Virus record (IMG/VR): IMGVR_UViG_2778261179_000006
Span: 488-64,487 of that record
Length of the DNA: 64,000 nucleotides
Source of the DNA: a virus
Lineage: Duplodnaviria > Heunggongvirae > Uroviricota > Caudoviricetes
Reading direction: 5' to 3' (one strand)
Positions 1 through 64,000 of the stretch are shown in pieces. A program made the translations under genes and the position numbers. Numbering within the stretch: position 1 is the stretch's first letter; each line of letters starts with the position of its first letter. Below the pieces are notes generated by a model, which was not told where the DNA came from, ran no database searches, and saw nothing but the letters and a program-made list of their open reading frames with translations.

Positions 1-342
1 ATGAAAGGCTATTTGCTGCCAGCGGCGCTGCCACAGCTCTTCACGTTGCTTGTATGCTTCCAGCTCTGTTCTAAGGCGTGCTAGCTCCACCTGTAGCTGT
101 TCGGCCTCTTTGGTTGCTTGTTCTTTTGTTTTAACCAAGCCACCTGACAATGCTCTTTTGGCGTTGTCATAGGCTGCTTTAATTTCTGATTTTGCTTGAA
201 GTGATTGGCGACTAAACCCGAAACGCTCTTCCAGCACTGCCCAAGTTAACTTGGAGCCAAGCTCGCCCATAGCCCAGCGATCTAAATCAGCAACAATGGT
301 ATTGATATCACTATCCGACATACGTCTGAAACGCTTAGCCAT
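1..342 (-). CDS. Hypothetical protein, start at 342, 3' end beyond window edge; fourth gene of the recombinase operon (possible recombination auxiliary protein)
   Basis: ATG (complement) at 340-342 lies 2 bp after the stop of the 669-aa recombinase gene; open frame continues to position 1; manual translation MAKRFRRMSDSDINTIVADLDRW... with predicted coiled-coil. Not in ORF track because it has no stop in the window. Confidence 0.35.
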   Translation of the reverse strand, partial: MAKRFRRMSDSDINTIVADLDRWAMGELGSKLTWAVLEERFGFSRQSLQAKSEIKAAYDNAKRALSGGLVKTKEQATKEAEQLQVELARLRTELEAYKQREELWQRRWQQIAFH

Positions 343-2344
343 GTTTCACCTCTATTAGATATTGCTCAGGGTCAAAATGCTCAACCCCATTGTCCGCTAA
401 TTGGGTTTTTAGGGTTTTAAGTTTTTTATCATTGTGCGCAAGCCAGTCGGCACTTTTCTTTGGCTTTTGACTACTCATTTGCTGCTCAGCGTTTTTGCGA
501 GCAATTGCCGTGAGTGCATATTGCCGTTTTAGGTCTTCCAATCGACCAGCGTCGCCTTTTGCCCACACATAGTCCTTGCAGTCTGCTGAACATTGCAAAT
601 GGCGCTCACAAGGTGTTTGCGAGAAATTATGGATACAAATACCAGTACCGACATCATGCACCGCCTGTACCCTTGCTTTGAGGAAAACATCCTGAACATC
701 AACCGGAATCGCTTGAATCTGCTCTGCTATTTGCCCACCGACGAGTCCTTTCTTTATGTCTTGGCGCAGCATAAGCGCTCGCTTTTCTCGTGACGTATGC
801 TGATACGCTTTTGTGTCTCGTGAATTCGTCCTACCAAACCATTCCGTCTGCAGTAGATCACTCAAACCGCCTTCATCAAGCAAGGTATTGAGTGTGTGTC
901 GAAAATGGTGACTGGTGAAATCCACCTCGACACTAGCAGATGCATATTCCGCCGCGAGGTCAGGGAAATAGCGAAGGAATGTCGAAAACATTGACTGGCT
1001 GCAACTGGTCGCAAGCCAATGAGCATAAGTGCCACTCGAAAGGCCGAGTGGACGGAGGAAAAGTAAATCTTTCAGGTAATATTCTTTACCGAATTGATCG
1101 GTATGAATGGCCGAGAGACAGGCACCCGAAAAATCACGGGCACAGTACTTTTTCAAACCTTCCTTATTCGTGAAATGAATGGGGTTTCGTGGGCGTTGCC
1201 CTTGTTTGGTTCGCGCATCGACGTCTGGCCAAGCTAGGTTTTGTTTACGAAGCCAACCCGTTGACGTTAATCCTGTATCACTAATCCCTAATTCCTTTAT
1301 ATCGCTAGCATAGAGCCGCTGTTCACTCGGAATTTGCTCCAAAAAGCGTAAATCCGGCCCACGTGTTTTATGCATCTCTTCTGCCGTCTCGCGAGCCGCA
1401 GCGGTGAGATCTGCTAATTCATTGAGCACTTCTTCAACGATAGGTTTCACCTCTGATGGTAGGTACAATTTGCGTTTCGGAGTGAATACATCTCCTCGAC
1501 TTGTTTTACGCGGGAAGTACTCGATATAACCGTTCCCTTCGTCATCAACAGACAGTGTTTGATTTGGTAAAAGTGAAACCTCACTAAACCGTCGCCCCGT
1601 GCACGCAAGCAAAGTCAATAACAAAACATACAGCCGGTATTTATGAATTTTCGGTACATTTTGATAAAGCTCTCCCATTACACGGAATACTTTTGGATCA
1701 ACCAATTTGTCCGATTTGGTCTCAATAACCTCTGGATCATCAAGCCGCTTGTGGCTTAAACCGTCCGTGCTCGCTGGGCGCTTCATTCGCGCGTATTTAA
1801 ATTGCAACAGAACCCGGCACAAGCCGTTGGCATCGCAATGCGCTGCGAACTCTGCAATATGTTTATGGAGGTTATATGCGGTCGCCTCGCGGTAATGTTT
1901 TGAAATTAACGCGCATGCATTATCAAGTGCTTCGGGAGTCAGGTTGAGTAGTTTCTGACCCAATTGAGTTGCAGCCGCGGCAACATAACCGACTGCTGTT
2001 ATGAAGTTACGCTGATTGGGCGTTGACTGATGTTTTCTATGAAATCTTAAAACGAATAACGCCTTACACACTTCACCCCAACTATCCACTAGAGACTCGG
2101 CGCCTAATTTTGGTGATAAGGTAAAGACAAAAGACGCTGCTTTGATATTTTTTCCAGTCAGCTTCACAAGTCTGCCAGATGTTATCTTCCAATTCGATTC
2201 ATGCCATTTAACCGACTCGAAACCATCTAACTTCAAAAGCTGGGCTTTGCTGACTAGGGCTTGTAAATTTGCATTCCGATCGCGTTCTAAACGATCAATA
2301 AAGGGAATAACTTTGGCTCTGCGTTGCGAGCGACCATCAGACAT
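335..2344 (-). CDS. Tyrosine recombinase, large (669 aa), third of three tandem recombinase-fold genes (IntB-like)
   Basis: ORF track; HHFRHTLNT (HxxR-type) motif and downstream Tyr-containing segment typical of the phage-integrase catalytic domain; start overlaps the stop of the upstream gene. Confidence 0.7.
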   Translation of the reverse strand: MSDGRSQRRAKVIPFIDRLERDRNANLQALVSKAQLLKLDGFESVKWHESNWKITSGRLVKLTGKNIKAASFVFTLSPKLGAESLVDSWGEVCKALFVLRFHRKHQSTPNQRNFITAVGYVAAAATQLGQKLLNLTPEALDNACALISKHYREATAYNLHKHIAEFAAHCDANGLCRVLLQFKYARMKRPASTDGLSHKRLDDPEVIETKSDKLVDPKVFRVMGELYQNVPKIHKYRLYVLLLTLLACTGRRFSEVSLLPNQTLSVDDEGNGYIEYFPRKTSRGDVFTPKRKLYLPSEVKPIVEEVLNELADLTAAARETAEEMHKTRGPDLRFLEQIPSEQRLYASDIKELGISDTGLTSTGWLRKQNLAWPDVDARTKQGQRPRNPIHFTNKEGLKKYCARDFSGACLSAIHTDQFGKEYYLKDLLFLRPLGLSSGTYAHWLATSCSQSMFSTFLRYFPDLAAEYASASVEVDFTSHHFRHTLNTLLDEGGLSDLLQTEWFGRTNSRDTKAYQHTSREKRALMLRQDIKKGLVGGQIAEQIQAIPVDVQDVFLKARVQAVHDVGTGICIHNFSQTPCERHLQCSADCKDYVWAKGDAGRLEDLKRQYALTAIARKNAEQQMSSQKPKKSADWLAHNDKKLKTLKTQLADNGVEHFDPEQYLIEVKHG

Positions 2345-3935
2345 TCTCTTGGCCCTCTTCGCAGATTTTCACAACTTGTGCTACCGCCGATATCACTTCG
2401 TCGAGTTGAATCCCTAGGCGAGCATTTTCGTATTTTTCAAGTCGCTCTGTCCGACTCGCCAATAGGCAATCCAACACCTGCTCATGATCGGCATGTCGAT
2501 AGGGCTGAAATTTAGGGCATAAATAGCAAGAGTATGGTGGGTCGAGGTGGCAAACGCTAGATTCTCCACAAACGCCGATATCGGACTGTACCGTCGGATT
2601 TTGTTCGTCAACAAAGATTAGGTGTTTGTCGTCACGATCACCATTGACAGCCTCAATATCGCTATCGACTACTTTACCTTTGAAAAAGTTTAGGTAATTA
2701 GACAAGGCTTTTGTGGTTGCCTTATCAAGGTGCTCAACAATTCTGCCAGCCATTTCAAAATAAACCTGCACATGCTGGGTATCGGTATGATCGAGAATCC
2801 TCGCCAGCTCACGCTTGCTAATTCCCTCAACTGCTAACCCTGTCGCAAGCGTATACCGCAGTCTTCGGGGGGTAACGTGCATCAATTCACCGGTAAGTGG
2901 GGAAATTAGATTGTGTCGTTTGATAAAGCCTCTGATGAGATTAGCTATACCTGTCGACATCATATTGAAGGCGTCATCCCAACGCTTCGACTCTAATGCA
3001 TAAGAATTTTCGGTTGGTTTAATAAACAAAGGTCTCTCGATTTCTCTAACACTTCCATCAGCATCAACCACTAGCTTTTTATGTTGCGAAGCGTTGATAA
3101 GCGCCACTAGGTGTTTGGCAATATCCGGTTCCAAATATTCATCCACCATATCGTCTCTTGGCGCTAGTTGCCTCTTTTTAATTCTGGGCATTCGTAAAAT
3201 ATAGCAAGGTGAATCGGAATCAGGCGTCAGGTTAATTAAGTCCGTTTCTTTTAGAAAAGTTAGGTTAGCTGGATTTCTTCCGAAAGCAATTGAAAGAGCT
3301 ATAGCCGCCTTCTGTTGCAGGTGCTCATACTCCATACTGTTGTCTTGCTTTAACGTATTGATTATGAGTTGAAGCTCAAGAGTTCTATGAAGAGGTCCTC
3401 TATCAGGATCTTCTTGTCTAACTGCCTCCCCTTTTGGATTTCCCGGAATTTCCATCGCTTCTAACTCGTGAGCATAAATCTCCGAAAACCCAAATTCTGG
3501 GTAGTTTTCCGCGCACCAAATATACCACTGTATTGGTCTATACAATGCCCAAAGGCGGTGCCTTTTACGAGCTTCATTTATTGCGGCTTCCATCACCGCA
3601 ATTAAACGTAATTCAAGATCATCAATGGAAAGATCGGAGACGAGGGAATAATCGGTCTGTTTCGAGAAAATTGCGGCAGATATATCACTCCAATATTGCA
3701 CTCCAGCGTGCGATGACACTCGCGTCGCTTGATCAATAATACAGCTTTTTACTACAACTTTAAGAGTGCCGCTTTGGATGCGAGAGAAGTCGAGCCGACT
3801 GTGTCGATATAGCAAGGGCAACACCCAAACATCTCCAGCACTCTCAACCTTAACACCCTCACGAGTAAAAAAAGTATCAGGTAAATTCAGCCTAGAATCA
3901 TTATTATCTCTAGCTTGTTGAAGCAACTGGTTCAT
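2337..3935 (-). CDS. Tyrosine-recombinase-fold protein (532 aa), middle gene of the trio (Tfp/TnpB-like)
   Basis: ORF track; C-terminal RRLRYTLATG ... HTDTQHVQVY segment resembles a recombinase catalytic region; overlaps neighbours by 4-8 bp (operon). Confidence 0.6.
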   Translation of the reverse strand: MNQLLQQARDNNDSRLNLPDTFFTREGVKVESAGDVWVLPLLYRHSRLDFSRIQSGTLKVVVKSCIIDQATRVSSHAGVQYWSDISAAIFSKQTDYSLVSDLSIDDLELRLIAVMEAAINEARKRHRLWALYRPIQWYIWCAENYPEFGFSEIYAHELEAMEIPGNPKGEAVRQEDPDRGPLHRTLELQLIINTLKQDNSMEYEHLQQKAAIALSIAFGRNPANLTFLKETDLINLTPDSDSPCYILRMPRIKKRQLAPRDDMVDEYLEPDIAKHLVALINASQHKKLVVDADGSVREIERPLFIKPTENSYALESKRWDDAFNMMSTGIANLIRGFIKRHNLISPLTGELMHVTPRRLRYTLATGLAVEGISKRELARILDHTDTQHVQVYFEMAGRIVEHLDKATTKALSNYLNFFKGKVVDSDIEAVNGDRDDKHLIFVDEQNPTVQSDIGVCGESSVCHLDPPYSCYLCPKFQPYRHADHEQVLDCLLASRTERLEKYENARLGIQLDEVISAVAQVVKICEEGQENV

Positions 3936-5113
3936 CTATCGCTTCCCATTGTCAGTTTCTTTTGGTAATCAGATAATGCTTGCCGAGCCCGATCTTCAAT
4001 TTCTTGAGCAATATAAACCGTTTGAGACTCTAAACTTGAGTCGCCACGTAACATTGCCAAAGCTTGCTTTCTACGGTCCTCTTCAAGACCTGCCTCTCGC
4101 AATGCCCTTTCCATTCGAGTCGAGAATGTATGCCGCAATGCTTTCGGAGTCAGTATTTCTGGCAAGTAGTCCGGATATGCACTCCTTAGACGAGTAAAAA
4201 GTTGTGTCAGTGATGAATGGGACAACGGGTTGCCTTCATCACTTAAGATCAAATAATCACTAGATTTACTCGATTTAGATTCTAGGCTCTCCCTCATTTC
4301 GACAATGTATCTGTCTAACATCCGTAGAAAGTGGCTACCCTCAAGCGGCAATACTCGACCACTGCGCTTAACACTGGGTCTGGGCCTTCTCTCGTCATTT
4401 GGATCGGGTGGTCTTCGTTGAATAGTTACCGACGAAATTGCCCCAATATTAATATCTTCAACCCGAAGACTAAGAAGCTCCCCTGGACGGAGTCCACAGT
4501 TAAGCATCAATGATACTGCGACAAAGTTTCGATACTTAATCGGCTCGTAAAAAGCGAAAGAGTCAGCGCTCTCAGGGTTGAGACAATTAACTAAGAATCT
4601 GGCTTCATCCTCTGTCAAAGCTTTTCGGCTAATACCAGCACTCTTTGGACTATTAATAAAACCTTTCTCAATCCACGCGATGATTCGCTTTCTAGACTCT
4701 TGTATCGAGTCATACTGGCTATCATTCGATGGTAGAGACGACAAATAGACATCAATCTCCCAGACGAAATACTGGCGTATTGTGGCTAATCGACTATTAA
4801 ACGTATGCGGGGCAACAACCTTGCTTTCGATCTCCATGTCTTTTCTCAAAAACTCTAGCAAGCTTCCTCTAAATTCAGCTTCCGAGAAAAGCGCACCGTT
4901 TTTTAGTCTCGAGTGCATGTCGATCCGATGAACGTTGAACCATCGATACAAAACAGACAGCTCACGAAGGTTTCTAATGAGGGTATTTGTGCTTAAGTTT
5001 CGTCTTCCCATCACAAACTCGTTAGGAGACGGGATTGGTAAACCATCATCATCTAGAAGTATTGGTAATAGATCACCAGAACTGTGTACAACGGTTTCAA
5101 CTCTCACAAACAC
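3932..5113 (-). CDS. Tyrosine recombinase / integrase (393 aa), first gene of the trio (IntA/TnpA-like)
   Basis: ORF track; LRHTFSTR (HxxR) motif and C-terminal Tyr region; 4-bp overlap with downstream gene. Confidence 0.7.
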   Translation of the reverse strand: MFVRVETVVHSSGDLLPILLDDDGLPIPSPNEFVMGRRNLSTNTLIRNLRELSVLYRWFNVHRIDMHSRLKNGALFSEAEFRGSLLEFLRKDMEIESKVVAPHTFNSRLATIRQYFVWEIDVYLSSLPSNDSQYDSIQESRKRIIAWIEKGFINSPKSAGISRKALTEDEARFLVNCLNPESADSFAFYEPIKYRNFVAVSLMLNCGLRPGELLSLRVEDINIGAISSVTIQRRPPDPNDERRPRPSVKRSGRVLPLEGSHFLRMLDRYIVEMRESLESKSSKSSDYLILSDEGNPLSHSSLTQLFTRLRSAYPDYLPEILTPKALRHTFSTRMERALREAGLEEDRRKQALAMLRGDSSLESQTVYIAQEIEDRARQALSDYQKKLTMGSDR

Positions 5114-5204
5114 CCCTTTGTTTACACTTTAGTCACCAAAGAACTTTTATATTTACATTTAATTTTATAAGCGAACTTTTATAATTACACAACCTTCGGA
5201 CAAT

Positions 5205-5246
5205 AAAAAGCCCTCTTTTAACTTTACAGAAAAAAGAGGGCTCGAA
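5205..5246. terminator. Hairpin terminator downstream of ssb (10-bp stem AGCCCTCTTT / AAAGAGGGCT, A/T runs both sides)
   Basis: Inverted repeat at 5209-5218 and 5233-5242 read directly from sequence. Confidence 0.6.
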
Positions 5247-5325
5247 TGCTTATAACACACTAATTTAATTGGTTATTTATTTAGATAAATCTGTAAATAA
5301 ATTTACATTTAAATATTTATCAGGG

Positions 5326-5814
5326 CTAAAACGGAATATCGTCGTCAAAGTCCATTGGAGGTTCGTTATTGGCGTTGCTCTGAGGTTTACCGCCACCACT
5401 GTATTGCTGGTGGTTTTGAGGTTGGTTTGATTGCCCCCAGCCATTTGAGGACTGTGAATCGTCACGGCGAGCGCCTATCATTTGCATGGTGCCGCCCTGG
5501 CTGACGATAATTTCCGTCGTGTAACGTTCTACACCGGCGTCATCTGTCCACTTACGGGTTTTAAGTTTCCCTTCGATGTAGACCTGAGAACCTTTTCGTA
5601 AATATTCACTCGCAATTTCAGCAAGTTTTCCGAACAAAACGACTTTATGCCATTCTGTTTGCTCTTTCTGTTGGCCCGTTTGCTTGTCGCGCCATGATTC
5701 ATTCGTTGCGATGCTGAGTATTCCGACCGCTCCGCCATTTGGTATATACCTGATCTCCGGGTCTTGCCCCAGGGTACCAATCAGGATGACTTTGTTTACA
5801 CCGCGTTGTGCCAC
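5326..5814 (-). CDS. ssb: Single-stranded DNA-binding protein
   Basis: 162 aa; OB-fold N-terminus, Gly/Gln-rich tail and acidic C-terminus DFDDDIPF typical of SSB. Confidence 0.95.
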
Positions 5815-5833
5815 TTATCTTACCTAATAAAAT

Positions 5834-5850
5834 AAATTAATTAGAGCAAT
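5834..5850 (-). promoter_or_regulatory. C1 repressor operator (16/17 match to ATTGCTCTAATAAATTT) upstream of ssb
   Basis: Reverse complement reads ATTGCTCTAATTAATTT. Confidence 0.6.
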
Positions 5851-5983
5851 AATGTATATCTTTGAAACGTAGCTAACAAGTGATTTGCATTATCCTGTGC
5901 CTTCTAAAGGGATCGAGTCAGTCGGTATTGGCTGTGAATGGGTGTTTGTCCTGGAGCGTAAAAAATTCGCTTATGAGGTCTTT

Positions 5984-6541
5984 ATGAAGGGAAAAACAGC
6001 CGCAGGGGGCGGTGCAATTTGCGCTATCGCGGTGATGATTACCATCGTGATGGGTAATGGCAATGTGCGAACCAACCAGGCGGGGCTTGAGCTGATTGGT
6101 AACGCTGAAGGTTGCCGACGTGATCCATACATGTGCCCGGCAGGGGTATGGACTGACGGGATCGGTAATACACACGGGGTAACGCCGGGTGTGCGAAAAA
6201 CAGACCAGCAAATCGCCGCTGATTGGGAAAAGAATATCCTGATCGCTGAACGCTGTATTAACCAGCACTTCCGGGGCAAAGACATGCCCGATAATTCCTT
6301 CAGTGCAATGACAAGCGCGGCATTCAATATGGGATGCAATAACTTACGGACCTACTACAGCAAAGCGCGAGGCATGCGAGTAGAAACGTCCATCCACAAG
6401 TGGGCGCAGAAAGGGGAATGGGTGAATATGTGTAACCATCTCCCTGATTTCGTGAACAGTAACGGCGTCCCCCTGCCCGGGTTAAAGATTCGCCGTGAAG
6501 AAGAACGCCAGCTTTGCCTGACGGGACTGGTCAATGAATAA
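5984..6541 (+). CDS. lyz: Endolysin with N-terminal signal-anchor-release (SAR) domain (Lyz)
   Basis: Translation from internal Met MKGKTAAGGGAICAIAVMITIVMG... matches my recollection of P1 Lyz (185 aa); lysozyme-like body. Confidence 0.93.
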   Translation: MKGKTAAGGGAICAIAVMITIVMGNGNVRTNQAGLELIGNAEGCRRDPYMCPAGVWTDGIGNTHGVTPGVRKTDQQIAADWEKNILIAERCINQHFRGKDMPDNSFSAMTSAAFNMGCNNLRTYYSKARGMRVETSIHKWAQKGEWVNMCNHLPDFVNSNGVPLPGLKIRREEERQLCLTGLVNE

Positions 6542-6785
6542 ACTCCGGCAGCTCCGCAGACTTTCGACAATGAAGTTATCGCTGGCGGCGATAGTTTTCG
6601 ACTCGATTTTCATGGCCGTATATGTGCTCAATGAGACGTGGCCACTGGAACCGCTCTTGTATGCCGGGCTTAGGCTGTGCCTGACATTTTTGAGCATGGC
6701 CGCGAGATTGATGCAGCAGAAAGAAACCGCTTCAGATTGTCCACGCCGCGCGGTGCGCAAATATATGGCACGCAGACGAAGGTGA
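6534..6785 (+). CDS. Hypothetical small protein (83 aa) overlapping lyz stop
   Basis: ORF track; hydrophobic segment and basic C-terminus; followed by a terminator hairpin. Could be non-coding. Confidence 0.3.
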   Translation: MNKLRQLRRLSTMKLSLAAIVFDSIFMAVYVLNETWPLEPLLYAGLRLCLTFLSMAARLMQQKETASDCPRRAVRKYMARRRR

Positions 6786-6800
6786 TAATAGTTAACGAGA

Positions 6801-6828
6801 ACCCCGGCAGCCGCCGGGGTTATTTTTG
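6801..6828 (+). terminator. Rho-independent terminator (ACCCCGGC-AGCC-GCCGGGGT then T-run)
   Basis: GC-rich hairpin followed by TATTTTT. Confidence 0.65.
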
Positions 6829-6832
6829 GTGG

Positions 6833-9563
<2,731 letters not shown>

Positions 9564-9630
9564 TTAATTAGAATAATTCGCATCGTGTTTGAACGGAAAT
9601 TTAACACTAGTCACTTGTTAAGGATTACCA

Positions 9631-12600
9631 ATGAACAAGCTATCTATGGGAGTGTTTCGCTGTTCAAGTGTCAGCGAAATATTGAAATACATTAGGGCAA
9701 TAACATCTCACCGAGCGCCGATTAAATACGGCGTGGAAAAGGTGGAAGGCAAAAGCTATGACCGACTGCGCCGTGAGGCGAATCAGAAGGCGATAGATTT
9801 GCTTAATTCGCTGGTGGACGGCGCGACACTGACAGATGAACAGCGCCAGATCCTGGCTGGGTACACCGGTGAAGGCGGCATTGGCGGGTCCGTCTCCGAA
9901 TATTACACACCAAAGCCGATAGCTGAAGGTGTCTGGGAGATCATGAAGCTCTACGGCGCGGACGTAGGTAACACTCTGGAACCATCGGCGGGCACCGGCG
10001 TTTTTAATGAGACAAAACCGGTTGGCACGGTGATGACCGCGACTGAGATCAGCAGTGTTTCCGGTCGTATAAACCAGCTGTTACATCCGGAAGACAGCGT
10101 ACAGATTTCCCCGTTCGAACAACTGGCTGTAAGCACGCCTAACGATTCATTCGACCATGTTGTGGGTAACGTTCCGTTCGGTGGTCGTGATAACACACGC
10201 AACATCGATAAGCCTTACGCAGAAGAAACGGACATGGGTTCTTACTTCATGCTCCGCATGCTGGACAAGATAAAGCCAGGCGGATTCATGTGCGTGATTG
10301 TGCCGCCGTCCATTGTTTCAGGTTCAAACATGAAGCGGTTACGCCTGCGCCTATCACGGAAAGCTGAATTTCTTGGTGCCCACCGCTTGCCTACCGGTAC
10401 TTTTGACGCAAACGGGACCAGTACGGTCGTAGATGTGGTGCTGATGCGCAAACATCCGGCAGAGATGGCTGAGAAAATCCCCCTGGTGGATGAAAGCACT
10501 CTTGAATCGGCAAATGTGCTTTGGCCAACGTTTATTTCTGGCAAGTGGTTTGAAAAGGACGGCCGCCGGTTTGTTCATGGCACCCAGGAAAAGGGCTTCC
10601 AGGGGCGTATTGAGGTTCGTGCCGACGGTCAGATTGATAACCAGGCTCTTAAAGCGAAGCTGATTCATCGTTTCGAAAGCCGTATCGACTGGTCTTTGCT
10701 CGATATGGCTGAACCGTCACCGACCGCAGATGTTGTTGGTGAAGGGGAAATGCGCCTGATTAATGGCGTATGGCAAAAATATGCTGGTGGTCGCTGGATT
10801 GAAGCTGATGCCGGGAAGGAGCTGAAGATTGATGTTGCCAGTTATGGCGCGGATAGCTGGGAGGCTCTTCAGCGTAACCTGACTACCACAGAAGGTCGTC
10901 TCGGCATGACATTTACCCAGATGGCAAATGTCCGCGATAAGTACACCACATCAATCAGCGACGATATGGTGCAGCTGGTGGACTGGATTAACAGCCAGCC
11001 TGAAAAATACCGTGAACGCTTGTATCGTGGGGCGATGATTGGCCGGATGTTAATTGAATATCAGGACATGAAGGCCGCCGGGCATAGTGCTGAACAAATC
11101 GAACAGCAGCGCCTTTCTCTGGTATCCCGTTTACAGGCAGAGATTGACCGTTTTGGTAACCCCGGTCGCGGTCCGATAGCGAAATTATCGGGGAGCGGTG
11201 CGCGCGCCTGGTTTGCTTTCCGTGGTGCAATTAAGCTGGATGGCACTATTTCTGACGAGCTGACAGGAAAACTGGTTACGCATGATTCCAGCGCCAGTTA
11301 TGACTCCACCAGCTATCAGGACACCCTGCGTTATCTCTACAGTGATCTCACTCGCGATCCAATCCAGCTCGATGATTTCCGCCTTGCGTTTACCGGCGAA
11401 CTGCCAGCCAGTGATGACGAGTTGCTTAATTTATTGGCCAGCATCCCTGGTATTGCGGTTTCACCGTATGGCGGGATTGTTCCGTTCGCCCGCGCCACCA
11501 GCGGCGACATTAACGAGATAGTGGCTCCAAAACAGGAATTCCTTGCCACACTCCCCGACGGTCCAGTAAAGAACAACGTCCTTAATCAGCTGGCAGCGAT
11601 CGAAGAGAAGCGCATCAAGACGCCAGCAGAGAATATCCGCTTTAAGCTCAATAGCCGTTGGTTCGACCGCTCCGTCATTCTGGAGTTTTTGCAGGAAAAC
11701 GGCTATCCGGATCTGCGCTATGTGCAGTCAGTGCAGCTGGAAGGCGACGAAATGGTTTCTGACACCTATCACGGTGGTGATGGTCTGTTCGTCGGGCACC
11801 GATACGGTGTCGTCCAGCGCAAGGATAAAGAAACAGGCGAGATCCGCTACGAGTGGGACCGTAAATCAGGTGAAAACGCGACCGGGTTCCCGGCACAGCT
11901 GGAAAAGTATCTCAATGGTGCGCGTATCGGTGGCAAAGATAGCGCGACGGCGAACGGCTACCGCGAGCAGATGGCACTGCTTGAGGACCAGTTCAATAAG
12001 TGGATCAAGACGCACGATCGCTACGATGAGCTGGTTGCCAAATACAACGATGTGTTCAATAGCAATATCCCGTATGAACACTCTGGCGATCCGCTTGGGT
12101 TGAAGGGATTAAGCGGTAAGCGCCAGCCATTTGATTACCAGAATAGCGAGGTGCGCCGACTGTCCGAAGATGGGCGCGGCATCCTTGGCTTCGGCACCGG
12201 GCTGGGTAAAACCACGACCGCGCTGGCGCTTGAGGCGTTCAACTATGAGAACGGTCGCTCCACCCGTACTGCGTATGTAGTGCCTAAATCAGTGCTGGAA
12301 AACTGGTATTACGAAGCAAAAGAATTCCTGAGTGAAGAGGCATTCAGTAACTACCTGTTCGTCGGTCTTGATGTGCTGATGGATGGCGATCAGATTCGCC
12401 AGGTGCCGGTGCTCGATGAGAACGGTAAACCTGTTCTTGGTACTGATGGCACTCCAGTTATGCGCGATGCTCTTAAGCTGGCAGATGAAGCCACTATCAC
12501 GGCGCGGATGAACGCGATCCCGCACTCAAATTACCGTGCAGTCGTGTTTACCAAAGAACAATACGCCCGCATTCCGCTACGTGATGACACCGTAGATGAG

Positions 12601-15600
12601 CATGCACAGGATATGCTTTATGACTTCGTTGCCGCCGGACGCGTAGCCAGCGCAATGGACTCCGACTCCCACCGCAAAGAGGCCGCGCGTCGCCGGGTAT
12701 TGTCGGAGTATTCAGATACCGGCACCGAAAAAGCAGAGAAGTATCCGTACTTTGAGGATATGGGCTTCGATAGTGTGATCGCTGACGAAGGTCACAACTA
12801 CCGCAATAGCTATAAAAATGGTCGCGAAGCGTCACAACTGGCCTATCTGCCCACCAGCGCGGTGGCGCAATCGGCGCGAGATATGGCAATTAAAAACGCG
12901 TACCTGATGAAAAAGAATGGCGGGCGCGGGCCGGTTCTCCTGACTGCAACGCCAGTCGTTAACACCCCGATCGATGCATACAACATGCTTTCTCATGTTC
13001 TGCCGAAGGAATACTGGCAGAACATGGGGATCTACGGTCCTGATGACTTCGTTAAATTCTTCGGCAAGACCAGGCTGGAAACGGTACAGAAAATCAGCGG
13101 TGAAGTTGAAGAAAAAATGGCGCTGGTGGGCTTTGAAAACCTTGATGCGCTGCGCGGTATATTCCATCGCTGGGTAACGCTTAAAACGGCGGAAGACGTT
13201 AAGGATACCGTGGAGATCCCGGAGCTGGACGAACACCAGCAGGATGCACCACTTACTGAAGAACAACTGGCGGCGTATGAAGAATTGCGTCAGCAGGCGG
13301 AAGCGGCGGCCAAAGCCAACAATGGCGTAACGACCTCGGTCAATGAAGACGGCGTGATTGAGCACGAGAAAGCCCGTCCGATCTTCTCAATAATCAGGGA
13401 TATGGACCGCGTATGTACTGACATGGACCTGTACTATCGCCGGATCACCTATCGTTTCCTGCCGGAGTACGCCGATGCGGTGCAGCAGCTGGCGGACAGT
13501 TTGCCTAAACAAGCCACCAGCGAAGACGACGACAGTGATGATTCAATCACGCAGCAATCGCAATACTCCCTGATAGATAAGGGCGAGTTTATTCAGTTGC
13601 AGGTTCCGGAAGCGTTCGAGCAGGAAGTGAATAAGCGCCTGGCCAGGTTTGGCATTGACGAACAGACCGTAACTCACCCCGTTACGCCCAAATACGCGAA
13701 GCTGATCGCCACGCTGAAGGAGTTTTTCCCGGAAGGTAAGCAAATCATCTTCACCGATGAAAAAACGCAGCACCAGAAGCTCAAGCGCATTATCTGCAAT
13801 GCTCTAAACCTTGAACCTTCAAAGGTGGGGATCCTGAATGCTCAGACGGTTGCCGAGGCAGGTAAAACCGGTAAGAAACTGAAAGCGGTTAAACCGCCGA
13901 AAGAGCTACCGGATGAACCAACAGATGCACAGATAGCGAAATACAACGAGCAAATGGCTCTGTATGACGCCTATATCGCGCAGCAAAATGAAATGTCGTT
14001 GGGCGGTCTGGAAAAGATTGCAGCCGACTTCCAGGAGGGCCGGACTCCGATCATCATCTGCAACAAAAAGGCAGAGGTGGGTATCAACCTGCATCGAGGA
14101 ACGACGGATATCCACCACCTGACGTTGCCGTGGACACCAGCCAGTATCGCACAGCGTAACGGTCGCGGTGCCCGAGTTGGTTCCAACCGTGCAAGCGTTC
14201 GCGTTCACTACTACTGCGGCAAGGGGTCTTTCGATGAATACCGACTGAAGACGCTGAAGCGTAAAGCAGGCTGGATCTCCGATATCCTCCGTTCAGATAA
14301 GTCAGAAATGGAGAACGCCGACGCCAATGACATGATCGAAATGCAGATGTATACCGCGAAGGATGACGGCGAACGTCTGGCAATGATGCAGGTTCAAATG
14401 GATAAGGCGAAAGCTGCGAAACGCGCTCGCCAGAAAGAACAGGCTACTATCGACCTTCAGAACTACATCAAGGCGCAGCACGCAGCTGGCGAGGATGTGG
14501 AGGTACTTACCGCTGAATTAGAGCGAAGCAAAGCGGAACTTGAAAAGACCACCGCCGAGGTAGCTAAATTCAAACAGGCGGCAATGGCCAAGGCAGCGGA
14601 TAACGCAGACTGGAAGGCCCGCTGGGGGAGTGTCCATCACACAGACCGTATGTTGTTAGCACAGTATCGCGCGTCGTTGAAAAGCGCCATTCAGCGCAAG
14701 GCTAATATCTCTCAGGCCATCTCCCGCTATGAGAAATTATTGAACCGTACTCAGAAGGCCGCGACGGATATCAAACGCCTGCGCCCGCTGGTGGAGGATG
14801 CAATAAATAAAGGCATTCTGGATATTGATCCTGACATGGTTAACCATGCGAGTGAGTTCCTTGTTATCGGCGATCGCTCATGGCGTGTAGGCCAATACTA
14901 CGATTGTGCCGGTGATATCGTTCGCATTAAGTCGCTGGACTTCGACAGCCAGCGCGCAGACGTGGAGATCATCTTTACCTTCAAAGGCACCAAATCGGGT
15001 AACTGGGATGTGAAGACGCTGGATAAACAGGTTGATGTAACTCCTGATGAAGATGCTGTTATGCAGAAAATCAGTGGTGGCGTCTCCATCGCCGGGATTA
15101 ACGACATCATTTCCTGTGACGATTTCTACCGTTTCCAGCAGCGCGGCATGATCAAAATCACTGACTCATACGGCGTTCAGACTACAGAGTCAGGCTATAG
15201 CATTGATTTAGTTGGTACCTATACGGACCCACTGAAGCATGCGGTTTACCCGGATCGCCGTGACGGCGCGCTGAAGTCGTCAATTGCAAAATGGGTGCTT
15301 GGTATGATGTCGGAAGGGAATAACCGCCAGATCCGTTCGGCAGAAACATTCCTGGTTGAATTGTTTGGCTCCAATTATGGCGATGTAATCGCGTCATACG
15401 GAGATACGCTATCCCCTGAAGCAATTCAGGAGAAAATAGCGGATGCGATCGCAAAAATGCCGGAGAAAACAAGCCAGGGGGCTACTCGTAACGGGGATTC
15501 TGAACTTGAGGTCACCAATGCCATTTTCGGTACCCATGAGTTCCGGGCGTCAGATTATGAGATCACCACAGCACAGTTTGGCACCATTGGCATTTACAGC

Positions 15601-16398
15601 AATAAAGCCGAGATCAAGCAGGCAATGGACGCAGCAAGCGCGCGCATCGCAGCAGAACGGGAAGCCAATCTGAATCATGCAGTCGCCGCACTGACTCAAT
15701 CGTGGGTAACAGCAATCAGGGAGGCCGCCACCACAGGGAAAATCACACCTGCAATTGCGGATGTCGTAAACGACGGCTCTAAATTTATGGATGCCTATCA
15801 AATGGATGCGGTGCAGTTGCCATCAGCCTATGGCCAACTCAGCTATCGCATGACCTACAACCTGGTATCAATGTTTTCCGACCTTGCCATCCTTGGGCTG
15901 GTGGATCTTAACGAGGTTACGCCGGAATTGCTCAGCATGCGCAAGAATCATGTGGAGATATTGCAGAGAATTAACACGGTTCTTGCCGGGCGCACCGATG
16001 AAGAGAAACAGGCCGACGCTGATCGGATAAACCTGGCCCTTGGCAACATCACGGAGGAAGAAATTGCCGCCAGAAACGAGAAACAAGAAGAGTTATCATC
16101 AATACAGGGTGATGCCACCAGCATAGCTCAGTCTCTTGGTCTGAATTATCGCGTATCCACCGCCGACCTGAAGATGATGTACGCACCGAAATTCGCCGCT
16201 GGCGAGGTATTTGGGCTTCAGGAAGCCTCAGGCATGAAAGGCGTTCTTTTCCGTGCGAAAGACGCAATCAAGGCGAAATTCGGCGCTCGCTGGCTGCCAG
16301 CGAAGGCGAAGAACAGCGATTTCCCGGGTAACTGGTGGATTATCGAGACAAAACACAACGTGGCGGACGTTCTGGCCGTCATCCAACAATACGCATAA
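9631..16398 (+). CDS. darB: DarB antirestriction protein: N-terminal DNA methyltransferase-like domain, central/C-terminal SF2 helicase domain
   Basis: 2255-aa ORF, the size of P1 DarB; N-terminal MTase-like region (LEPSAGTGVF, NVPFGG), helicase-type motifs (FGTGLGKTT, DEGHNYRN). Confidence 0.92.
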   Translation: MNKLSMGVFRCSSVSEILKYIRAITSHRAPIKYGVEKVEGKSYDRLRREANQKAIDLLNSLVDGATLTDEQRQILAGYTGEGGIGGSVSEYYTPKPIAEGVWEIMKLYGADVGNTLEPSAGTGVFNETKPVGTVMTATEISSVSGRINQLLHPEDSVQISPFEQLAVSTPNDSFDHVVGNVPFGGRDNTRNIDKPYAEETDMGSYFMLRMLDKIKPGGFMCVIVPPSIVSGSNMKRLRLRLSRKAEFLGAHRLPTGTFDANGTSTVVDVVLMRKHPAEMAEKIPLVDESTLESANVLWPTFISGKWFEKDGRRFVHGTQEKGFQGRIEVRADGQIDNQALKAKLIHRFESRIDWSLLDMAEPSPTADVVGEGEMRLINGVWQKYAGGRWIEADAGKELKIDVASYGADSWEALQRNLTTTEGRLGMTFTQMANVRDKYTTSISDDMVQLVDWINSQPEKYRERLYRGAMIGRMLIEYQDMKAAGHSAEQIEQQRLSLVSRLQAEIDRFGNPGRGPIAKLSGSGARAWFAFRGAIKLDGTISDELTGKLVTHDSSASYDSTSYQDTLRYLYSDLTRDPIQLDDFRLAFTGELPASDDELLNLLASIPGIAVSPYGGIVPFARATSGDINEIVAPKQEFLATLPDGPVKNNVLNQLAAIEEKRIKTPAENIRFKLNSRWFDRSVILEFLQENGYPDLRYVQSVQLEGDEMVSDTYHGGDGLFVGHRYGVVQRKDKETGEIRYEWDRKSGENATGFPAQLEKYLNGARIGGKDSATANGYREQMALLEDQFNKWIKTHDRYDELVAKYNDVFNSNIPYEHSGDPLGLKGLSGKRQPFDYQNSEVRRLSEDGRGILGFGTGLGKTTTALALEAFNYENGRSTRTAYVVPKSVLENWYYEAKEFLSEEAFSNYLFVGLDVLMDGDQIRQVPVLDENGKPVLGTDGTPVMRDALKLADEATITARMNAIPHSNYRAVVFTKEQYARIPLRDDTVDEHAQDMLYDFVAAGRVASAMDSDSHRKEAARRRVLSEYSDTGTEKAEKYPYFEDMGFDSVIADEGHNYRNSYKNGREASQLAYLPTSAVAQSARDMAIKNAYLMKKNGGRGPVLLTATPVVNTPIDAYNMLSHVLPKEYWQNMGIYGPDDFVKFFGKTRLETVQKISGEVEEKMALVGFENLDALRGIFHRWVTLKTAEDVKDTVEIPELDEHQQDAPLTEEQLAAYEELRQQAEAAAKANNGVTTSVNEDGVIEHEKARPIFSIIRDMDRVCTDMDLYYRRITYRFLPEYADAVQQLADSLPKQATSEDDDSDDSITQQSQYSLIDKGEFIQLQVPEAFEQEVNKRLARFGIDEQTVTHPVTPKYAKLIATLKEFFPEGKQIIFTDEKTQHQKLKRIICNALNLEPSKVGILNAQTVAEAGKTGKKLKAVKPPKELPDEPTDAQIAKYNEQMALYDAYIAQQNEMSLGGLEKIAADFQEGRTPIIICNKKAEVGINLHRGTTDIHHLTLPWTPASIAQRNGRGARVGSNRASVRVHYYCGKGSFDEYRLKTLKRKAGWISDILRSDKSEMENADANDMIEMQMYTAKDDGERLAMMQVQMDKAKAAKRARQKEQATIDLQNYIKAQHAAGEDVEVLTAELERSKAELEKTTAEVAKFKQAAMAKAADNADWKARWGSVHHTDRMLLAQYRASLKSAIQRKANISQAISRYEKLLNRTQKAATDIKRLRPLVEDAINKGILDIDPDMVNHASEFLVIGDRSWRVGQYYDCAGDIVRIKSLDFDSQRADVEIIFTFKGTKSGNWDVKTLDKQVDVTPDEDAVMQKISGGVSIAGINDIISCDDFYRFQQRGMIKITDSYGVQTTESGYSIDLVGTYTDPLKHAVYPDRRDGALKSSIAKWVLGMMSEGNNRQIRSAETFLVELFGSNYGDVIASYGDTLSPEAIQEKIADAIAKMPEKTSQGATRNGDSELEVTNAIFGTHEFRASDYEITTAQFGTIGIYSNKAEIKQAMDAASARIAAEREANLNHAVAALTQSWVTAIREAATTGKITPAIADVVNDGSKFMDAYQMDAVQLPSAYGQLSYRMTYNLVSMFSDLAILGLVDLNEVTPELLSMRKNHVEILQRINTVLAGRTDEEKQADADRINLALGNITEEEIAARNEKQEELSSIQGDATSIAQSLGLNYRVSTADLKMMYAPKFAAGEVFGLQEASGMKGVLFRAKDAIKAKFGARWLPAKAKNSDFPGNWWIIETKHNVADVLAVIQQYA

Positions 16399-16431
16399 CA
16401 GGAGCGCCCGGTTCGCCGGGCGTCGCATAAT

Positions 16432-16872
16432 ATGGCCACACTATCTGATACAATAAAACCGAATAAAACATATCTTGAGGCGGTACTCCGTACAGCGTTG
16501 TTAGGAAAGACAGAAGACGAATACGTTGATTTCTTCCTGTCAGGGCTACGCGGGCGATTACTGAAAAATCCCCGCCTGTACCGCAGCTATGGTCCATACT
16601 GGCCGGAAATTAAAAAATTATTACTGGAGCGCGGTTATGGTAATTTCGGTCGTCTCGTTGACCGTGACGTTCGCAAAATTTACCGTTATGACCGCCCGGC
16701 TCTAACACTCATAGCCGCGACGCTCTACAGCCAGGAGCGTTTTGATAATGGTCAGATATACTCAGCCTGGCATTTACTGCCAGTGTCTGAAGAAGTTGAC
16801 GACCAGGACTATGAATTTGAGTCTTACGATTTGGAAGTTGAAGCCTTGGCACAGGCTGGAGAGAAAACTTGA
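16432..16872 (+). CDS. ulx: Ulx-like protein (upstream of lxc)
   Basis: 146-aa ORF whose stop overlaps the lxc start; position as in P1. Confidence 0.65.
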   Translation: MATLSDTIKPNKTYLEAVLRTALLGKTEDEYVDFFLSGLRGRLLKNPRLYRSYGPYWPEIKKLLLERGYGNFGRLVDRDVRKIYRYDRPALTLIAATLYSQERFDNGQIYSAWHLLPVSEEVDDQDYEFESYDLEVEALAQAGEKT

Positions 16873-17117
16873 AAAAGCGATACTACACAGTAAAGCATGG
16901 GACGCTACGAGCATTACAAGAGTTTGCTGATAAGCATAACGTTGAAGTGCGCAGGGAAGGGGGAAGTAAAGCTCTGCGCATGTACCGCCCGGACGGGAAA
17001 TGGCGTACGGTCGTCGATTTCAAAACTAACAGCGTTCCCCAGGGCGTCCGCGACCGGGCATTCGAAGAATGGGAGCAAATCATCATAGATAATGCATTGC
17101 TCCTGAATGCTGATTAA
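16869..17117 (+). CDS. lxc: Lxc/Bof, C1 co-repressor modulator
   Basis: 82-aa ORF, the size and position of P1 Lxc (Bof). Confidence 0.8.
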   Translation: MKKRYYTVKHGTLRALQEFADKHNVEVRREGGSKALRMYRPDGKWRTVVDFKTNSVPQGVRDRAFEEWEQIIIDNALLLNAD

Positions 17118-17123
17118 GTTTGT

Positions 17124-17150
17124 CTAGCCCGGTTAATACCGGGCTGGTTT
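17124..17150. terminator. Hairpin terminator between lxc and the convergent two-gene cassette
   Basis: AGCCCGG-TTAATA-CCGGGCT inverted repeat. Confidence 0.55.
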
Positions 17151-17175
17151 AGACATCTTAAGTGGGTGTTAATTT

Positions 17176-17685
17176 TTAATTATGGTTAATCATATCTAAC
17201 AGTATTTTTAGCTTCCTGCATGTGTTATCAATATCTTTACATAATATGACATCAAGGATGTTTGGTAGTCCTAATACCATATGAGAAATGAAACCCTCGC
17301 CAACTTGTAGATTATGGGTAGTCTCATCTGGATTCACGTATTCAATGGTTTTAGTTTTATTTATCCCATAATCTTTATAACAGATGATTACAGGAATGTT
17401 CTTCTGTTCAGCAATCTGCAACTCTATTCCTAGCCCTGTTGATGGAAAACTACATTCTGCAATTATTACATCAGATTTCTCAACCATATCTCTGTCCCAA
17501 ATGTAACAAAGTTTAGATTTGTTACTTTCAGGGCGCTTTGATAATTCTGGGTCACTATTTATCAAAGCATATTTTACGTTGTTATTTTGAGATAGACCTT
17601 TTGCAAGGCTGTGAATCCAATTACTGTACTCATGGAAAATTTCCCTTGGAACATGAGTTAAAGCGCATGCGATATATATATTCAT
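17176..17685 (-). CDS. DNPH1/Rcl or nucleoside 2-deoxyribosyltransferase-like protein (169 aa), candidate nucleotide N-glycosidase effector
   Basis: N-terminal IYIACAL, DRDMVEKSDVIIAEC and STGLGIELQIAEQKNIPVI resemble the GxGxE catalytic-Glu signature of DNPH1/NDT-fold enzymes; start codon overlaps the stop of the upstream gene (ATGA); AT-rich codon usage. Confidence 0.6.
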   Translation of the reverse strand: MNIYIACALTHVPREIFHEYSNWIHSLAKGLSQNNNVKYALINSDPELSKRPESNKSKLCYIWDRDMVEKSDVIIAECSFPSTGLGIELQIAEQKNIPVIICYKDYGINKTKTIEYVNPDETTHNLQVGEGFISHMVLGLPNILDVILCKDIDNTCRKLKILLDMINHN

Positions 17686-18725
17686 TAAGAAGCAGACCTT
17701 ACGTTTGGGATAAGAAATTGGTGTCCAGTAATTTCAGATGAAATTGCATCTATAAACTGTGACGGAGATTGTTGAATAAATTCAGCAATAATCCAGTTTT
17801 CTTTTTCATTTAGTAACTGTCTTAGCTTAAGTGGGTCATACCGACATAGCTCACTTAATCGATGCATAGCTGCTAGGGTTATAACCAATGGCGATATTGA
17901 AACAGAAGTATGCTCAGATTGATTGTTTTTACGTTTGAGATACCAAAGAGTCTCTGCGCCATTGATATAGTAAAGATTTCTTCTTATTTTTTGATGAAAT
18001 TCAGTTAATTGCGGCATGTTGGACGATTGATTTTCATTATAATCAAGTAATGACTCTACTGATTTTATTTTGTACTTTTCTCTTTCAAACAATTCGAACG
18101 CTGGCGGTAGAATGTCGAAAACTGTGTCGAACCGAAAATCCTTGGATAAAATCGCAGTGAAAAACAGGCTATTGTCTGACTCATTCAGAACGAACTCAGC
18201 ATCGATCAGTGGAATAAATATATCATCAGTTACATCATAAGTAAGGCAATATGTACGATGAATATATGGCAATCCAGAAAAAAGGTTTTTTATATTGTAC
18301 ACCCCCTCATGAGAGGTGCCGTCAATATATTTTGAAAAAGACGGAAGTATACCCTCATTTTTTATTTTTACTTTTATATCAGATAAGTTATCAATTTGGG
18401 CTGCATTTTCACCCCTAGCAACACCATGATGCTGTTTGAAGTTTATATTGCGAGATGAAAGTAACGCCTTTACTGCATTCATGAATGAATAATAGTGCAA
18501 AAGTGGGGCTGATTGGTTGGGTAAACCATTGGCCGCCTGATTAAATACTTTTGCTTGCTCCCAATAAAAAAGAGCCTCATCTTTTTCGTTTCGCTTTAAC
18601 CAGAGTTCGACAAAATCCCAATGACTGTATGTAAGTACATTCCTTGCGGTTAGGTCAGGGTTTAATGATGCTTTATGAGGCTTCATGACCTTGTTCCTAA
18701 TTTTCAGCGGCTTAATATTCATCAT
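17685..18725 (-). CDS. Hypothetical 346-aa protein, partner of the DNPH1-like protein; possible Rx6H (HEPN-like) motif near N-terminus, otherwise unrecognised
   Basis: ORF track; no Walker, methyltransferase or restriction motifs seen; ARNVLTYSH could be an Rx4-6H motif (unverified); translationally coupled to the downstream gene. Confidence 0.55.
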   Translation of the reverse strand: MMNIKPLKIRNKVMKPHKASLNPDLTARNVLTYSHWDFVELWLKRNEKDEALFYWEQAKVFNQAANGLPNQSAPLLHYYSFMNAVKALLSSRNINFKQHHGVARGENAAQIDNLSDIKVKIKNEGILPSFSKYIDGTSHEGVYNIKNLFSGLPYIHRTYCLTYDVTDDIFIPLIDAEFVLNESDNSLFFTAILSKDFRFDTVFDILPPAFELFEREKYKIKSVESLLDYNENQSSNMPQLTEFHQKIRRNLYYINGAETLWYLKRKNNQSEHTSVSISPLVITLAAMHRLSELCRYDPLKLRQLLNEKENWIIAEFIQQSPSQFIDAISSEITGHQFLIPNVRSAS

Positions 18726-18815
18726 TGTAATAATCCTCCACCCAAAGTTACTAGATTGTAAAATATATATTTTTGTTCCACAACAAAAATCTCTATTGGC
18801 TACTGACGTAATTAA

Positions 18816-19484
18816 TTATAAATAGTTTTCTTTGCCGGTAAGTAAGCCTTGAGGAACTCGCTTGTCGGCTAGACATTGGGTTCCGCGAATTATGTTAATC
18901 AGAGGGCTTAGTAACGATGTTTCCTGGCGGGCCTCAACTTCTCCAGCCATTGCCCTGATGTAGTCGGCGCTTGCAACGTTGTTATATTCCGTTGCGAAGC
19001 AGCATAACAACGACAGAACGTGCTCTGTCGTTATTTCGCTCCAGTTGATGTTGAAAAATTCATCGCCTTTTTTGTCGTGTTCGGAATCGAAGATGCTTTG
19101 GTGGAGGATGTATTTGCCGGATTCTTTGCGCGGTAACTTGATCGCTTTCTGGCGTTCCAGCTCCTTGTAAATCTGCATTGCTTCAATTAGTACCGGCCTG
19201 CCGTTCATGAAGGGATCGCGCAACCTTACACGCTGGCCAACTCGACCCGTAATAAAGCTGTTTTCCTCTTCCACCAGCACGATAAAACCCTTTTCCTCTT
19301 TTTCTCGCAATTCGCGCAGCAGCTGGAGTTCCATATCGCGGCGGCGTTCAGGGTAGCTGGTCCGCTCAGCCATTATCAACTCGTTGTTGATCCATGCAGC
19401 AGTCATTGACGCCGGTTTGCCGACGCTCATCGAAACAACGCATATTTTCTTATCCATAGCGCCCCTACAAAAAAGAAAAGCCAC
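18816..19484 (-). CDS. mat: Particle maturation protein Mat-like
   Basis: Position between ref and the lxc-proximal locus as in P1; alternative start at 19457 (MDKKICVV). Confidence 0.6.
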   Translation of the reverse strand: MAFLFCRGAMDKKICVVSMSVGKPASMTAAWINNELIMAERTSYPERRRDMELQLLRELREKEEKGFIVLVEEENSFITGRVGQRVRLRDPFMNGRPVLIEAMQIYKELERQKAIKLPRKESGKYILHQSIFDSEHDKKGDEFFNINWSEITTEHVLSLLCCFATEYNNVASADYIRAMAGEVEARQETSLLSPLINIIRGTQCLADKRVPQGLLTGKENYL

Positions 19485-19645
19485 CAGCGGCGGCTTAGCA
19501 ATACAACTGAAGGTAGCGCCCGGTACTCAGACTGTGCCGTCCATGGAATATTTGAAAAGGGATCCATCCGTACCGGGCGTGTGATGATTCTGACTCAAGT
19601 CACTTGTCAGTTGTCAATCATTTATCATTAAAAATAATATATTTA

Positions 19646-20206
19646 TTAGTGCATGATGTTTGCCATCTCATAGGCGTCAGCCAGTAACTCCATCTCTGAC
19701 TTGTTCAGCAGGGTGAATTCTTTCTTGCCTCCAACCACACCATCGGCATGAACAGGGACCAGCCAGGGGTATTTTGCTCTTACTTCAGCCGGTGCTGCAT
19801 GCTGGTGGTGCCATCTACAAAGTGGCAATTGCTTTTTGTGACAACCAGGCGCGGTACGACCGGAAATATGGTGCAGAGACACCTCTTCAGATATTACTCC
19901 ATGCATATAGCACGCAATGCAGGGGAGAGCGCCAAGAGCATTGGCTATGTGCCGTTCCTCTGCCGTCGGTGTTCGTCCCTTCAAGCCACGAGATTTTATT
20001 TTTACCGCACTTTTCCGCGTTTTGCTGGCTGGTGGGCACTCTTTCTGTTTAGCGATACGGCGGTCGATAGAATCCCGCATTTTCTGATATTGCGATTCTC
20101 GCCAGGCGGGGTCAGCCAACTTTTCCCGTTGCCGAGCGATCGCTCGTTCTCTGGCTGCCTTCTGCCACTCGCGGCGCTGTTCAAGTTTTTGTTCGATTGT
20201 TTTCAT
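19646..20206 (-). CDS. ref: Ref recombination enhancement function, HNH endonuclease
   Basis: Translation from internal Met MKTIEQKLEQRREWQKAARERAIARQ... (186 aa) matches my recollection of P1 Ref; HNH-type Cys/His motifs CIACYMHG...HHISGR...CRWHH. The ORF-track frame extends upstream to 20311. Confidence 0.9.
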   Translation of the reverse strand: MKTIEQKLEQRREWQKAARERAIARQREKLADPAWRESQYQKMRDSIDRRIAKQKECPPASKTRKSAVKIKSRGLKGRTPTAEERHIANALGALPCIACYMHGVISEEVSLHHISGRTAPGCHKKQLPLCRWHHQHAAPAEVRAKYPWLVPVHADGVVGGKKEFTLLNKSEMELLADAYEMANIMH

Positions 20207-20304
20207 ATGGCAAAAAAAAGGCGGCCTAATGGCCGCCAATGATGTCAAGGAGTGAAGTAATGGCAACGTCTTCGTAGTTGACAAAAACTGCGGCTCAATT
20301 ATAG

Positions 20305-20321
20305 CAATCAATTAGAGCAAT
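20305..20321 (-). promoter_or_regulatory. C1 operator-like site upstream of ref
   Basis: Reverse complement ATTGCTCTAATTGATTG (14/17); ref is C1-repressed in P1 as far as I recall. Confidence 0.5.
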
Positions 20322-20453
20322 GGTAGATATTTTATTTATCGCGAATCACATTTTTTCACTTCAGTACCCGTGTGCTATACTCCTTCTTGATTGATTGGAT
20401 GCGGAATACAAACCCGCTCTTTTGTGCAGCCTGGCTCCTTGCCAGGCTTTTTT

Positions 20454-20765
20454 TTATTTCATCATGGAAGTTGTTAACGCTTTGGACCTTGCTGAACTGA
20501 TTGAGAGGGCTTTGTCAACGTGCCCCAAAAATTCGCCAAACTCAGACATCACTTTAGCAAAACCGCGCCGTGCTTCTTCCTCGGTGGCATTCATCACGAA
20601 ATGTTCAGCACCACGCATACTTTTGACAGGGAACGCAACGGATATTGAATCAATATCAGGCATTCTATCGCTCAGCTTTACAGTGACAATGACGGCTGGC
20701 GACTGAATATTAGTGCTTACAGACAGCACTACATATTTTCCGTCGATGTTGAAATCCTTTCTCAT
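20454..20765 (-). CDS. cra: Cra-like small protein (cre-associated position)
   Basis: 103-aa ORF between cre and ref as in P1; identity by position only. Confidence 0.5.
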   Translation of the reverse strand: MRKDFNIDGKYVVLSVSTNIQSPAVIVTVKLSDRMPDIDSISVAFPVKSMRGAEHFVMNATEEEARRGFAKVMSEFGEFLGHVDKALSISSARSKALTTSMMK

Positions 20766-20781
20766 ATGTCACCATAAATAT

Positions 20782-20798
20782 CAAAGAATTAGAGCAAT
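20782..20798 (-). promoter_or_regulatory. C1 operator-like site between cre and cra-like gene
   Basis: Reverse complement ATTGCTCTAATTCTTTG (13/17). Confidence 0.4.
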
Positions 20799-20815
20799 CA
20801 TTTACGCGTTAATGG

Positions 20816-21847
20816 CTAATCGCCATCTTCCAGCAGGCGCACCATTGCCCCTGTTTCACTATCCAGGTTACGGATATAGTTCATGACAATATTTACGTTG
20901 GTCCAGCCACCAGCTTGCATGATCTCCGGTATTGAAACTCCGGCACGGGCCATATCTCGCGCGGCTCCGACACGGGCACTGTGTCCAGACCAGGCCAGGT
21001 ACCTCTGGCCAGAGTCATCCTTAGCCCCGTAAATCAATCGGTGAGTTGCTTCAAAAATCCCTTCCAGGGCGCGAGTTGATAGCTGGCTGGTGGGTGATGG
21101 CGAGGCAACACCATTTTTTCTGACCCGGCAAAACAAGTAGTTATTCGGATCATCAGCCACACCAGAGACAGAAATCCATCGTTCGACCAGTTTAGTTATC
21201 CCCAGGCTAAGTGCCTTCTCTACACCCGCGGTACTAACCAGCGTTTTCGTTCTGCCAATATGGATTAACATTCTCCCACCGTCTGTACGTGAGATATCTT
21301 TAACCCTGATCCTGGCAATTTCGGCTATACGTAACAGGGTGTTATAAGCGATCCCCAGAAATGCCAGATTACGTATATCCTGGCAGCGATCGCTATTTTC
21401 CATGAGTGAACGAACCTGGTCGAAATCAGTGCGTTCGAACGCCAATGCCTGTTTTGCACGTTCACCGGCATCAACGTTTTCTTTTCGAATCCGCCGCATG
21501 ACCAGTGAAACAGCATTGCTGTCACTTGGTCGTGGCAGCCCGGACCGACGATGAAGCATGTTTAGCTGGCCCAAATGTTGCTGGATAGTTTTTACTGCCA
21601 GACCGCGCGCCTGAAGATATAGAAGATAATCGCGAACATCTTCAGGTTCTGCGGGAAACCACTTCCGGTTATTCAACTTGCACCATGCCGCCCACGACCG
21701 GCAAACGGACAGAAGCATTTTCCAGGTATGCTCAGAAAACGCCTGGCGATCCCTGAACATGTCCATCAGGTTCTTGCGAACCTCATCACTCGTTGCATCG
21801 ACCGGTAATGCAGGCAAATTTTGGTGTACGGTCAGTAAATTGGACAT
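20816..21847 (-). CDS. cre: Cre site-specific tyrosine recombinase
   Basis: 343 aa, MSNLLTVHQNLPALPVDATSDEVRKNLMDMFRDRQAFSEHTWKMLLSVCRSWAAWCKLNNRKWFPAEPEDVRDYLLYLQARGLAVKTIQQHLGQLNMLHRR... matches Cre essentially throughout; adjacent loxP. Confidence 0.98.
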   Translation of the reverse strand: MSNLLTVHQNLPALPVDATSDEVRKNLMDMFRDRQAFSEHTWKMLLSVCRSWAAWCKLNNRKWFPAEPEDVRDYLLYLQARGLAVKTIQQHLGQLNMLHRRSGLPRPSDSNAVSLVMRRIRKENVDAGERAKQALAFERTDFDQVRSLMENSDRCQDIRNLAFLGIAYNTLLRIAEIARIRVKDISRTDGGRMLIHIGRTKTLVSTAGVEKALSLGITKLVERWISVSGVADDPNNYLFCRVRKNGVASPSPTSQLSTRALEGIFEATHRLIYGAKDDSGQRYLAWSGHSARVGAARDMARAGVSIPEIMQAGGWTNVNIVMNYIRNLDSETGAMVRLLEDGD

Positions 21848-21854
21848 TTAACAC

Positions 21855-22076
21855 TCAGATAATAGTTTTAAGTAAAGTGTACAGGATTGGCTCTGCCTTT
21901 ACCTGTTTATGGTTCTCGTCATAGAAACGCCAGCGACCGCGCGTGCGTTCTATTTTCTCTTCACCGCGCGATAATGACAGTTGGCAACTATCACGATCAA
22001 ACCCTTTTGCCCGCCAGTAACCACGGTTTTTCTCAAGCTCAAGATGAGTGGACACTTTAGCAGCTGAATATCCCAT
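21855..22076 (-). CDS. Hypothetical 73-aa protein immediately upstream of cre
   Basis: ORF with good Shine-Dalgarno (GAGGTG, 4 nt spacer) ending 8 bp before the cre start; no P1 gene that I recall here. Confidence 0.3.
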   Translation of the reverse strand: MGYSAAKVSTHLELEKNRGYWRAKGFDRDSCQLSLSRGEEKIERTRGRWRFYDENHKQVKAEPILYTLLKTII

Positions 22077-22106
22077 TTTTCACCTCTGATTGATTGGTGG
22101 TGCTAA

Positions 22107-22195
22107 GTGCGCTACGCGAAATCTGGAGCACTAACACTGCCAACATTTCGCAGATTTTACGTAGCGCAACCTTGATCAAATGATCAAGTGATCAC
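22107..22195. promoter_or_regulatory. cre upstream regulatory region: 18-bp imperfect inverted repeat plus three TGATCA (Dam) sites
   Basis: GCGCTACGCGAAATCTG (22109-22126) pairs with CAGATTTTACGTAGCGC (22151-22168); TGATCA at 22173, 22181 and 22189. cre promoters are reported to be Dam-sensitive. Confidence 0.5.
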
Positions 22196-22265
22196 TATTT
22201 GACCTGATAAGGTATTGAACTGTATGGATTTACAGGTAAATTGATCATGTTCAATAACCCTTAAG

Positions 22266-22299
22266 ATAACTTCGTATAATGTATGCTATACGAAGTTAT
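22266..22299 (+). other. loxP: loxP site (34 bp: 13-bp inverted repeats flanking 8-bp spacer ATGTATGC)
   Basis: Exact ATAACTTCGTATAATGTATGCTATACGAAGTTAT. Confidence 0.99.
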
Positions 22300-22342
22300 T
22301 AGGTCTGAAGAGGAGTTTACGTCCAGCTGCGCATAAAAATCA

Positions 22343-22359
22343 AGAATTATTAGAGCAAT
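22343..22359 (-). promoter_or_regulatory. C1 operator (15/17) in immC control region
   Basis: Reverse complement ATTGCTCTAATAATTCT. Confidence 0.6.
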
Positions 22360-22425
22360 AAATTTTGAGAGAAAAATCCCACTCCACCAGCCAAAAACTG
22401 GATTGTTTTTCATAGTTGTTTGACA

Positions 22426-22442
22426 ATTGCTCTAATAAATTA
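22426..22442 (+). promoter_or_regulatory. C1 operator (16/17) abutting a TTGACA -35 hexamer, rightward promoter toward coi/c1
   Basis: ATTGCTCTAATAAATTA preceded by TTGACA at 22420-22425. Confidence 0.7.
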
Positions 22443-22680
22443 TAGTTTTGCCGCCGTTTCGTAATACGACTTTGGATTCACTATTTAATGTGTCTTCAGC
22501 GTTGTAGAGCGGCTCAGAAGGAAATGAGCAAACAGGGAAACCTTATACAACGGCATTACAGCTATGCATTGCTCATCTTACACACAGCGCAATGTTGTTA
22601 GATTACCCCAGCATGGATCATGGGTGAAACAGTAGGTCAGAGCTTCAGGCTCTGTGTTGTCAATACAGTGAGGCATAATT

Positions 22681-22890
22681 ATGGCTTTCATTCCACCAAC
22701 CATCGACGACGTTAGACATTGCTCTAACGCTTTATCTGTAGACCCCGCCGAAACCGACGCTGCCCGCGCCATTGCTGAACACTACTCAAAGATATCCAAT
22801 CAGGAGTACCGCATCACCCAAGACGACCTGGATGATCTCACTGACACAATCGAATATCTCATGGCCACTAACCAGCCAGACTCACAATAA
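22681..22890 (+). CDS. coi: Coi, C1 inactivator
   Basis: 69-aa ORF directly upstream of c1, the size and position of P1 Coi. Confidence 0.85.
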   Translation: MAFIPPTIDDVRHCSNALSVDPAETDAARAIAEHYSKISNQEYRITQDDLDDLTDTIEYLMATNQPDSQ

Positions 22891-22907
22891 ATGCACTAAT
22901 AAATCTA
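22891..22907 (+). promoter_or_regulatory. Degenerate C1 operator-like site between coi and c1
   Basis: ATGCACTAATAAATCTA (13/17). Confidence 0.35.
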
Positions 22908-23000
22908 TTATTTTCGTTGGATCCTTCTATAATGGTGGTCAACAACTCCCAGTGTAATCCGCTGTGAGTTGTTGGCCATGTCAATTCTGGAGGAGGATCA

Positions 23001-23852
23001 ATGATAAATTATGTCTACGGCGAACAACTGTACCAGGAGTTCGTCAGCTTCAGGGATCTCTTTCTAAAAAAAGCTGTTGCACGCGCCCAACACGTTGATG
23101 CCGCCAGCGACGGTCGTCCTGTTCGCCCGGTTGTCGTTCTGCCGTTCAAAGAAACGGACAGCATTCAGGCTGAAATTGATAAATGGACTTTAATGGCGCG
23201 GGAACTGGAACAGTACCCAGACCTCAATATCCCAAAGACTATTTTATATCCAGTGCCTAACATCCTTCGCGGTGTGCGTAAGGTTACTACTTATCAGACA
23301 GAAGCTGTGAACAGCGTCAACATGACCGCTGGCCGCATTATTCATCTGATTGATAAGGACATTCGCATCCAGAAAAGCGCGGGGATCAATGAGCACAGTG
23401 CGAAATACATAGAGAACCTGGAAGCAACAAAAGAGCTAATGAAGCAGTACCCGGAGGATGAAAAATTCCGTATGCGTGTACACGGCTTTAGCGAAACAAT
23501 GCTGCGCGTCCATTACATTTCCAGTAGCCCTAACTACAATGATGGTAAATCAGTTAGTTACCATGTACCGCTGTGTGGTGTGTTTATCTGCGATGAAACT
23601 CTCCGTGATGGAATCATCATCAACGGTGAATTCGAGAAAGCAAAATTTAGCCTTTATGACTCTATAGAACCGATCATCTGCGACCGCTGGCCGCAGGCAA
23701 AAATATATCGCCTGGCAGATATTGAAAATGTAAAAAAACAAATTGCCATCACTCGCGAAGAGAAAAAGGTCAAATCAGCCGCATCAGTTACGCGCAGCCG
23801 TAAAACTAAGAAGGGGCAGCCAGTAAACAGCAACCCCGAAAGCGCGCAATAG
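23001..23852 (+). CDS. c1: C1 repressor of lytic functions
   Basis: 283 aa, the size of P1 C1; position next to coi and pacB; many C1 operators in the window. Confidence 0.93.
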   Translation: MINYVYGEQLYQEFVSFRDLFLKKAVARAQHVDAASDGRPVRPVVVLPFKETDSIQAEIDKWTLMARELEQYPDLNIPKTILYPVPNILRGVRKVTTYQTEAVNSVNMTAGRIIHLIDKDIRIQKSAGINEHSAKYIENLEATKELMKQYPEDEKFRMRVHGFSETMLRVHYISSSPNYNDGKSVSYHVPLCGVFICDETLRDGIIINGEFEKAKFSLYDSIEPIICDRWPQAKIYRLADIENVKKQIAITREEKKVKSAASVTRSRKTKKGQPVNSNPESAQ

Positions 23853-23876
23853 TTTCCATCCGGCATGGTTAATGAG

Positions 23877-25361
23877 TTATTCATTAAGCCATGCCAGAGC
23901 TTCATCAACCTGCGCTTCGTCTTCGACGCTAAGCACTTCATCTTGGGGAACATAGTTCGCCAACATAGCGAAACAATATGTATCCCAATGGTCCGGTGAG
24001 TGCAGGTTGAGTTTTTTCTTCATATCTTCCTTTGACATCACCTTCCATTGACCTGCGGAATTTATCCCTACCGGTATCTTTGATGCTTCCTCTATAGTCG
24101 CAGCCCCCTTATCAAGCCTCATACGCCCTGATTTTACAGCTTCTGCCGCCTGAATATTCGCGAAAGCGCGCATATCGAAATAAAGGCTTTTATCTTCACG
24201 GCTGTGCATCTTTTTACCCCAGCGGATACGCTGGACGGTAATGCCATAGCGTTCGTACATTAGATCAGCCGTCGATTTCCCCAAGCCATCGCCATCAATA
24301 GCTATGGTTATGTTCGGGAACCGTTCTGGGTTACATTCTGCGAAAATCTTGGCGGCTAACTGCGTTTCTGTAACGTCTGTGTATTCCAGCATACGATAGT
24401 TGATTACACGGCGTTTATTTCGCTGGCCGGACACCATCATGATATTAATAACGGACTTATCTCGTCCTGTGCCACCAGCAACGTCAACACATGCAACCCA
24501 GCCCCATCCTTTGGCAATCTTGACCTTTCGCCGCGTCGCCCGCTCAACCTCATCACGACCAAGAAGAAAGCCATCTTGAGATTTGGGAAATTCACCACGT
24601 ACTTTGATCATGTACATGGGGTTATCACGACCGCCATACTCTGCAAGTTTTGCTCGTATAAATTTTGCATCTACAAGCGGAGATTCTTCACTATTCAGTA
24701 TTATCGCAGTAAACAATCCATCAGGATTTCCCGGGCGAATAGCTAGTCTGTGGTGTGAATCGTAGAAATAGCCTGAAGGTCGCGTAGGCTGGGAAAGAAG
24801 CAGAATACGGTTATCCTTACCGGTCAGCGCACCTGTTATCACACTGAATGCTTTATCACTCACACCCGACGCTTCGTCGATGATATACAAGAGATGATCG
24901 GCGTGTTCACCAGCCAACGCCTCCTCATTTCCGGGGCGACAGGACTTTATCAATATTGTCCAAACACCCTTGCCAGTCACCTCAAAAAAAGACGTTTCTG
25001 TAAGAATGAAATACTTCGACAACCACGGGAATCTGCTAACAGCAGTAGCCCAATTGCTCTTTATGTATTTGAAAATACCATCAAGGACTTGCTGTCTTTT
25101 GTTAGCGACCAGAATGACGCGAGCGCCGGGGAAAAACATGATGAAGAGTATTGCAATGATACTCGTCATATCCGATTTACCAGTACCATGGCCGGAGGTC
25201 ACACTTGTCCAACTGCCGTCCTGCTGCGTGGACTCAATGATCTCATCCTGCTGCCAGGTTGGTGTCTTCCCAAACAACACATCAGCGGCCGCAATCCAGT
25301 CATAACGATATAGCGCCACCAGCTCGCGCCAACGTGGGTCCGTTACGCAACTTCTGGCCAT
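23877..25361 (-). CDS. pacB: Pacase large subunit PacB (terminase)
   Basis: 494 aa; P-loop-like GTGKSDM; immediately downstream of pacA with ATGA overlap. Confidence 0.9.
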
Positions 25362-26554
25362 TAATCATCATCCCCGTACAGTTTGCGGGTAACTTCTTCG
25401 TCTTCCTCCTCGTCTTCGTCCAGATCCTGTTCAAGCCATGCTTCGTTTGATATGCCTTCCGCATCGACATCACCATAACCACCCGTATCGACGATATCGG
25501 CAATTTCTTCTCTACGATGCTCAATCCACAATGCCGCATCAGCGCGGCGGCTGGCGGCCCGTTCTCGCGCGATTTTATCCAGATCTTCAAGTGATGGAGC
25601 GCCAGATGCTGTTTGGTTTTCCTCATCATCGGTATTGGTCTTAGGAGCACGCAGATCGGCTTTGATTTGCTCCAGCATCAGGGGCGGCACTTTTCCTCCA
25701 TGCGCCTCGATGAATTCAGCCGCTTCCAGCACTGACCAGTTATTTTCACGCTTTCGTTCGTATGCCAGCTTAACAATGCCAGCTTGCCCCATAGATAAAG
25801 CGTGCTTTTCCGCCTCCCGGCTTTCTTTTCGATAGTTATTCCGGATGCTGTAAATGGTGTTGATCAGGCTGCTTATCTGCGCGGAACAGCTGTTTAGCAT
25901 GCTCGCGATACGGTATTCAGGCGGAGTACCTTCATCATCGTCTTTTTGCTGATCGCGCATTTCCTGCACCAGGCGAATACACGTATCCCTGGCGTTCTCC
26001 AGCATAAGGAGATGAGAAAGAGACTTTTCCAGAAGAGTGGTTTCCAGAACATCGGCCCCGGACCGACGCAACATAGCGCGCGCGGCCTTCCGCGCTTCAA
26101 CGTTATCTATCAGGTAATCGCCAGCTTCGAATTCAAAGCGTTCACCATCATCATCCAGGGTGTCGCGTTCCAGGCGATCACGTAAGGTCCGGTGGGCGCG
26201 GGTGATCACGTCATGATCATCTGAACGATCATTTATGCGCTTATTTTGGCGCTTCGCATTCTCGACTGCGGCACTGATAACGGCATTAACTCTTTGTTTT
26301 TCCGCTGTTTCAGCCGCAATGTGATCACCTGCATGTTGATCATTAGAGTGATCAATGATCATGCTTTTTAGAGGCTTCCTGACTGGCTTATTTGGCTTGC
26401 GGCTGTCCGCTGTCCTGGTGTCTTCTTTGAAGGCACGGAGATAACGACGTGCGGTATTAGGGTTAAGATTAAACTCGGCGGCATACTGTGCGATGGTGTA
26501 ACCACCATCTCGCGCCAGGCGAGCAAAATTCTTCTTGTGATCGTCCCAGGTCAC
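25361..26554 (-). CDS. pacA: Pacase subunit PacA (pac recognition), contains pac site
   Basis: 397 aa; N-terminal coding region contains the hexamer-rich pac site. Confidence 0.9.
26176..26361. other. pac: pac packaging site: two clusters of TGATCA/G hexamers (Dam sites), 4 + 4 by my count
   Basis: Hexamers at 26176, 26203, 26214, 26226 and 26322, 26337, 26349, 26356, within the 5' end of pacA. Confidence 0.8.
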
Positions 26555-26639
26555 TTATGCTTCCTTTCGTAAAAACTCTTTTTGACGCGAGGGTAACGAA
26601 AGTCACATGTCAAAAGGCCCGGAACGGGCAAGCAATCAA

Positions 26640-27092
26640 TCAGATACGTGCGGATGTGGCATTACCGTAATGACGGTGCTGACGGGCTACCTTATTGAAA
26701 AGTTGACGCGCCATTACCCAAGGCTGGTGTTCCCGGCGTTCCTTTTCGTCCTGCGTCATATAGAGTTCGTTCTGGAGTTTTTCATCAAACCGGCGCGGCG
26801 CGCGGCTGCGGCGAAAGAATTCAGGATTCAGAGAGTGGATCTGAAATCTACGTGGGCGTGTACTGTCATCAATCAAAACAGACGAATACTTAGACACAGC
26901 GATAGCCTTTAAGCGCAGATAAACATCGCGCTTATCGACATCCAGATGCGGGTATTCCTTTTCAAGAATTGCTGCGAGTTCTTTCGCTGATAGAAGAGAT
27001 TTAGTGCGGATCATGTAATCCGCAATCTCGTACGATGTTATTCGTGAGTGATTTATTTCCATGAAGTGGCGTCCCTGCCAGTTAAGTAACAT
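26640..27092 (-). CDS. lpa: Lpa, late promoter activator
   Basis: 150-aa ORF upstream of pacA, preceded by a C1 operator, as in P1. Confidence 0.75.
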   Translation of the reverse strand: MLLNWQGRHFMEINHSRITSYEIADYMIRTKSLLSAKELAAILEKEYPHLDVDKRDVYLRLKAIAVSKYSSVLIDDSTRPRRFQIHSLNPEFFRRSRAPRRFDEKLQNELYMTQDEKERREHQPWVMARQLFNKVARQHRHYGNATSARI

Positions 27093-27162
27093 CCTGTCAC
27101 CTACTGATTAGCCCATGTCAACTAATCAACGTCGAATATAATACCCTCGATTAAAGAAATAG

Positions 27163-27179
27163 CAATACATTAGAGCAAT
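27163..27179 (-). promoter_or_regulatory. C1 operator-like site upstream of lpa
   Basis: Reverse complement ATTGCTCTAATGTATTG (14/17). Confidence 0.5.
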
Positions 27180-27180
27180 T

Positions 27181-28224
27181 TTATCTAACGCTCGACGAGT
27201 GACTTGTGATAGCGCCGACTCCAAGCGCGTAATCAAAGAACAATCGTTGATGCATCGCCAGCCTACCGTGCGTCTTCTCCCAATTATCGCGGTCACGCTC
27301 AATATCACGCTGGCATGACTGGCACAGAGGAATAGCATAAATGTCATGCGCGCATAATCGACTATGACGAACGATATAAGGCGTAATGTGAGCGCCAGCT
27401 CCCGCAGCCCCACAGCCACAGCATGGACGGGAAGCCACAAAGTCCATGTACTCGGGCAATTTTAGCGATTGAAGTTTTGGTATTTTGAAATGCGCCATAC
27501 CTGGGTCGGAGTCAACATCCACAGGGCATACTTTTGCACGCATCGGCGCGGCGCGTTCTTCCATCATCTGAACATATGCTGTAGCGCGATCGTCATACGG
27601 GCGAATATCCGCCTCTTTCAGAGGTCCGCTATCCTGCGGAGTAGCCTTCATCTTATTTATTGATATGCGGCAGACTTCTTCCGGCATCAGGTGCATCATG
27701 TTGCGCATGAAAGCCCACCAGCACAGCTCCTGAATACTTAAATCATGGCTATTTGAAAGGCCCATTTCCTGACGGGCGACATCCAGTATCCAGTTAACGC
27801 GATTATTGTGCAGCGTTTCTTTCAGCTCATTAAAACCACGCATCCGGTAATGGTTATCGTGATGCCAGCACAACAACACCGCGCTATTGTCTCGTTCTGC
27901 GTGGACAATATGGTTGTCACACCAGCTACGATCTGCGGCCTGGCATTGCCCCTCTTTCCTGCGCAACCACGCCACCAGCGCGTCAATTCCACCAATACGG
28001 CGAAACAGTTCATCGCTGTTAAAAAACGGCTGCAACGCCTCATTTGTTGCCATAGTTTGCTCGGAAACAACGAGGCCGTCGTCCATGTGCTCGATTAACT
28101 CACGCGGCACCGGCTCCATAATAAATTTACGGCCAGCCTCCACCAGCTTTCTGACTTCCTGATCCACTTTGAATGTGGCGACGCCAAGCTCTTTTTGTAC
28201 AAAGGGAGTAATTACGGCTTTCAC
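27181..28224 (-). CDS. pdcB: PdcB-like protein (347 aa, Cys-rich C-terminal region)
   Basis: Position downstream of doc as in P1; name by position only. Confidence 0.45.
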
Positions 28225-28251
28225 ATCACACCTTTCATCACTGATTGGGCT

Positions 28252-28452
28252 TTATCTGCTGCCCGGCATTCTCTGTTTAAGCACAACCATTTCCTGACGG
28301 CATAACACAGCAATAGCGGTCCTGGCACCAATTTGCTTACCAACCAGGTATTGCTTTACCTTGCGGCGACTCACGCCATCAAGAAGCATCTTTAACGCTT
28401 CACGGGACAATTTGTTGTATTTGCGTGCCATTAATCTACTCCGCAGAACCAT
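28252..28452 (-). CDS. Small basic protein (66 aa) overlapping doc stop
   Basis: ORF track; Arg/Lys-rich; could be the P1 pdcA equivalent. Confidence 0.3.
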
Positions 28453-28816
28453 ACAATCTACGTAACGTGTCGGCGACAGAAGATACAGATATCTCGCCAG
28501 TTGCAGCGCCTACAGTAAGGTCTGCCAGTTCAGGTGAATCAAATACCTGCACCCCGTTACGGCGTAGAAATAGCAGCGCACTGTTTAGCGCAGTACGCTT
28601 ATTGGCATCATTGAATATATGCCCTCTCGCTGTAGCCACCAGGTAGGTGGCGGAGACTTCGAAAAGGTCGGTGATCTCTTCGTAGGCAACTCTGGCCTGA
28701 ACTCTCCCGATAATGGCCTCTGCCCTACCCGGATCTGACATTCCCGGCAGGCCGCCGTAGCGGCTTATATTCGCATCATGAAGCGCAATAAGTTCTTCCG
28801 GTGATATATGCCTCAT
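28436..28816 (-). CDS. doc: Doc toxin (Fic-fold kinase) of the phd-doc addiction module
   Basis: 126 aa, [22 protein letters not shown]... [11 protein letters not shown] motif. Confidence 0.95.
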
Positions 28817-29037
28817 TATCGGTTAACCAGTTCCTTGTTGGTGGAGTCCAGGGTGTCAAACAGGGATGCAAATTCAGCATCCAGCGCCGCTTTTTTGTAG
28901 GCTTCGAAAGTAGCCTTGCTGACAATTACTGCTGGCTCACGGCCTCTGCGGGTGATTTCAACCTCTTCCCCGGCTTCAACATTGTTGAGCACTTCAGAAA
29001 GGTTGCCGCGCGCGGTACGGAAGTTAATGGATTGCAT
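28816..29037 (-). CDS. phd: Phd antitoxin
   Basis: 73 aa from [41 protein letters not shown]...; stop overlaps doc start. Confidence 0.93.
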
Positions 29038-29039
29038 AA

Positions 29040-29109
29040 ACACCTCGTGTACTCGTTATGTGTACACAATTATAAACTTCACAGGCATAAAGCACCAGCA
29101 CTTTGCAGC
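29040..29109 (-). promoter_or_regulatory. phd-doc promoter/operator region with GTGTACAC palindrome
   Basis: GTGTACAC at 29060-29067 and TATAAA nearby. Confidence 0.45.
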
Positions 29110-29499
29110 TTAAATAACCGGACAATCATCAAATTCCCCACTTCGGGCATCATTGATGACATGAGTGATCACACCAAAAACAGCATTACTGCCCGTGTAT
29201 CCATCGTCATCTACTGGTAACGCCTCTTTCTTCCCGGTGCTTAAGTCCTCCAGGTGCTGGCGCGGATACTTCCTGTATCTCTTTATGCGATATTCACCCT
29301 CCATAGCGCACACAAGCAGAGAACCATCAACCGGAGTAAGCGAGGAATCAACCACCAGCAAAGCACCCTGCAATATTCCCTCACGGTGATGGCTATCAGC
29401 TGCCCGCATGAAGTAGGTCGCTGAAGGATGTCTAATTATCTGCTGATCAAGAGAAATTCGGCTTTCAACATAATCCGCCGCAGGAGAAGGGAAGCCCAT
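29110..29499 (-). CDS. humD: HumD, UmuD' homolog (SOS mutagenesis subunit)
   Basis: 129-aa UmuD-like sequence; LexA box upstream. Confidence 0.88.
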   Translation of the reverse strand: MGFPSPAADYVESRISLDQQIIRHPSATYFMRAADSHHREGILQGALLVVDSSLTPVDGSLLVCAMEGEYRIKRYRKYPRQHLEDLSTGKKEALPVDDDGYTGSNAVFGVITHVINDARSGEFDDCPVI

Positions 29500-29517
29500 A
29501 GCGTTTTACCTCAATGA

Positions 29518-29537
29518 TACTGTTTATTCATACAGTA
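29518..29537. promoter_or_regulatory. LexA (SOS) box TACTGTTTATTCATACAGTA upstream of humD
   Basis: CTGT-N8-ACAG palindrome 19 bp upstream of the humD start. Confidence 0.8.
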
Positions 29538-29622
29538 TACATTGAAAAGGCATAGTTTGTGAAAGCGGGGTTTGTAGGCGCGCCACGCTGGGGGCTAATC
29601 ACATTTCTCCCCCATCTTGCCG

Positions 29623-29874
29623 TTATTTTTTTGGTGCATCCTCGTTCTGATACACCGGATCGCTCCCTTTTGGCAACCGGAGGTTTAACTGCCGATAGTG
29701 CCGTAACCGTTCCATGAAATAGGTGCGCAGATTCTCTGGTTGCTCGCGGGCTACCTGTTCAGCTATGACAGGTATGTTCAATCGCTCTTTGTACGCCACA
29801 CCGCTGGCAGCCAGATCAACGTTAACCTTATCCCGTTCTTCCTGACTTTTAGCTGCAATATTCCAATCGTGCAT
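29623..29874 (-). CDS. hot: Hot, homolog of DNA polymerase III theta subunit (HolE)
   Basis: [39 protein letters not shown] matches HolE; likely start MHDWNIAAK at 29874 (ORF track extends to 29895). Confidence 0.85.
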
Positions 29875-30323
29875 ATCAAATCCCATCCAGAACAATTGCG
29901 TAACGACTATTATTTAACCAGCAAAGTAACTTTTAATTTTTTTTCTTTTCCCATTGATTTTTGTGCACAGCTTATCTGCCTTGCCGTGCACAGAATCAAC
30001 TTTTTTCTTCCTGATTTATCCACAAAGTTATGCACTTGCAAGAGGGCCATTTTCTAAATATTGTGATGTTTCACAAATGAAATGAATTTTGATTAATGAA
30101 GATAAGGAGAAAATTTGAGATGCAATCATGACGTTAATAGATAGGGTCTGCATTACAGACCCCATCCGCATCAAGGAATTAGCCGTTCCCTGATGTTGTT
30201 CCGAAAACATGTGCCGTAAGCTCACGTTAACGACTTTCTTTCACCGAATCCAACTATATAGGGGTTGGGTTTCTACGTCAACGTGAGCAAGTGCTCCTTT
30301 ACATTTGACAAGGAACCACCTTA

Positions 30324-30467
30324 ATGACTGCTTTTTTTCAGTTCCTGAGTGCATTTTTAGATGCGCCTGTTATTAGCCAGATTCTGGCGATCATCCTCAT
30401 CATCGTTTTGATTTTGCTTTTAAGGTCAGTAAAAAATGGAATTATGCACTGGCTTACTTAATGTTCA
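30324..30467 (+). CDS. Small hydrophobic peptide (47 aa), possible membrane toxin-like protein
   Basis: Manual translation MTAFFQFLSAFLDAPVISQILAIILIIVLILLLRSVKNGIMHWLT; below the ORF-track size cut-off; sits in a 640-bp region without larger ORFs. Confidence 0.25.
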
Positions 30468-30535
30468 GTGAAACATTAAAATCTCCTTGATGTGGAAACA
30501 ATCATTTTCTGTATGTGCTGGTGGGTACCTGTAGT

Positions 30536-30898
30536 TCAGCTTTCGTTGGCATTTAACTTCGTCTTTGCTTTCTCCACCAGCAACTTCCAGATGCCTATTT
30601 CATTAGCAGCCGCCTTGATGGCGGCATAAAAAGCATCTTGCTGATCGTAACGCTGAATCTGTTTTTTCAGTTTTGCCTCCACCAATTTAATTTCATTACG
30701 TGCTTTCTGAAGCCGCAGCGCCGCCCGGTTACGTCTGTTCTTGTATAGCGCGTTAATCTCTGATAATTGCTTTAATTTACCAGCCTGACTGCGGATTATC
30801 GCCTCTCTGACTTCTGCCGTGCGTCTCATCTGATCTCTTAAGAGTTCACCGTTTTCGATAATTCTTTCAAGGTGTTTGATGTGATCTGCAACTCTCAT
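30536..30898 (-). CDS. Hypothetical coiled-coil protein (120 aa)
   Basis: ORF track; overlaps next gene (operon). Confidence 0.55.
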   Translation of the reverse strand: MRVADHIKHLERIIENGELLRDQMRRTAEVREAIIRSQAGKLKQLSEINALYKNRRNRAALRLQKARNEIKLVEAKLKKQIQRYDQQDAFYAAIKAAANEIGIWKLLVEKAKTKLNANES

Positions 30899-31827
30899 AC
30901 TTCACCCTCGCTTGTATCGCCAGCATCCACCAGCGGCAATAAAGCCCTGGCCATCTTATGAACCAATAGTGCATCAATAATGCCAAGCGTATGCCCCGGC
31001 TTAATGTTTAATGCCGCCTCAAGGTGACACCTTTCCAGGCCACTTTTCTCGGCTTGTTTATGATGATCTGGTGTAATAACGTCGCCCAAAACACGGCTAA
31101 TTCTTTCTCGTAATTGCTGGGTGCCAGCACACTTGATCGCTGTATCGTGGAGACGGTTAACCAGTTCGCGATAAACATGCGGCTTAATTCGGATACGTTC
31201 ACCGGTGACGCCCTTTCCTGGTGCTGGCACCGAACTATCCGGAATGTCCGGATAGTTGCCAGCCTCGTAAGCTACCCGCAGCCAGTGCATGAATGTTTCA
31301 GTGGACACACAACCACAGTCCACATCGATTTTCCCGCGTTGCTGTTCCAGCCATTGCCCAAAATCCAACCTGTAAGTCTTACTTTCAAGTTCATCACCAT
31401 TGAACTCGACTTTCTGCGACGCTATGAGAGCTGATTCGTATTGTTCGCGAGTGACAACTGACTGGTATTCATCGCTATCAAGGTCACCAATTGGAAGCTC
31501 AATCTCACAACAAAAATTGCGCCCAAAGAAAGTGTCTTTTTTGTGGTCTGAGCCAAAAGCAAAAGTCGCGCATGGTGCCATTAAATTGACACTGGGTAGG
31601 TAACAATAACTCATTCCATCAGGCCACCCGCCGCACTTAGGCAGCTCCTTCACTAACAAGTCGATAAGCTTCATTTTTTTATCATCTTTGCAAGCCGCCA
31701 AAGCCATTTGGGCAAGTGCCAATACTTCATCTGCCGTATATCCAGCACCGTGACCATACATTTCGATACGGGAAATAATCTCTGATATACGCTCTTCAGT
31801 GATTCTGGTCATTTCTTTTTGCGCCAT
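30895..31827 (-). CDS. Hypothetical protein (310 aa)
   Basis: ORF track; tightly packed leftward operon. Confidence 0.6.
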   Translation of the reverse strand: MAQKEMTRITEERISEIISRIEMYGHGAGYTADEVLALAQMALAACKDDKKMKLIDLLVKELPKCGGWPDGMSYCYLPSVNLMAPCATFAFGSDHKKDTFFGRNFCCEIELPIGDLDSDEYQSVVTREQYESALIASQKVEFNGDELESKTYRLDFGQWLEQQRGKIDVDCGCVSTETFMHWLRVAYEAGNYPDIPDSSVPAPGKGVTGERIRIKPHVYRELVNRLHDTAIKCAGTQQLRERISRVLGDVITPDHHKQAEKSGLERCHLEAALNIKPGHTLGIIDALLVHKMARALLPLVDAGDTSEGEV

Positions 31828-32183
31828 TTCTTTTCACATTCCTTAGTCCATTTTTCAATGTTCATTTTGGCAATATCAGTCATTCCATCACCTAAGAAAT
31901 ACTTTCTCCGGTACGTCTTGCACTTAAACCACACTACAACAGCCACCAGCCAGAAAATAAAAGGCCATACAGCAATACCAACTCCAGCCGCGATAAAGCC
32001 CAATAGCCATAAATGAAGCTCTCCAACTTCTGTTTGCGGCAATATTCTTAAAGAATTAAGCAGCAGACTGAAGGAATAGTCGTATGCATTGGCGGTATAA
32101 GACATGCAATCCATATAATTAAAGTCATAGCCTGCGGCTGCCGCCCATAATGGGCGGTCAAGAAAATGTTTTAGTGTCATCAT
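31809..32183 (-). CDS. Predicted membrane protein (124 aa)
   Basis: Hydrophobic stretch LWLLGFIAAGVGIAVWPFIFWLVAVVVWF. Confidence 0.5.
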   Translation of the reverse strand: MMTLKHFLDRPLWAAAAGYDFNYMDCMSYTANAYDYSFSLLLNSLRILPQTEVGELHLWLLGFIAAGVGIAVWPFIFWLVAVVVWFKCKTYRRKYFLGDGMTDIAKMNIEKWTKECEKKWRKKK

Positions 32184-32189
32184 ATAAAT

Positions 32190-32579
32190 TTAAGGTTCAG
32201 ACCAGTTATCTTCAATAGCAATGCTTAATCTTTGTAGCCATTCTGCTAATTTCAGCATTGCTTCTCTTTCGCTTAAACCACGCGGGAAATCATCAAGCGC
32301 AATTGTTGGCTTGAAGTTCCCAAAATTATCCATTTCAACGGTCAGATTTTGCTCCAGCACGGTATTCCTTACGCGGCTATTGTGCCGAAGCAAATATACT
32401 GAACGTGATTTATTGGTTTTGTGGTCGAGCTGATATTCGGTAAGTATCATCTGGCTTTTGCCATGACTATTACCTCTCCACATACCTACCTCACTTAATA
32501 AAACAACTCCATGCGTAGTTGATGATTTTTCCCCACGTAATATAAATCTGCACTCCGGCAGTAAAACCAAAGCCAACAA
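32190..32579 (-). CDS. Hypothetical protein (129 aa)
   Basis: ORF track. Confidence 0.5.
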   Translation of the reverse strand: MLALVLLPECRFILRGEKSSTTHGVVLLSEVGMWRGNSHGKSQMILTEYQLDHKTNKSRSVYLLRHNSRVRNTVLEQNLTVEMDNFGNFKPTIALDDFPRGLSEREAMLKLAEWLQRLSIAIEDNWSEP

Positions 32580-32661
32580 TTGCTGAAAAAATCAAAGCAT
32601 TTACTTTTGACATTATAAATTTTCTCTCGGCGTCGTAGGTGATAGCACCATAATTGATAAT

Positions 32662-32913
32662 TTAGTGAGTTAGCAGTTCCATTTTTTGGATGATTTCCGC
32701 ATGAGCATCATCGTTATCAACACTTAAATCGTTTAATGCCTTTCGCACTACATCAACTTCTTCTGGTTGGAAGAAGTCATCTCGGTAGTCACCAAATAGA
32801 ACCGAAACAAGCCTGCCACCAGCAACATCAAGATTGGCGCTAACAGGTGGCTCTTTGCCATCCTCAAATTCGACTACAAAAGTTATTTTTCCCATCGTTA
32901 CCACCAGCGACAA
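32662..32913 (-). CDS. Hypothetical protein (83 aa)
   Basis: ORF track. Confidence 0.45.
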   Translation of the reverse strand: MSLVVTMGKITFVVEFEDGKEPPVSANLDVAGGRLVSVLFGDYRDDFFQPEEVDVVRKALNDLSVDNDDAHAEIIQKMELLTH

Positions 32914-32977
32914 ATTGAATACAAACCCAGTGCTGCCGCCATCACAATTCCTACCGTTGCGAATGCTTCAGGCCAGC

Positions 32978-33556
32978 TCATTGACCTGCCTCCTGGGAAG
33001 GTTCTGGTAGCAGCATCCAGAACAAGGCGTTCCCTAACCAGGATAAAGTGCCGTCGCTCAACTCCACGTATTCCCCTTGCACCTGTCCTGCCATATACTC
33101 ACCGTGCTTTGAATAAATTAAAATCCAATCATCTTGAGCGGGCATTCGCTCACTACAGCTTATCCAACCATCCGGAGTTACCGGAGAGTTGCCATTCACA
33201 AGGTCAGCTCGAACATATAGCGTGTCATCATGGTGCTGATTGTGGCTGCACCACGTTAATTCGCTTAACTCGCCATTTTCTGGCCATACTCCAGCCGTTT
33301 GCAGCCAGATATGGGCTGGCGCATCCTGGCAAGGTGTATTAACTGGAAACTTGTAAGTTTGGCTTACAGGTTCTGCACTATCAGCTTCGCGCCGCTTCTG
33401 TAGCTCTGCTGCCATCGCTCTCACGACTTCAACTGGTGCCCTTGCAGCAAACTCTATGTTGGTGATCAGCTCATTAAGATATTGCTCGCCTGGATACTGT
33501 TTCTTATCGGTTATAGTGGTCATATCACTCTCCTTTTCCCTGAAGCATAGCGGCAC
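32978..33556 (-). CDS. Hypothetical protein (192 aa)
   Basis: ORF track. Confidence 0.5.
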   Translation of the reverse strand: MPLCFREKESDMTTITDKKQYPGEQYLNELITNIEFAARAPVEVVRAMAAELQKRREADSAEPVSQTYKFPVNTPCQDAPAHIWLQTAGVWPENGELSELTWCSHNQHHDDTLYVRADLVNGNSPVTPDGWISCSERMPAQDDWILIYSKHGEYMAGQVQGEYVELSDGTLSWLGNALFWMLLPEPSQEAGQ

Positions 33557-34121
33557 GGCAGGCGTTCCAGCCTCTCACCTCTGCAATAGCGGCAACAGCA
33601 TCGACCGCGTACATGCTAAGAGGATTAGGTATTGGTTTTTCTTCCGGTACTACTGGAACGAGGGGAGCGGCGTAGACCTCAATAATTCCATTATCAATAG
33701 GCCATTCTCCATCCTTGAGGTAGTCACTTGTGCCGTCAACTTGCTGTTCTGCAATGTGGAATGCACCTATTGGTTTTGCTTCCAGCGATGCCAGAGCAAT
33801 TCGTGCCAGTTCTTCCGCTTCTTCTGCTGGCAGTACAACGTTGCTACCAGGTCCGTATGTTTCGCGCCACTGCTTGATTGTCAGCAGTCGCTCTTTGGTT
33901 ATAGTGGTCATGGGTTTTCCATCCGCCATCTCTTCATCGGTTTCCCATAAAACTCGCGCCTGCCCCTCACAGACTTGAATGACTCCGCCACGACCGCAGG
34001 AGTTGCACTTAACGGCATCGTCATCCCACAAGGCGGTTTCATTTCCGCGAGCTGTTTTGACCGTGTGTGATTTATTCCCGCAGCGGCATTTGTTGAGCCA
34101 GTCAATAGTGAAAGTTTTCAT
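33525..34121 (-). CDS. Hypothetical protein with N-terminal Cys cluster (198 aa)
   Basis: CRCGNKSH ... CNSCGRGG zinc-ribbon-like motif. Confidence 0.5.
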   Translation of the reverse strand: MKTFTIDWLNKCRCGNKSHTVKTARGNETALWDDDAVKCNSCGRGGVIQVCEGQARVLWETDEEMADGKPMTTITKERLLTIKQWRETYGPGSNVVLPAEEAEELARIALASLEAKPIGAFHIAEQQVDGTSDYLKDGEWPIDNGIIEVYAAPLVPVVPEEKPIPNPLSMYAVDAVAAIAEVRGWNACRAAMLQGKGE

Positions 34122-34417
34122 GATGCCTCTCCTTTACCCGCTGCTTTCGCCTGCTCTTTAGCAAGTCGCTCCGCTTCTCTGAAATCCCAATCCACTCGAT
34201 GTGCTATATCAATTGCAGAGCGCACGGTTCGCTCAATTAGCGTATCCAGATTGTCAATTGTCATTGCCATATCTGGATTGCGAGATAAAATCTCCGCCCT
34301 CTGAATCTGCCAGTTGTTGCAGGTTTCAAGTAATGAGTTAGCCATATCACTCTCCTTTAGTGCGCAAGTGGTTTTTCCAGCGGTTTTGCGCCGCGCTGGG
34401 CTTTTTGCAAAAACCAC
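34118..34417 (-). CDS. Hypothetical protein (99 aa)
   Basis: ORF track; overlaps upstream small ORF. Confidence 0.45.
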   Translation of the reverse strand: MVFAKSPARRKTAGKTTCALKESDMANSLLETCNNWQIQRAEILSRNPDMAMTIDNLDTLIERTVRSAIDIAHRVDWDFREAERLAKEQAKAAGKGEAS

Positions 34418-34535
34418 AATCCATCATCCCGTAATATTTCATCAACCCCATCCGTCGGTTGCTGAGTCTCACCAACTGCCAGACGCCAGGAGCGTTTCTA
34501 CGAACTAACAGAATCTTTGCTTTACGGTTTTTCAT
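34347..34535 (-). CDS. Small basic protein (62 aa), copy 1 of a tandem pair starting MKNRKAK
   Basis: ORF track; start overlaps the stop of the upstream paralog (ATGA). Confidence 0.35.
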   Translation of the reverse strand: MKNRKAKILLVRRNAPGVWQLVRLSNRRMGLMKYYGMMDCGFCKKPSAAQNRWKNHLRTKGE

Positions 34536-34708
34536 CTTACAGCGTACCCTTTCTTCCGCCTGTTCTGTGACGCAGTAGGCTTACGCTTTGCGGCAAAAGC
34601 CACCTGACCAAATGGATGGAGTACCGCTATCTTATGGTTGCTAATAACCAGCTCCACCACACGCACAGGTCGCTGTAAAAAAAGTCGTTTTGCCTTACGG
34701 TTTTTCAT
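34532..34708 (-). CDS. Small basic protein (58 aa), copy 2 of the tandem pair
   Basis: Manual translation MKNRKAKRLFLQRPVRVVELVISNHKIAVLHPFGQVAFAAKRKPTASQNRRKKGYAVR; repeated TTACGGTTTTTCAT start context. Confidence 0.3.
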   Translation of the reverse strand: MKNRKAKRLFLQRPVRVVELVISNHKIAVLHPFGQVAFAAKRKPTASQNRRKKGYAVR

Positions 34709-34880
34709 CGCTTTGCTCTCCTGCGTCTCTTTGCTGCTCGTCGTGCCGCTGCAATACCGGTATGGCGGCGCTTTGGTGCCGGGATGATGTTGTCAGCCAT
34801 CAGGACATGTGGCTTTGCAATTAGCGCAGAAGCCCAAAAACGAGTCGGGTACGGTAACAAGCCGATACATGCCACACGCA

Positions 34881-35528
34881 CTACTCACCTCCGTTGATGC
34901 GAATGCCAGCGGCACGGGAATCATTCCATCGCTTTACTTCTTCACGAATTACGTCAATGCATTCTTTCGAATCCATTAGGTAATCTTCATCAAAAAGCCT
35001 TTCCTGTTCGTTTTCTATCGCAACAATGATTGCTTCAACTAACTTTTGTGCCTGAGAACCACTTTCTAACTCTGCAATGCGCTTCTCTGCGGCTTCCAGC
35101 TTCTCGCGCATATCGTCAACGTACTCGACCAGAGATCCGCCAGCAGGAATTTCGCACTCCTCGACCAGTTGGAAGTAGATATCAGCTGCGGCCCGTGTGT
35201 TGCTATGCCTAGCGTCGCCCATCTCACCTTCACGAAGAGCATCGCGTTCGGCGGTAAGATTGGCTATTTTGCTGTCTTTGCCTTCCAGCTCAACGCGAAG
35301 CCTCCCTACCGTTAGCGCAATTTCCTCGTTCTCCTGGTCACGGCGTTTGATGTATTGCTGGTTTCTTTCCAGTTCATCCAACAATGCCAGCGCGATATCT
35401 GGCGAAAAGTGCTTCATAAAATCGTTAAGCGCATTAATTCGCTGATCGAAAGGCATTACAGGTGCTTCACCAGCAATTTTTGTTTTTTCAGCGATTTCAC
35501 GAAGCTTTTGATAATCAATCTTGCTCAT
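34881..35528 (-). CDS. Ead/Ea22-like coiled-coil protein (215 aa)
   Basis: N-terminus MSKIDYQKLREIAEK shared with two downstream paralogs. Confidence 0.55.
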   Translation of the reverse strand: MSKIDYQKLREIAEKTKIAGEAPVMPFDQRINALNDFMKHFSPDIALALLDELERNQQYIKRRDQENEEIALTVGRLRVELEGKDSKIANLTAERDALREGEMGDARHSNTRAAADIYFQLVEECEIPAGGSLVEYVDDMREKLEAAEKRIAELESGSQAQKLVEAIIVAIENEQERLFDEDYLMDSKECIDVIREEVKRWNDSRAAGIRINGGE

Positions 35529-36226
35529 TGGATGACTCCTTTACGAAGCTGTTCGGCGATATCTTCGAGAACGCCATCAGAGAATGAACGGTCAAAATCG
35601 CCTTCCGGCGCATTGGCCATAAACTCAGTAGAGGTAAGAATCATCCGGGCAATATCCGCAGCGTTCTTCGCAGTATCATCAATAAAACCAGCTTTCCAGG
35701 CTGCCAACATTCTGTTCGCCACAAAATAAGCGCCTTCCTTGCGTGCTTCAGTCTTCACTTCAGCTAGAAAAGCATCGGTAGCTGGAGTTTCGCTGTGGTG
35801 CAGGGCATCGTTGATAATCATTGCAGCAACTCCGGCCTGCCCTGCATCCGTGACCGACACATGCTCAAGAGTTACGGCCATTGCGTGTTTCAGCCCGGCG
35901 TTCTCTGCCACCAGCGCCGCGAGATTAGTCTCAAGCTCTGCAATTCGACACATAGCATCAATATTTGTGTCCTCCAGGCACTTAATTTCACCAAGCAGCT
36001 CCAGTGCAACCTTTGGGTTGAACGCGGCAACATGACGAGCGTTGTTCTCTGCATTTTTCTGTCCATCAAAGCCGGTCCATTTGATAACGTCTTCACATCG
36101 TTCATCACCGGGCGTGTGCACCGCATAAGTACCAGTCTCCGTCGAAATAAATGCGACCCATTCGTCTGGTGTTGCCTTTTCTGCCGCCTCACGCAGTACC
36201 TGATAGTCAATTGTCATTCTCGCCAT
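35525..36226 (-). CDS. Ead/Ea22-like protein paralog (233 aa)
   Basis: DYQVLREAAEKATPDEWVAF N-terminus, AALVAENAGLK centre and AEQLRKG C-terminus shared with the neighbouring paralog. Confidence 0.55.
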   Translation of the reverse strand: MARMTIDYQVLREAAEKATPDEWVAFISTETGTYAVHTPGDERCEDVIKWTGFDGQKNAENNARHVAAFNPKVALELLGEIKCLEDTNIDAMCRIAELETNLAALVAENAGLKHAMAVTLEHVSVTDAGQAGVAAMIINDALHHSETPATDAFLAEVKTEARKEGAYFVANRMLAAWKAGFIDDTAKNAADIARMILTSTEFMANAPEGDFDRSFSDGVLEDIAEQLRKGVIQ

Positions 36227-36858
36227 CCTTCACAGTTGTAATCACTACAGCCTTCAAAATCATATGGGCTGTACTGCCAGGTTATTTTTCCGCAATGCGG
36301 ACAATTCCAACGCACCTTCCCGCTTCGCGACTTCTTTCTTCTGTTCTGCTCTTCCAACCAGTCAGGCATGACCAAACCTGCGCCCTGAACCATTGTTCTG
36401 CGGTTAAAGTTATTGATATTGAACGTCCGACGCATTGCTGCATCAGCAATGGAAAATGGCAACCAAACTATTCCTGGTTCGTTTTTGTTGGCGACGCTAA
36501 AGATGGTCGCTTTACTGAAGTCATCTGTTGGCAATCCACCGTGTTGAAGCCAGTAAACATCGTTGCCGTTCCAGCTACCTTTTTTGTAGGCCACATACGC
36601 AGTGCAATCTGACTCAATCAGGCTTTCTGTAGGGATGTACTGGCAATCAACGTGCCACACAGCCATTGCATCCACACTATCGGCACAAACAGGCTGATCG
36701 ATATCTCGACCACAATTCCAGGCTTTTTGGGCTTCTTCCAGCGTGTAAACATGAGCGCGATCGATATTAGAACTGTAACCATTGCCGTTATGGCAATGGA
36801 ATGAAGCGTTATTACCCACAGTTTCACGCAAGCACATCATGTAAAAGCGGTTATTCAC
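36214..36858 (-). CDS. Hypothetical Cys-rich protein (214 aa)
   Basis: ORF track; CPHCGK motif. Confidence 0.5.
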   Translation of the reverse strand: MNNRFYMMCLRETVGNNASFHCHNGNGYSSNIDRAHVYTLEEAQKAWNCGRDIDQPVCADSVDAMAVWHVDCQYIPTESLIESDCTAYVAYKKGSWNGNDVYWLQHGGLPTDDFSKATIFSVANKNEPGIVWLPFSIADAAMRRTFNINNFNRRTMVQGAGLVMPDWLEEQNRRKKSRSGKVRWNCPHCGKITWQYSPYDFEGCSDYNCEGWRE

Positions 36859-37687
36859 TGGCTGCCTCCTTTGCGAAGCTGGGCAGCAAAGTCAACTAAC
36901 CACTCAGTCATTTCAACCTTCCCTACCAGGTCTGAACCAGGGTGCATACAGCAATCACTCTGCGCCGCTTTGAAATCCTTACACTCATATTCTTGGGCCA
37001 CCAGATTTTTTGCAGCTTCTATAGCAGCATCCACCCCCTGCGCCCGGACTTCAGCCATGAAAGCGTCGGTGGCTGGGGTTTCGATATTAGGCAGAAGCGC
37101 ATAATCGCAAATCGTATCGATCGCAGGATCACAACAGTCATCCTCGTTGCGTGGTCGTTCGCCAACCTTCGTTGACGATTGCATGATGATTCCCCAGCAA
37201 ATACTATCGACCTCTTCGCTCCATCCATCGCAAGCATCACCGCGATAGTCGTCGATTGCAGCCTCAGCCGATTCGATAGCTTCCTCAGCAGTTTTGTGCC
37301 ATTCGAAATTATGCTCAGAGCCATATGAGAAATATGAATGTCCCGCCTTCAGCCCCGCATTCTCAGCAGCCAGCGCCGCGCACTTGGCCTCAAGAGCGGC
37401 AACCACTTCCTGATGGTCTTTGTACTTAACGTATGAGCCGGAGATGTCATCACCTTCGGTGTTTAGCCATGCGTCATTGCAATTCACTGCGTAGGTTCTG
37501 ATGCTCATGCTGATGCTCTCCCGCCCCTGACAGACGCCAGGCCAGTCAATAAAGTATCCGCAATGCCTACCCTCAGACGTGCGCGCAGGATAAATGCCGT
37601 TATGACCGGCAAAATATATGCTACCCATTCATCTTGCGTTGCCTGTTCCGCCGCCTCGCGCAGTTCTTGATAGTTAATTTTGCTCAC
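36855..37687 (-). pseudogene. Ead/Ea22-like paralog interrupted by a -1 frameshift in a T-tract near 37610-37625 (or a homopolymer sequencing error)
   Basis: The N-terminal part (GTG start at 37687, MSKINYQELREAAEQATQDEWVAY) is in one frame and the body (36855..37628) in another; both halves align to the intact paralog at 35525..36226. Confidence 0.5.
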
Positions 37688-38261
37688 TGGTTGCCCCCTG
37701 AATACGCTTAAACTCGATTACCCACACCCAAGGATTAGCGTTCCAACTATCTTCGCCATAAATTGATTTCCATAGGCTACGGAAACTTGGGTAATGCTTA
37801 TCGCCAATGAGGGTCGATTCTGTTGGTGCGCCCTCAGCCCTTGCATCGCATTCGCTGATATCGTTCAACCGCTCAACGCGCACGTTGGTAATTTCCAGAA
37901 GAATGCGCGATGCCCAGCGCGGCATGTGAATTGATGGCGTCCACTTTTCTGATACTGGTTTATTACAGACCTCGACCGGAACCCGGTGCGTTTGTTCTGT
38001 CCAGGAGTTACGCACGCTTGCGCGATAAACCAGCGTTGCGACGTCCGTCGCTTTGCCATGTACCCGGTAGGTTTCGCGAACCCAAATACGATCGCCCGGT
38101 TGACCATATGGACAATGCTTGGCAAGCAACTCTGCGGCCACTGCCCGTCCATAGAATTTTTCTTCAACAATCCTGCGAGTCTGTGTTTTATTCCCGCCAA
38201 GAATTGCCCGGACCATCTCATCGTTAAAAATCATGCCGCGCTCTTTCACTTCGCCTTTCAT
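37674..38261 (-). CDS. ASCH-domain-like protein (195 aa)
   Basis: N-terminal MIFNDEMVRAILGGNKTQTRR pattern typical of ASCH/PUA-like phage proteins. Confidence 0.55.
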   Translation of the reverse strand: MKGEVKERGMIFNDEMVRAILGGNKTQTRRIVEEKFYGRAVAAELLAKHCPYGQPGDRIWVRETYRVHGKATDVATLVYRASVRNSWTEQTHRVPVEVCNKPVSEKWTPSIHMPRWASRILLEITNVRVERLNDISECDARAEGAPTESTLIGDKHYPSFRSLWKSIYGEDSWNANPWVWVIEFKRIQGATSEQN

Positions 38262-38270
38262 GCATCCCCC

Positions 38271-38357
38271 TTACCCATGTGCGACGATGCCGCCAAAAGT
38301 GATAGAGAACAGCCAGAAATAGATCGCGGCCATAATGATTTTGAATGCCGTGTTCAT
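38271..38357 (-). CDS. Small hydrophobic peptide (28 aa) with strong Shine-Dalgarno
   Basis: Manual translation MNTAFKIIMAAIYFWLFSITFGGIVAHG; AGGAG 7 nt upstream; ends 10 bp before the next gene start. Confidence 0.3.
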   Translation of the reverse strand: MNTAFKIIMAAIYFWLFSITFGGIVAHG

Positions 38358-38435
38358 ATTTTCAGCTCCTGTGATTGGATACATGCCGCGCCTTGCGGCA
38401 TGTTTTTATTTTCACTTTCTCTGTTTTAAAAATCA

Positions 38436-38452
38436 ATATTTATTAGAGCAAT
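38436..38452 (-). promoter_or_regulatory. C1 operator (16/17)
   Basis: Reverse complement ATTGCTCTAATAAATAT. Confidence 0.65.
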
Positions 38453-38958
38453 TATTGTTGATGGAGAAGCGCGTTTTCATACTCCCTGACCATTAACGTA
38501 AGCACGCCGTGCCTCCTGAATACACGCGCCACTTCAATCTTATCTTCCAGCGCGAACGCAATTTTACTTAGACCAATTTTCTTAAGGAGATCAATCTTTG
38601 CTGGACCGTCATTTCTGTCATCGGTGGCAGGACGCATAGATAGCAAAGGCTCAGCCCCATTTGTTACGTGCTTACGCAACCAGGCTCGTGTTTTATCCCT
38701 GGCTATCTCACAGCGCCCGGTTACAAACCAGAGGGTGTAAATGCCGGACAACTGGCGCACCATATCAATAACTGGAGTGATGGGAGCATCAGTGTCACAG
38801 GCAAGGTTAAACTCGTTCCAGTGCTCTGTTAATGCACCTTTGCCAGGTGGTGGAAGTAAATGCAGCCTGTCTTCCGTTGCCTCTGATATCGTCCCATCAA
38901 TATCTACTATGACGATGTACGGACGTTCCTGGTGTGCGTGTTTATTGAAAATACTCAA
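38452..38958 (-). CDS. HAD-superfamily phosphatase-like protein (168 aa)
   Basis: DIDGT motif (VIVDIDGTIS) near N-terminus. Confidence 0.6.
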   Translation of the reverse strand: MSIFNKHAHQERPYIVIVDIDGTISEATEDRLHLLPPPGKGALTEHWNEFNLACDTDAPITPVIDMVRQLSGIYTLWFVTGRCEIARDKTRAWLRKHVTNGAEPLLSMRPATDDRNDGPAKIDLLKKIGLSKIAFALEDKIEVARVFRRHGVLTLMVREYENALLHQQ

Positions 38959-39030
38959 ATGCCCTCCTCATTGGACGAAAAAAATGCTGGTGGGAGCACT
39001 CCACCAGCATTAAAAGTGACACTGTAACTA

Positions 39031-40293
39031 TCAGCGAACGTAAATAGTGCCGCCGTTCTCTTTTTCCCATGCATCGCTACGTGCATAGCAAACATCGAGA
39101 AGTCTTCTTGCCGCAGTTTCCTCTAAACCCAATTCGACAACCAACTGCTCATGACGGCGGGTAACCACATCAAACAGGGTATGCAGCCCTTTAGTTGCCA
39201 GATCATCAATGAATTCCGGTTCGAACGGCAGCTCTGCATCTGCCAACATAACCTCTTGCGCCCACTCGACACGGCGGACCAGTTCCGGGCGGCGGCTTTC
39301 CATCTCTTTACAGATCAATTCATGGAAGAACTCTACCCAACCTTCCGGCTGGAACTCGCGGAAAATTGCCAACGGCTGGAAGTTTGGCATCAACCATTCG
39401 TTGATTCGGATATCAATGGCATAGCCCATGTCGCAGCAGAACTGATAAGCAAAGTCCAGCTTAGAAACGATATAAGGACGCTCGTTATTGAACTCTTTAG
39501 GCGATGAGATCCCATAAGCCAGGAGACGCGGGAAGAAGGAGATTTGCCCTAACGTCGGATGAAGTTTGCTTGCAGGGAAACGGTGCTCAGTAATGCCATA
39601 CATTTCCTTCTTGAGCGTCGCAAATTTGGCATTCTCATTAACCAGCGCGGTAACCTCTGCTTTTTTATTAGCAAATGCCACGCGCGCTTCGCTTGCATCT
39701 TTAATAGTTTTTTTGAGCTGTTGGTTAAGGTCGGCGACCTGCTTACGCAGTTCCTGTCGCTCGCTTTTAGCTTTGTTATAGCGTTTCTCAAGGTTAAAAG
39801 GATCAAGTTTCATGATCTCTTTATATTGAGATTTTAGCGTTGAAATCTGTGAGTTCCGCAGTTCAACCATCGCGGTCATTTCATTGAGTTTTGTTTCCAG
39901 CTCAATGCTTATACGTTCGGCATTATCAGCACGCTGGTTGGCGTCATGCGTCGCATCGTCGATCGCGTCCTGTTGCTGGCGTTTCAAATGTTCAATTTCC
40001 AGCTGAAGCTCTTCAATTTCTTTACCCTTCAGACCGAGATCCAACTGCATATTTTCAGCTGCATCTACCAGGGAGTTATGGCTATCAGCTTCTGCGTTAT
40101 AAACATCAATAAGCTGTGCGTGAAGCATCTCCGCTGACTGAACCGCATTATCAAAAAAACGCGCTGTGAGGTCATCACAACTAACGCGGCGTTGCGCGGC
40201 CCGGATGTTCTGGATAATGGCCGGGATACCGGCATTCAGGACGTCAGGGATAGATACATTTTCGATTGATTGGTTTTGTGCTGAAGTGCTCAT
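39031..40293 (-). CDS. Hypothetical protein with N-terminal coiled-coil (420 aa)
   Basis: ORF track; heptad-rich N-terminal half. Confidence 0.6.
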   Translation of the reverse strand: MSTSAQNQSIENVSIPDVLNAGIPAIIQNIRAAQRRVSCDDLTARFFDNAVQSAEMLHAQLIDVYNAEADSHNSLVDAAENMQLDLGLKGKEIEELQLEIEHLKRQQQDAIDDATHDANQRADNAERISIELETKLNEMTAMVELRNSQISTLKSQYKEIMKLDPFNLEKRYNKAKSERQELRKQVADLNQQLKKTIKDASEARVAFANKKAEVTALVNENAKFATLKKEMYGITEHRFPASKLHPTLGQISFFPRLLAYGISSPKEFNNERPYIVSKLDFAYQFCCDMGYAIDIRINEWLMPNFQPLAIFREFQPEGWVEFFHELICKEMESRRPELVRRVEWAQEVMLADAELPFEPEFIDDLATKGLHTLFDVVTRRHEQLVVELGLEETAARRLLDVCYARSDAWEKENGGTIYVR

Positions 40294-40294
40294 T

Positions 40295-40513
40295 TCAAAG
40301 TTCCGTATTAGCTTGTGCTTCGGTCATTTTTCCTAAGTATGAAGGAGGAAGGACTACGCAATTTGTATCCAGTCCCTCACCTATGGCAGCCTGTAAAATT
40401 CTGGCTAAGGTGAGTCTCTTGTTGCGATACCTGGTGATGACATGCCTGATACCGCCGGTCGGCGTAACAAAGGCGATCAGCCAGTAGTGATATTTCCGTC
40501 GGAATGGCCACAT
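40295..40513 (-). CDS. Hypothetical small protein (72 aa)
   Basis: ORF track; 1-bp gap to downstream gene. Confidence 0.45.
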   Translation of the reverse strand: MWPFRRKYHYWLIAFVTPTGGIRHVITRYRNKRLTLARILQAAIGEGLDTNCVVLPPSYLGKMTEAQANTEL

Positions 40514-40526
40514 AGTGCACCTTGTA

Positions 40527-40592
40527 GATTGCTCTAATAAAAAACGTGATGAGTGTACATCACGTTTTAAAAATATGGAATTATTAGAGCAA
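40527..40592. promoter_or_regulatory. Pair of inverted C1 operators flanking a 7-bp-stem hairpin
   Basis: ATTGCTCTAATAAAAAA (40527-40543), hairpin CGTGATG...CATCACG (40544-40563), reverse operator ATTGCTCTAATAATTCC (40576-40592). Confidence 0.6.
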
Positions 40593-40594
40593 TA

Positions 40595-41296
40595 TTATTC
40601 TGATTCTCGCTCAAAAAATGAGCTGATAAGGGGAAGCCAATCCTCTGACACTTCGCGAGGTCGCGGTTTGCCGTGGAAAAAGATTATTCGGCAGTCTTTT
40701 GGTAATGCCCCATTCCCCCTGGAGTAACGCGCGCTCGCATATTTTGAACCAGGTTCCACAACATCGGCCTTGTAACTTACAAACCATCCTGGATACAGAT
40801 CCTGAAATGCTGGTGTATCATCGCCCATAACCTTTCGTAAGAACCCCTGGTCACCCCAGCACTCAGTAGTGACACAACGAGAAATCCAACCTTCCGGATC
40901 TTGCCAGAATGAACTCCAGATATGCGCTTTAACACTATTTGGTATCCACAGGGCACCGCTGCCACGATATTGTGGATGGTAAAAATCCCTAAGCATGGTG
41001 AAGCTGGTTGGTGGATGCTCTAGGATTGGGCGTATATCACCGGCAATAACCGTGTCCAAATCCAGATAGAACAGATCATCGGTTATATCCGGTCGGAACA
41101 ACTCGATTTTCGCCCACCAGCCACGGCACTTTTGCCACTGGTTGATCAATGGGACAACTTTGACGCCAGGTACATGTAAACGCTTCAGGTCTGTCAGGCA
41201 AATAATTTCATAGCCTTTTGGCAGTTGATTAACCAGCCACTGCACATCGGAAGCGTTATAGTCACCACCAGAGCGAAAAACTAAAGCAATCTTCAT
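40595..41296 (-). CDS. Glycosyltransferase-like protein (233 aa)
   Basis: ORF track; nucleotide-sugar transferase-like features (tentative). Confidence 0.45.
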
Positions 41297-41985
41297 GCTG
41301 CACCATCACCTTTCACTTTCATCAATGTCAGGTTTCCGCAAAATACGGCACCAGTGTCGATATACTGCTGATTCCAGAATGTCTTCGGGCTTTTCACCGG
41401 AGTGTGGCCAAAGATAAAACGATCTGCGCCCGAAATTTCGCCACCAATATCATCCATCGAATCACTGATACGCTCGCGCGCCCAGACAACGTTGAAAAGC
41501 GGTACCTCCTTACCGAATTGGTATTCATTATCCGGATAGTCGGCATGGGCTATAACGATAGTTTCTTGCCCGGTGTTCAACTCAATGATATAGGGCAGAC
41601 GCTTTACCAGCTCCACCAGCGCCCAGGCTAATATTTCCTGATCAGTGTCCAGCATGAAGAACCATTGTCCGCCATTCATTAGCCAGTTATTCACGTTGCC
41701 ATCTGGACTTAACGCATCAATCATCAGCCGCTCATGGTTCCCCATCACTGCCCTGAACCAGGGCATCTGCAATAGTTCCAGACATTCGACATTTTCAGTA
41801 CCGCGATCGATAAGGTCGCCGACCGATATCAGTAAATCCTGCGCCGGGTCAAAATCCACACGATGGAGTTCGGACATCAGTCTGGTGTAGCAACCATGCA
41901 GATCACCAACAACCCAGACATTCCTGTATTTGGTACCGTCGATACGGTGATAAATTGTGGGTGCCATCATGTATTCTTCAGCCAT
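41293..41985 (-). CDS. ppp: Ser/Thr protein phosphatase, lambda-PPase family (Ppp)
   Basis: GDLHG, GDLIDRG and GNHE metallophosphatase motifs. Confidence 0.88.
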
Positions 41986-54453: not shown

Positions 54454-56708
54454 ATACCCAAAACGTCATGAGCTACACCTCGAGTGTCCCCCTTACAAGA
54501 CACAGAACGTCTGGCAAAAAGATGTTCCACTCTGAAGCCACTGTCATGATAAAGCTCTCTGATGTTTGGCGCGCCACTGTTAGTAATGAGAACCTTTGCA
54601 CCTCGACGATGAGCATCCGTCAACAGAGACACCAGGCGTTTTTGCTCTTCAAACTTAAAGTCATGACCGGAATAGTTCGTGAATCCCTCTGTATTTGGAA
54701 GCGGTTCATACGGCGGATCGCAAAAGATGACATCTCCTTCTCCGGCAGCTTCAATCACCGCTGCAAAATCACCGCATACAAACTCAGACCGCCCTTCCGC
54801 ACCGAGGAAGGCTTCCATCTCCTGTAATGGGAAATACGGAGTTTTATACTTCCCATAACCGACATTGAACTCACCGGCCTGGTTGTAACGCGTCAATCCG
54901 TTAAAACAATGTCGGTTCAGGAACAAAAACGCCGCTGCGCGATGTAAATCATCATAGACTTGTTTGTTAAACGCATTCCGTACTGCCAGGAATCCCTCCT
55001 GGGTGTTGTAGTCCTGGAAGAAACGATGTGCCAGAGTGATAAGTGAATGCGCCTCGCGTTGCAGAGTCTTGTAAAAGTTAATCAGGTCAGCATTCACATC
55101 ATTTAGCAGATTTTCCTGGTATCCGGCATTCATGAAGACAGCTCCACCACCGACGAAAGGTTCAATCAGGCGCTTCCCTTCTGGCAAATAGCGAAAGATT
55201 TGTTCCAGAACACCAAATTTTCCACCAGCCCATTTGAATATGGACCGTTCGAATTCTGCCGCTGGTTTAACTTTTCGCTCTTTTGTTTCACGCCCTTCAT
55301 TCTGCCGACATGCAGCCTTGGTTATCCGCTCGCCAATCCAGCGCATTACTGGTATCGCCATACTATTGCCGATCGCTTTGTAACGCGGTCCGTCAGCTGC
55401 AAGCATCGCGGCCTCTTCTTCGCTTAAATCTGGATAGTGATTGCGAAGATATGCCAGTTCATCTGAATTAACTTTTTTACGCTTTTCCGTCGGGATCAAC
55501 GTATGCCCATCAGGAAAACCTTGCAGCCTTTCACATTCGACAGGGGTAAGACGGCGGACAGCTACTTCTGCGTTTCTTACTTCATAGCAAACAGCTGTTG
55601 GATTTTTAGCCATTAGAGATGGTGAAGTATTCTTAGTTGCAGCATGTTGTGTACCGCTCATACGCTCAGGAAAAGCCAATGTAACAAGATGCTCATGGCT
55701 TTCTTGCTCACGTGCCCGCAATGTACCATGCCCTTCTGACCAAAAACCTGCTCCTGTGCTGCTAAAAACGGCAAGGTCAGTGGCATCTTTAAAATCTCTT
55801 GCCTTTACTGTCGATGCGGTTTCATCGTCAATATATTCCCCAAATGCTGCCATCCTGAAAGCGTTTACGGCTTTCGTCGATTTCATACCGGGTGGCATGT
55901 CAGCGTGTAGGCATGGATTTAGGCTTTCGCCACTGATTGCAGCGCCATTTGCAATAATGGCGGAAGCGATTTCCTTCTTTTTTCGGCTCGGCGCAATATT
56001 CCGGCGCACGCCTTTGAACTCAAAAAGTACCGTTGCGGGATCGAGGTCTGTTCGAGCACTTGCGACAACAAACACGCGTCGGCGTCGTTGTGCCACTCCG
56101 AAGTATTGGGCATCAAGGATTCTCCAGGCCACCTTTCGCTGCGGTCCATAAATACAACCACACTGCGGCCACTTTGGAGCATGGCAACCGGTTTTGCCAT
56201 CCCACCGCCAGAACGCGTTACTTTTTCCTGATTCAGGTCGATCACCTGGTTCAAATGGCGCATCTTCTCCAGCCAATCCGGCAAGGAAACATCCGAAGGC
56301 GTTATCTGCCGATGACAGGACTCCTGGGACATTTTCCCAGACGATAACTGTCGGTTTGAGGAAGGACTCAGACCGTTTGTCGTCAATTGCATTTGCAAGC
56401 TCCACATACTTCAAAGTTAGCGCGCCGCGTTCATCATCAAGCCCACCACGTAAGCCCGCGATACTGAATGCCTGACAAGGCGTACCCCCGACGAGCACAT
56501 CAGGGGATTCGATTTCCCCAGCCAGGACTTTTTTGGCAAGTTTTGTCATGTCGCCAAGGTTGGCGACATGGGGCCAGCGGTGCGCAAGAACGGCAGATGG
56601 AAAAGACTCGATTTCAGCAAACCACACCGGACGCATACCCAACGGTTCCCAGGCAATACTCGCGGCTTCAATTCCACTGCAAACAGATCCATAGCACAGC
56701 TCTTTCAC
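54444..56708 (-). CDS. dmt: Dmt bifunctional DNA methyltransferase (C5-cytosine Dcm-like N-terminal domain, N6-adenine Dam-like C-terminal domain)
   Basis: 754 aa; N-terminal cytosine-MTase-type region ([11 protein letters not shown]...[12 protein letters not shown]), C-terminal Dam-like region with DPPY motif. Confidence 0.88.
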
Positions 56709-57724
56709 TGCTTAGCCTCTCCACCAAGGGCATTTACCAGAGCATCAACCAGGCACGAAATTTCACTGGTCAACAGGAAGAAATCTGCGTCCAGTCGCTG
56801 CGCAACATCTTCACTATCAATATCAGAGTTCTGCTCAAGCAATTCATCCGCAAATTTGACGCTGGTAAGGCTGAAGTTATGGTCCAGTGTAAATTTAATG
56901 CGGTTCTGCCAGTCGAGTGCCAACTTTGTGACGAGCTTGCCAGCTTCCAGGTGTGTGGAAATTTCATCGCTTCCCAAATCCTGCTTTTTCACTCGGGCAA
57001 TACCGCCATCCTCAAGCACTGCCTTAAGTTCTGCCGCATCCCCCATTTGAAATCCCTGTGGAGCACTACCATCACGTACCCAGTCGGTTAGCGTTAATTC
57101 AATGGGATTTTCAACACTTAGGGGAACAACAGGAAGAGAACCCAGAGATTTACGCATAAGCGCGAGCATATCCTCTGCCTGCCGCGAGCTGGCATTGATA
57201 TAGATACGTTTAGTTGAACCGTCGTAGATCGCCTGGATAACAGAAAACTTTGAAAAAGCCCGTGGCAGAAGAGAATGCAGAACTTCGTCTTTCAGGGAGT
57301 CCTTCTCTGTTTTCTTCAGTTTACGCGCTTGTTCTTGCTCAAGTTTTTCAATTTTTTCTTGAATAGCTCGCTGGATAACCGGCGGGGGAAGAATTTTTGT
57401 TTCGCGCTTTGCTTCAACAAGGATAAAACCATTTCCATGCATAGCGATAACTTCGGAATTATCACCAAATGGAGATACAAAACCGAACTTGGCCATATCC
57501 TGACTACCGCATGGCGTGAAAAGGATCATTTTCTTTTTATCTTCTAAGTCGGTCAGATCCGCCTCACGAGAAAGTTTATAAATAGTAATGTTTTTCCAGT
57601 GCTTAAACATGTTGTAACCCTTGAATATCAACCACAGAAAGCTCGTCTTTGTAGAAAAAGGCCAGGTTGTGGCACCCCCTCGTTTGAGCGTATGAGCTGG
57701 GACCAATTTCGTTCTTCCAGACAA
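56705..57724 (-). CDS. hrdC: HrdC, RdgC-like recombination-associated protein
   Basis: RdgC-like sequence from internal Met [12 protein letters not shown]; likely true start at 57610. Confidence 0.75.
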
Positions 57725-57959
57725 ATGGCTTCAAATCCGTACGGCGAAGCATAAAAACGCGATTTGTTCCGCTCTGATTCCCAATGAGGCAAAAGCCTTC
57801 TTTCACCTTGATAGCCTGCAAGTTGTCGAGTTCACCGCTGGTTACACGGCTATCGAACTCCTTGCGGCTTATTAGCTCCATCTGCATCTGACGACTCCAA
57901 ACAAATGCCCATTGAAGGGCGATGGCTGAATGGTACCGAAAACACGACATAAAAAACAA
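57603..57959 (-). CDS. uhr: Uhr-position protein (upstream of hrdC)
   Basis: 118-aa ORF overlapping the hrdC start; by position. Confidence 0.45.
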
Positions 57960-57975
57960 TATTTATTAGAGCAAT
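57959..57975 (-). promoter_or_regulatory. C1 operator (16/17) in divergent promoter region
   Basis: Reverse complement ATTGCTCTAATAAATAT. Confidence 0.65.
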
Positions 57976-58056
57976 TTTGCAATAGTTGAACTCCGTGTAG
58001 ACCACAAACAACCTGAGTTAAAATAACGAAAATCAGGGCAAATAATTGGTGATGAC

Positions 58057-58341
58057 GTGGCAAGTATTGCAACAAAAGACAGCATTTGTTCGGGGCACGG
58101 AGGATTCCCATCCAGGCCTCCTGTAGAGAGTGAACCACTACTTAAAGTCAACGGAGTCGAAGTGTTAGTTGATGGTAAGCAATATGCACAGCATACCGAT
58201 GGAAACAGTACGCACGGTGGGCAAGCTATATCAACCAGGGCATGGTTTACCGTCAATGGTAAAGGGATCGTATGCGTTGGTGACCCTGTTTCATGCGGAT
58301 CTACCGTAGCGTCCGGAGACGGCCTGGTTCAGGTAAGTTAG
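58057..58341 (+). CDS. PAAR-like spike-tip protein (94 aa)
   Basis: Gly/Cys pattern CSGHGG ... VNGKGIVCVGDPVSCGS typical of PAAR repeats. Confidence 0.5.
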   Translation: MASIATKDSICSGHGGFPSRPPVESEPLLKVNGVEVLVDGKQYAQHTDGNSTHGGQAISTRAWFTVNGKGIVCVGDPVSCGSTVASGDGLVQVS

Positions 58342-58349
58342 GAGATATC

Positions 58350-59138
58350 ATGCTGGAAAAAGACTACCAGTTATCCGCATATAAAAAATTGGCCGCCGCC
58401 GGTGGGATGAAAACACCTGGTGCCATAACATCGGCACGAAACAGTGCTAACACAGCAAAACTGCTTGCAGAAGAATTGACCGGATTAATTCTGGATACAA
58501 TTGTCTATCCCGACACTATTACCAGCTATGTTTCAACGATCAGAACAACCGCAACCGGTTTAACGAATATTGGAGGGCTGGCAACTCAGCACGCGGACCT
58601 GTTGGCTGGTTATGCTGATCTGTCAATGCTCCTTCAACTCGATATTGGTTGGGATGTTTACTGTCGTGCTAATGAGCGAGAAGTTTCAGAACTGCCGATC
58701 TCTATTGCCATTGGTGATGTGACTATTACTAAATCGCTTGAGGACGCTGTAAACGCGCTTAATACATCAAGTTTAGTCGCTGCTATGGGGGAGATTAACC
58801 AGACCCTTAACACTGGCTCAGGAAGCTCGTCAGGCTCTGGTTCAGGCGGCGGCACTGCCACTCCCCCACCAGCACTAACAGAAGAGCAAATTGAATCTCT
58901 GAAAGTAGCAACTGAACAGTTTGGGGTTGTTTTCAACCAGACAACAGCACCCACAACTGCGTTACAACAGCAGTATGAACGAGCGAATGAAAGCGCCAAC
59001 GTAGCCATAACTGCTTATAACCATGCTATCGGTACCGCGCTTGCGGAAGCATCAGCAAATAAGGCCAGCACAGCCAGCGCAATCGCCGCTTTGGTTCCTG
59101 ATTCTGTTCTTGATGAATTAAACAAAGCGGCACAGTAA
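58350..59138 (+). CDS. Hypothetical protein with Gly/Ser-rich linker (262 aa)
   Basis: ORF track frame, using the internal Met MLEKDYQ to avoid overlap. Confidence 0.5.
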   Translation: MLEKDYQLSAYKKLAAAGGMKTPGAITSARNSANTAKLLAEELTGLILDTIVYPDTITSYVSTIRTTATGLTNIGGLATQHADLLAGYADLSMLLQLDIGWDVYCRANEREVSELPISIAIGDVTITKSLEDAVNALNTSSLVAAMGEINQTLNTGSGSSSGSGSGGGTATPPPALTEEQIESLKVATEQFGVVFNQTTAPTTALQQQYERANESANVAITAYNHAIGTALAEASANKASTASAIAALVPDSVLDELNKAAQ

Positions 59139-59177
59139 CAAAGGACTTCATTGATAATTTTTCTTCAGGAGGAAGAC

Positions 59178-59600
59178 ATGTCATTCTTTTCTACATTAAA
59201 AACAGCTTTGTCTTTGAAGGAGAAACTTGCTGCTACTGGTGTTCTTGTTCTGATTTGCGCACTTGTTGGTGCTGGGTTTGCGTGGGAACGTCATCAGCTA
59301 AAGCAAGCCATGGAGAAAATTGGCAGTCTTGATCAGGCTGTTAAGGAACGTGATAAGTCAATAATGGATCTTAACCAGGCCATTGAGACGATGAACAAAG
59401 CAGAGCAACATTTTCACAGCCAGGAAGTGAAAAATGAATCAGAACAAGCCAAGTATGCTGACAGGCAAATGGAACGAAAAGCTGAAGTTCAGAAACAACT
59501 GGTTGCGGCGGGTAATGTTCGCCAGCGTATTCCTGCTGACACTCAGCGGTTGCTCCGGGAGTCGATCAGCGAATTTAACGCCGACGCCGACAAAGGTTAA
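59178..59600 (+). CDS. i-spanin-like protein (Rz-like): N-terminal TM segment plus coiled-coil periplasmic domain
   Basis: AGGAGG 8 nt upstream; MSFFSTLKTALSLKEKLAATGVLVLICALVGAGFAW followed by helical Gln/Glu/Lys-rich region. Confidence 0.5.
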   Translation: MSFFSTLKTALSLKEKLAATGVLVLICALVGAGFAWERHQLKQAMEKIGSLDQAVKERDKSIMDLNQAIETMNKAEQHFHSQEVKNESEQAKYADRQMERKAEVQKQLVAAGNVRQRIPADTQRLLRESISEFNADADKG

Positions 59601-59766
59601 CCACCCTGCCCCCAAAAGTGCATTTATGTGCAGGATGCCAGAATTTAGCAGTGAATATTTTGATGATCTGCCAGCCTATATCCTTGATACAGAAACGATG
59701 CTGAAGGGGATTAACAGGAAGAATCGCAACGTTAATGATTACAACCGCGCTATCAGCGGTAACTAA
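59515..59766 (+). CDS. o-spanin-like lipoprotein (Rz1-like) overlapping the 3' end of the i-spanin gene in another frame
   Basis: Signal peptide with lipobox MFASVFLLTLSGC; Pro-rich mature part; overlapped architecture. Confidence 0.45.
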   Translation: MFASVFLLTLSGCSGSRSANLTPTPTKVNHPAPKSAFMCRMPEFSSEYFDDLPAYILDTETMLKGINRKNRNVNDYNRAISGN

Positions 59767-59777
59767 AAGGGATTTTT

Positions 59778-60170
59778 ATGTCTGATAAAGTAACAGTAAA
59801 GCAAACTATCAACAAAGCGACTTCAATCTACAAAATTGAGCACATCACTGTTGGCAAGCCAGGATCTGAACAATACCGTCATGCTTTCGAGCTTGCCGAT
59901 CAGCTTGGTTTAAAACACCCGGATTGCATCGAGCATGTATTTCCGACCTATGCTGATGAGCAATGTACTCATGTTCTTACCGAAGAGGATTTTTTCAGCA
60001 CTGAAGAACGAGAAGGCGTTGATCGCTGCATTGGTGTGATTTGTTCTTCGGTAAGTGATGAGTTATTCCCTAATGTGCCTGAATATGGTGGTATTGGATA
60101 CCAATTCCTGTACGAGGGCGATGAGCTTAAATGCTATGAACATGGTCTTCTCATCGAAAGCGTAGAATAA
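59778..60170 (+). CDS. Hypothetical protein (130 aa)
   Basis: ORF track; terminator hairpin follows. Confidence 0.5.
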   Translation: MSDKVTVKQTINKATSIYKIEHITVGKPGSEQYRHAFELADQLGLKHPDCIEHVFPTYADEQCTHVLTEEDFFSTEEREGVDRCIGVICSSVSDELFPNVPEYGGIGYQFLYEGDELKCYEHGLLIESVE

Positions 60171-60211
60171 TACGACTGCCTTCCAACCGGCTACGTTGGC
60201 CGGTTTTTCAC

Positions 60212-60470
60212 TTATCCACATTATCCACTGGATAGATCCAATAATCAGGTCCATACAGATCCCAATTAGATCCATATAGATCCCTGATCGTTGCAGGCCG
60301 CGCCACGTCTGGCTTAGAAGTGTATCGCGATGTGTGCTGGAGGGAAAACGATGTGTGCTGGAGGGATAAAAATGTGTGCTGACGGGTTGCTAATGTGTGC
60401 TGGCGGGATATAGGATGTGTGCTGACGGGAAAGCCTGGGTAGTTATCACCACTTATAAAAACTATCCACA
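60212..60470 (+). other. oriR: oriR plasmid replication origin: tandem DnaA boxes, five GATC sites, five 19-bp RepA iterons (incC), further DnaA-box-like sites
   Basis: TTATCCACA/TTATCCACT at 60212-60229; GATC at 60235, 60258, 60270, 60280, 60287; iterons at 60329-60432; TATCCACA at 60463-60470. Confidence 0.9.
60329..60432 (+). repeat. incC: incC: five direct 19-bp iterons (consensus GATGTGTGCTGGAGGGAAA)
   Basis: Five copies at 21-23 bp spacing read directly from sequence. Confidence 0.93.
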
Positions 60471-60488
60471 CAATTCGGAAAAAGTAAT

Positions 60489-61349
60489 ATGAATCAATCA
60501 TTTATCTCCGATATTCTTTACGCAGACATTGAAAGTAAGGCAAAAGAACTAACAGTTAATTCAAACAACACTGTCCAGCCTGTAGCGTTGATGCGCTTGG
60601 GGGTATTCGTTCCGAAGCCATCAAAGAGCAAAGGAGAAAGTAAAGAGATTGATGCCACCAAAGCGTTTTCCCAGCTGGAGATAGCTAAAGCCGAGGGTTA
60701 CGATGATATTAAAATCACCGGTCCTCGACTCGATATGGATACTGATTTCAAAACGTGGATCGGTGTCATCTACGCGTTCAGCAAATACGGCTTGTCCTCA
60801 AACACCATCCAGTTATCGTTTCAGGAATTCGCTAAAGCCTGTGGTTTCCCCTCAAAACGTCTGGATGCGAAACTGCGTTTAACCATTCATGAATCACTTG
60901 GACGCTTACGTAACAAGGGTATCGCTTTTAAGCGCGGAAAAGATGCTAAAGGCGGCTATCAGACTGGTCTGCTAAAGGTCGGTCGTTTTGATGCTGACCT
61001 TGATCTGATAGAGCTGGAGGCTGATTCGAAGCTGTGGGAGCTGTTCCAGCTTGATTATCGCGTTCTGTTGCAACACCACGCCTTGCGTGCCCTTCCGAAG
61101 AAAGAAGCTGCACAAGCCATTTACACTTTCATCGAAAGCCTTCCGCAGAATCCGTTGCCGCTATCTTTCGCCCGAATCCGTGAGCGCCTGGCTTTGCAGT
61201 CAGCTGTTGGCGAGCAAAACCGTATCATTAAGAAAGCGATAGAACAGCTTAAAACAATCGGCTATCTCGACTGTTCAATTGAGAAGAAAGGCCGGGAAAG
61301 TTTTGTAATCGTCCATTCTCGCAATCCAAAGCTGAAACTCCCAGAATAA
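60489..61349 (+). CDS. repA: RepA replication initiator
   Basis: 286 aa, flanked by iteron arrays on both sides. Confidence 0.95.
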   Translation: MNQSFISDILYADIESKAKELTVNSNNTVQPVALMRLGVFVPKPSKSKGESKEIDATKAFSQLEIAKAEGYDDIKITGPRLDMDTDFKTWIGVIYAFSKYGLSSNTIQLSFQEFAKACGFPSKRLDAKLRLTIHESLGRLRNKGIAFKRGKDAKGGYQTGLLKVGRFDADLDLIELEADSKLWELFQLDYRVLLQHHALRALPKKEAAQAIYTFIESLPQNPLPLSFARIRERLALQSAVGEQNRIIKKAIEQLKTIGYLDCSIEKKGRESFVIVHSRNPKLKLPE

Positions 61350-61635
61350 GTGTGTGCTGGAGGGAAGCTGCATTAAAAAAATGTGTGCTGCCGGGAAGGC
61401 TTGTCCAATTTCCTGTTTTTGATGTGCGCTGGAGGGGGACGCCCCGCAGTTTGCCCAGACTTTCCCTCCAGCACACATCTGTCCATCCGTTTTTCCCTCC
61501 AGTGCACATGTAATTCTCTGCCTTTCCCTCCAGCACACATATTTGATACCAGCGATCCCTCCACAGCACATAATTTAATGCGACTTCCCTCTATCGCACA
61601 TTCTGGTCCTGCATCATCCCTCCAGCACACATCTA
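61350..61635. repeat. incA: incA: nine iterons in both orientations (replication copy-number control locus)
   Basis: TGTGTGCTGGAGGGAA and reverse-complement TCCCTCCAGCACACAT copies between repA and parA. Confidence 0.9.
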
Positions 61636-61742
61636 ATAGCCACATCGCCATTTCTTTACGTGCAATAATTGACGCACGAATCAAAAAAAGTTGCACGTAG
61701 CAGAATCAAACGTACAATTCACTCATACGAAATGATAAGGAG

Positions 61743-62954
61743 ATGATGATGAAACGCGATTACGGCGGTGTCGGCACCATAGCTCTTCGTGCAAGCGCAT
61801 TACTTAAGGCCATGAGTCAGGATATTGAAGATCAGCGCAAAGAGTTCAATCAGACCGAGTATTATCAGACGTTCACTCGTAACGCTGTGGCAAAGTTGCC
61901 GAAGCTGAGCCGCCGTATTGTGGAGCAGGCCATCAAAGAGATGGAAGATGATGGGTACCAGTTCAACAAGAAACAGGTCGGTAACGTTGAACAGTACGCG
62001 CTGACCATCCAGAACGTCATTGATATCTATGCCCACCGTAAGATCCCCAAATATCGCGACATTCACAAATCGCCTTACGTTATTTTTGTCGTAAACCTGA
62101 AGGGTGGCGTATCCAAAACGGTTTCCACAGTCACGTTGGCGCACGCTCTGCGTGTGCATCAGGATTTACTGCGTCACGATCTACGCATTCTGGTAATTGA
62201 CCTTGACCCTCAGGCATCCAGCACAATGTTCCTCGACCATACTCACAGTATTGGTTCCATCCTGGAAACCGCCGCGCAGGCGATGCTGAACGACCTGGAC
62301 GCGGAGACGCTACGCAAAGAGGTGATTCGTCCGACCATCGTTCCTGGCGTAGACGTGATTCCAGCCTCTATCGACGATGGCTTTGTTGCCAGCCAATGGA
62401 AAGAGCTGGTTGAAGAGCATCTTCCCGGACAAAATCAGTACGAAATCCTTCGACGCAATATCATTGATCGTGTTGCGGATGATTATGACTTTATCTTTAT
62501 TGATACCGGTCCACACCTGGATCCGTTCCTGCTCAACGGTCTGGCGGCCAGCGATTTGCTGCTTACCCCTACCCCACCAGCCCAGGTTGACTTCCACTCA
62601 ACACTGAAATATCTCACCCGTCTGCCAGAAATGCTGGAGCAACTGGAGGAGGAAGGCGTAGAACCGCGTTTGAGCGCCAGCATTGGTTTTATGTCGAAGA
62701 TGACCGGCAAGCGCGATCACGAGACATCACACAGCCTTGCGCGTGAGGTTTACGCCAGCAACATTCTGGACTCTTCTCTGCCTCGTCTGGATGGCTTTGA
62801 GCGATGCGGCGAGTCTTTCGACACCGTAATCAGTGCCAACCCGCAATCGTATCCAGGCAGTGCAGAGGCGCTGAAGAAGGCACGAACCGAGGCCGAGCGT
62901 TTCACTAAGGCTGTGTTTGATCGAATTGAGTTTGTTAGGGGTGAGGCGGCATGA
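61743..62954 (+). CDS. parA: ParA partition ATPase (type Ia, with N-terminal DNA-binding extension)
   Basis: 403 aa; deviant Walker A NLKGGVSKT; homologous to P1 ParA but divergent N-terminus. Confidence 0.9.
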   Translation: MMMKRDYGGVGTIALRASALLKAMSQDIEDQRKEFNQTEYYQTFTRNAVAKLPKLSRRIVEQAIKEMEDDGYQFNKKQVGNVEQYALTIQNVIDIYAHRKIPKYRDIHKSPYVIFVVNLKGGVSKTVSTVTLAHALRVHQDLLRHDLRILVIDLDPQASSTMFLDHTHSIGSILETAAQAMLNDLDAETLRKEVIRPTIVPGVDVIPASIDDGFVASQWKELVEEHLPGQNQYEILRRNIIDRVADDYDFIFIDTGPHLDPFLLNGLAASDLLLTPTPPAQVDFHSTLKYLTRLPEMLEQLEEEGVEPRLSASIGFMSKMTGKRDHETSHSLAREVYASNILDSSLPRLDGFERCGESFDTVISANPQSYPGSAEALKKARTEAERFTKAVFDRIEFVRGEAA

Positions 62955-63916
62955 AAAAAATAGTTTCCCGTGGACGAGTGCTGGGCAAGAATAGCTCCGA
63001 GTTTGCTCGCATGCTTGAAGGCAGTGAAGGCACCAAAACCTTTACCCTAAAATCTGGCCGCCAGGCTAAATTCTTGCTTACCGTCGTGCTGAGTGGTGAG
63101 ATTGAGTCGCGCACGTTCGTTGACCCGGCAGTTAACGGCCGCGATCAGTCTCTGCTCACCCCTGAGTCGGTAAGCGATATTTCCCGCACCATTAAATTGC
63201 AACAGTTCTTCCCGGCTATCGGTCGTATGGTTGGGGAGCGCATTGAGGTATTGGACGGATCGCGTCGCCGCGCTGCGTGTATCTTCAATGAAACGAAATT
63301 TGAGATTCTGGTGACGAAAGATGAGATCAGCCTGGCGGATGCCCGCCAGCTGGCCATTGATATCCAGACAGCCCGCGAACACACTCTGCGCGAGCTGGGT
63401 AAACGCTTCGAGGTTATGTACGGTAAGAATATGACCAAAGAAGAGATCGCCCGAGCTGAGAACATCTCAAAGGCAAAAGTGACGCGAGCTTTCCAGGCTG
63501 CCGCGGTGCCGGATGAGATGATTGCTGTCTTCCCCGTAGCCAGCGATCTCGCCCTTCCAGATTACCAGTTACTGCTCCAGATCGCCGAGGATGCTAACGC
63601 TAAAAGCGTGCCGATTGAAGAGCTGGTTGATACGGTGCGCGAACGAATTGCAGAGACTGAGGGCGCGAAAGAGGATAAAGCGAAGATACTGGCTATCTTC
63701 AAAGCGGAAAGCAAAAGCCTGAAGCCCGCGCCGGTTAAATCTGTGGTGGTTGAGAAGCTGCGAGACTTCTCTGACCGTCGCCAATATGCCCGAAAGAAGT
63801 CCGATCCGAAAAAACGGGTTGTCGCCTACGAGTTCTCCAGACTCCCGTCTGAAGTGCAAACTGAAATTGACGAAGCAATAAAAAAAATCATTGGGAAAAT
63901 GTCTGCTGGGGAATAA
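62951..63916 (+). CDS. parB: ParB partition protein (centromere-binding)
   Basis: 321 aa; ParB motifs (LDGSRRR, KAKVTRA); overlaps parA stop; diverges from my recollection of P1 ParB at both ends. Confidence 0.85.
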   Translation: MKKIVSRGRVLGKNSSEFARMLEGSEGTKTFTLKSGRQAKFLLTVVLSGEIESRTFVDPAVNGRDQSLLTPESVSDISRTIKLQQFFPAIGRMVGERIEVLDGSRRRAACIFNETKFEILVTKDEISLADARQLAIDIQTAREHTLRELGKRFEVMYGKNMTKEEIARAENISKAKVTRAFQAAAVPDEMIAVFPVASDLALPDYQLLLQIAEDANAKSVPIEELVDTVRERIAETEGAKEDKAKILAIFKAESKSLKPAPVKSVVVEKLRDFSDRRQYARKKSDPKKRVVAYEFSRLPSEVQTEIDEAIKKIIGKMSAGE

Positions 63917-64000
63917 TCCCGCTGGTGGGAGGCGGCTTTAGCCCCCTCCCCTGTCTAAAATGTCCCGCGCCTATTTCATGTATAAATATATGATATATAT
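63917..64000. other. Probable start of the parS centromere region (truncated by window end)
   Basis: Position directly after parB; GC hairpin GGGAGG...CCTCCC and AT-rich tract with ATTTCAT heptamer; full site not visible. Confidence 0.3.

Follow-up and report, generated by a model that had tools for sequence, protein, structure and literature searches.

GInts (Genomic Islands that have three Integrases, also named Tn6488/Tn6571-type elements) carry the operon ginABCD, and are described as needing all four of its genes for excision as a circle and as making 6-nt staggered cuts; of the 11 gin operons, drawn from different species, that received detailed study, six adjoin the end of ssb (Bardaji 2017, Sci Rep, PMC5385486). 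Their cargo varies, begins directly behind ginD, and comprises defence systems, toxin clusters and resistance genes; the far (3') end is described as short, rich in AT and poorly conserved. The GInt phylogeny shows horizontal transfer, yet no transfer functions are encoded, and according to their discoverers the route is unknown. In E. coli, GInts occupy hotspot #39, which is yjcB-ssb (Hochhauser 2023). Their sister group is the SEs (strand-biased circularizing integrative elements, intA-tfp-intB-srap), and the proteins of GInts and SEs form separate clusters (Idola 2023, PMC10214605). One nomenclature places ginABCD elements in the "Tn554 family".

The sequence analysed here, referred to as the window, is a stretch of 64,000 nucleotides. 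Its positions 1-5328 are, with a probability of about 0.9, the ginA-proximal end of a GInt (Tn6571-type), inserted site-specifically in a P1-type phage-plasmid, at the 3' end of its ssb gene. Next to ssb, the minus strand holds four translationally coupled ORFs, three of 393, 532 and 669 aa and a small fourth that the window edge truncates, and in this order they overlap by 4, 8 and 8 nt (ORF listing). They are ginA, ginB, ginC and ginD (Table 1). A preliminary description of this DNA had recognized three consecutive overlapping genes of these sizes and a small fourth gene beside ssb, with which the ORF coordinates agree. It had taken them for one end of an integrative mobile element that is driven by tyrosine recombinases and inserted relative to P1, and both proposals are supported by the results below. 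Its placing of the fourth ORF 2 bp after the third was wrong, as the start of ginD overlaps the ginC stop codon by 8 nt (ATGGCTAA). The gene layout is not a chance pattern, because 20 of the 5,426 complete E. coli genomes contain these 5.3 kb, with identities of 99.1-100%.

Table 1. Features of the GInt end and its ssb target, in window coordinates
Feature	Position	Strand	Description
ginD, 5' part	1..342	-	ATG at 342-340; small coiled-coil auxiliary protein; runs past the window edge
ginC	335..2344	-	669 aa; large tyrosine-recombinase-fold protein with C-terminal Cys/His cluster
ginB	2337..3935	-	532 aa; tyrosine recombinase with C-terminal Cys-rich cluster
ginA	3932..5113	-	393 aa; ordinary-sized tyrosine recombinase; RefSeq start 5107 (391 aa)
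ginA-proximal non-coding element end	5114..5328	-	26% GC; up to 5328 no difference between chromosomal, IncF and P1-type copies
Direct repeat TTAAATGTAAAT	5301-5312 and 5151-5162		Within the ginA-proximal end
Direct repeat TATAAAAGTTC	5173-5183 and 5141-5151		Within the ginA-proximal end
Terminator-like hairpin	5201..5243	-	12-bp stem 5208-5243, then U-run; behind the invaded ssb
Terminal 13-bp inverted repeat TTTATCAGGGCTA	5316..5328		Its final 3 bp form the TAG stop codon that ssb has acquired
Crossover (overlap) hexamer AAACGG	5329..5334		CCGTTT; encodes Pro-Phe in the SSB tail
ssb, target gene	5326..5814	-	P1-type phage-plasmid; 162 aa, ends ...DFDDDIPF

Membership of the GInt family rests on a published, PSI-BLAST-derived list of ginC-ginD blocks, together with the architecture. 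WP_001469675.1, which is 99% identical to gene 3, is listed as GinC (Idola 2023), and WP_001565354.1, 99% identical to gene 4, as GinD (Idola 2023, Additional file 10); these are the proteins encoded by a 99.3%-identical allele of the element. Relatedness to the prototype, GInt-PstDSM4166, is taken indirectly, through that published list. In addition, the operon is coupled and co-oriented, cargo follows ginD in relatives with an identical core, and the insertion is site-specific with a 6-nt overlap. The gin genes are orthologous one by one with those of two other ssb-targeting lineages.

The preliminary description had assigned tyrosine-recombinase motifs to all three large proteins. GinA passes the Pfam cut-off for PF00589 (E 1.3e-15, 58 bits), and has the invariant residues R209, K249, R327, H328 and Y367. 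GinB and GinC score 24.8 and 21 bits, both under the cut-off of 27.1, and for these two the assignment is supported by invariant catalytic-type residues, in the case of GinC also by the predicted fold. GinB matches the site-specific integrase model NF041502 (E 1e-80) and PF00589 (C-terminal part). It has a marginal PDB match to the archaeal XerC-like tyrosine recombinase 4a8e, spanning the RxxR...H...Y region. Its invariant residues are R220, K253, R357, R360, H383 and Y392, with cysteines C456, C462, C470 and C473. The GinC family is conserved in length and is found in many genera at 59-100% identity; in an alignment of 41 sequences, some from lineages only 24% identical, R252, K280, H479, R482, W502 and Y514 are invariant, as is a C-terminal cluster of C570, H572, C579, C585 and C589. 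Searches of the PDB with the GinC sequence, single and as a profile, gave nothing useful. The top 39 PDB matches to its AF2 model are all tyrosine recombinases (XerH, Cre, lambda Int), with weak scores. The model is of low confidence at residues 473-520, which span the HxxR...Y motif, and the placement of these residues in an active site is therefore putative. All three Gin recombinase-fold proteins would have complete candidate active sites. Full ginD is 477 nt (158 aa) in identical copies outside the window, and the ginD-identical sequence in one of them (locus L001) is annotated as the 158-aa WP_001119047.1. GinD matches no Pfam family above its cut-off, and is 27% identical to GinD of two other GInt lineages.

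The border of the element is at 5328. Unrelated replicons share sequence up to this position, the TAG stop of ssb included, and homology to reference P1 begins here, not near 5114-5204 as had been proposed. In reference P1 the ssb-isaA junction is uninterrupted, with a single hexamer, and the empty site reads ACACATTCA-AAACGG-AATATC. An insertion hot spot where P1 carries IS1 had also been suggested; IS1 is however about 1 kb away, between isaA and isaB. The element's exact position at the stop codon of ssb reflects its targeting of the conserved 3' end of ssb genes, in chromosomes, plasmids and phage-plasmids alike. Across the family, 29 of 43 loci, from diverse species, adjoin ssb, and the hexamer there corresponds to the host's Pro-Phe codons. 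The coding sequence of ssb is unchanged by the insertion, and the stop alone is replaced (TGA to TAG).

The terminal motifs, for which the preliminary description had advised a search, are the 13-bp inverted repeat and the hexamer. Read inward, the repeat is TAGCCCTGATAAA, and 9 of its 13 positions agree with the distal end of the element, TAGTTCACATAAA. That end is off-window and was taken from relatives; its non-coding part is about 290 bp long and, at 38% GC, only mildly AT-rich, the proximal end having 26% GC. The hexamer, [A/G]AA[C/T]GG, is present at both junctions of occupied sites and once in the empty sites of P1 and K-12. (Locus H155, picked as an empty site, turned out to hold another GInt, and K-12 served instead.) Recombination takes place within the 6-bp overlap, which encodes the Pro-Phe of SSB's universally conserved C-terminal tip (...DDDIPF). 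A second copy of the hexamer, in its donor-derived version, would be expected at the off-window distal junction.

The element supplies not only the stop codon of ssb but also a terminator hairpin. The hairpin has a folding energy of -20.9 kcal/mol (z = -4.6; 0 of 200 shuffles fold as well), and an analogous one is present in other GInt lineages. Between 5000 and 5950, a scan for consensus promoters and terminators gave no hits; the long loop of the hairpin made the scan miss it. Rfam gave nothing on window positions 1-7000.

Copies elsewhere show that the element has moved recently. An allele of 18,554 bp, 99.3% identical to the window's part of the element, occurs without a single mismatch at five sites, which represent three replicon types (chromosomal ssb, the ssb genes of two IncF plasmids, and that of a P1-type plasmid). 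The strains come from two continents, and identical GInt copies coexist, three in one cell and two in another. In 10 of the 10 other plasmid-borne GInts inspected, the element lies behind the plasmid's own ssb or an IS1-truncated remnant of it, and other GInt lineages likewise follow ssb on IncF, IncC and Pseudomonas plasmids. Another P1-type plasmid holds a decayed copy. With the insert, intact P1-type plasmids reach about 110 kb. P1 packages by headful, and a plasmid of this size may be at or above the capacity of the P1 capsid, which makes virion-mediated transfer uncertain. Megablast of window positions 1-5300 against 50,697 phage records gave no match, nor did a close-pattern scan of IMG/VR viral contigs.

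The intact relatives, of about 18.5 kb, carry as cargo a type I R-M system and two GmrSD-like nucleases, and copies with a core 100% identical to the window likewise have type I R-M and GmrSD-like nucleases. The off-window cargo of the window copy is thus most likely a type I R-M system and two GmrSD-like nucleases. Of the resistance or defence genes that had been anticipated there, it is the defence genes that are probable. In some relatives the cargo consists of IS1-borne replacements, namely mrk fimbriae or an exopolysaccharide cluster.

In the informative copies, the ginA-proximal hexamer is always the target's own and the distal hexamer is foreign, a pattern that comes from only about three independent insertion events and would run in the same direction by chance about 1 time in 8. 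An earlier site is the source of the distal hexamer, which varies as a footprint of the donor sites. Chromosomal AAACGG footprints were not pinned to P1, since many other ssb genes also end in CCGTTT. The one-sidedness suggests that GInts use SE-like strand-biased (copy-out) recombination. The element would leave as a circle with the junction TTTATCAGGGCTA-[hexamer]-TAGTTCACATAAA; the circle would take the hexamer of its ginA-proximal side and recombine with any ssb tail. The three recombinase-fold proteins and the coiled-coil GinD would assemble on both element ends and the half-site of the ssb tail. As a speculation, the three conserved half-sites (two element ends and the ssb tail) might each have a Gin protein of their own, all three of these being complete in their candidate active sites.

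The gin operon is co-oriented behind ssb, and read-through would cross the element's own terminator hairpin. Control of ssb, as generally known and from the P1 annotation, is by SOS in the chromosome, by early expression after conjugative entry in IncF, and by C1 in P1. Speculatively, gin expression could through any of these controls become coupled to stress, to the entry of a plasmid or to the induction of a prophage.

Our combined interpretation, held tentatively and at slightly worse than even odds, is that GInts target the ssb tail because it is a landing pad common to chromosomes, conjugative plasmids (IncF, where ssb lies beside psiB/psiA, and IncC) and P1-type phage-plasmids, and that a transfer-gene-free island shuttles from chromosome to vehicle to new chromosome. 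It includes the distal hexamer as a log of the previous donor site, SE-like strand bias, ssb-coupled gin expression and one Gin protein per half-site. The island could hop onto conjugative plasmids and P1-type phage-plasmids because they carry their own ssb, and would then ride to new cells.

The strongest competitor, somewhat less probable, is a lambda-like cut-and-paste reaction, with two sequential strand exchanges over the 6-bp overlap, in which the footprint would result from heteroduplex segregation with no strand bias or replicative step. Excision of pGInt0 gave attI hexamers of both kinds at 50:50, and empty sites were seen in some hosts, which favours this scheme; some GInts, on the other hand, gave no empty site (Bardaji 2017, PMC5385486). 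The small number of informative insertions leaves room for it, while the consistently native proximal and foreign distal hexamers, and the three identical copies in one cell and two in another, speak for strand bias.

It is unlikely that the window copy is an immobile remnant, truncated or rearranged past the window edge. The window does stop inside ginD, with the distal part off-window, and IS1-mediated decay is common in relatives: one (L016) has lost ginA, ginB and the 3' end of ssb, another (L017) retains only a 305-bp ginA-proximal stub beside IS1, and the cargo has been replaced in three more (L022, L025 and L027). Against this, all four visible ORFs are intact, as are ssb and the junction, and positions 1-5328 have zero mismatches to chromosomal copies, one of them intact at 18,534 bp.

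There is very little likelihood that the element is itself an SE. SEs have the same size series and arrangement of four genes, the 6-bp footprint rule observed in this element is that described for them (PMC10214605), and several copies per cell fit copy-out behaviour. However, genes 3 and 4 are listed in the GinC and GinD clusters, apart from Tfp and Srap, and SEs are rare in Escherichia, at 0.3% of replicons as against 7.5% for GInts (Idola 2023, PMC10214605). The second protein also keeps R220, K253, R357, R360, H383 and Y392, whereas Tfp is without a catalytic motif. SE membership was rejected on this retained catalytic set and on the GinC/GinD clustering, although the 6-bp rule agrees, on a small number of independent events. 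Two other assignments failed. RITs (recombinases in trio) consist of three similar-sized complete tyrosine recombinases with no fourth auxiliary gene; here the sizes are unequal (393, 532 and 669 aa), the Pfam match is full-length for the first protein alone, and there is a fourth gene. A GMT island (GmtY/Z/X) was rejected with 30.3 bits for the GmtY model NF040693, against a cut-off of 340.

The idea that the gin trio is a native recombination module of the P1-type phage lineage has virtually nothing left to it: the trio is flanked by conserved genes of P1 and runs in the same direction as ssb, but the empty sites refute the idea, the element is present in only two of 344 other P1-type plasmids sharing the backbone (the preliminary description had proposed that its presence here in all P1-like phages, with no identifiable element ends, would tell against a mobile element), none of the 50,697 phage records was matched by GinC in tblastn, and the same DNA recurs beside ssb in chromosomes and IncF plasmids.

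The occupation of yjcB-ssb by GInts in E. coli (Hochhauser 2023) and near-identical GinC and GinD proteins (Idola 2023) were known before. Four observations seem to be unreported: the zero-mismatch 18,554-bp allele across chromosomal, IncF and P1-type ssb; the distal hexamer as a footprint of earlier donor sites; the position of plasmid-borne GInts behind the plasmid's own ssb (10/10 others); and the absence of a GinC homologue from deposited phage genomes. Shuttling, if true, answers the open question of GInt spread. The identical copies behind chromosomal and conjugative-plasmid ssb suggest how otherwise non-transmissible islands move between cells. A concrete route that can be tested, on which GInts would hitch-hike on whatever replicon comes with an ssb of its own, is drawn from three observations: the zero-mismatch GInt on three replicon types, the donor footprints, and the other lineages behind plasmid ssb. 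Phage-plasmids and conjugative plasmids could by this means bring restriction and defence islands directly to the chromosome of the next host. For annotation, the 3' ends of ssb genes, whatever the replicon, are worth checking for such islands.

Of the resemblances that had been pointed out, that to Tn554 is reasonable as regards mechanism (the 6-bp carry-over) and that to intA-tfp-intB-srap as regards layout and the 6-bp rule, but the family is GInt. Tn554 shares the highly specific target and the 6-bp core carried over from the donor site. It differs in having two recombinase-fold proteins (TnpA and TnpB) plus TnpC, where here there are three, and in its Gram-positive hosts (staphylococci). 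Its target is att554, not ssb. Membership of Tn554, which is set apart by description, was rejected on the three recombinase-fold genes and the ssb target.

The likeness to SEs extends to the lack of transfer genes, the few target sites and the presence on chromosomes and conjugative plasmids; in SEs too, the target hexamer ends up beside the intA-proximal end and the donor hexamer beside the distal end (PMC10214605). In SEs the second protein (Tfp) is non-catalytic and the third is a large catalytic IntB, whereas here the second has a full catalytic set; the sequence clusters are separate, and host ranges and targets are different.

With GInts, the element shares a four-gene operon at one end, followed in its relatives by cargo and a short non-coding far end. 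Insertion is likewise site-specific, between imperfect direct repeats, with a 6-nt overlap swapped between element and target; the end of ssb is the preferred target and SSB is unaltered. The cargo is of the defence type, as at the E. coli yjcB-ssb hotspot (Hochhauser 2023). Three differences were found. The conserved C-terminal Cys/His clusters of GinB and GinC are not mentioned in the available parts of Bardaji 2017, Idola 2023 or Hochhauser 2023. Published GinC is described as being without the first Arg (Bardaji 2017, PMC5385486) or without the RHRY motif (Idola 2023, PMC10214605), whereas a full candidate set, R-K-H-R-W-Y, is found here. Finally, the host replicon here is a phage-plasmid of P1 type, while relatives sit on IncF and IncC plasmids.

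The first 5,328 nt of the window are the recombination end of a GInt (a genomic island having three integrases, the Tn6571 type), which has gone into a P1-type phage-plasmid at the tail of its ssb. The three consecutive minus-strand genes of 393, 532 and 669 aa noted in the preliminary description are present in the ORF list as ginA, ginB and ginC, with overlaps of 4 nt (ginA/ginB) and 8 nt (ginB/ginC). The fourth gene, ginD, does not follow 2 bp after the third as described there, but overlaps it. Identical copies elsewhere give a complete ginD of 477 nt, encoding 158 aa.

Genes of the gin operon in the window, with invariant residues taken from alignments
Feature	Position	Strand	Size or extent	Invariant candidate catalytic residues	Invariant Cys/His cluster
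ginA ORF	3932-5113	minus	393 aa (ORF list)	R209, K249, R327, H328, Y367	none
ginB ORF	2337-3935	minus	532 aa (ORF list)	R220, K253, R357, R360, H383, Y392	C456, C462, C470, C473, also H484
ginC ORF	335-2344	minus	669 aa (ORF list)	R252, K280, H479, R482, W502, Y514	C570, H572, C579, C585, C589
ginD ORF, 5' part	start at 342, runs off window	minus	overlaps ginC by 8 nt (ATGGCTAA)		

Tyrosine-recombinase motifs had been claimed for all three large proteins. Pfam Phage_integrase gives a clear match for GinA (58 bits), while GinB and GinC match below the cut-off, and in the C-terminal catalytic part only. GinB also has a strong but sub-threshold match to the NCBIfam "site-specific integrase" model (E 1e-80), and the family search found no family above threshold for GinD. 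Compared with two further GInt lineages that target ssb, each Gin protein matches its positional counterpart alone (24-28% identity, no cross-hits). Residue alignments were made with 37-42 sequences per protein, including two distant lineages, and the candidate catalytic residues are invariant in GinA, GinB and GinC alike. The top 39 PDB matches of an AF2 model of GinC (pLDDT 72.8) are all tyrosine recombinases (XerH, Cre, lambda Int, XerD), with weak scores (best E 1e-3, TM-scores 0.1-0.3). Confidence is low in the model's HxxR...Y segment, and the active-site geometry remains a candidate one. GinC has been published as lacking the first Arg or the catalytic motif; the alignment indicates that the GinC studied here, in contrast, keeps a candidate R-K-H-R-W-Y set. 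The C-terminal Cys/His clusters of GinB and GinC look like zinc-binding modules, of which the accessible portions of the three GInt/SE papers make no mention.

GInts are defined, in Bardaji 2017 (PMC5385486), by a ginABCD operon in which three integrase-like genes are joined by a small one, all four essential, and further by cargo DNA, a far end that is short, flanking repeats that are imperfect and cuts staggered by 6 nt. They are set apart from the similar SEs (strand-biased circularizing integrative elements, intA-tfp-intB-srap) by gene order and sequence clusters, and the ginC-ginD block list includes WP_001469675.1 and WP_001565354.1 (Idola 2023). Both come from an 18,554-bp allele that is 99.3% identical to the window's part, where they are the products of genes 3 and 4. 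The likeness to SE or Tn554 suggested earlier was close, but named the wrong family. One nomenclature does assign ginABCD elements to a "Tn554 family". Hochhauser 2023 describes yjcB-ssb as E. coli hotspot #39, occupied in 38 of 1,292 genomes, with GInts carrying defence systems there. Given the Idola list and this hotspot, both the kind of element and its E. coli chromosomal ssb location are already published.

Megablast with window 1-5300 as query gave matches in 4 plasmids and in 20 of 5,426 complete E. coli genomes, and none in phage records. All full-length matches extend through 5300, so the element ends to the right of the junction near 5114-5204 that had been put forward. When the window is aligned with two other copies, one chromosomal (L001) and one on an F-like plasmid (L002), the common sequence ends at 5328, a position within the stop codon of all three ssb genes, which are unrelated. 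The proposed alignment to reference P1 was also made, and P1 homology starts at the same position.

Junction sequences at empty and occupied ssb sites
Site	Sequence
Empty P1 site	ACACATTCA-AAACGG-AATATCGTC
Occupied P1-type plasmid (L003), far junction	ACACATTCA-GAACGG-TAGTTCACAT...
Window, near junction	...ATCAGGGCTA-AAACGG-AATATCGTC
Native K-12 site, empty	...ACAAATCA-GAACGG-AATGTC

It is concluded from the empty, far and near junctions that the element was simply inserted, with duplication of a 6-bp core formed by the Pro-Phe codons at the SSB C-terminus; the protein is unaltered by the insertion, and the ssb stop codon is now the element's TAG. The element also supplies a terminator-like hairpin (-20.9 kcal/mol, z = -4.6), and its ends are 13-bp imperfect inverted repeats. 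The window's off-window distal end would begin TAGTTCACATAAACTAGCG..., after a hexamer and P1 sequence ...TTTACACATTCA, and the predicted circle junction is TTTATCAGGGCTA-NNNNNN-TAGTTCACATAAA. The IS1 of P1, earlier taken to mark an insertion hot spot, is ~1 kb away between isaA and isaB and is irrelevant to this insertion. In E. coli Z1323CEC0014 (L026:475-490) the distal end starts AAGTTCAC, not TAGTTCAC, and at 18,555 bp the element is longer by 1 bp. The altered base equals the one that follows the hexamer in the chromosomal target, and could reflect an occasional 7-bp exchange or simply mutation.

The window is cut inside ginD, and cargo was read from L023, an intact chromosomal copy of its allele (18,534 bp). 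This carries a YopA-like protein, a small HTH protein, HsdM, HsdS and HsdR, two DUF262/GmrSD-type nucleases and an M48 peptidase. Other copies have IS1-flanked mrk fimbrial genes added, or have mrk genes or an exopolysaccharide cluster in place of part of the cargo. IS1-flanked mrkABCDF (type 3 fimbriae) lies inside the GInt cargo of chromosomes A29 and EC2001 (L001:9898-19559; L022:926-8785). The same IS1-mrk unit in the P1-type plasmid CP061756 (L016:16276-23571) has removed ginA and ginB, together with part of ginC and the phage ssb's 3' end. An IS1-flanked polysaccharide-synthesis cluster of ~16 kb, with glycosyltransferases, GumC-like and galE genes, takes the place of most R-M cargo in strains A15 and KE55 (L025:6359-23616, L027:3095-20352).

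The 18,554-bp allele shows zero mismatches across five sites. It is found in strain AF43 (UK, human) on the chromosome and two different IncF plasmids, and in strain Z1323CEC0011 (Korea, chicken) on the chromosome and a P1-type plasmid. The window's 5,328 bp differ from it at 38 positions, and have zero mismatches to chromosomal copies of four other strains. The third P1-type plasmid, L016, holds a decayed copy of the window's allele. This suggests that P1-type plasmids acquired the element at least twice. That it is an insertion relative to P1, as first described, is borne out by the single hexamer of the empty reference site and by its presence in just 2 of the 344 plasmid records that share the backbone beside the insert. 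No GinC homologue was found in any deposited phage genome.

Other GInt lineages lie directly behind ssb in IncF plasmids (L018, L019, pEQ011), IncC plasmids (pCFR-0b27, pMyNCGM74) and a P. aeruginosa plasmid. Besides the window, ten plasmid-borne GInts were inspected, and each of them stands at the ssb of its own plasmid; in L016 this ssb has lost its 3' end to IS1. The GInt of pEQ011 carries Avs4/AbiGi, and its AbiGi (WP_001272932.1) is also found at chromosomal yjcB-ssb in strain 4/2-1 (L028 / L020). GinC matches at the same ~34% identity occur in ~30 more E. coli/Salmonella plasmids, outside the ten inspected. The use of plasmid and phage-plasmid ssb genes as GInt targets appears to be new. 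A 2020 paper reportedly describes Tn6571 on Pseudomonas plasmids, and given this the GInt-plasmid association may not be wholly unreported.

Scanning one genome for each species yielded 43 GinC loci, in taxa ranging from Enterobacterales to Psychrobacter, Burkholderiales and Oligoflexia. An ssb ending ...DDIPF, with its stop 195-226 bp upstream of ginA, is present at 29 of the 43, or by our own count at 29 of the ~33 with enough upstream sequence. At those loci the hexamer follows the host Pro-Phe codons (CCGTTC, CCGTTT, CCATTT, CCTTTC and others), and the ssb stop codon is element-derived. On the E. coli AF43 chromosome (L006:1373-6607) a second, different GInt (genes of 415, 519, 677 and 139 aa; cargo including Drt3a) stands in tandem directly behind the first at ssb. 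GInt arrays can build up because every insertion regenerates an ssb-tail-like site. Thorsellia anophelis DSM 18579 has four GinC loci in one genome, of which L070 adjoins ssb and L039 does not, the contigs of L038 and L041 having too little upstream sequence for a call; the multiple loci suggest tandem arrays or secondary sites. In L031 and L032 (Aliidiomarina, Pseudomonas sp.) GinC is 94% identical to the window's and GinA ~51%, and the proximal end (TGA-ATGACATAAAG) is unlike the window's. GInt lineages appear to swap modules, perhaps via recombination within tandem arrays. In one contig (L030) of an 'uncultured Collinsella sp.' MAG the gin genes are 100% identical and the ssb tail is the same as in E. 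coli; its assignment to an actinobacterial MAG is almost certainly a binning error.

The ginA-proximal hexamer is the target's own in all copies (GAACGG in the chromosome and IncF plasmids, AAACGG in P1), and the distal hexamer varies independently of element sequence. The latter is GAACGG in the P1-type copy L003, the IncF copies and two chromosomes, AAACGG in at least seven chromosomes, and AAATGG in two. The G-type hexamer of the P1-type copy L003 was therefore brought in from a donor of chromosomal or IncF type. Other ssb genes also have CCGTTT at their end, so the donor of an AAACGG hexamer is not necessarily P1. Strain Z1323CEC0011 is reciprocal, the chromosome being distal A/proximal G and the P1-type plasmid distal G/proximal A, which would be the expected product of exchange between both replicons. 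An unbiased two-strand reaction is a possible explanation of the hexamers, since the independent informative events number only about three, but a proximal hexamer that is native in every copy argues against it. In E. coli 2273-PO3 (L017:7954-9333) just the two element ends are left at the chromosomal ssb around an IS1 insertion, with a total of 1,380 bp; the stub on the ginA-proximal side corresponds to window 4996-5300. At the distal end the hexamer is AAATGG (CCATTT type), and the previous donor was accordingly an ssb of a further kind.

The family, its ssb preference and its E. coli defence cargo are published, and the phage-plasmid context is new. The exact att anatomy, the hexamer footprints and the evidence of very recent traffic among chromosome, conjugative plasmids and phage-plasmids allow the open question of how GInts spread to be tested directly. 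The 6-bp core corresponds to the 6-nt overlap of GInts in Bardaji 2017 (PMC5385486), and the hexamer pattern is the fingerprint/footprint rule of SE and Tn554.

What the first reader, a model, noticed from the sequence alone, without database searches (positions are those of the whole stretch)
17124..18815. AT-rich two-gene cassette at the lxc-mat locus: 346-aa unknown protein plus DNPH1/NDT-like protein, candidate undescribed defence or abortive-infection system
As I recall the P1 map, the interval between lxc and mat holds the res/mod type III R-M genes. Here it is a compact 1.6 kb cassette on the opposite strand, bounded by the lxc terminator hairpin and the mat stop. It is markedly AT-rich relative to its flanks and consists of two translationally coupled genes (ATGA overlap at 17685). 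The 169-aa product carries IYIACAL, DRDMVEKSDVIIAEC and STGLGIELQIAEQKNIPVI, which resemble the catalytic-Glu signature of DNPH1/Rcl and nucleoside 2-deoxyribosyltransferase enzymes, so it may cleave (deoxy)nucleotide N-glycosidic bonds or bind a nucleotide signal. The 346-aa partner has no motif I can place, apart from a possible Rx6H near the N-terminus. I do not recognise this pairing as any named defence system.
Basis: partly seen in the sequence, partly recalled or inferred. Interest (0 to 1): 0.88.

Follow-up and report, generated by a model that had tools for sequence, protein, structure and literature searches.

The report
Uncharacterised two-gene candidate defence cassette in P1
A P1-like phage-plasmid carries, in the slot where P1 keeps its restriction system, a widespread two-gene module (a split HEPN-fold "YaaC" protein plus a DNPH1-like nucleotide-cleaving enzyme) that looks like an undescribed anti-phage system but has never been tested.

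Summary
Window 17118-18875 is an AT-rich (34-36% GC) cargo segment between lxc and mat of a P1-like phage-plasmid. It carries two coupled minus-strand genes.

- **Gene A (346 aa)** is a Pfam YaaC-family protein. Its confident model is a HEPN four-helix bundle split by a ~175-aa insert with no recognisable solved fold.
- **Gene B (169 aa)** has the nucleoside 2-deoxyribosyltransferase/DNPH1/MilB fold. The catalytic Tyr, Asp and Glu and the phosphate-binding Ser are conserved.

The pair is an obligate unit. Every close YaaC homologue examined (38/38) has the NDT-like gene directly downstream. Every NDT-like homologue checked from its own side (7/7) has YaaC upstream. The pair occurs in at least eight phyla, usually at lower GC than its flanks and often beside R-M, Gabija, Hachiman, AbiTii or Dpd genes.

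In other P1-like elements the same slot holds the EcoPI R-M system, CapRel-SJ46, a SIR2 protein or a DUF2971 protein. The cassette is in 12% of P1-like PLSDB plasmids and 2% of complete E. coli genomes.

Neither protein matches PADLOC 2.0, and no paper found describes the pair. A defence or abortive-infection role is likely (~0.75). The mechanism is inferred only.

The parts
17118..18875 (.). Exchanged cargo segment of the lxc-mat slot. It contains the cassette plus the 3' end of mat.
   Evidence: blastn breakpoints against three other P1-like plasmids: left 17117-17121, right 18876/18934/18948. GC 0.34-0.36 against 0.46-0.54 in the flanks.
17124..17147 (.). GC-rich hairpin between the convergent lxc and NDT-like genes. 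It is terminator-like on both strands but lacks a clear U-tract.
   Evidence: RNA fold: + strand -25.4 kcal/mol (z -4.7), - strand -21.2 kcal/mol (z -6.8).
17176..17685 (-). Gene B, 169 aa: an NDT/DNPH1/MilB-fold protein, predicted N-glycosidase acting on a nucleotide with a 5'-phosphate.
17685..18725 (-). Gene A, 346 aa: a YaaC-family protein. It is a HEPN four-helix bundle (about residues 35-91 and 279-333) split by a ~175-aa alpha/beta insert (100-278).
18726..18815 (-). 90-nt leader between the mat stop and the gene A start. Read by eye: a GGAGG ribosome-binding site (18739-18735) and a weak sigma-70-like promoter (-35 TTGTGG 18783-18778, 17-nt spacer, -10 TACAAT 18760-18755). A 16-nt inverted repeat (18762-18797) overlaps the -35 and spacer.
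   Evidence: Sequence read. Inverted repeat I1. The consensus scan did not list the promoter because the -35 matches only 3 of 6 positions, so the promoter is my inference.

Best explanation
The cassette is a horizontally mobile, two-gene anti-phage (abortive-infection type) module carried as exchangeable cargo in the lxc-mat defence slot of P1-like phage-plasmids.

Gene A (YaaC family) is the primary component. It is a HEPN-fold protein whose bundle is split by a ~175-aa insert. [quoted passage not shown] I infer that the insert senses infection or binds a ligand, and that the HEPN cleft cleaves RNA.

Gene B is an obligate enzymatic partner. It is a DNPH1/MilB-type N-glycosidase that cuts the base from a 5'-phosphorylated (deoxy)nucleotide (dNMP/NMP, possibly a modified or NAD-like nucleotide). 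This would drain nucleotides that the phage needs.

The two proteins are made in fixed ratio from one coupled transcript and act together.

Shown: the folds, the conserved residues, the obligate linkage, mobility as a unit, and the defence-island and hotspot context. Inferred: RNase activity, substrate, trigger, which protein does the damage, and the anti-phage phenotype itself.

The confidence of 0.4 is for this specific division of labour. The general claim that the pair is a defence or conflict module I put at about 0.75.
For: **Slot**
- The same lxc-mat interval holds EcoPI mod/res in P1 and a type III R-M system in a Salmonella plasmid.
- It holds the 373-aa RelA/SpoT protein of phage SJ46. 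This matches the length and source of the validated CapRel-SJ46 (PMC9712102).
- It also holds a SIR2 protein and a DUF2971 protein, which hit PADLOC ThsA/PDC-S25 and PDC-S31.

**Unit**
- 38/38 close YaaC homologues have the NDT-like gene 3-76 nt downstream.
- 5/5 IMG/VR loci and 2/2 genomes found from the NDT side have YaaC upstream.
- The pairwise identities of the two proteins co-vary (Pearson 0.74; Mantel 0 of 2000 permutations reach it), and GC is below the flanks in 34/35 loci.

**Context**
- The E. coli chromosomal homologue lies between a BrxR-type regulator with integrase and a Dpd cluster.
- In Kangiella it is next to AbiTii. In Bradyrhizobium it is next to Gabija-like genes.
- Neighbours across 33 loci include type I R-M, HamB, GajB, MADS and PDC-M19.

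**Proteins**
- HEPN fold for gene A. AF0298 is the top hit, and the alternative-His idea comes from PMC3710099.
- The same polar invariants are kept in YaaC homologues that lack a partner, so YaaC has a site of its own.
- NDT fold with Y4/D64/S82/E88 for gene B.
- NDT-like domains are known defence effectors in retron Ec86 (10.1101/2023.08.16.553469).
Against: - There is no experimental evidence of defence, toxicity or enzyme activity.
- The canonical HEPN Rx4-6H motif is absent. Many HEPN domains (sacsin, for example) are not nucleases.
- I could not obtain model coordinates, so I have not shown that the invariant His and Arg residues cluster in space.
- Both proteins are unusually conserved across phyla (median identity 48% and 54%). 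That is atypical for sensors that bind fast-evolving phage proteins.
- About half of the YaaC family has no partner, so the family as a whole need not be defensive.
- One plasmid has a frameshifted NDT-like gene with an intact YaaC. NDT is therefore not strictly needed for viability, though this says little about defence.
- DefenseFinder and any post-2023 PADLOC release could not be run.
Confidence: 0.4

Rival explanations
1. Toxin plus enzymatic regulator. YaaC is a HEPN RNase toxin. The NDT-like enzyme is its antitoxin-like controller. It could bind the toxin, modify it covalently (type VII style, as MNT AMPylates HEPN toxins), or hydrolyse a nucleotide ligand that switches YaaC on (as ring nucleases switch off Csm6/Csx1). 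Infection or plasmid loss would release the RNase.
For: - The NDT-like family is never found without YaaC.
- The catalytic residues of NDT are invariant, as expected for an enzyme-type antitoxin.
- Rossmann-like DprA-fold antitoxins are known in PsyrTA and ShosTA.
- A plasmid-prophage would benefit from addiction.
Against: - Forty evaluable YaaC homologues with the same invariant site have no partner of any recurrent kind. YaaC therefore does not generally need neutralising.
- One plasmid keeps an intact YaaC with a frameshifted NDT-like gene.
- The gene order (putative toxin first) is unusual for type II and type VII systems.
Confidence: 0.25
2. Small-molecule signalling pair. The NDT-like enzyme (a TIR-related fold and a natural base-exchange catalyst) senses infection and makes a nucleotide-derived signal. 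The insert domain of YaaC binds the signal, which switches on the HEPN RNase. This would be analogous to Thoeris or to type III CRISPR with Csm6.
For: - HEPN RNases gated by a fused ligand-binding domain are an established design.
- The insert carries invariant H156, R157, R248, W261 and Y262, which would suit a nucleotide pocket.
- High cross-phylum conservation fits recognition of a small molecule.
Against: - YaaC homologues without a partner keep the same insert residues and have no linked synthase.
- Gene B's best sequence and structure matches are hydrolases and transferases of simple nucleotides, not signal synthases.
- No sensor domain is evident in a 169-aa enzyme.
Confidence: 0.1
3. 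Not immunity. The pair is an accessory nucleotide-salvage or RNA/nucleotide-housekeeping module, or a pure plasmid-stabilisation element, that happens to ride in a permissive slot.
For: - DNPH1, MilB and NDT enzymes are metabolic.
- Roughly half of the YaaC-family loci sampled lack the partner gene, which is compatible with a non-defence role.
- One paired locus lies in an ordinary chromosomal neighbourhood near IMPDH and CysS.
- Not every cargo in the slot is defensive. Examples are a regulator with a signal-peptide protein and an IS1 composite carrying glgS.
Against: - Patchy distribution across phyla, low GC in 34/35 hosts and neighbouring integrases.
- Repeated adjacency to R-M, Gabija, Hachiman, AbiTii and Dpd genes.
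- It occupies the slot used by EcoPI and CapRel-SJ46.
Confidence: 0.15
4. Counter-defence for the phage. P1 would use the pair, alongside the neighbouring darB and ulx anti-restriction genes, to destroy host immune nucleotides or host RNAs.
For: The cassette lies immediately beside darB-ulx-lxc. Nucleotide-degrading enzymes are a known anti-defence strategy.
Against: - The pair is rare in viral contigs (5 loci, 3 of them P1-like).
- It is common on bacterial chromosomes inside defence islands.
- The slot's other cargoes are host-protective systems.
Confidence: 0.05

Closest known systems
AF0298-like (UPF0332) HEPN-T and AbiV HEPN proteins (Anantharaman et al. 2013, PMC3710099)
   Different: YaaC is 346 aa, with a ~175-aa alpha/beta insert of no recognisable solved fold. 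There is no sequence-level match to any HEPN in PDB, Pfam HEPN families or PADLOC AbiV. The partner is not an MNT.
HEPN-MNT type VII toxin-antitoxin systems
   Different: The partner is NDT/DNPH1-like, not a nucleotidyltransferase. The gene order is HEPN first. There is no RX4HXY motif. YaaC also occurs widely without a partner.
DNPH1/Rcl, MilB and BlsM nucleotide N-glycosidases, and nucleoside 2-deoxyribosyltransferases
   Different: Identity is only 12-20%. The protein scores below Pfam's gathering score (22 against 28.8 bits). It has an extra conserved C-terminal module (Y116, N118-P119-D120, H124, Q127, G129, G131). It is strictly linked to YaaC and is mobile.
NDT-like effectors of type II-A retrons (Retron-Eco1/Ec86)
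   Same: An NDT-like domain with a catalytic Glu is used as the damaging arm of an anti-phage system, with depletion of adenine derivatives reported (10.1101/2023.08.16.553469).
   Different: The cassette has no reverse transcriptase or retron-like RNA match. There is no wHTH lobe, and no PADLOC retron-effector hit.
CapRel-SJ46 and EcoPI (cargo of the same P1 slot)
   Same: Identical genomic position between lxc and mat in P1-like elements. Both are experimentally established defences, EcoPI from textbook knowledge and CapRel-SJ46 from PMC9712102.
   Different: The proteins and chemistry are unrelated.
PsyrTA/RqlHI and ShosTA
   Same: Two-gene TA-like defence systems in which one partner has a Rossmann-like nucleotide-handling fold (DprA-like) and the other acts on nucleotides (PRTase).
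   Different: Different families (no PADLOC hit). In those systems the DprA-like protein is the antitoxin and a PRTase is the toxin.

Membership tests
Pfam YaaC (PF14175) | Score above the curated gathering threshold over most of the model | tested here: met
   156.5 bits against a cut-off of 27; residues 34-332 match model positions 18-307 of 307.
HEPN superfamily | Four-helix up-down bundle fold | tested here: met
HEPN superfamily | Canonical Rx4-6H motif at the end of helix 3 | tested here: not met
   The sequence there is H288-R289-L-S-E-L-C-R295-Y296, so the His position holds Arg.
HEPN superfamily (AF0298/AbiV variant) | Basic residue retained in the motif, plus an alternative conserved His from the helix 2-3 region forming the site | tested here: inconclusive
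   R289/R295 and an invariant H100 at the start of the insert fit the description in PMC3710099. Spatial proximity could not be measured because no coordinates were available.
HEPN superfamily | Metal-independent RNase activity | not testable with these tools
   Needs biochemistry.
Nucleoside 2-deoxyribosyltransferase / DNPH1 superfamily | Flavodoxin-like NDT fold | tested here: met
Nucleoside 2-deoxyribosyltransferase / DNPH1 superfamily | Catalytic Glu nucleophile, with the Asp and the beta-1 Tyr | tested here: met
   E88 and D64 align to Rcl E93 and D69. Y4, D64 and E88 are invariant in 53 sequences. The Tyr correspondence is by position in beta-1 and is my inference.
DNPH1/MilB subgroup (nucleoside 5'-monophosphate hydrolases) | Phosphate-binding Ser in the P-S-x-G motif | tested here: met
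   S82 aligns to Rcl S87 and is at least 90% conserved. The substrate itself was not tested.
Pfam Nuc_deoxyrib_tr (PF05014) | Score above the gathering threshold | tested here: not met
   22 bits against 28.8. Some homologues do pass in precomputed annotations.
HEPN-MNT type VII TA | Partner is a minimal nucleotidyltransferase | tested here: not met
   The partner has the NDT fold and no NTase hit.
Retron type II-A | Reverse transcriptase and msr/msd ncRNA next to the NDT-like effector | tested here: not met
   The segment has only two ORFs, no RT, no Rfam hit and no PADLOC hit.
Any system in PADLOC-DB 2.0.0 (includes Thoeris, PsyrTA, ShosTA, AbiV, ApeA, and the PDC and HEC candidates) | HMM match to a component | tested here: not met
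   Zero families at E <= 1 for both proteins.
Anti-phage defence system (generic) | Protection against phage in a challenge assay | not testable with these tools
   Only context evidence is available: the hotspot cargo and defence-island neighbours.

The most novel reading that the evidence does not exclude
The pair is a new nucleotide-surveillance immune pathway. The DNPH1-like enzyme acts on an infection-specific nucleotide, for example phage hydroxymethyl-pyrimidine dNMPs (the substrate class of DNPH1 and MilB) or an NAD-like compound. It either destroys that nucleotide or converts it by base exchange. The product or its depletion is then read by the unclassified insert domain of YaaC, which gates a non-canonical HEPN RNase. 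This would be a Thoeris-like or type III CRISPR-like logic built from entirely different parts. It would also give a function to the uncharacterised YaaC family.
Probability: 0.12. Interest if true: 0.85.

Novelty: new variant of a known kind. Interest (0 to 1): 0.62.

Why it matters
If it is confirmed as a defence system, four things follow.

- It would add a widespread system (2% of complete E. coli genomes, at least eight phyla) that the tools used here do not flag.
- It would give the first function to the Pfam YaaC family.
- It would show a HEPN domain split by a large insert of unknown fold.
- It would show a DNPH1/MilB-type nucleotide N-glycosidase used in bacterial immunity outside retrons.

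It would also establish the P1 lxc-mat interval, which already holds EcoPI and CapRel-SJ46, as a systematic place to mine new systems. The cassette is 1.7 kb with its own leader, so the claim is directly testable.

Tried and rejected
**Searches with no result**
- PADLOC 2.0, PHROGs and NCBIfam gave no real hit for either protein.
- A profile of the YaaC family against all PDB sequences gave nothing, even at E 10.
- Scanning the excised HEPN core and the excised insert against Pfam returned only YaaC itself.
- The afdb50 library was unavailable.
- Model coordinates are not exposed, so I could not test whether the invariant His and Arg residues cluster.
- Rfam found no RNA family, and there are no flanking repeats or att-like sites.
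- INPHARED phage records contain no copy of the cassette.

**Literature**
- 'YaaC' with HEPN or with 'defense system' returned nothing.
- Whole-word 'YaaC' hits were acronyms, MYB-binding or attC DNA consensus strings, or passing gene lists.
- 'deoxyribosyltransferase' with HEPN gave only the 2013 HEPN survey and retron papers.

**Leads that went nowhere**
- *Alternative partner for unpartnered YaaC genes:* none recurs. The only cluster was the C-terminal halves of split YaaC genes.
- *Natural single-gene knock-outs as a toxin/antitoxin test:* the IS1 composite removes nearly all of the cassette. The p10_578_3 'truncated YaaC' comes from three homopolymer-length differences and is probably sequencing error. 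Only pXH987-OQX has a plausible NDT frameshift. This is too thin to decide.
- *Fusion partners of the NDT-like domain in longer relatives:* no Pfam or PADLOC domains.
- *My recollection that PsyrA is NDT-like:* corrected to DprA-like after reading.
Full report
**1. What is there**

The window is a P1-like phage-plasmid. It carries darB (9631-16398), ulx and lxc (to 17117) on the plus strand. On the minus strand it carries mat (19484-18816), ref, c8 and cre (21847-20816).

Between lxc and mat, on the minus strand, lie two ORFs: gene A at 18725..17685 (346 aa) and gene B at 17685..17176 (169 aa).
- GC falls to 0.34-0.36 across them, against 0.46-0.54 on either side.
- The junction is TAATGA.
- A 90-nt leader carries a GGAGG ribosome-binding site.
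- By eye the leader also has a weak sigma-70-like promoter (TTGTGG-17-TACAAT). The consensus scan did not list it.
- A 16-nt inverted repeat overlaps that promoter.
- A strong hairpin (17124-17147) separates gene B from the convergent lxc.

**2. The slot is an exchangeable cargo site**

blastn against other P1-like plasmids shows homology ending at 17117-17121 and resuming at 18876-18948. The exchanged segment is therefore about 17118-18875. It includes the hairpin and the last codons of mat.

The same interval holds different cargo in other elements:

| Element | Cargo in the lxc-mat slot |
|---|---|
| P1 | mod (interrupted by IS5) and res of EcoPI |
| Salmonella plasmid | type III R-M system |
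| Phage SJ46 and an E. coli plasmid | 373-aa RelA/SpoT protein |
| Other plasmids | SIR2 protein; DUF2971 protein |
| One plasmid | regulator plus a signal-peptide protein |
| E. albertii plasmid | 132-aa unknown protein |
| At least four plasmids | IS1 composite that removed nearly all of the cassette |

The SJ46 protein matches the source and length of the experimentally validated CapRel-SJ46 (PMC9712102). It hits the PADLOC candidate PDC-S33. The SIR2 and DUF2971 proteins hit PADLOC ThsA/PDC-S25 and PDC-S31.

The present cassette occurs in 85 of 696 PLSDB plasmids that carry mat (12%), at 95-100% identity. It is in 109 of 5426 complete E. coli genomes, almost always on plasmids. None of the INPHARED phage records has it. 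It is therefore accessory cargo and not core P1.

**3. Gene A**

Pfam places it in the YaaC family (E 1.4e-45). I found no functional literature for this family. JGI labels some homologues UPF0332, a HEPN family.

The canonical Rx4-6H is absent. The end of helix 3 reads H288-R289-x5-R295-Y296. An invariant H100-G101 opens the insert. This matches the variant that Anantharaman et al. describe for AF0298-like and AbiV HEPN proteins: the motif His is lost, the basic residue is kept, and an alternative His comes from the helix 2-3 insert (PMC3710099).

**4. Gene B**

Sequence similarity to Nuc_deoxyrib_tr is sub-threshold, but the model is excellent (pLDDT 96.5).

Its best structural neighbours are:
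- TIR domains, close behind.

A family profile finds Rcl/DNPH1 in the PDB (E 3e-5). It aligns D64, S82 and E88 with Rcl D69, S87 (phosphate-binding) and E93 (nucleophile). Y4, D64 and E88 are invariant, and S82 is at least 90% conserved, in 53 homologues.

Gene B is thus very probably an active N-glycosidase or transferase acting on a ribose or deoxyribose that carries a 5'-phosphate. A conserved C-terminal module (Y116, NPD 118-120, H124, Q127, G129, G131) has no counterpart in the characterised enzymes.

**5. The two genes are one unit**

Both proteins have hundreds of homologues with matching contig sizes.

*From the YaaC side.* A scan of species-representative genomes returned 80 YaaC loci. 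I searched these and five loci fetched earlier with HMMs built from both families.
- All 38 loci whose YaaC scores E < 1e-133 have the NDT-like gene 3-76 nt downstream on the same strand.
- The 47 more distant YaaC genes (E 1e-59 to 1e-123) have none. Forty of them have enough downstream sequence to tell.
- No alternative recurrent neighbour appears beside these unpartnered genes.

*From the NDT side.* 5/5 IMG/VR loci and the Beijerinckia and Bradyrhizobium genomes have YaaC directly upstream.

*Family size.* The NDT-like family is small and tight: 34 representatives at E <= 1e-30 among 1.84 billion proteins.

*Co-inheritance.* Pairwise identities of the two proteins co-vary (Pearson 0.74; 0 of 2000 Mantel permutations reach this). 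The pair is lower in GC than its flanks in 34 of 35 loci, by 7.7 points on average.

*Hosts.* They span Gamma-, Beta- and Alphaproteobacteria, Myxococcota, Campylobacterota, Bacteroidota, Spirochaetota, Planctomycetota and Armatimonadota.

*Shared site.* Unpartnered and paired YaaC proteins share the same invariant polar residues: Q57, Y78, Y79, N83, K86, H100, H156, R157, R248, W261, Y262, H288, S291, E292, R295, E315 and E331. Residues specific to the paired clade sit in the N-terminal 30 residues and the C-terminal tail.

**6. Context elsewhere**

- An E. coli chromosomal homologue (59% identical) sits beside an integrase, between a BrxR-regulated cluster and a Dpd cluster.
- In Kangiella it follows AbiTii.
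- In Myxococcus it is near an integrase.
- In Bradyrhizobium it abuts Gabija-like genes.
- The two nearest ORFs on each side of 33 loci include type I R-M, ResIII/DEAD helicases, HamB, GajB, MADS, PDC-M19, PbeA and DUF488.

**7. Interpretation**

The hotspot, the island neighbours, the mobility and the protein families together make a conflict or defence role likely. I put this at about 0.75.

On mechanism, YaaC must have an output of its own, because unpartnered family members keep the same site. The NDT-like enzyme depends on YaaC, because it never occurs alone. I therefore favour YaaC as the sensor and effector (a HEPN-type RNase gated by its insert). The NDT-like enzyme would be an obligate nucleotide-cleaving co-effector.

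The main rival makes the NDT-like enzyme an enzymatic regulator or antitoxin of YaaC. A signalling model, a non-defence role and a counter-defence role are less likely but not excluded. Natural variants did not settle the roles.

**8. Novelty**

Neither protein matches any PADLOC 2.0 model. No paper in the searchable library describes the pair.

The parts belong to known superfamilies, and HEPN-based Abi/TA modules and NDT-like retron effectors are known. I therefore rate it a new variant of a known kind.

Limits: DefenseFinder and post-2023 catalogues could not be consulted, and nothing here is experimental.

Noticed in passing
window 18816-18948 (3' end of mat): The exchanged cargo segment includes the last ~20-44 codons of mat. 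Breakpoints against three other P1-like plasmids fall at 18876, 18934 and 18948, and mat hits in PLSDB start at query offsets 61, 72, 119, 125 and 133. The Mat C-terminus therefore changes with the cargo.
   Followed up: partly
window 18762-18797: A 16-nt inverted repeat (88% complementary, 4-nt loop) lies in the leader of gene A and overlaps the putative -35 and spacer. It could be an operator for autoregulation or a weak stop after mat.
   Followed up: no
P0293-P0315, P0322, P0333: A sister family of longer proteins (about 230-565 aa) carries a full-length copy of this NDT-like domain. The five sequences I read have the same motifs (GGITNVP, ALLDNE, VCYxxDQ, PSTGTGQELERA), with Phe or Met in place of the beta-1 Tyr, and long charged extensions. 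The ten I scanned have no Pfam or PADLOC domain in the extensions.
   Followed up: partly
L028-L088 (YaaC loci without a partner): About half of the YaaC genes sampled have no NDT-like gene and no recurrent neighbour, yet they keep the same invariant His/Arg residues. Four of them (L058, L062, L077, L086) are split into two ORFs.
   Followed up: partly
L099 (NZ_CP062902.1) and three similar plasmids: An IS1-flanked composite carrying glgS and an OB-fold gene has replaced nearly all of the cassette. The last 232 nt of the query (the 3' part of gene B) remain, and BLAST reports a second small matching piece that I did not map.
   Followed up: partly
L106 (pXH987-OQX), equivalent to window 17498-17499: A substitution plus a 1-nt deletion at codon W63 frameshifts the NDT-like gene while YaaC stays intact. 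In L105 (p10_578_3) three homopolymer-length differences 'truncate' YaaC, which is probably sequencing error.
   Followed up: yes
L003-L005 (E. coli chromosome/metagenome): A defence island holds a BrxR-family regulator, an integrase, the YaaC-NDT homologue, PTPS and a Dpd-type cluster (DpdD, PLD nuclease, large DEAD helicase). The segment upstream of BrxR differs between strains, with JetD_C-containing genes in one and three unannotated large ORFs in the others.
   Followed up: no
L102 (E. albertii p2RM15113): In this P1-like plasmid the slot holds a 132-aa unknown protein. The region upstream of lxc carries F18-type fimbrial genes where darB normally lies.
   Followed up: no
window 51737-53770: Three tRNA genes on the minus strand (anticodons CAT, TGT, GTT), as expected for a P1-like genome.
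   Followed up: no
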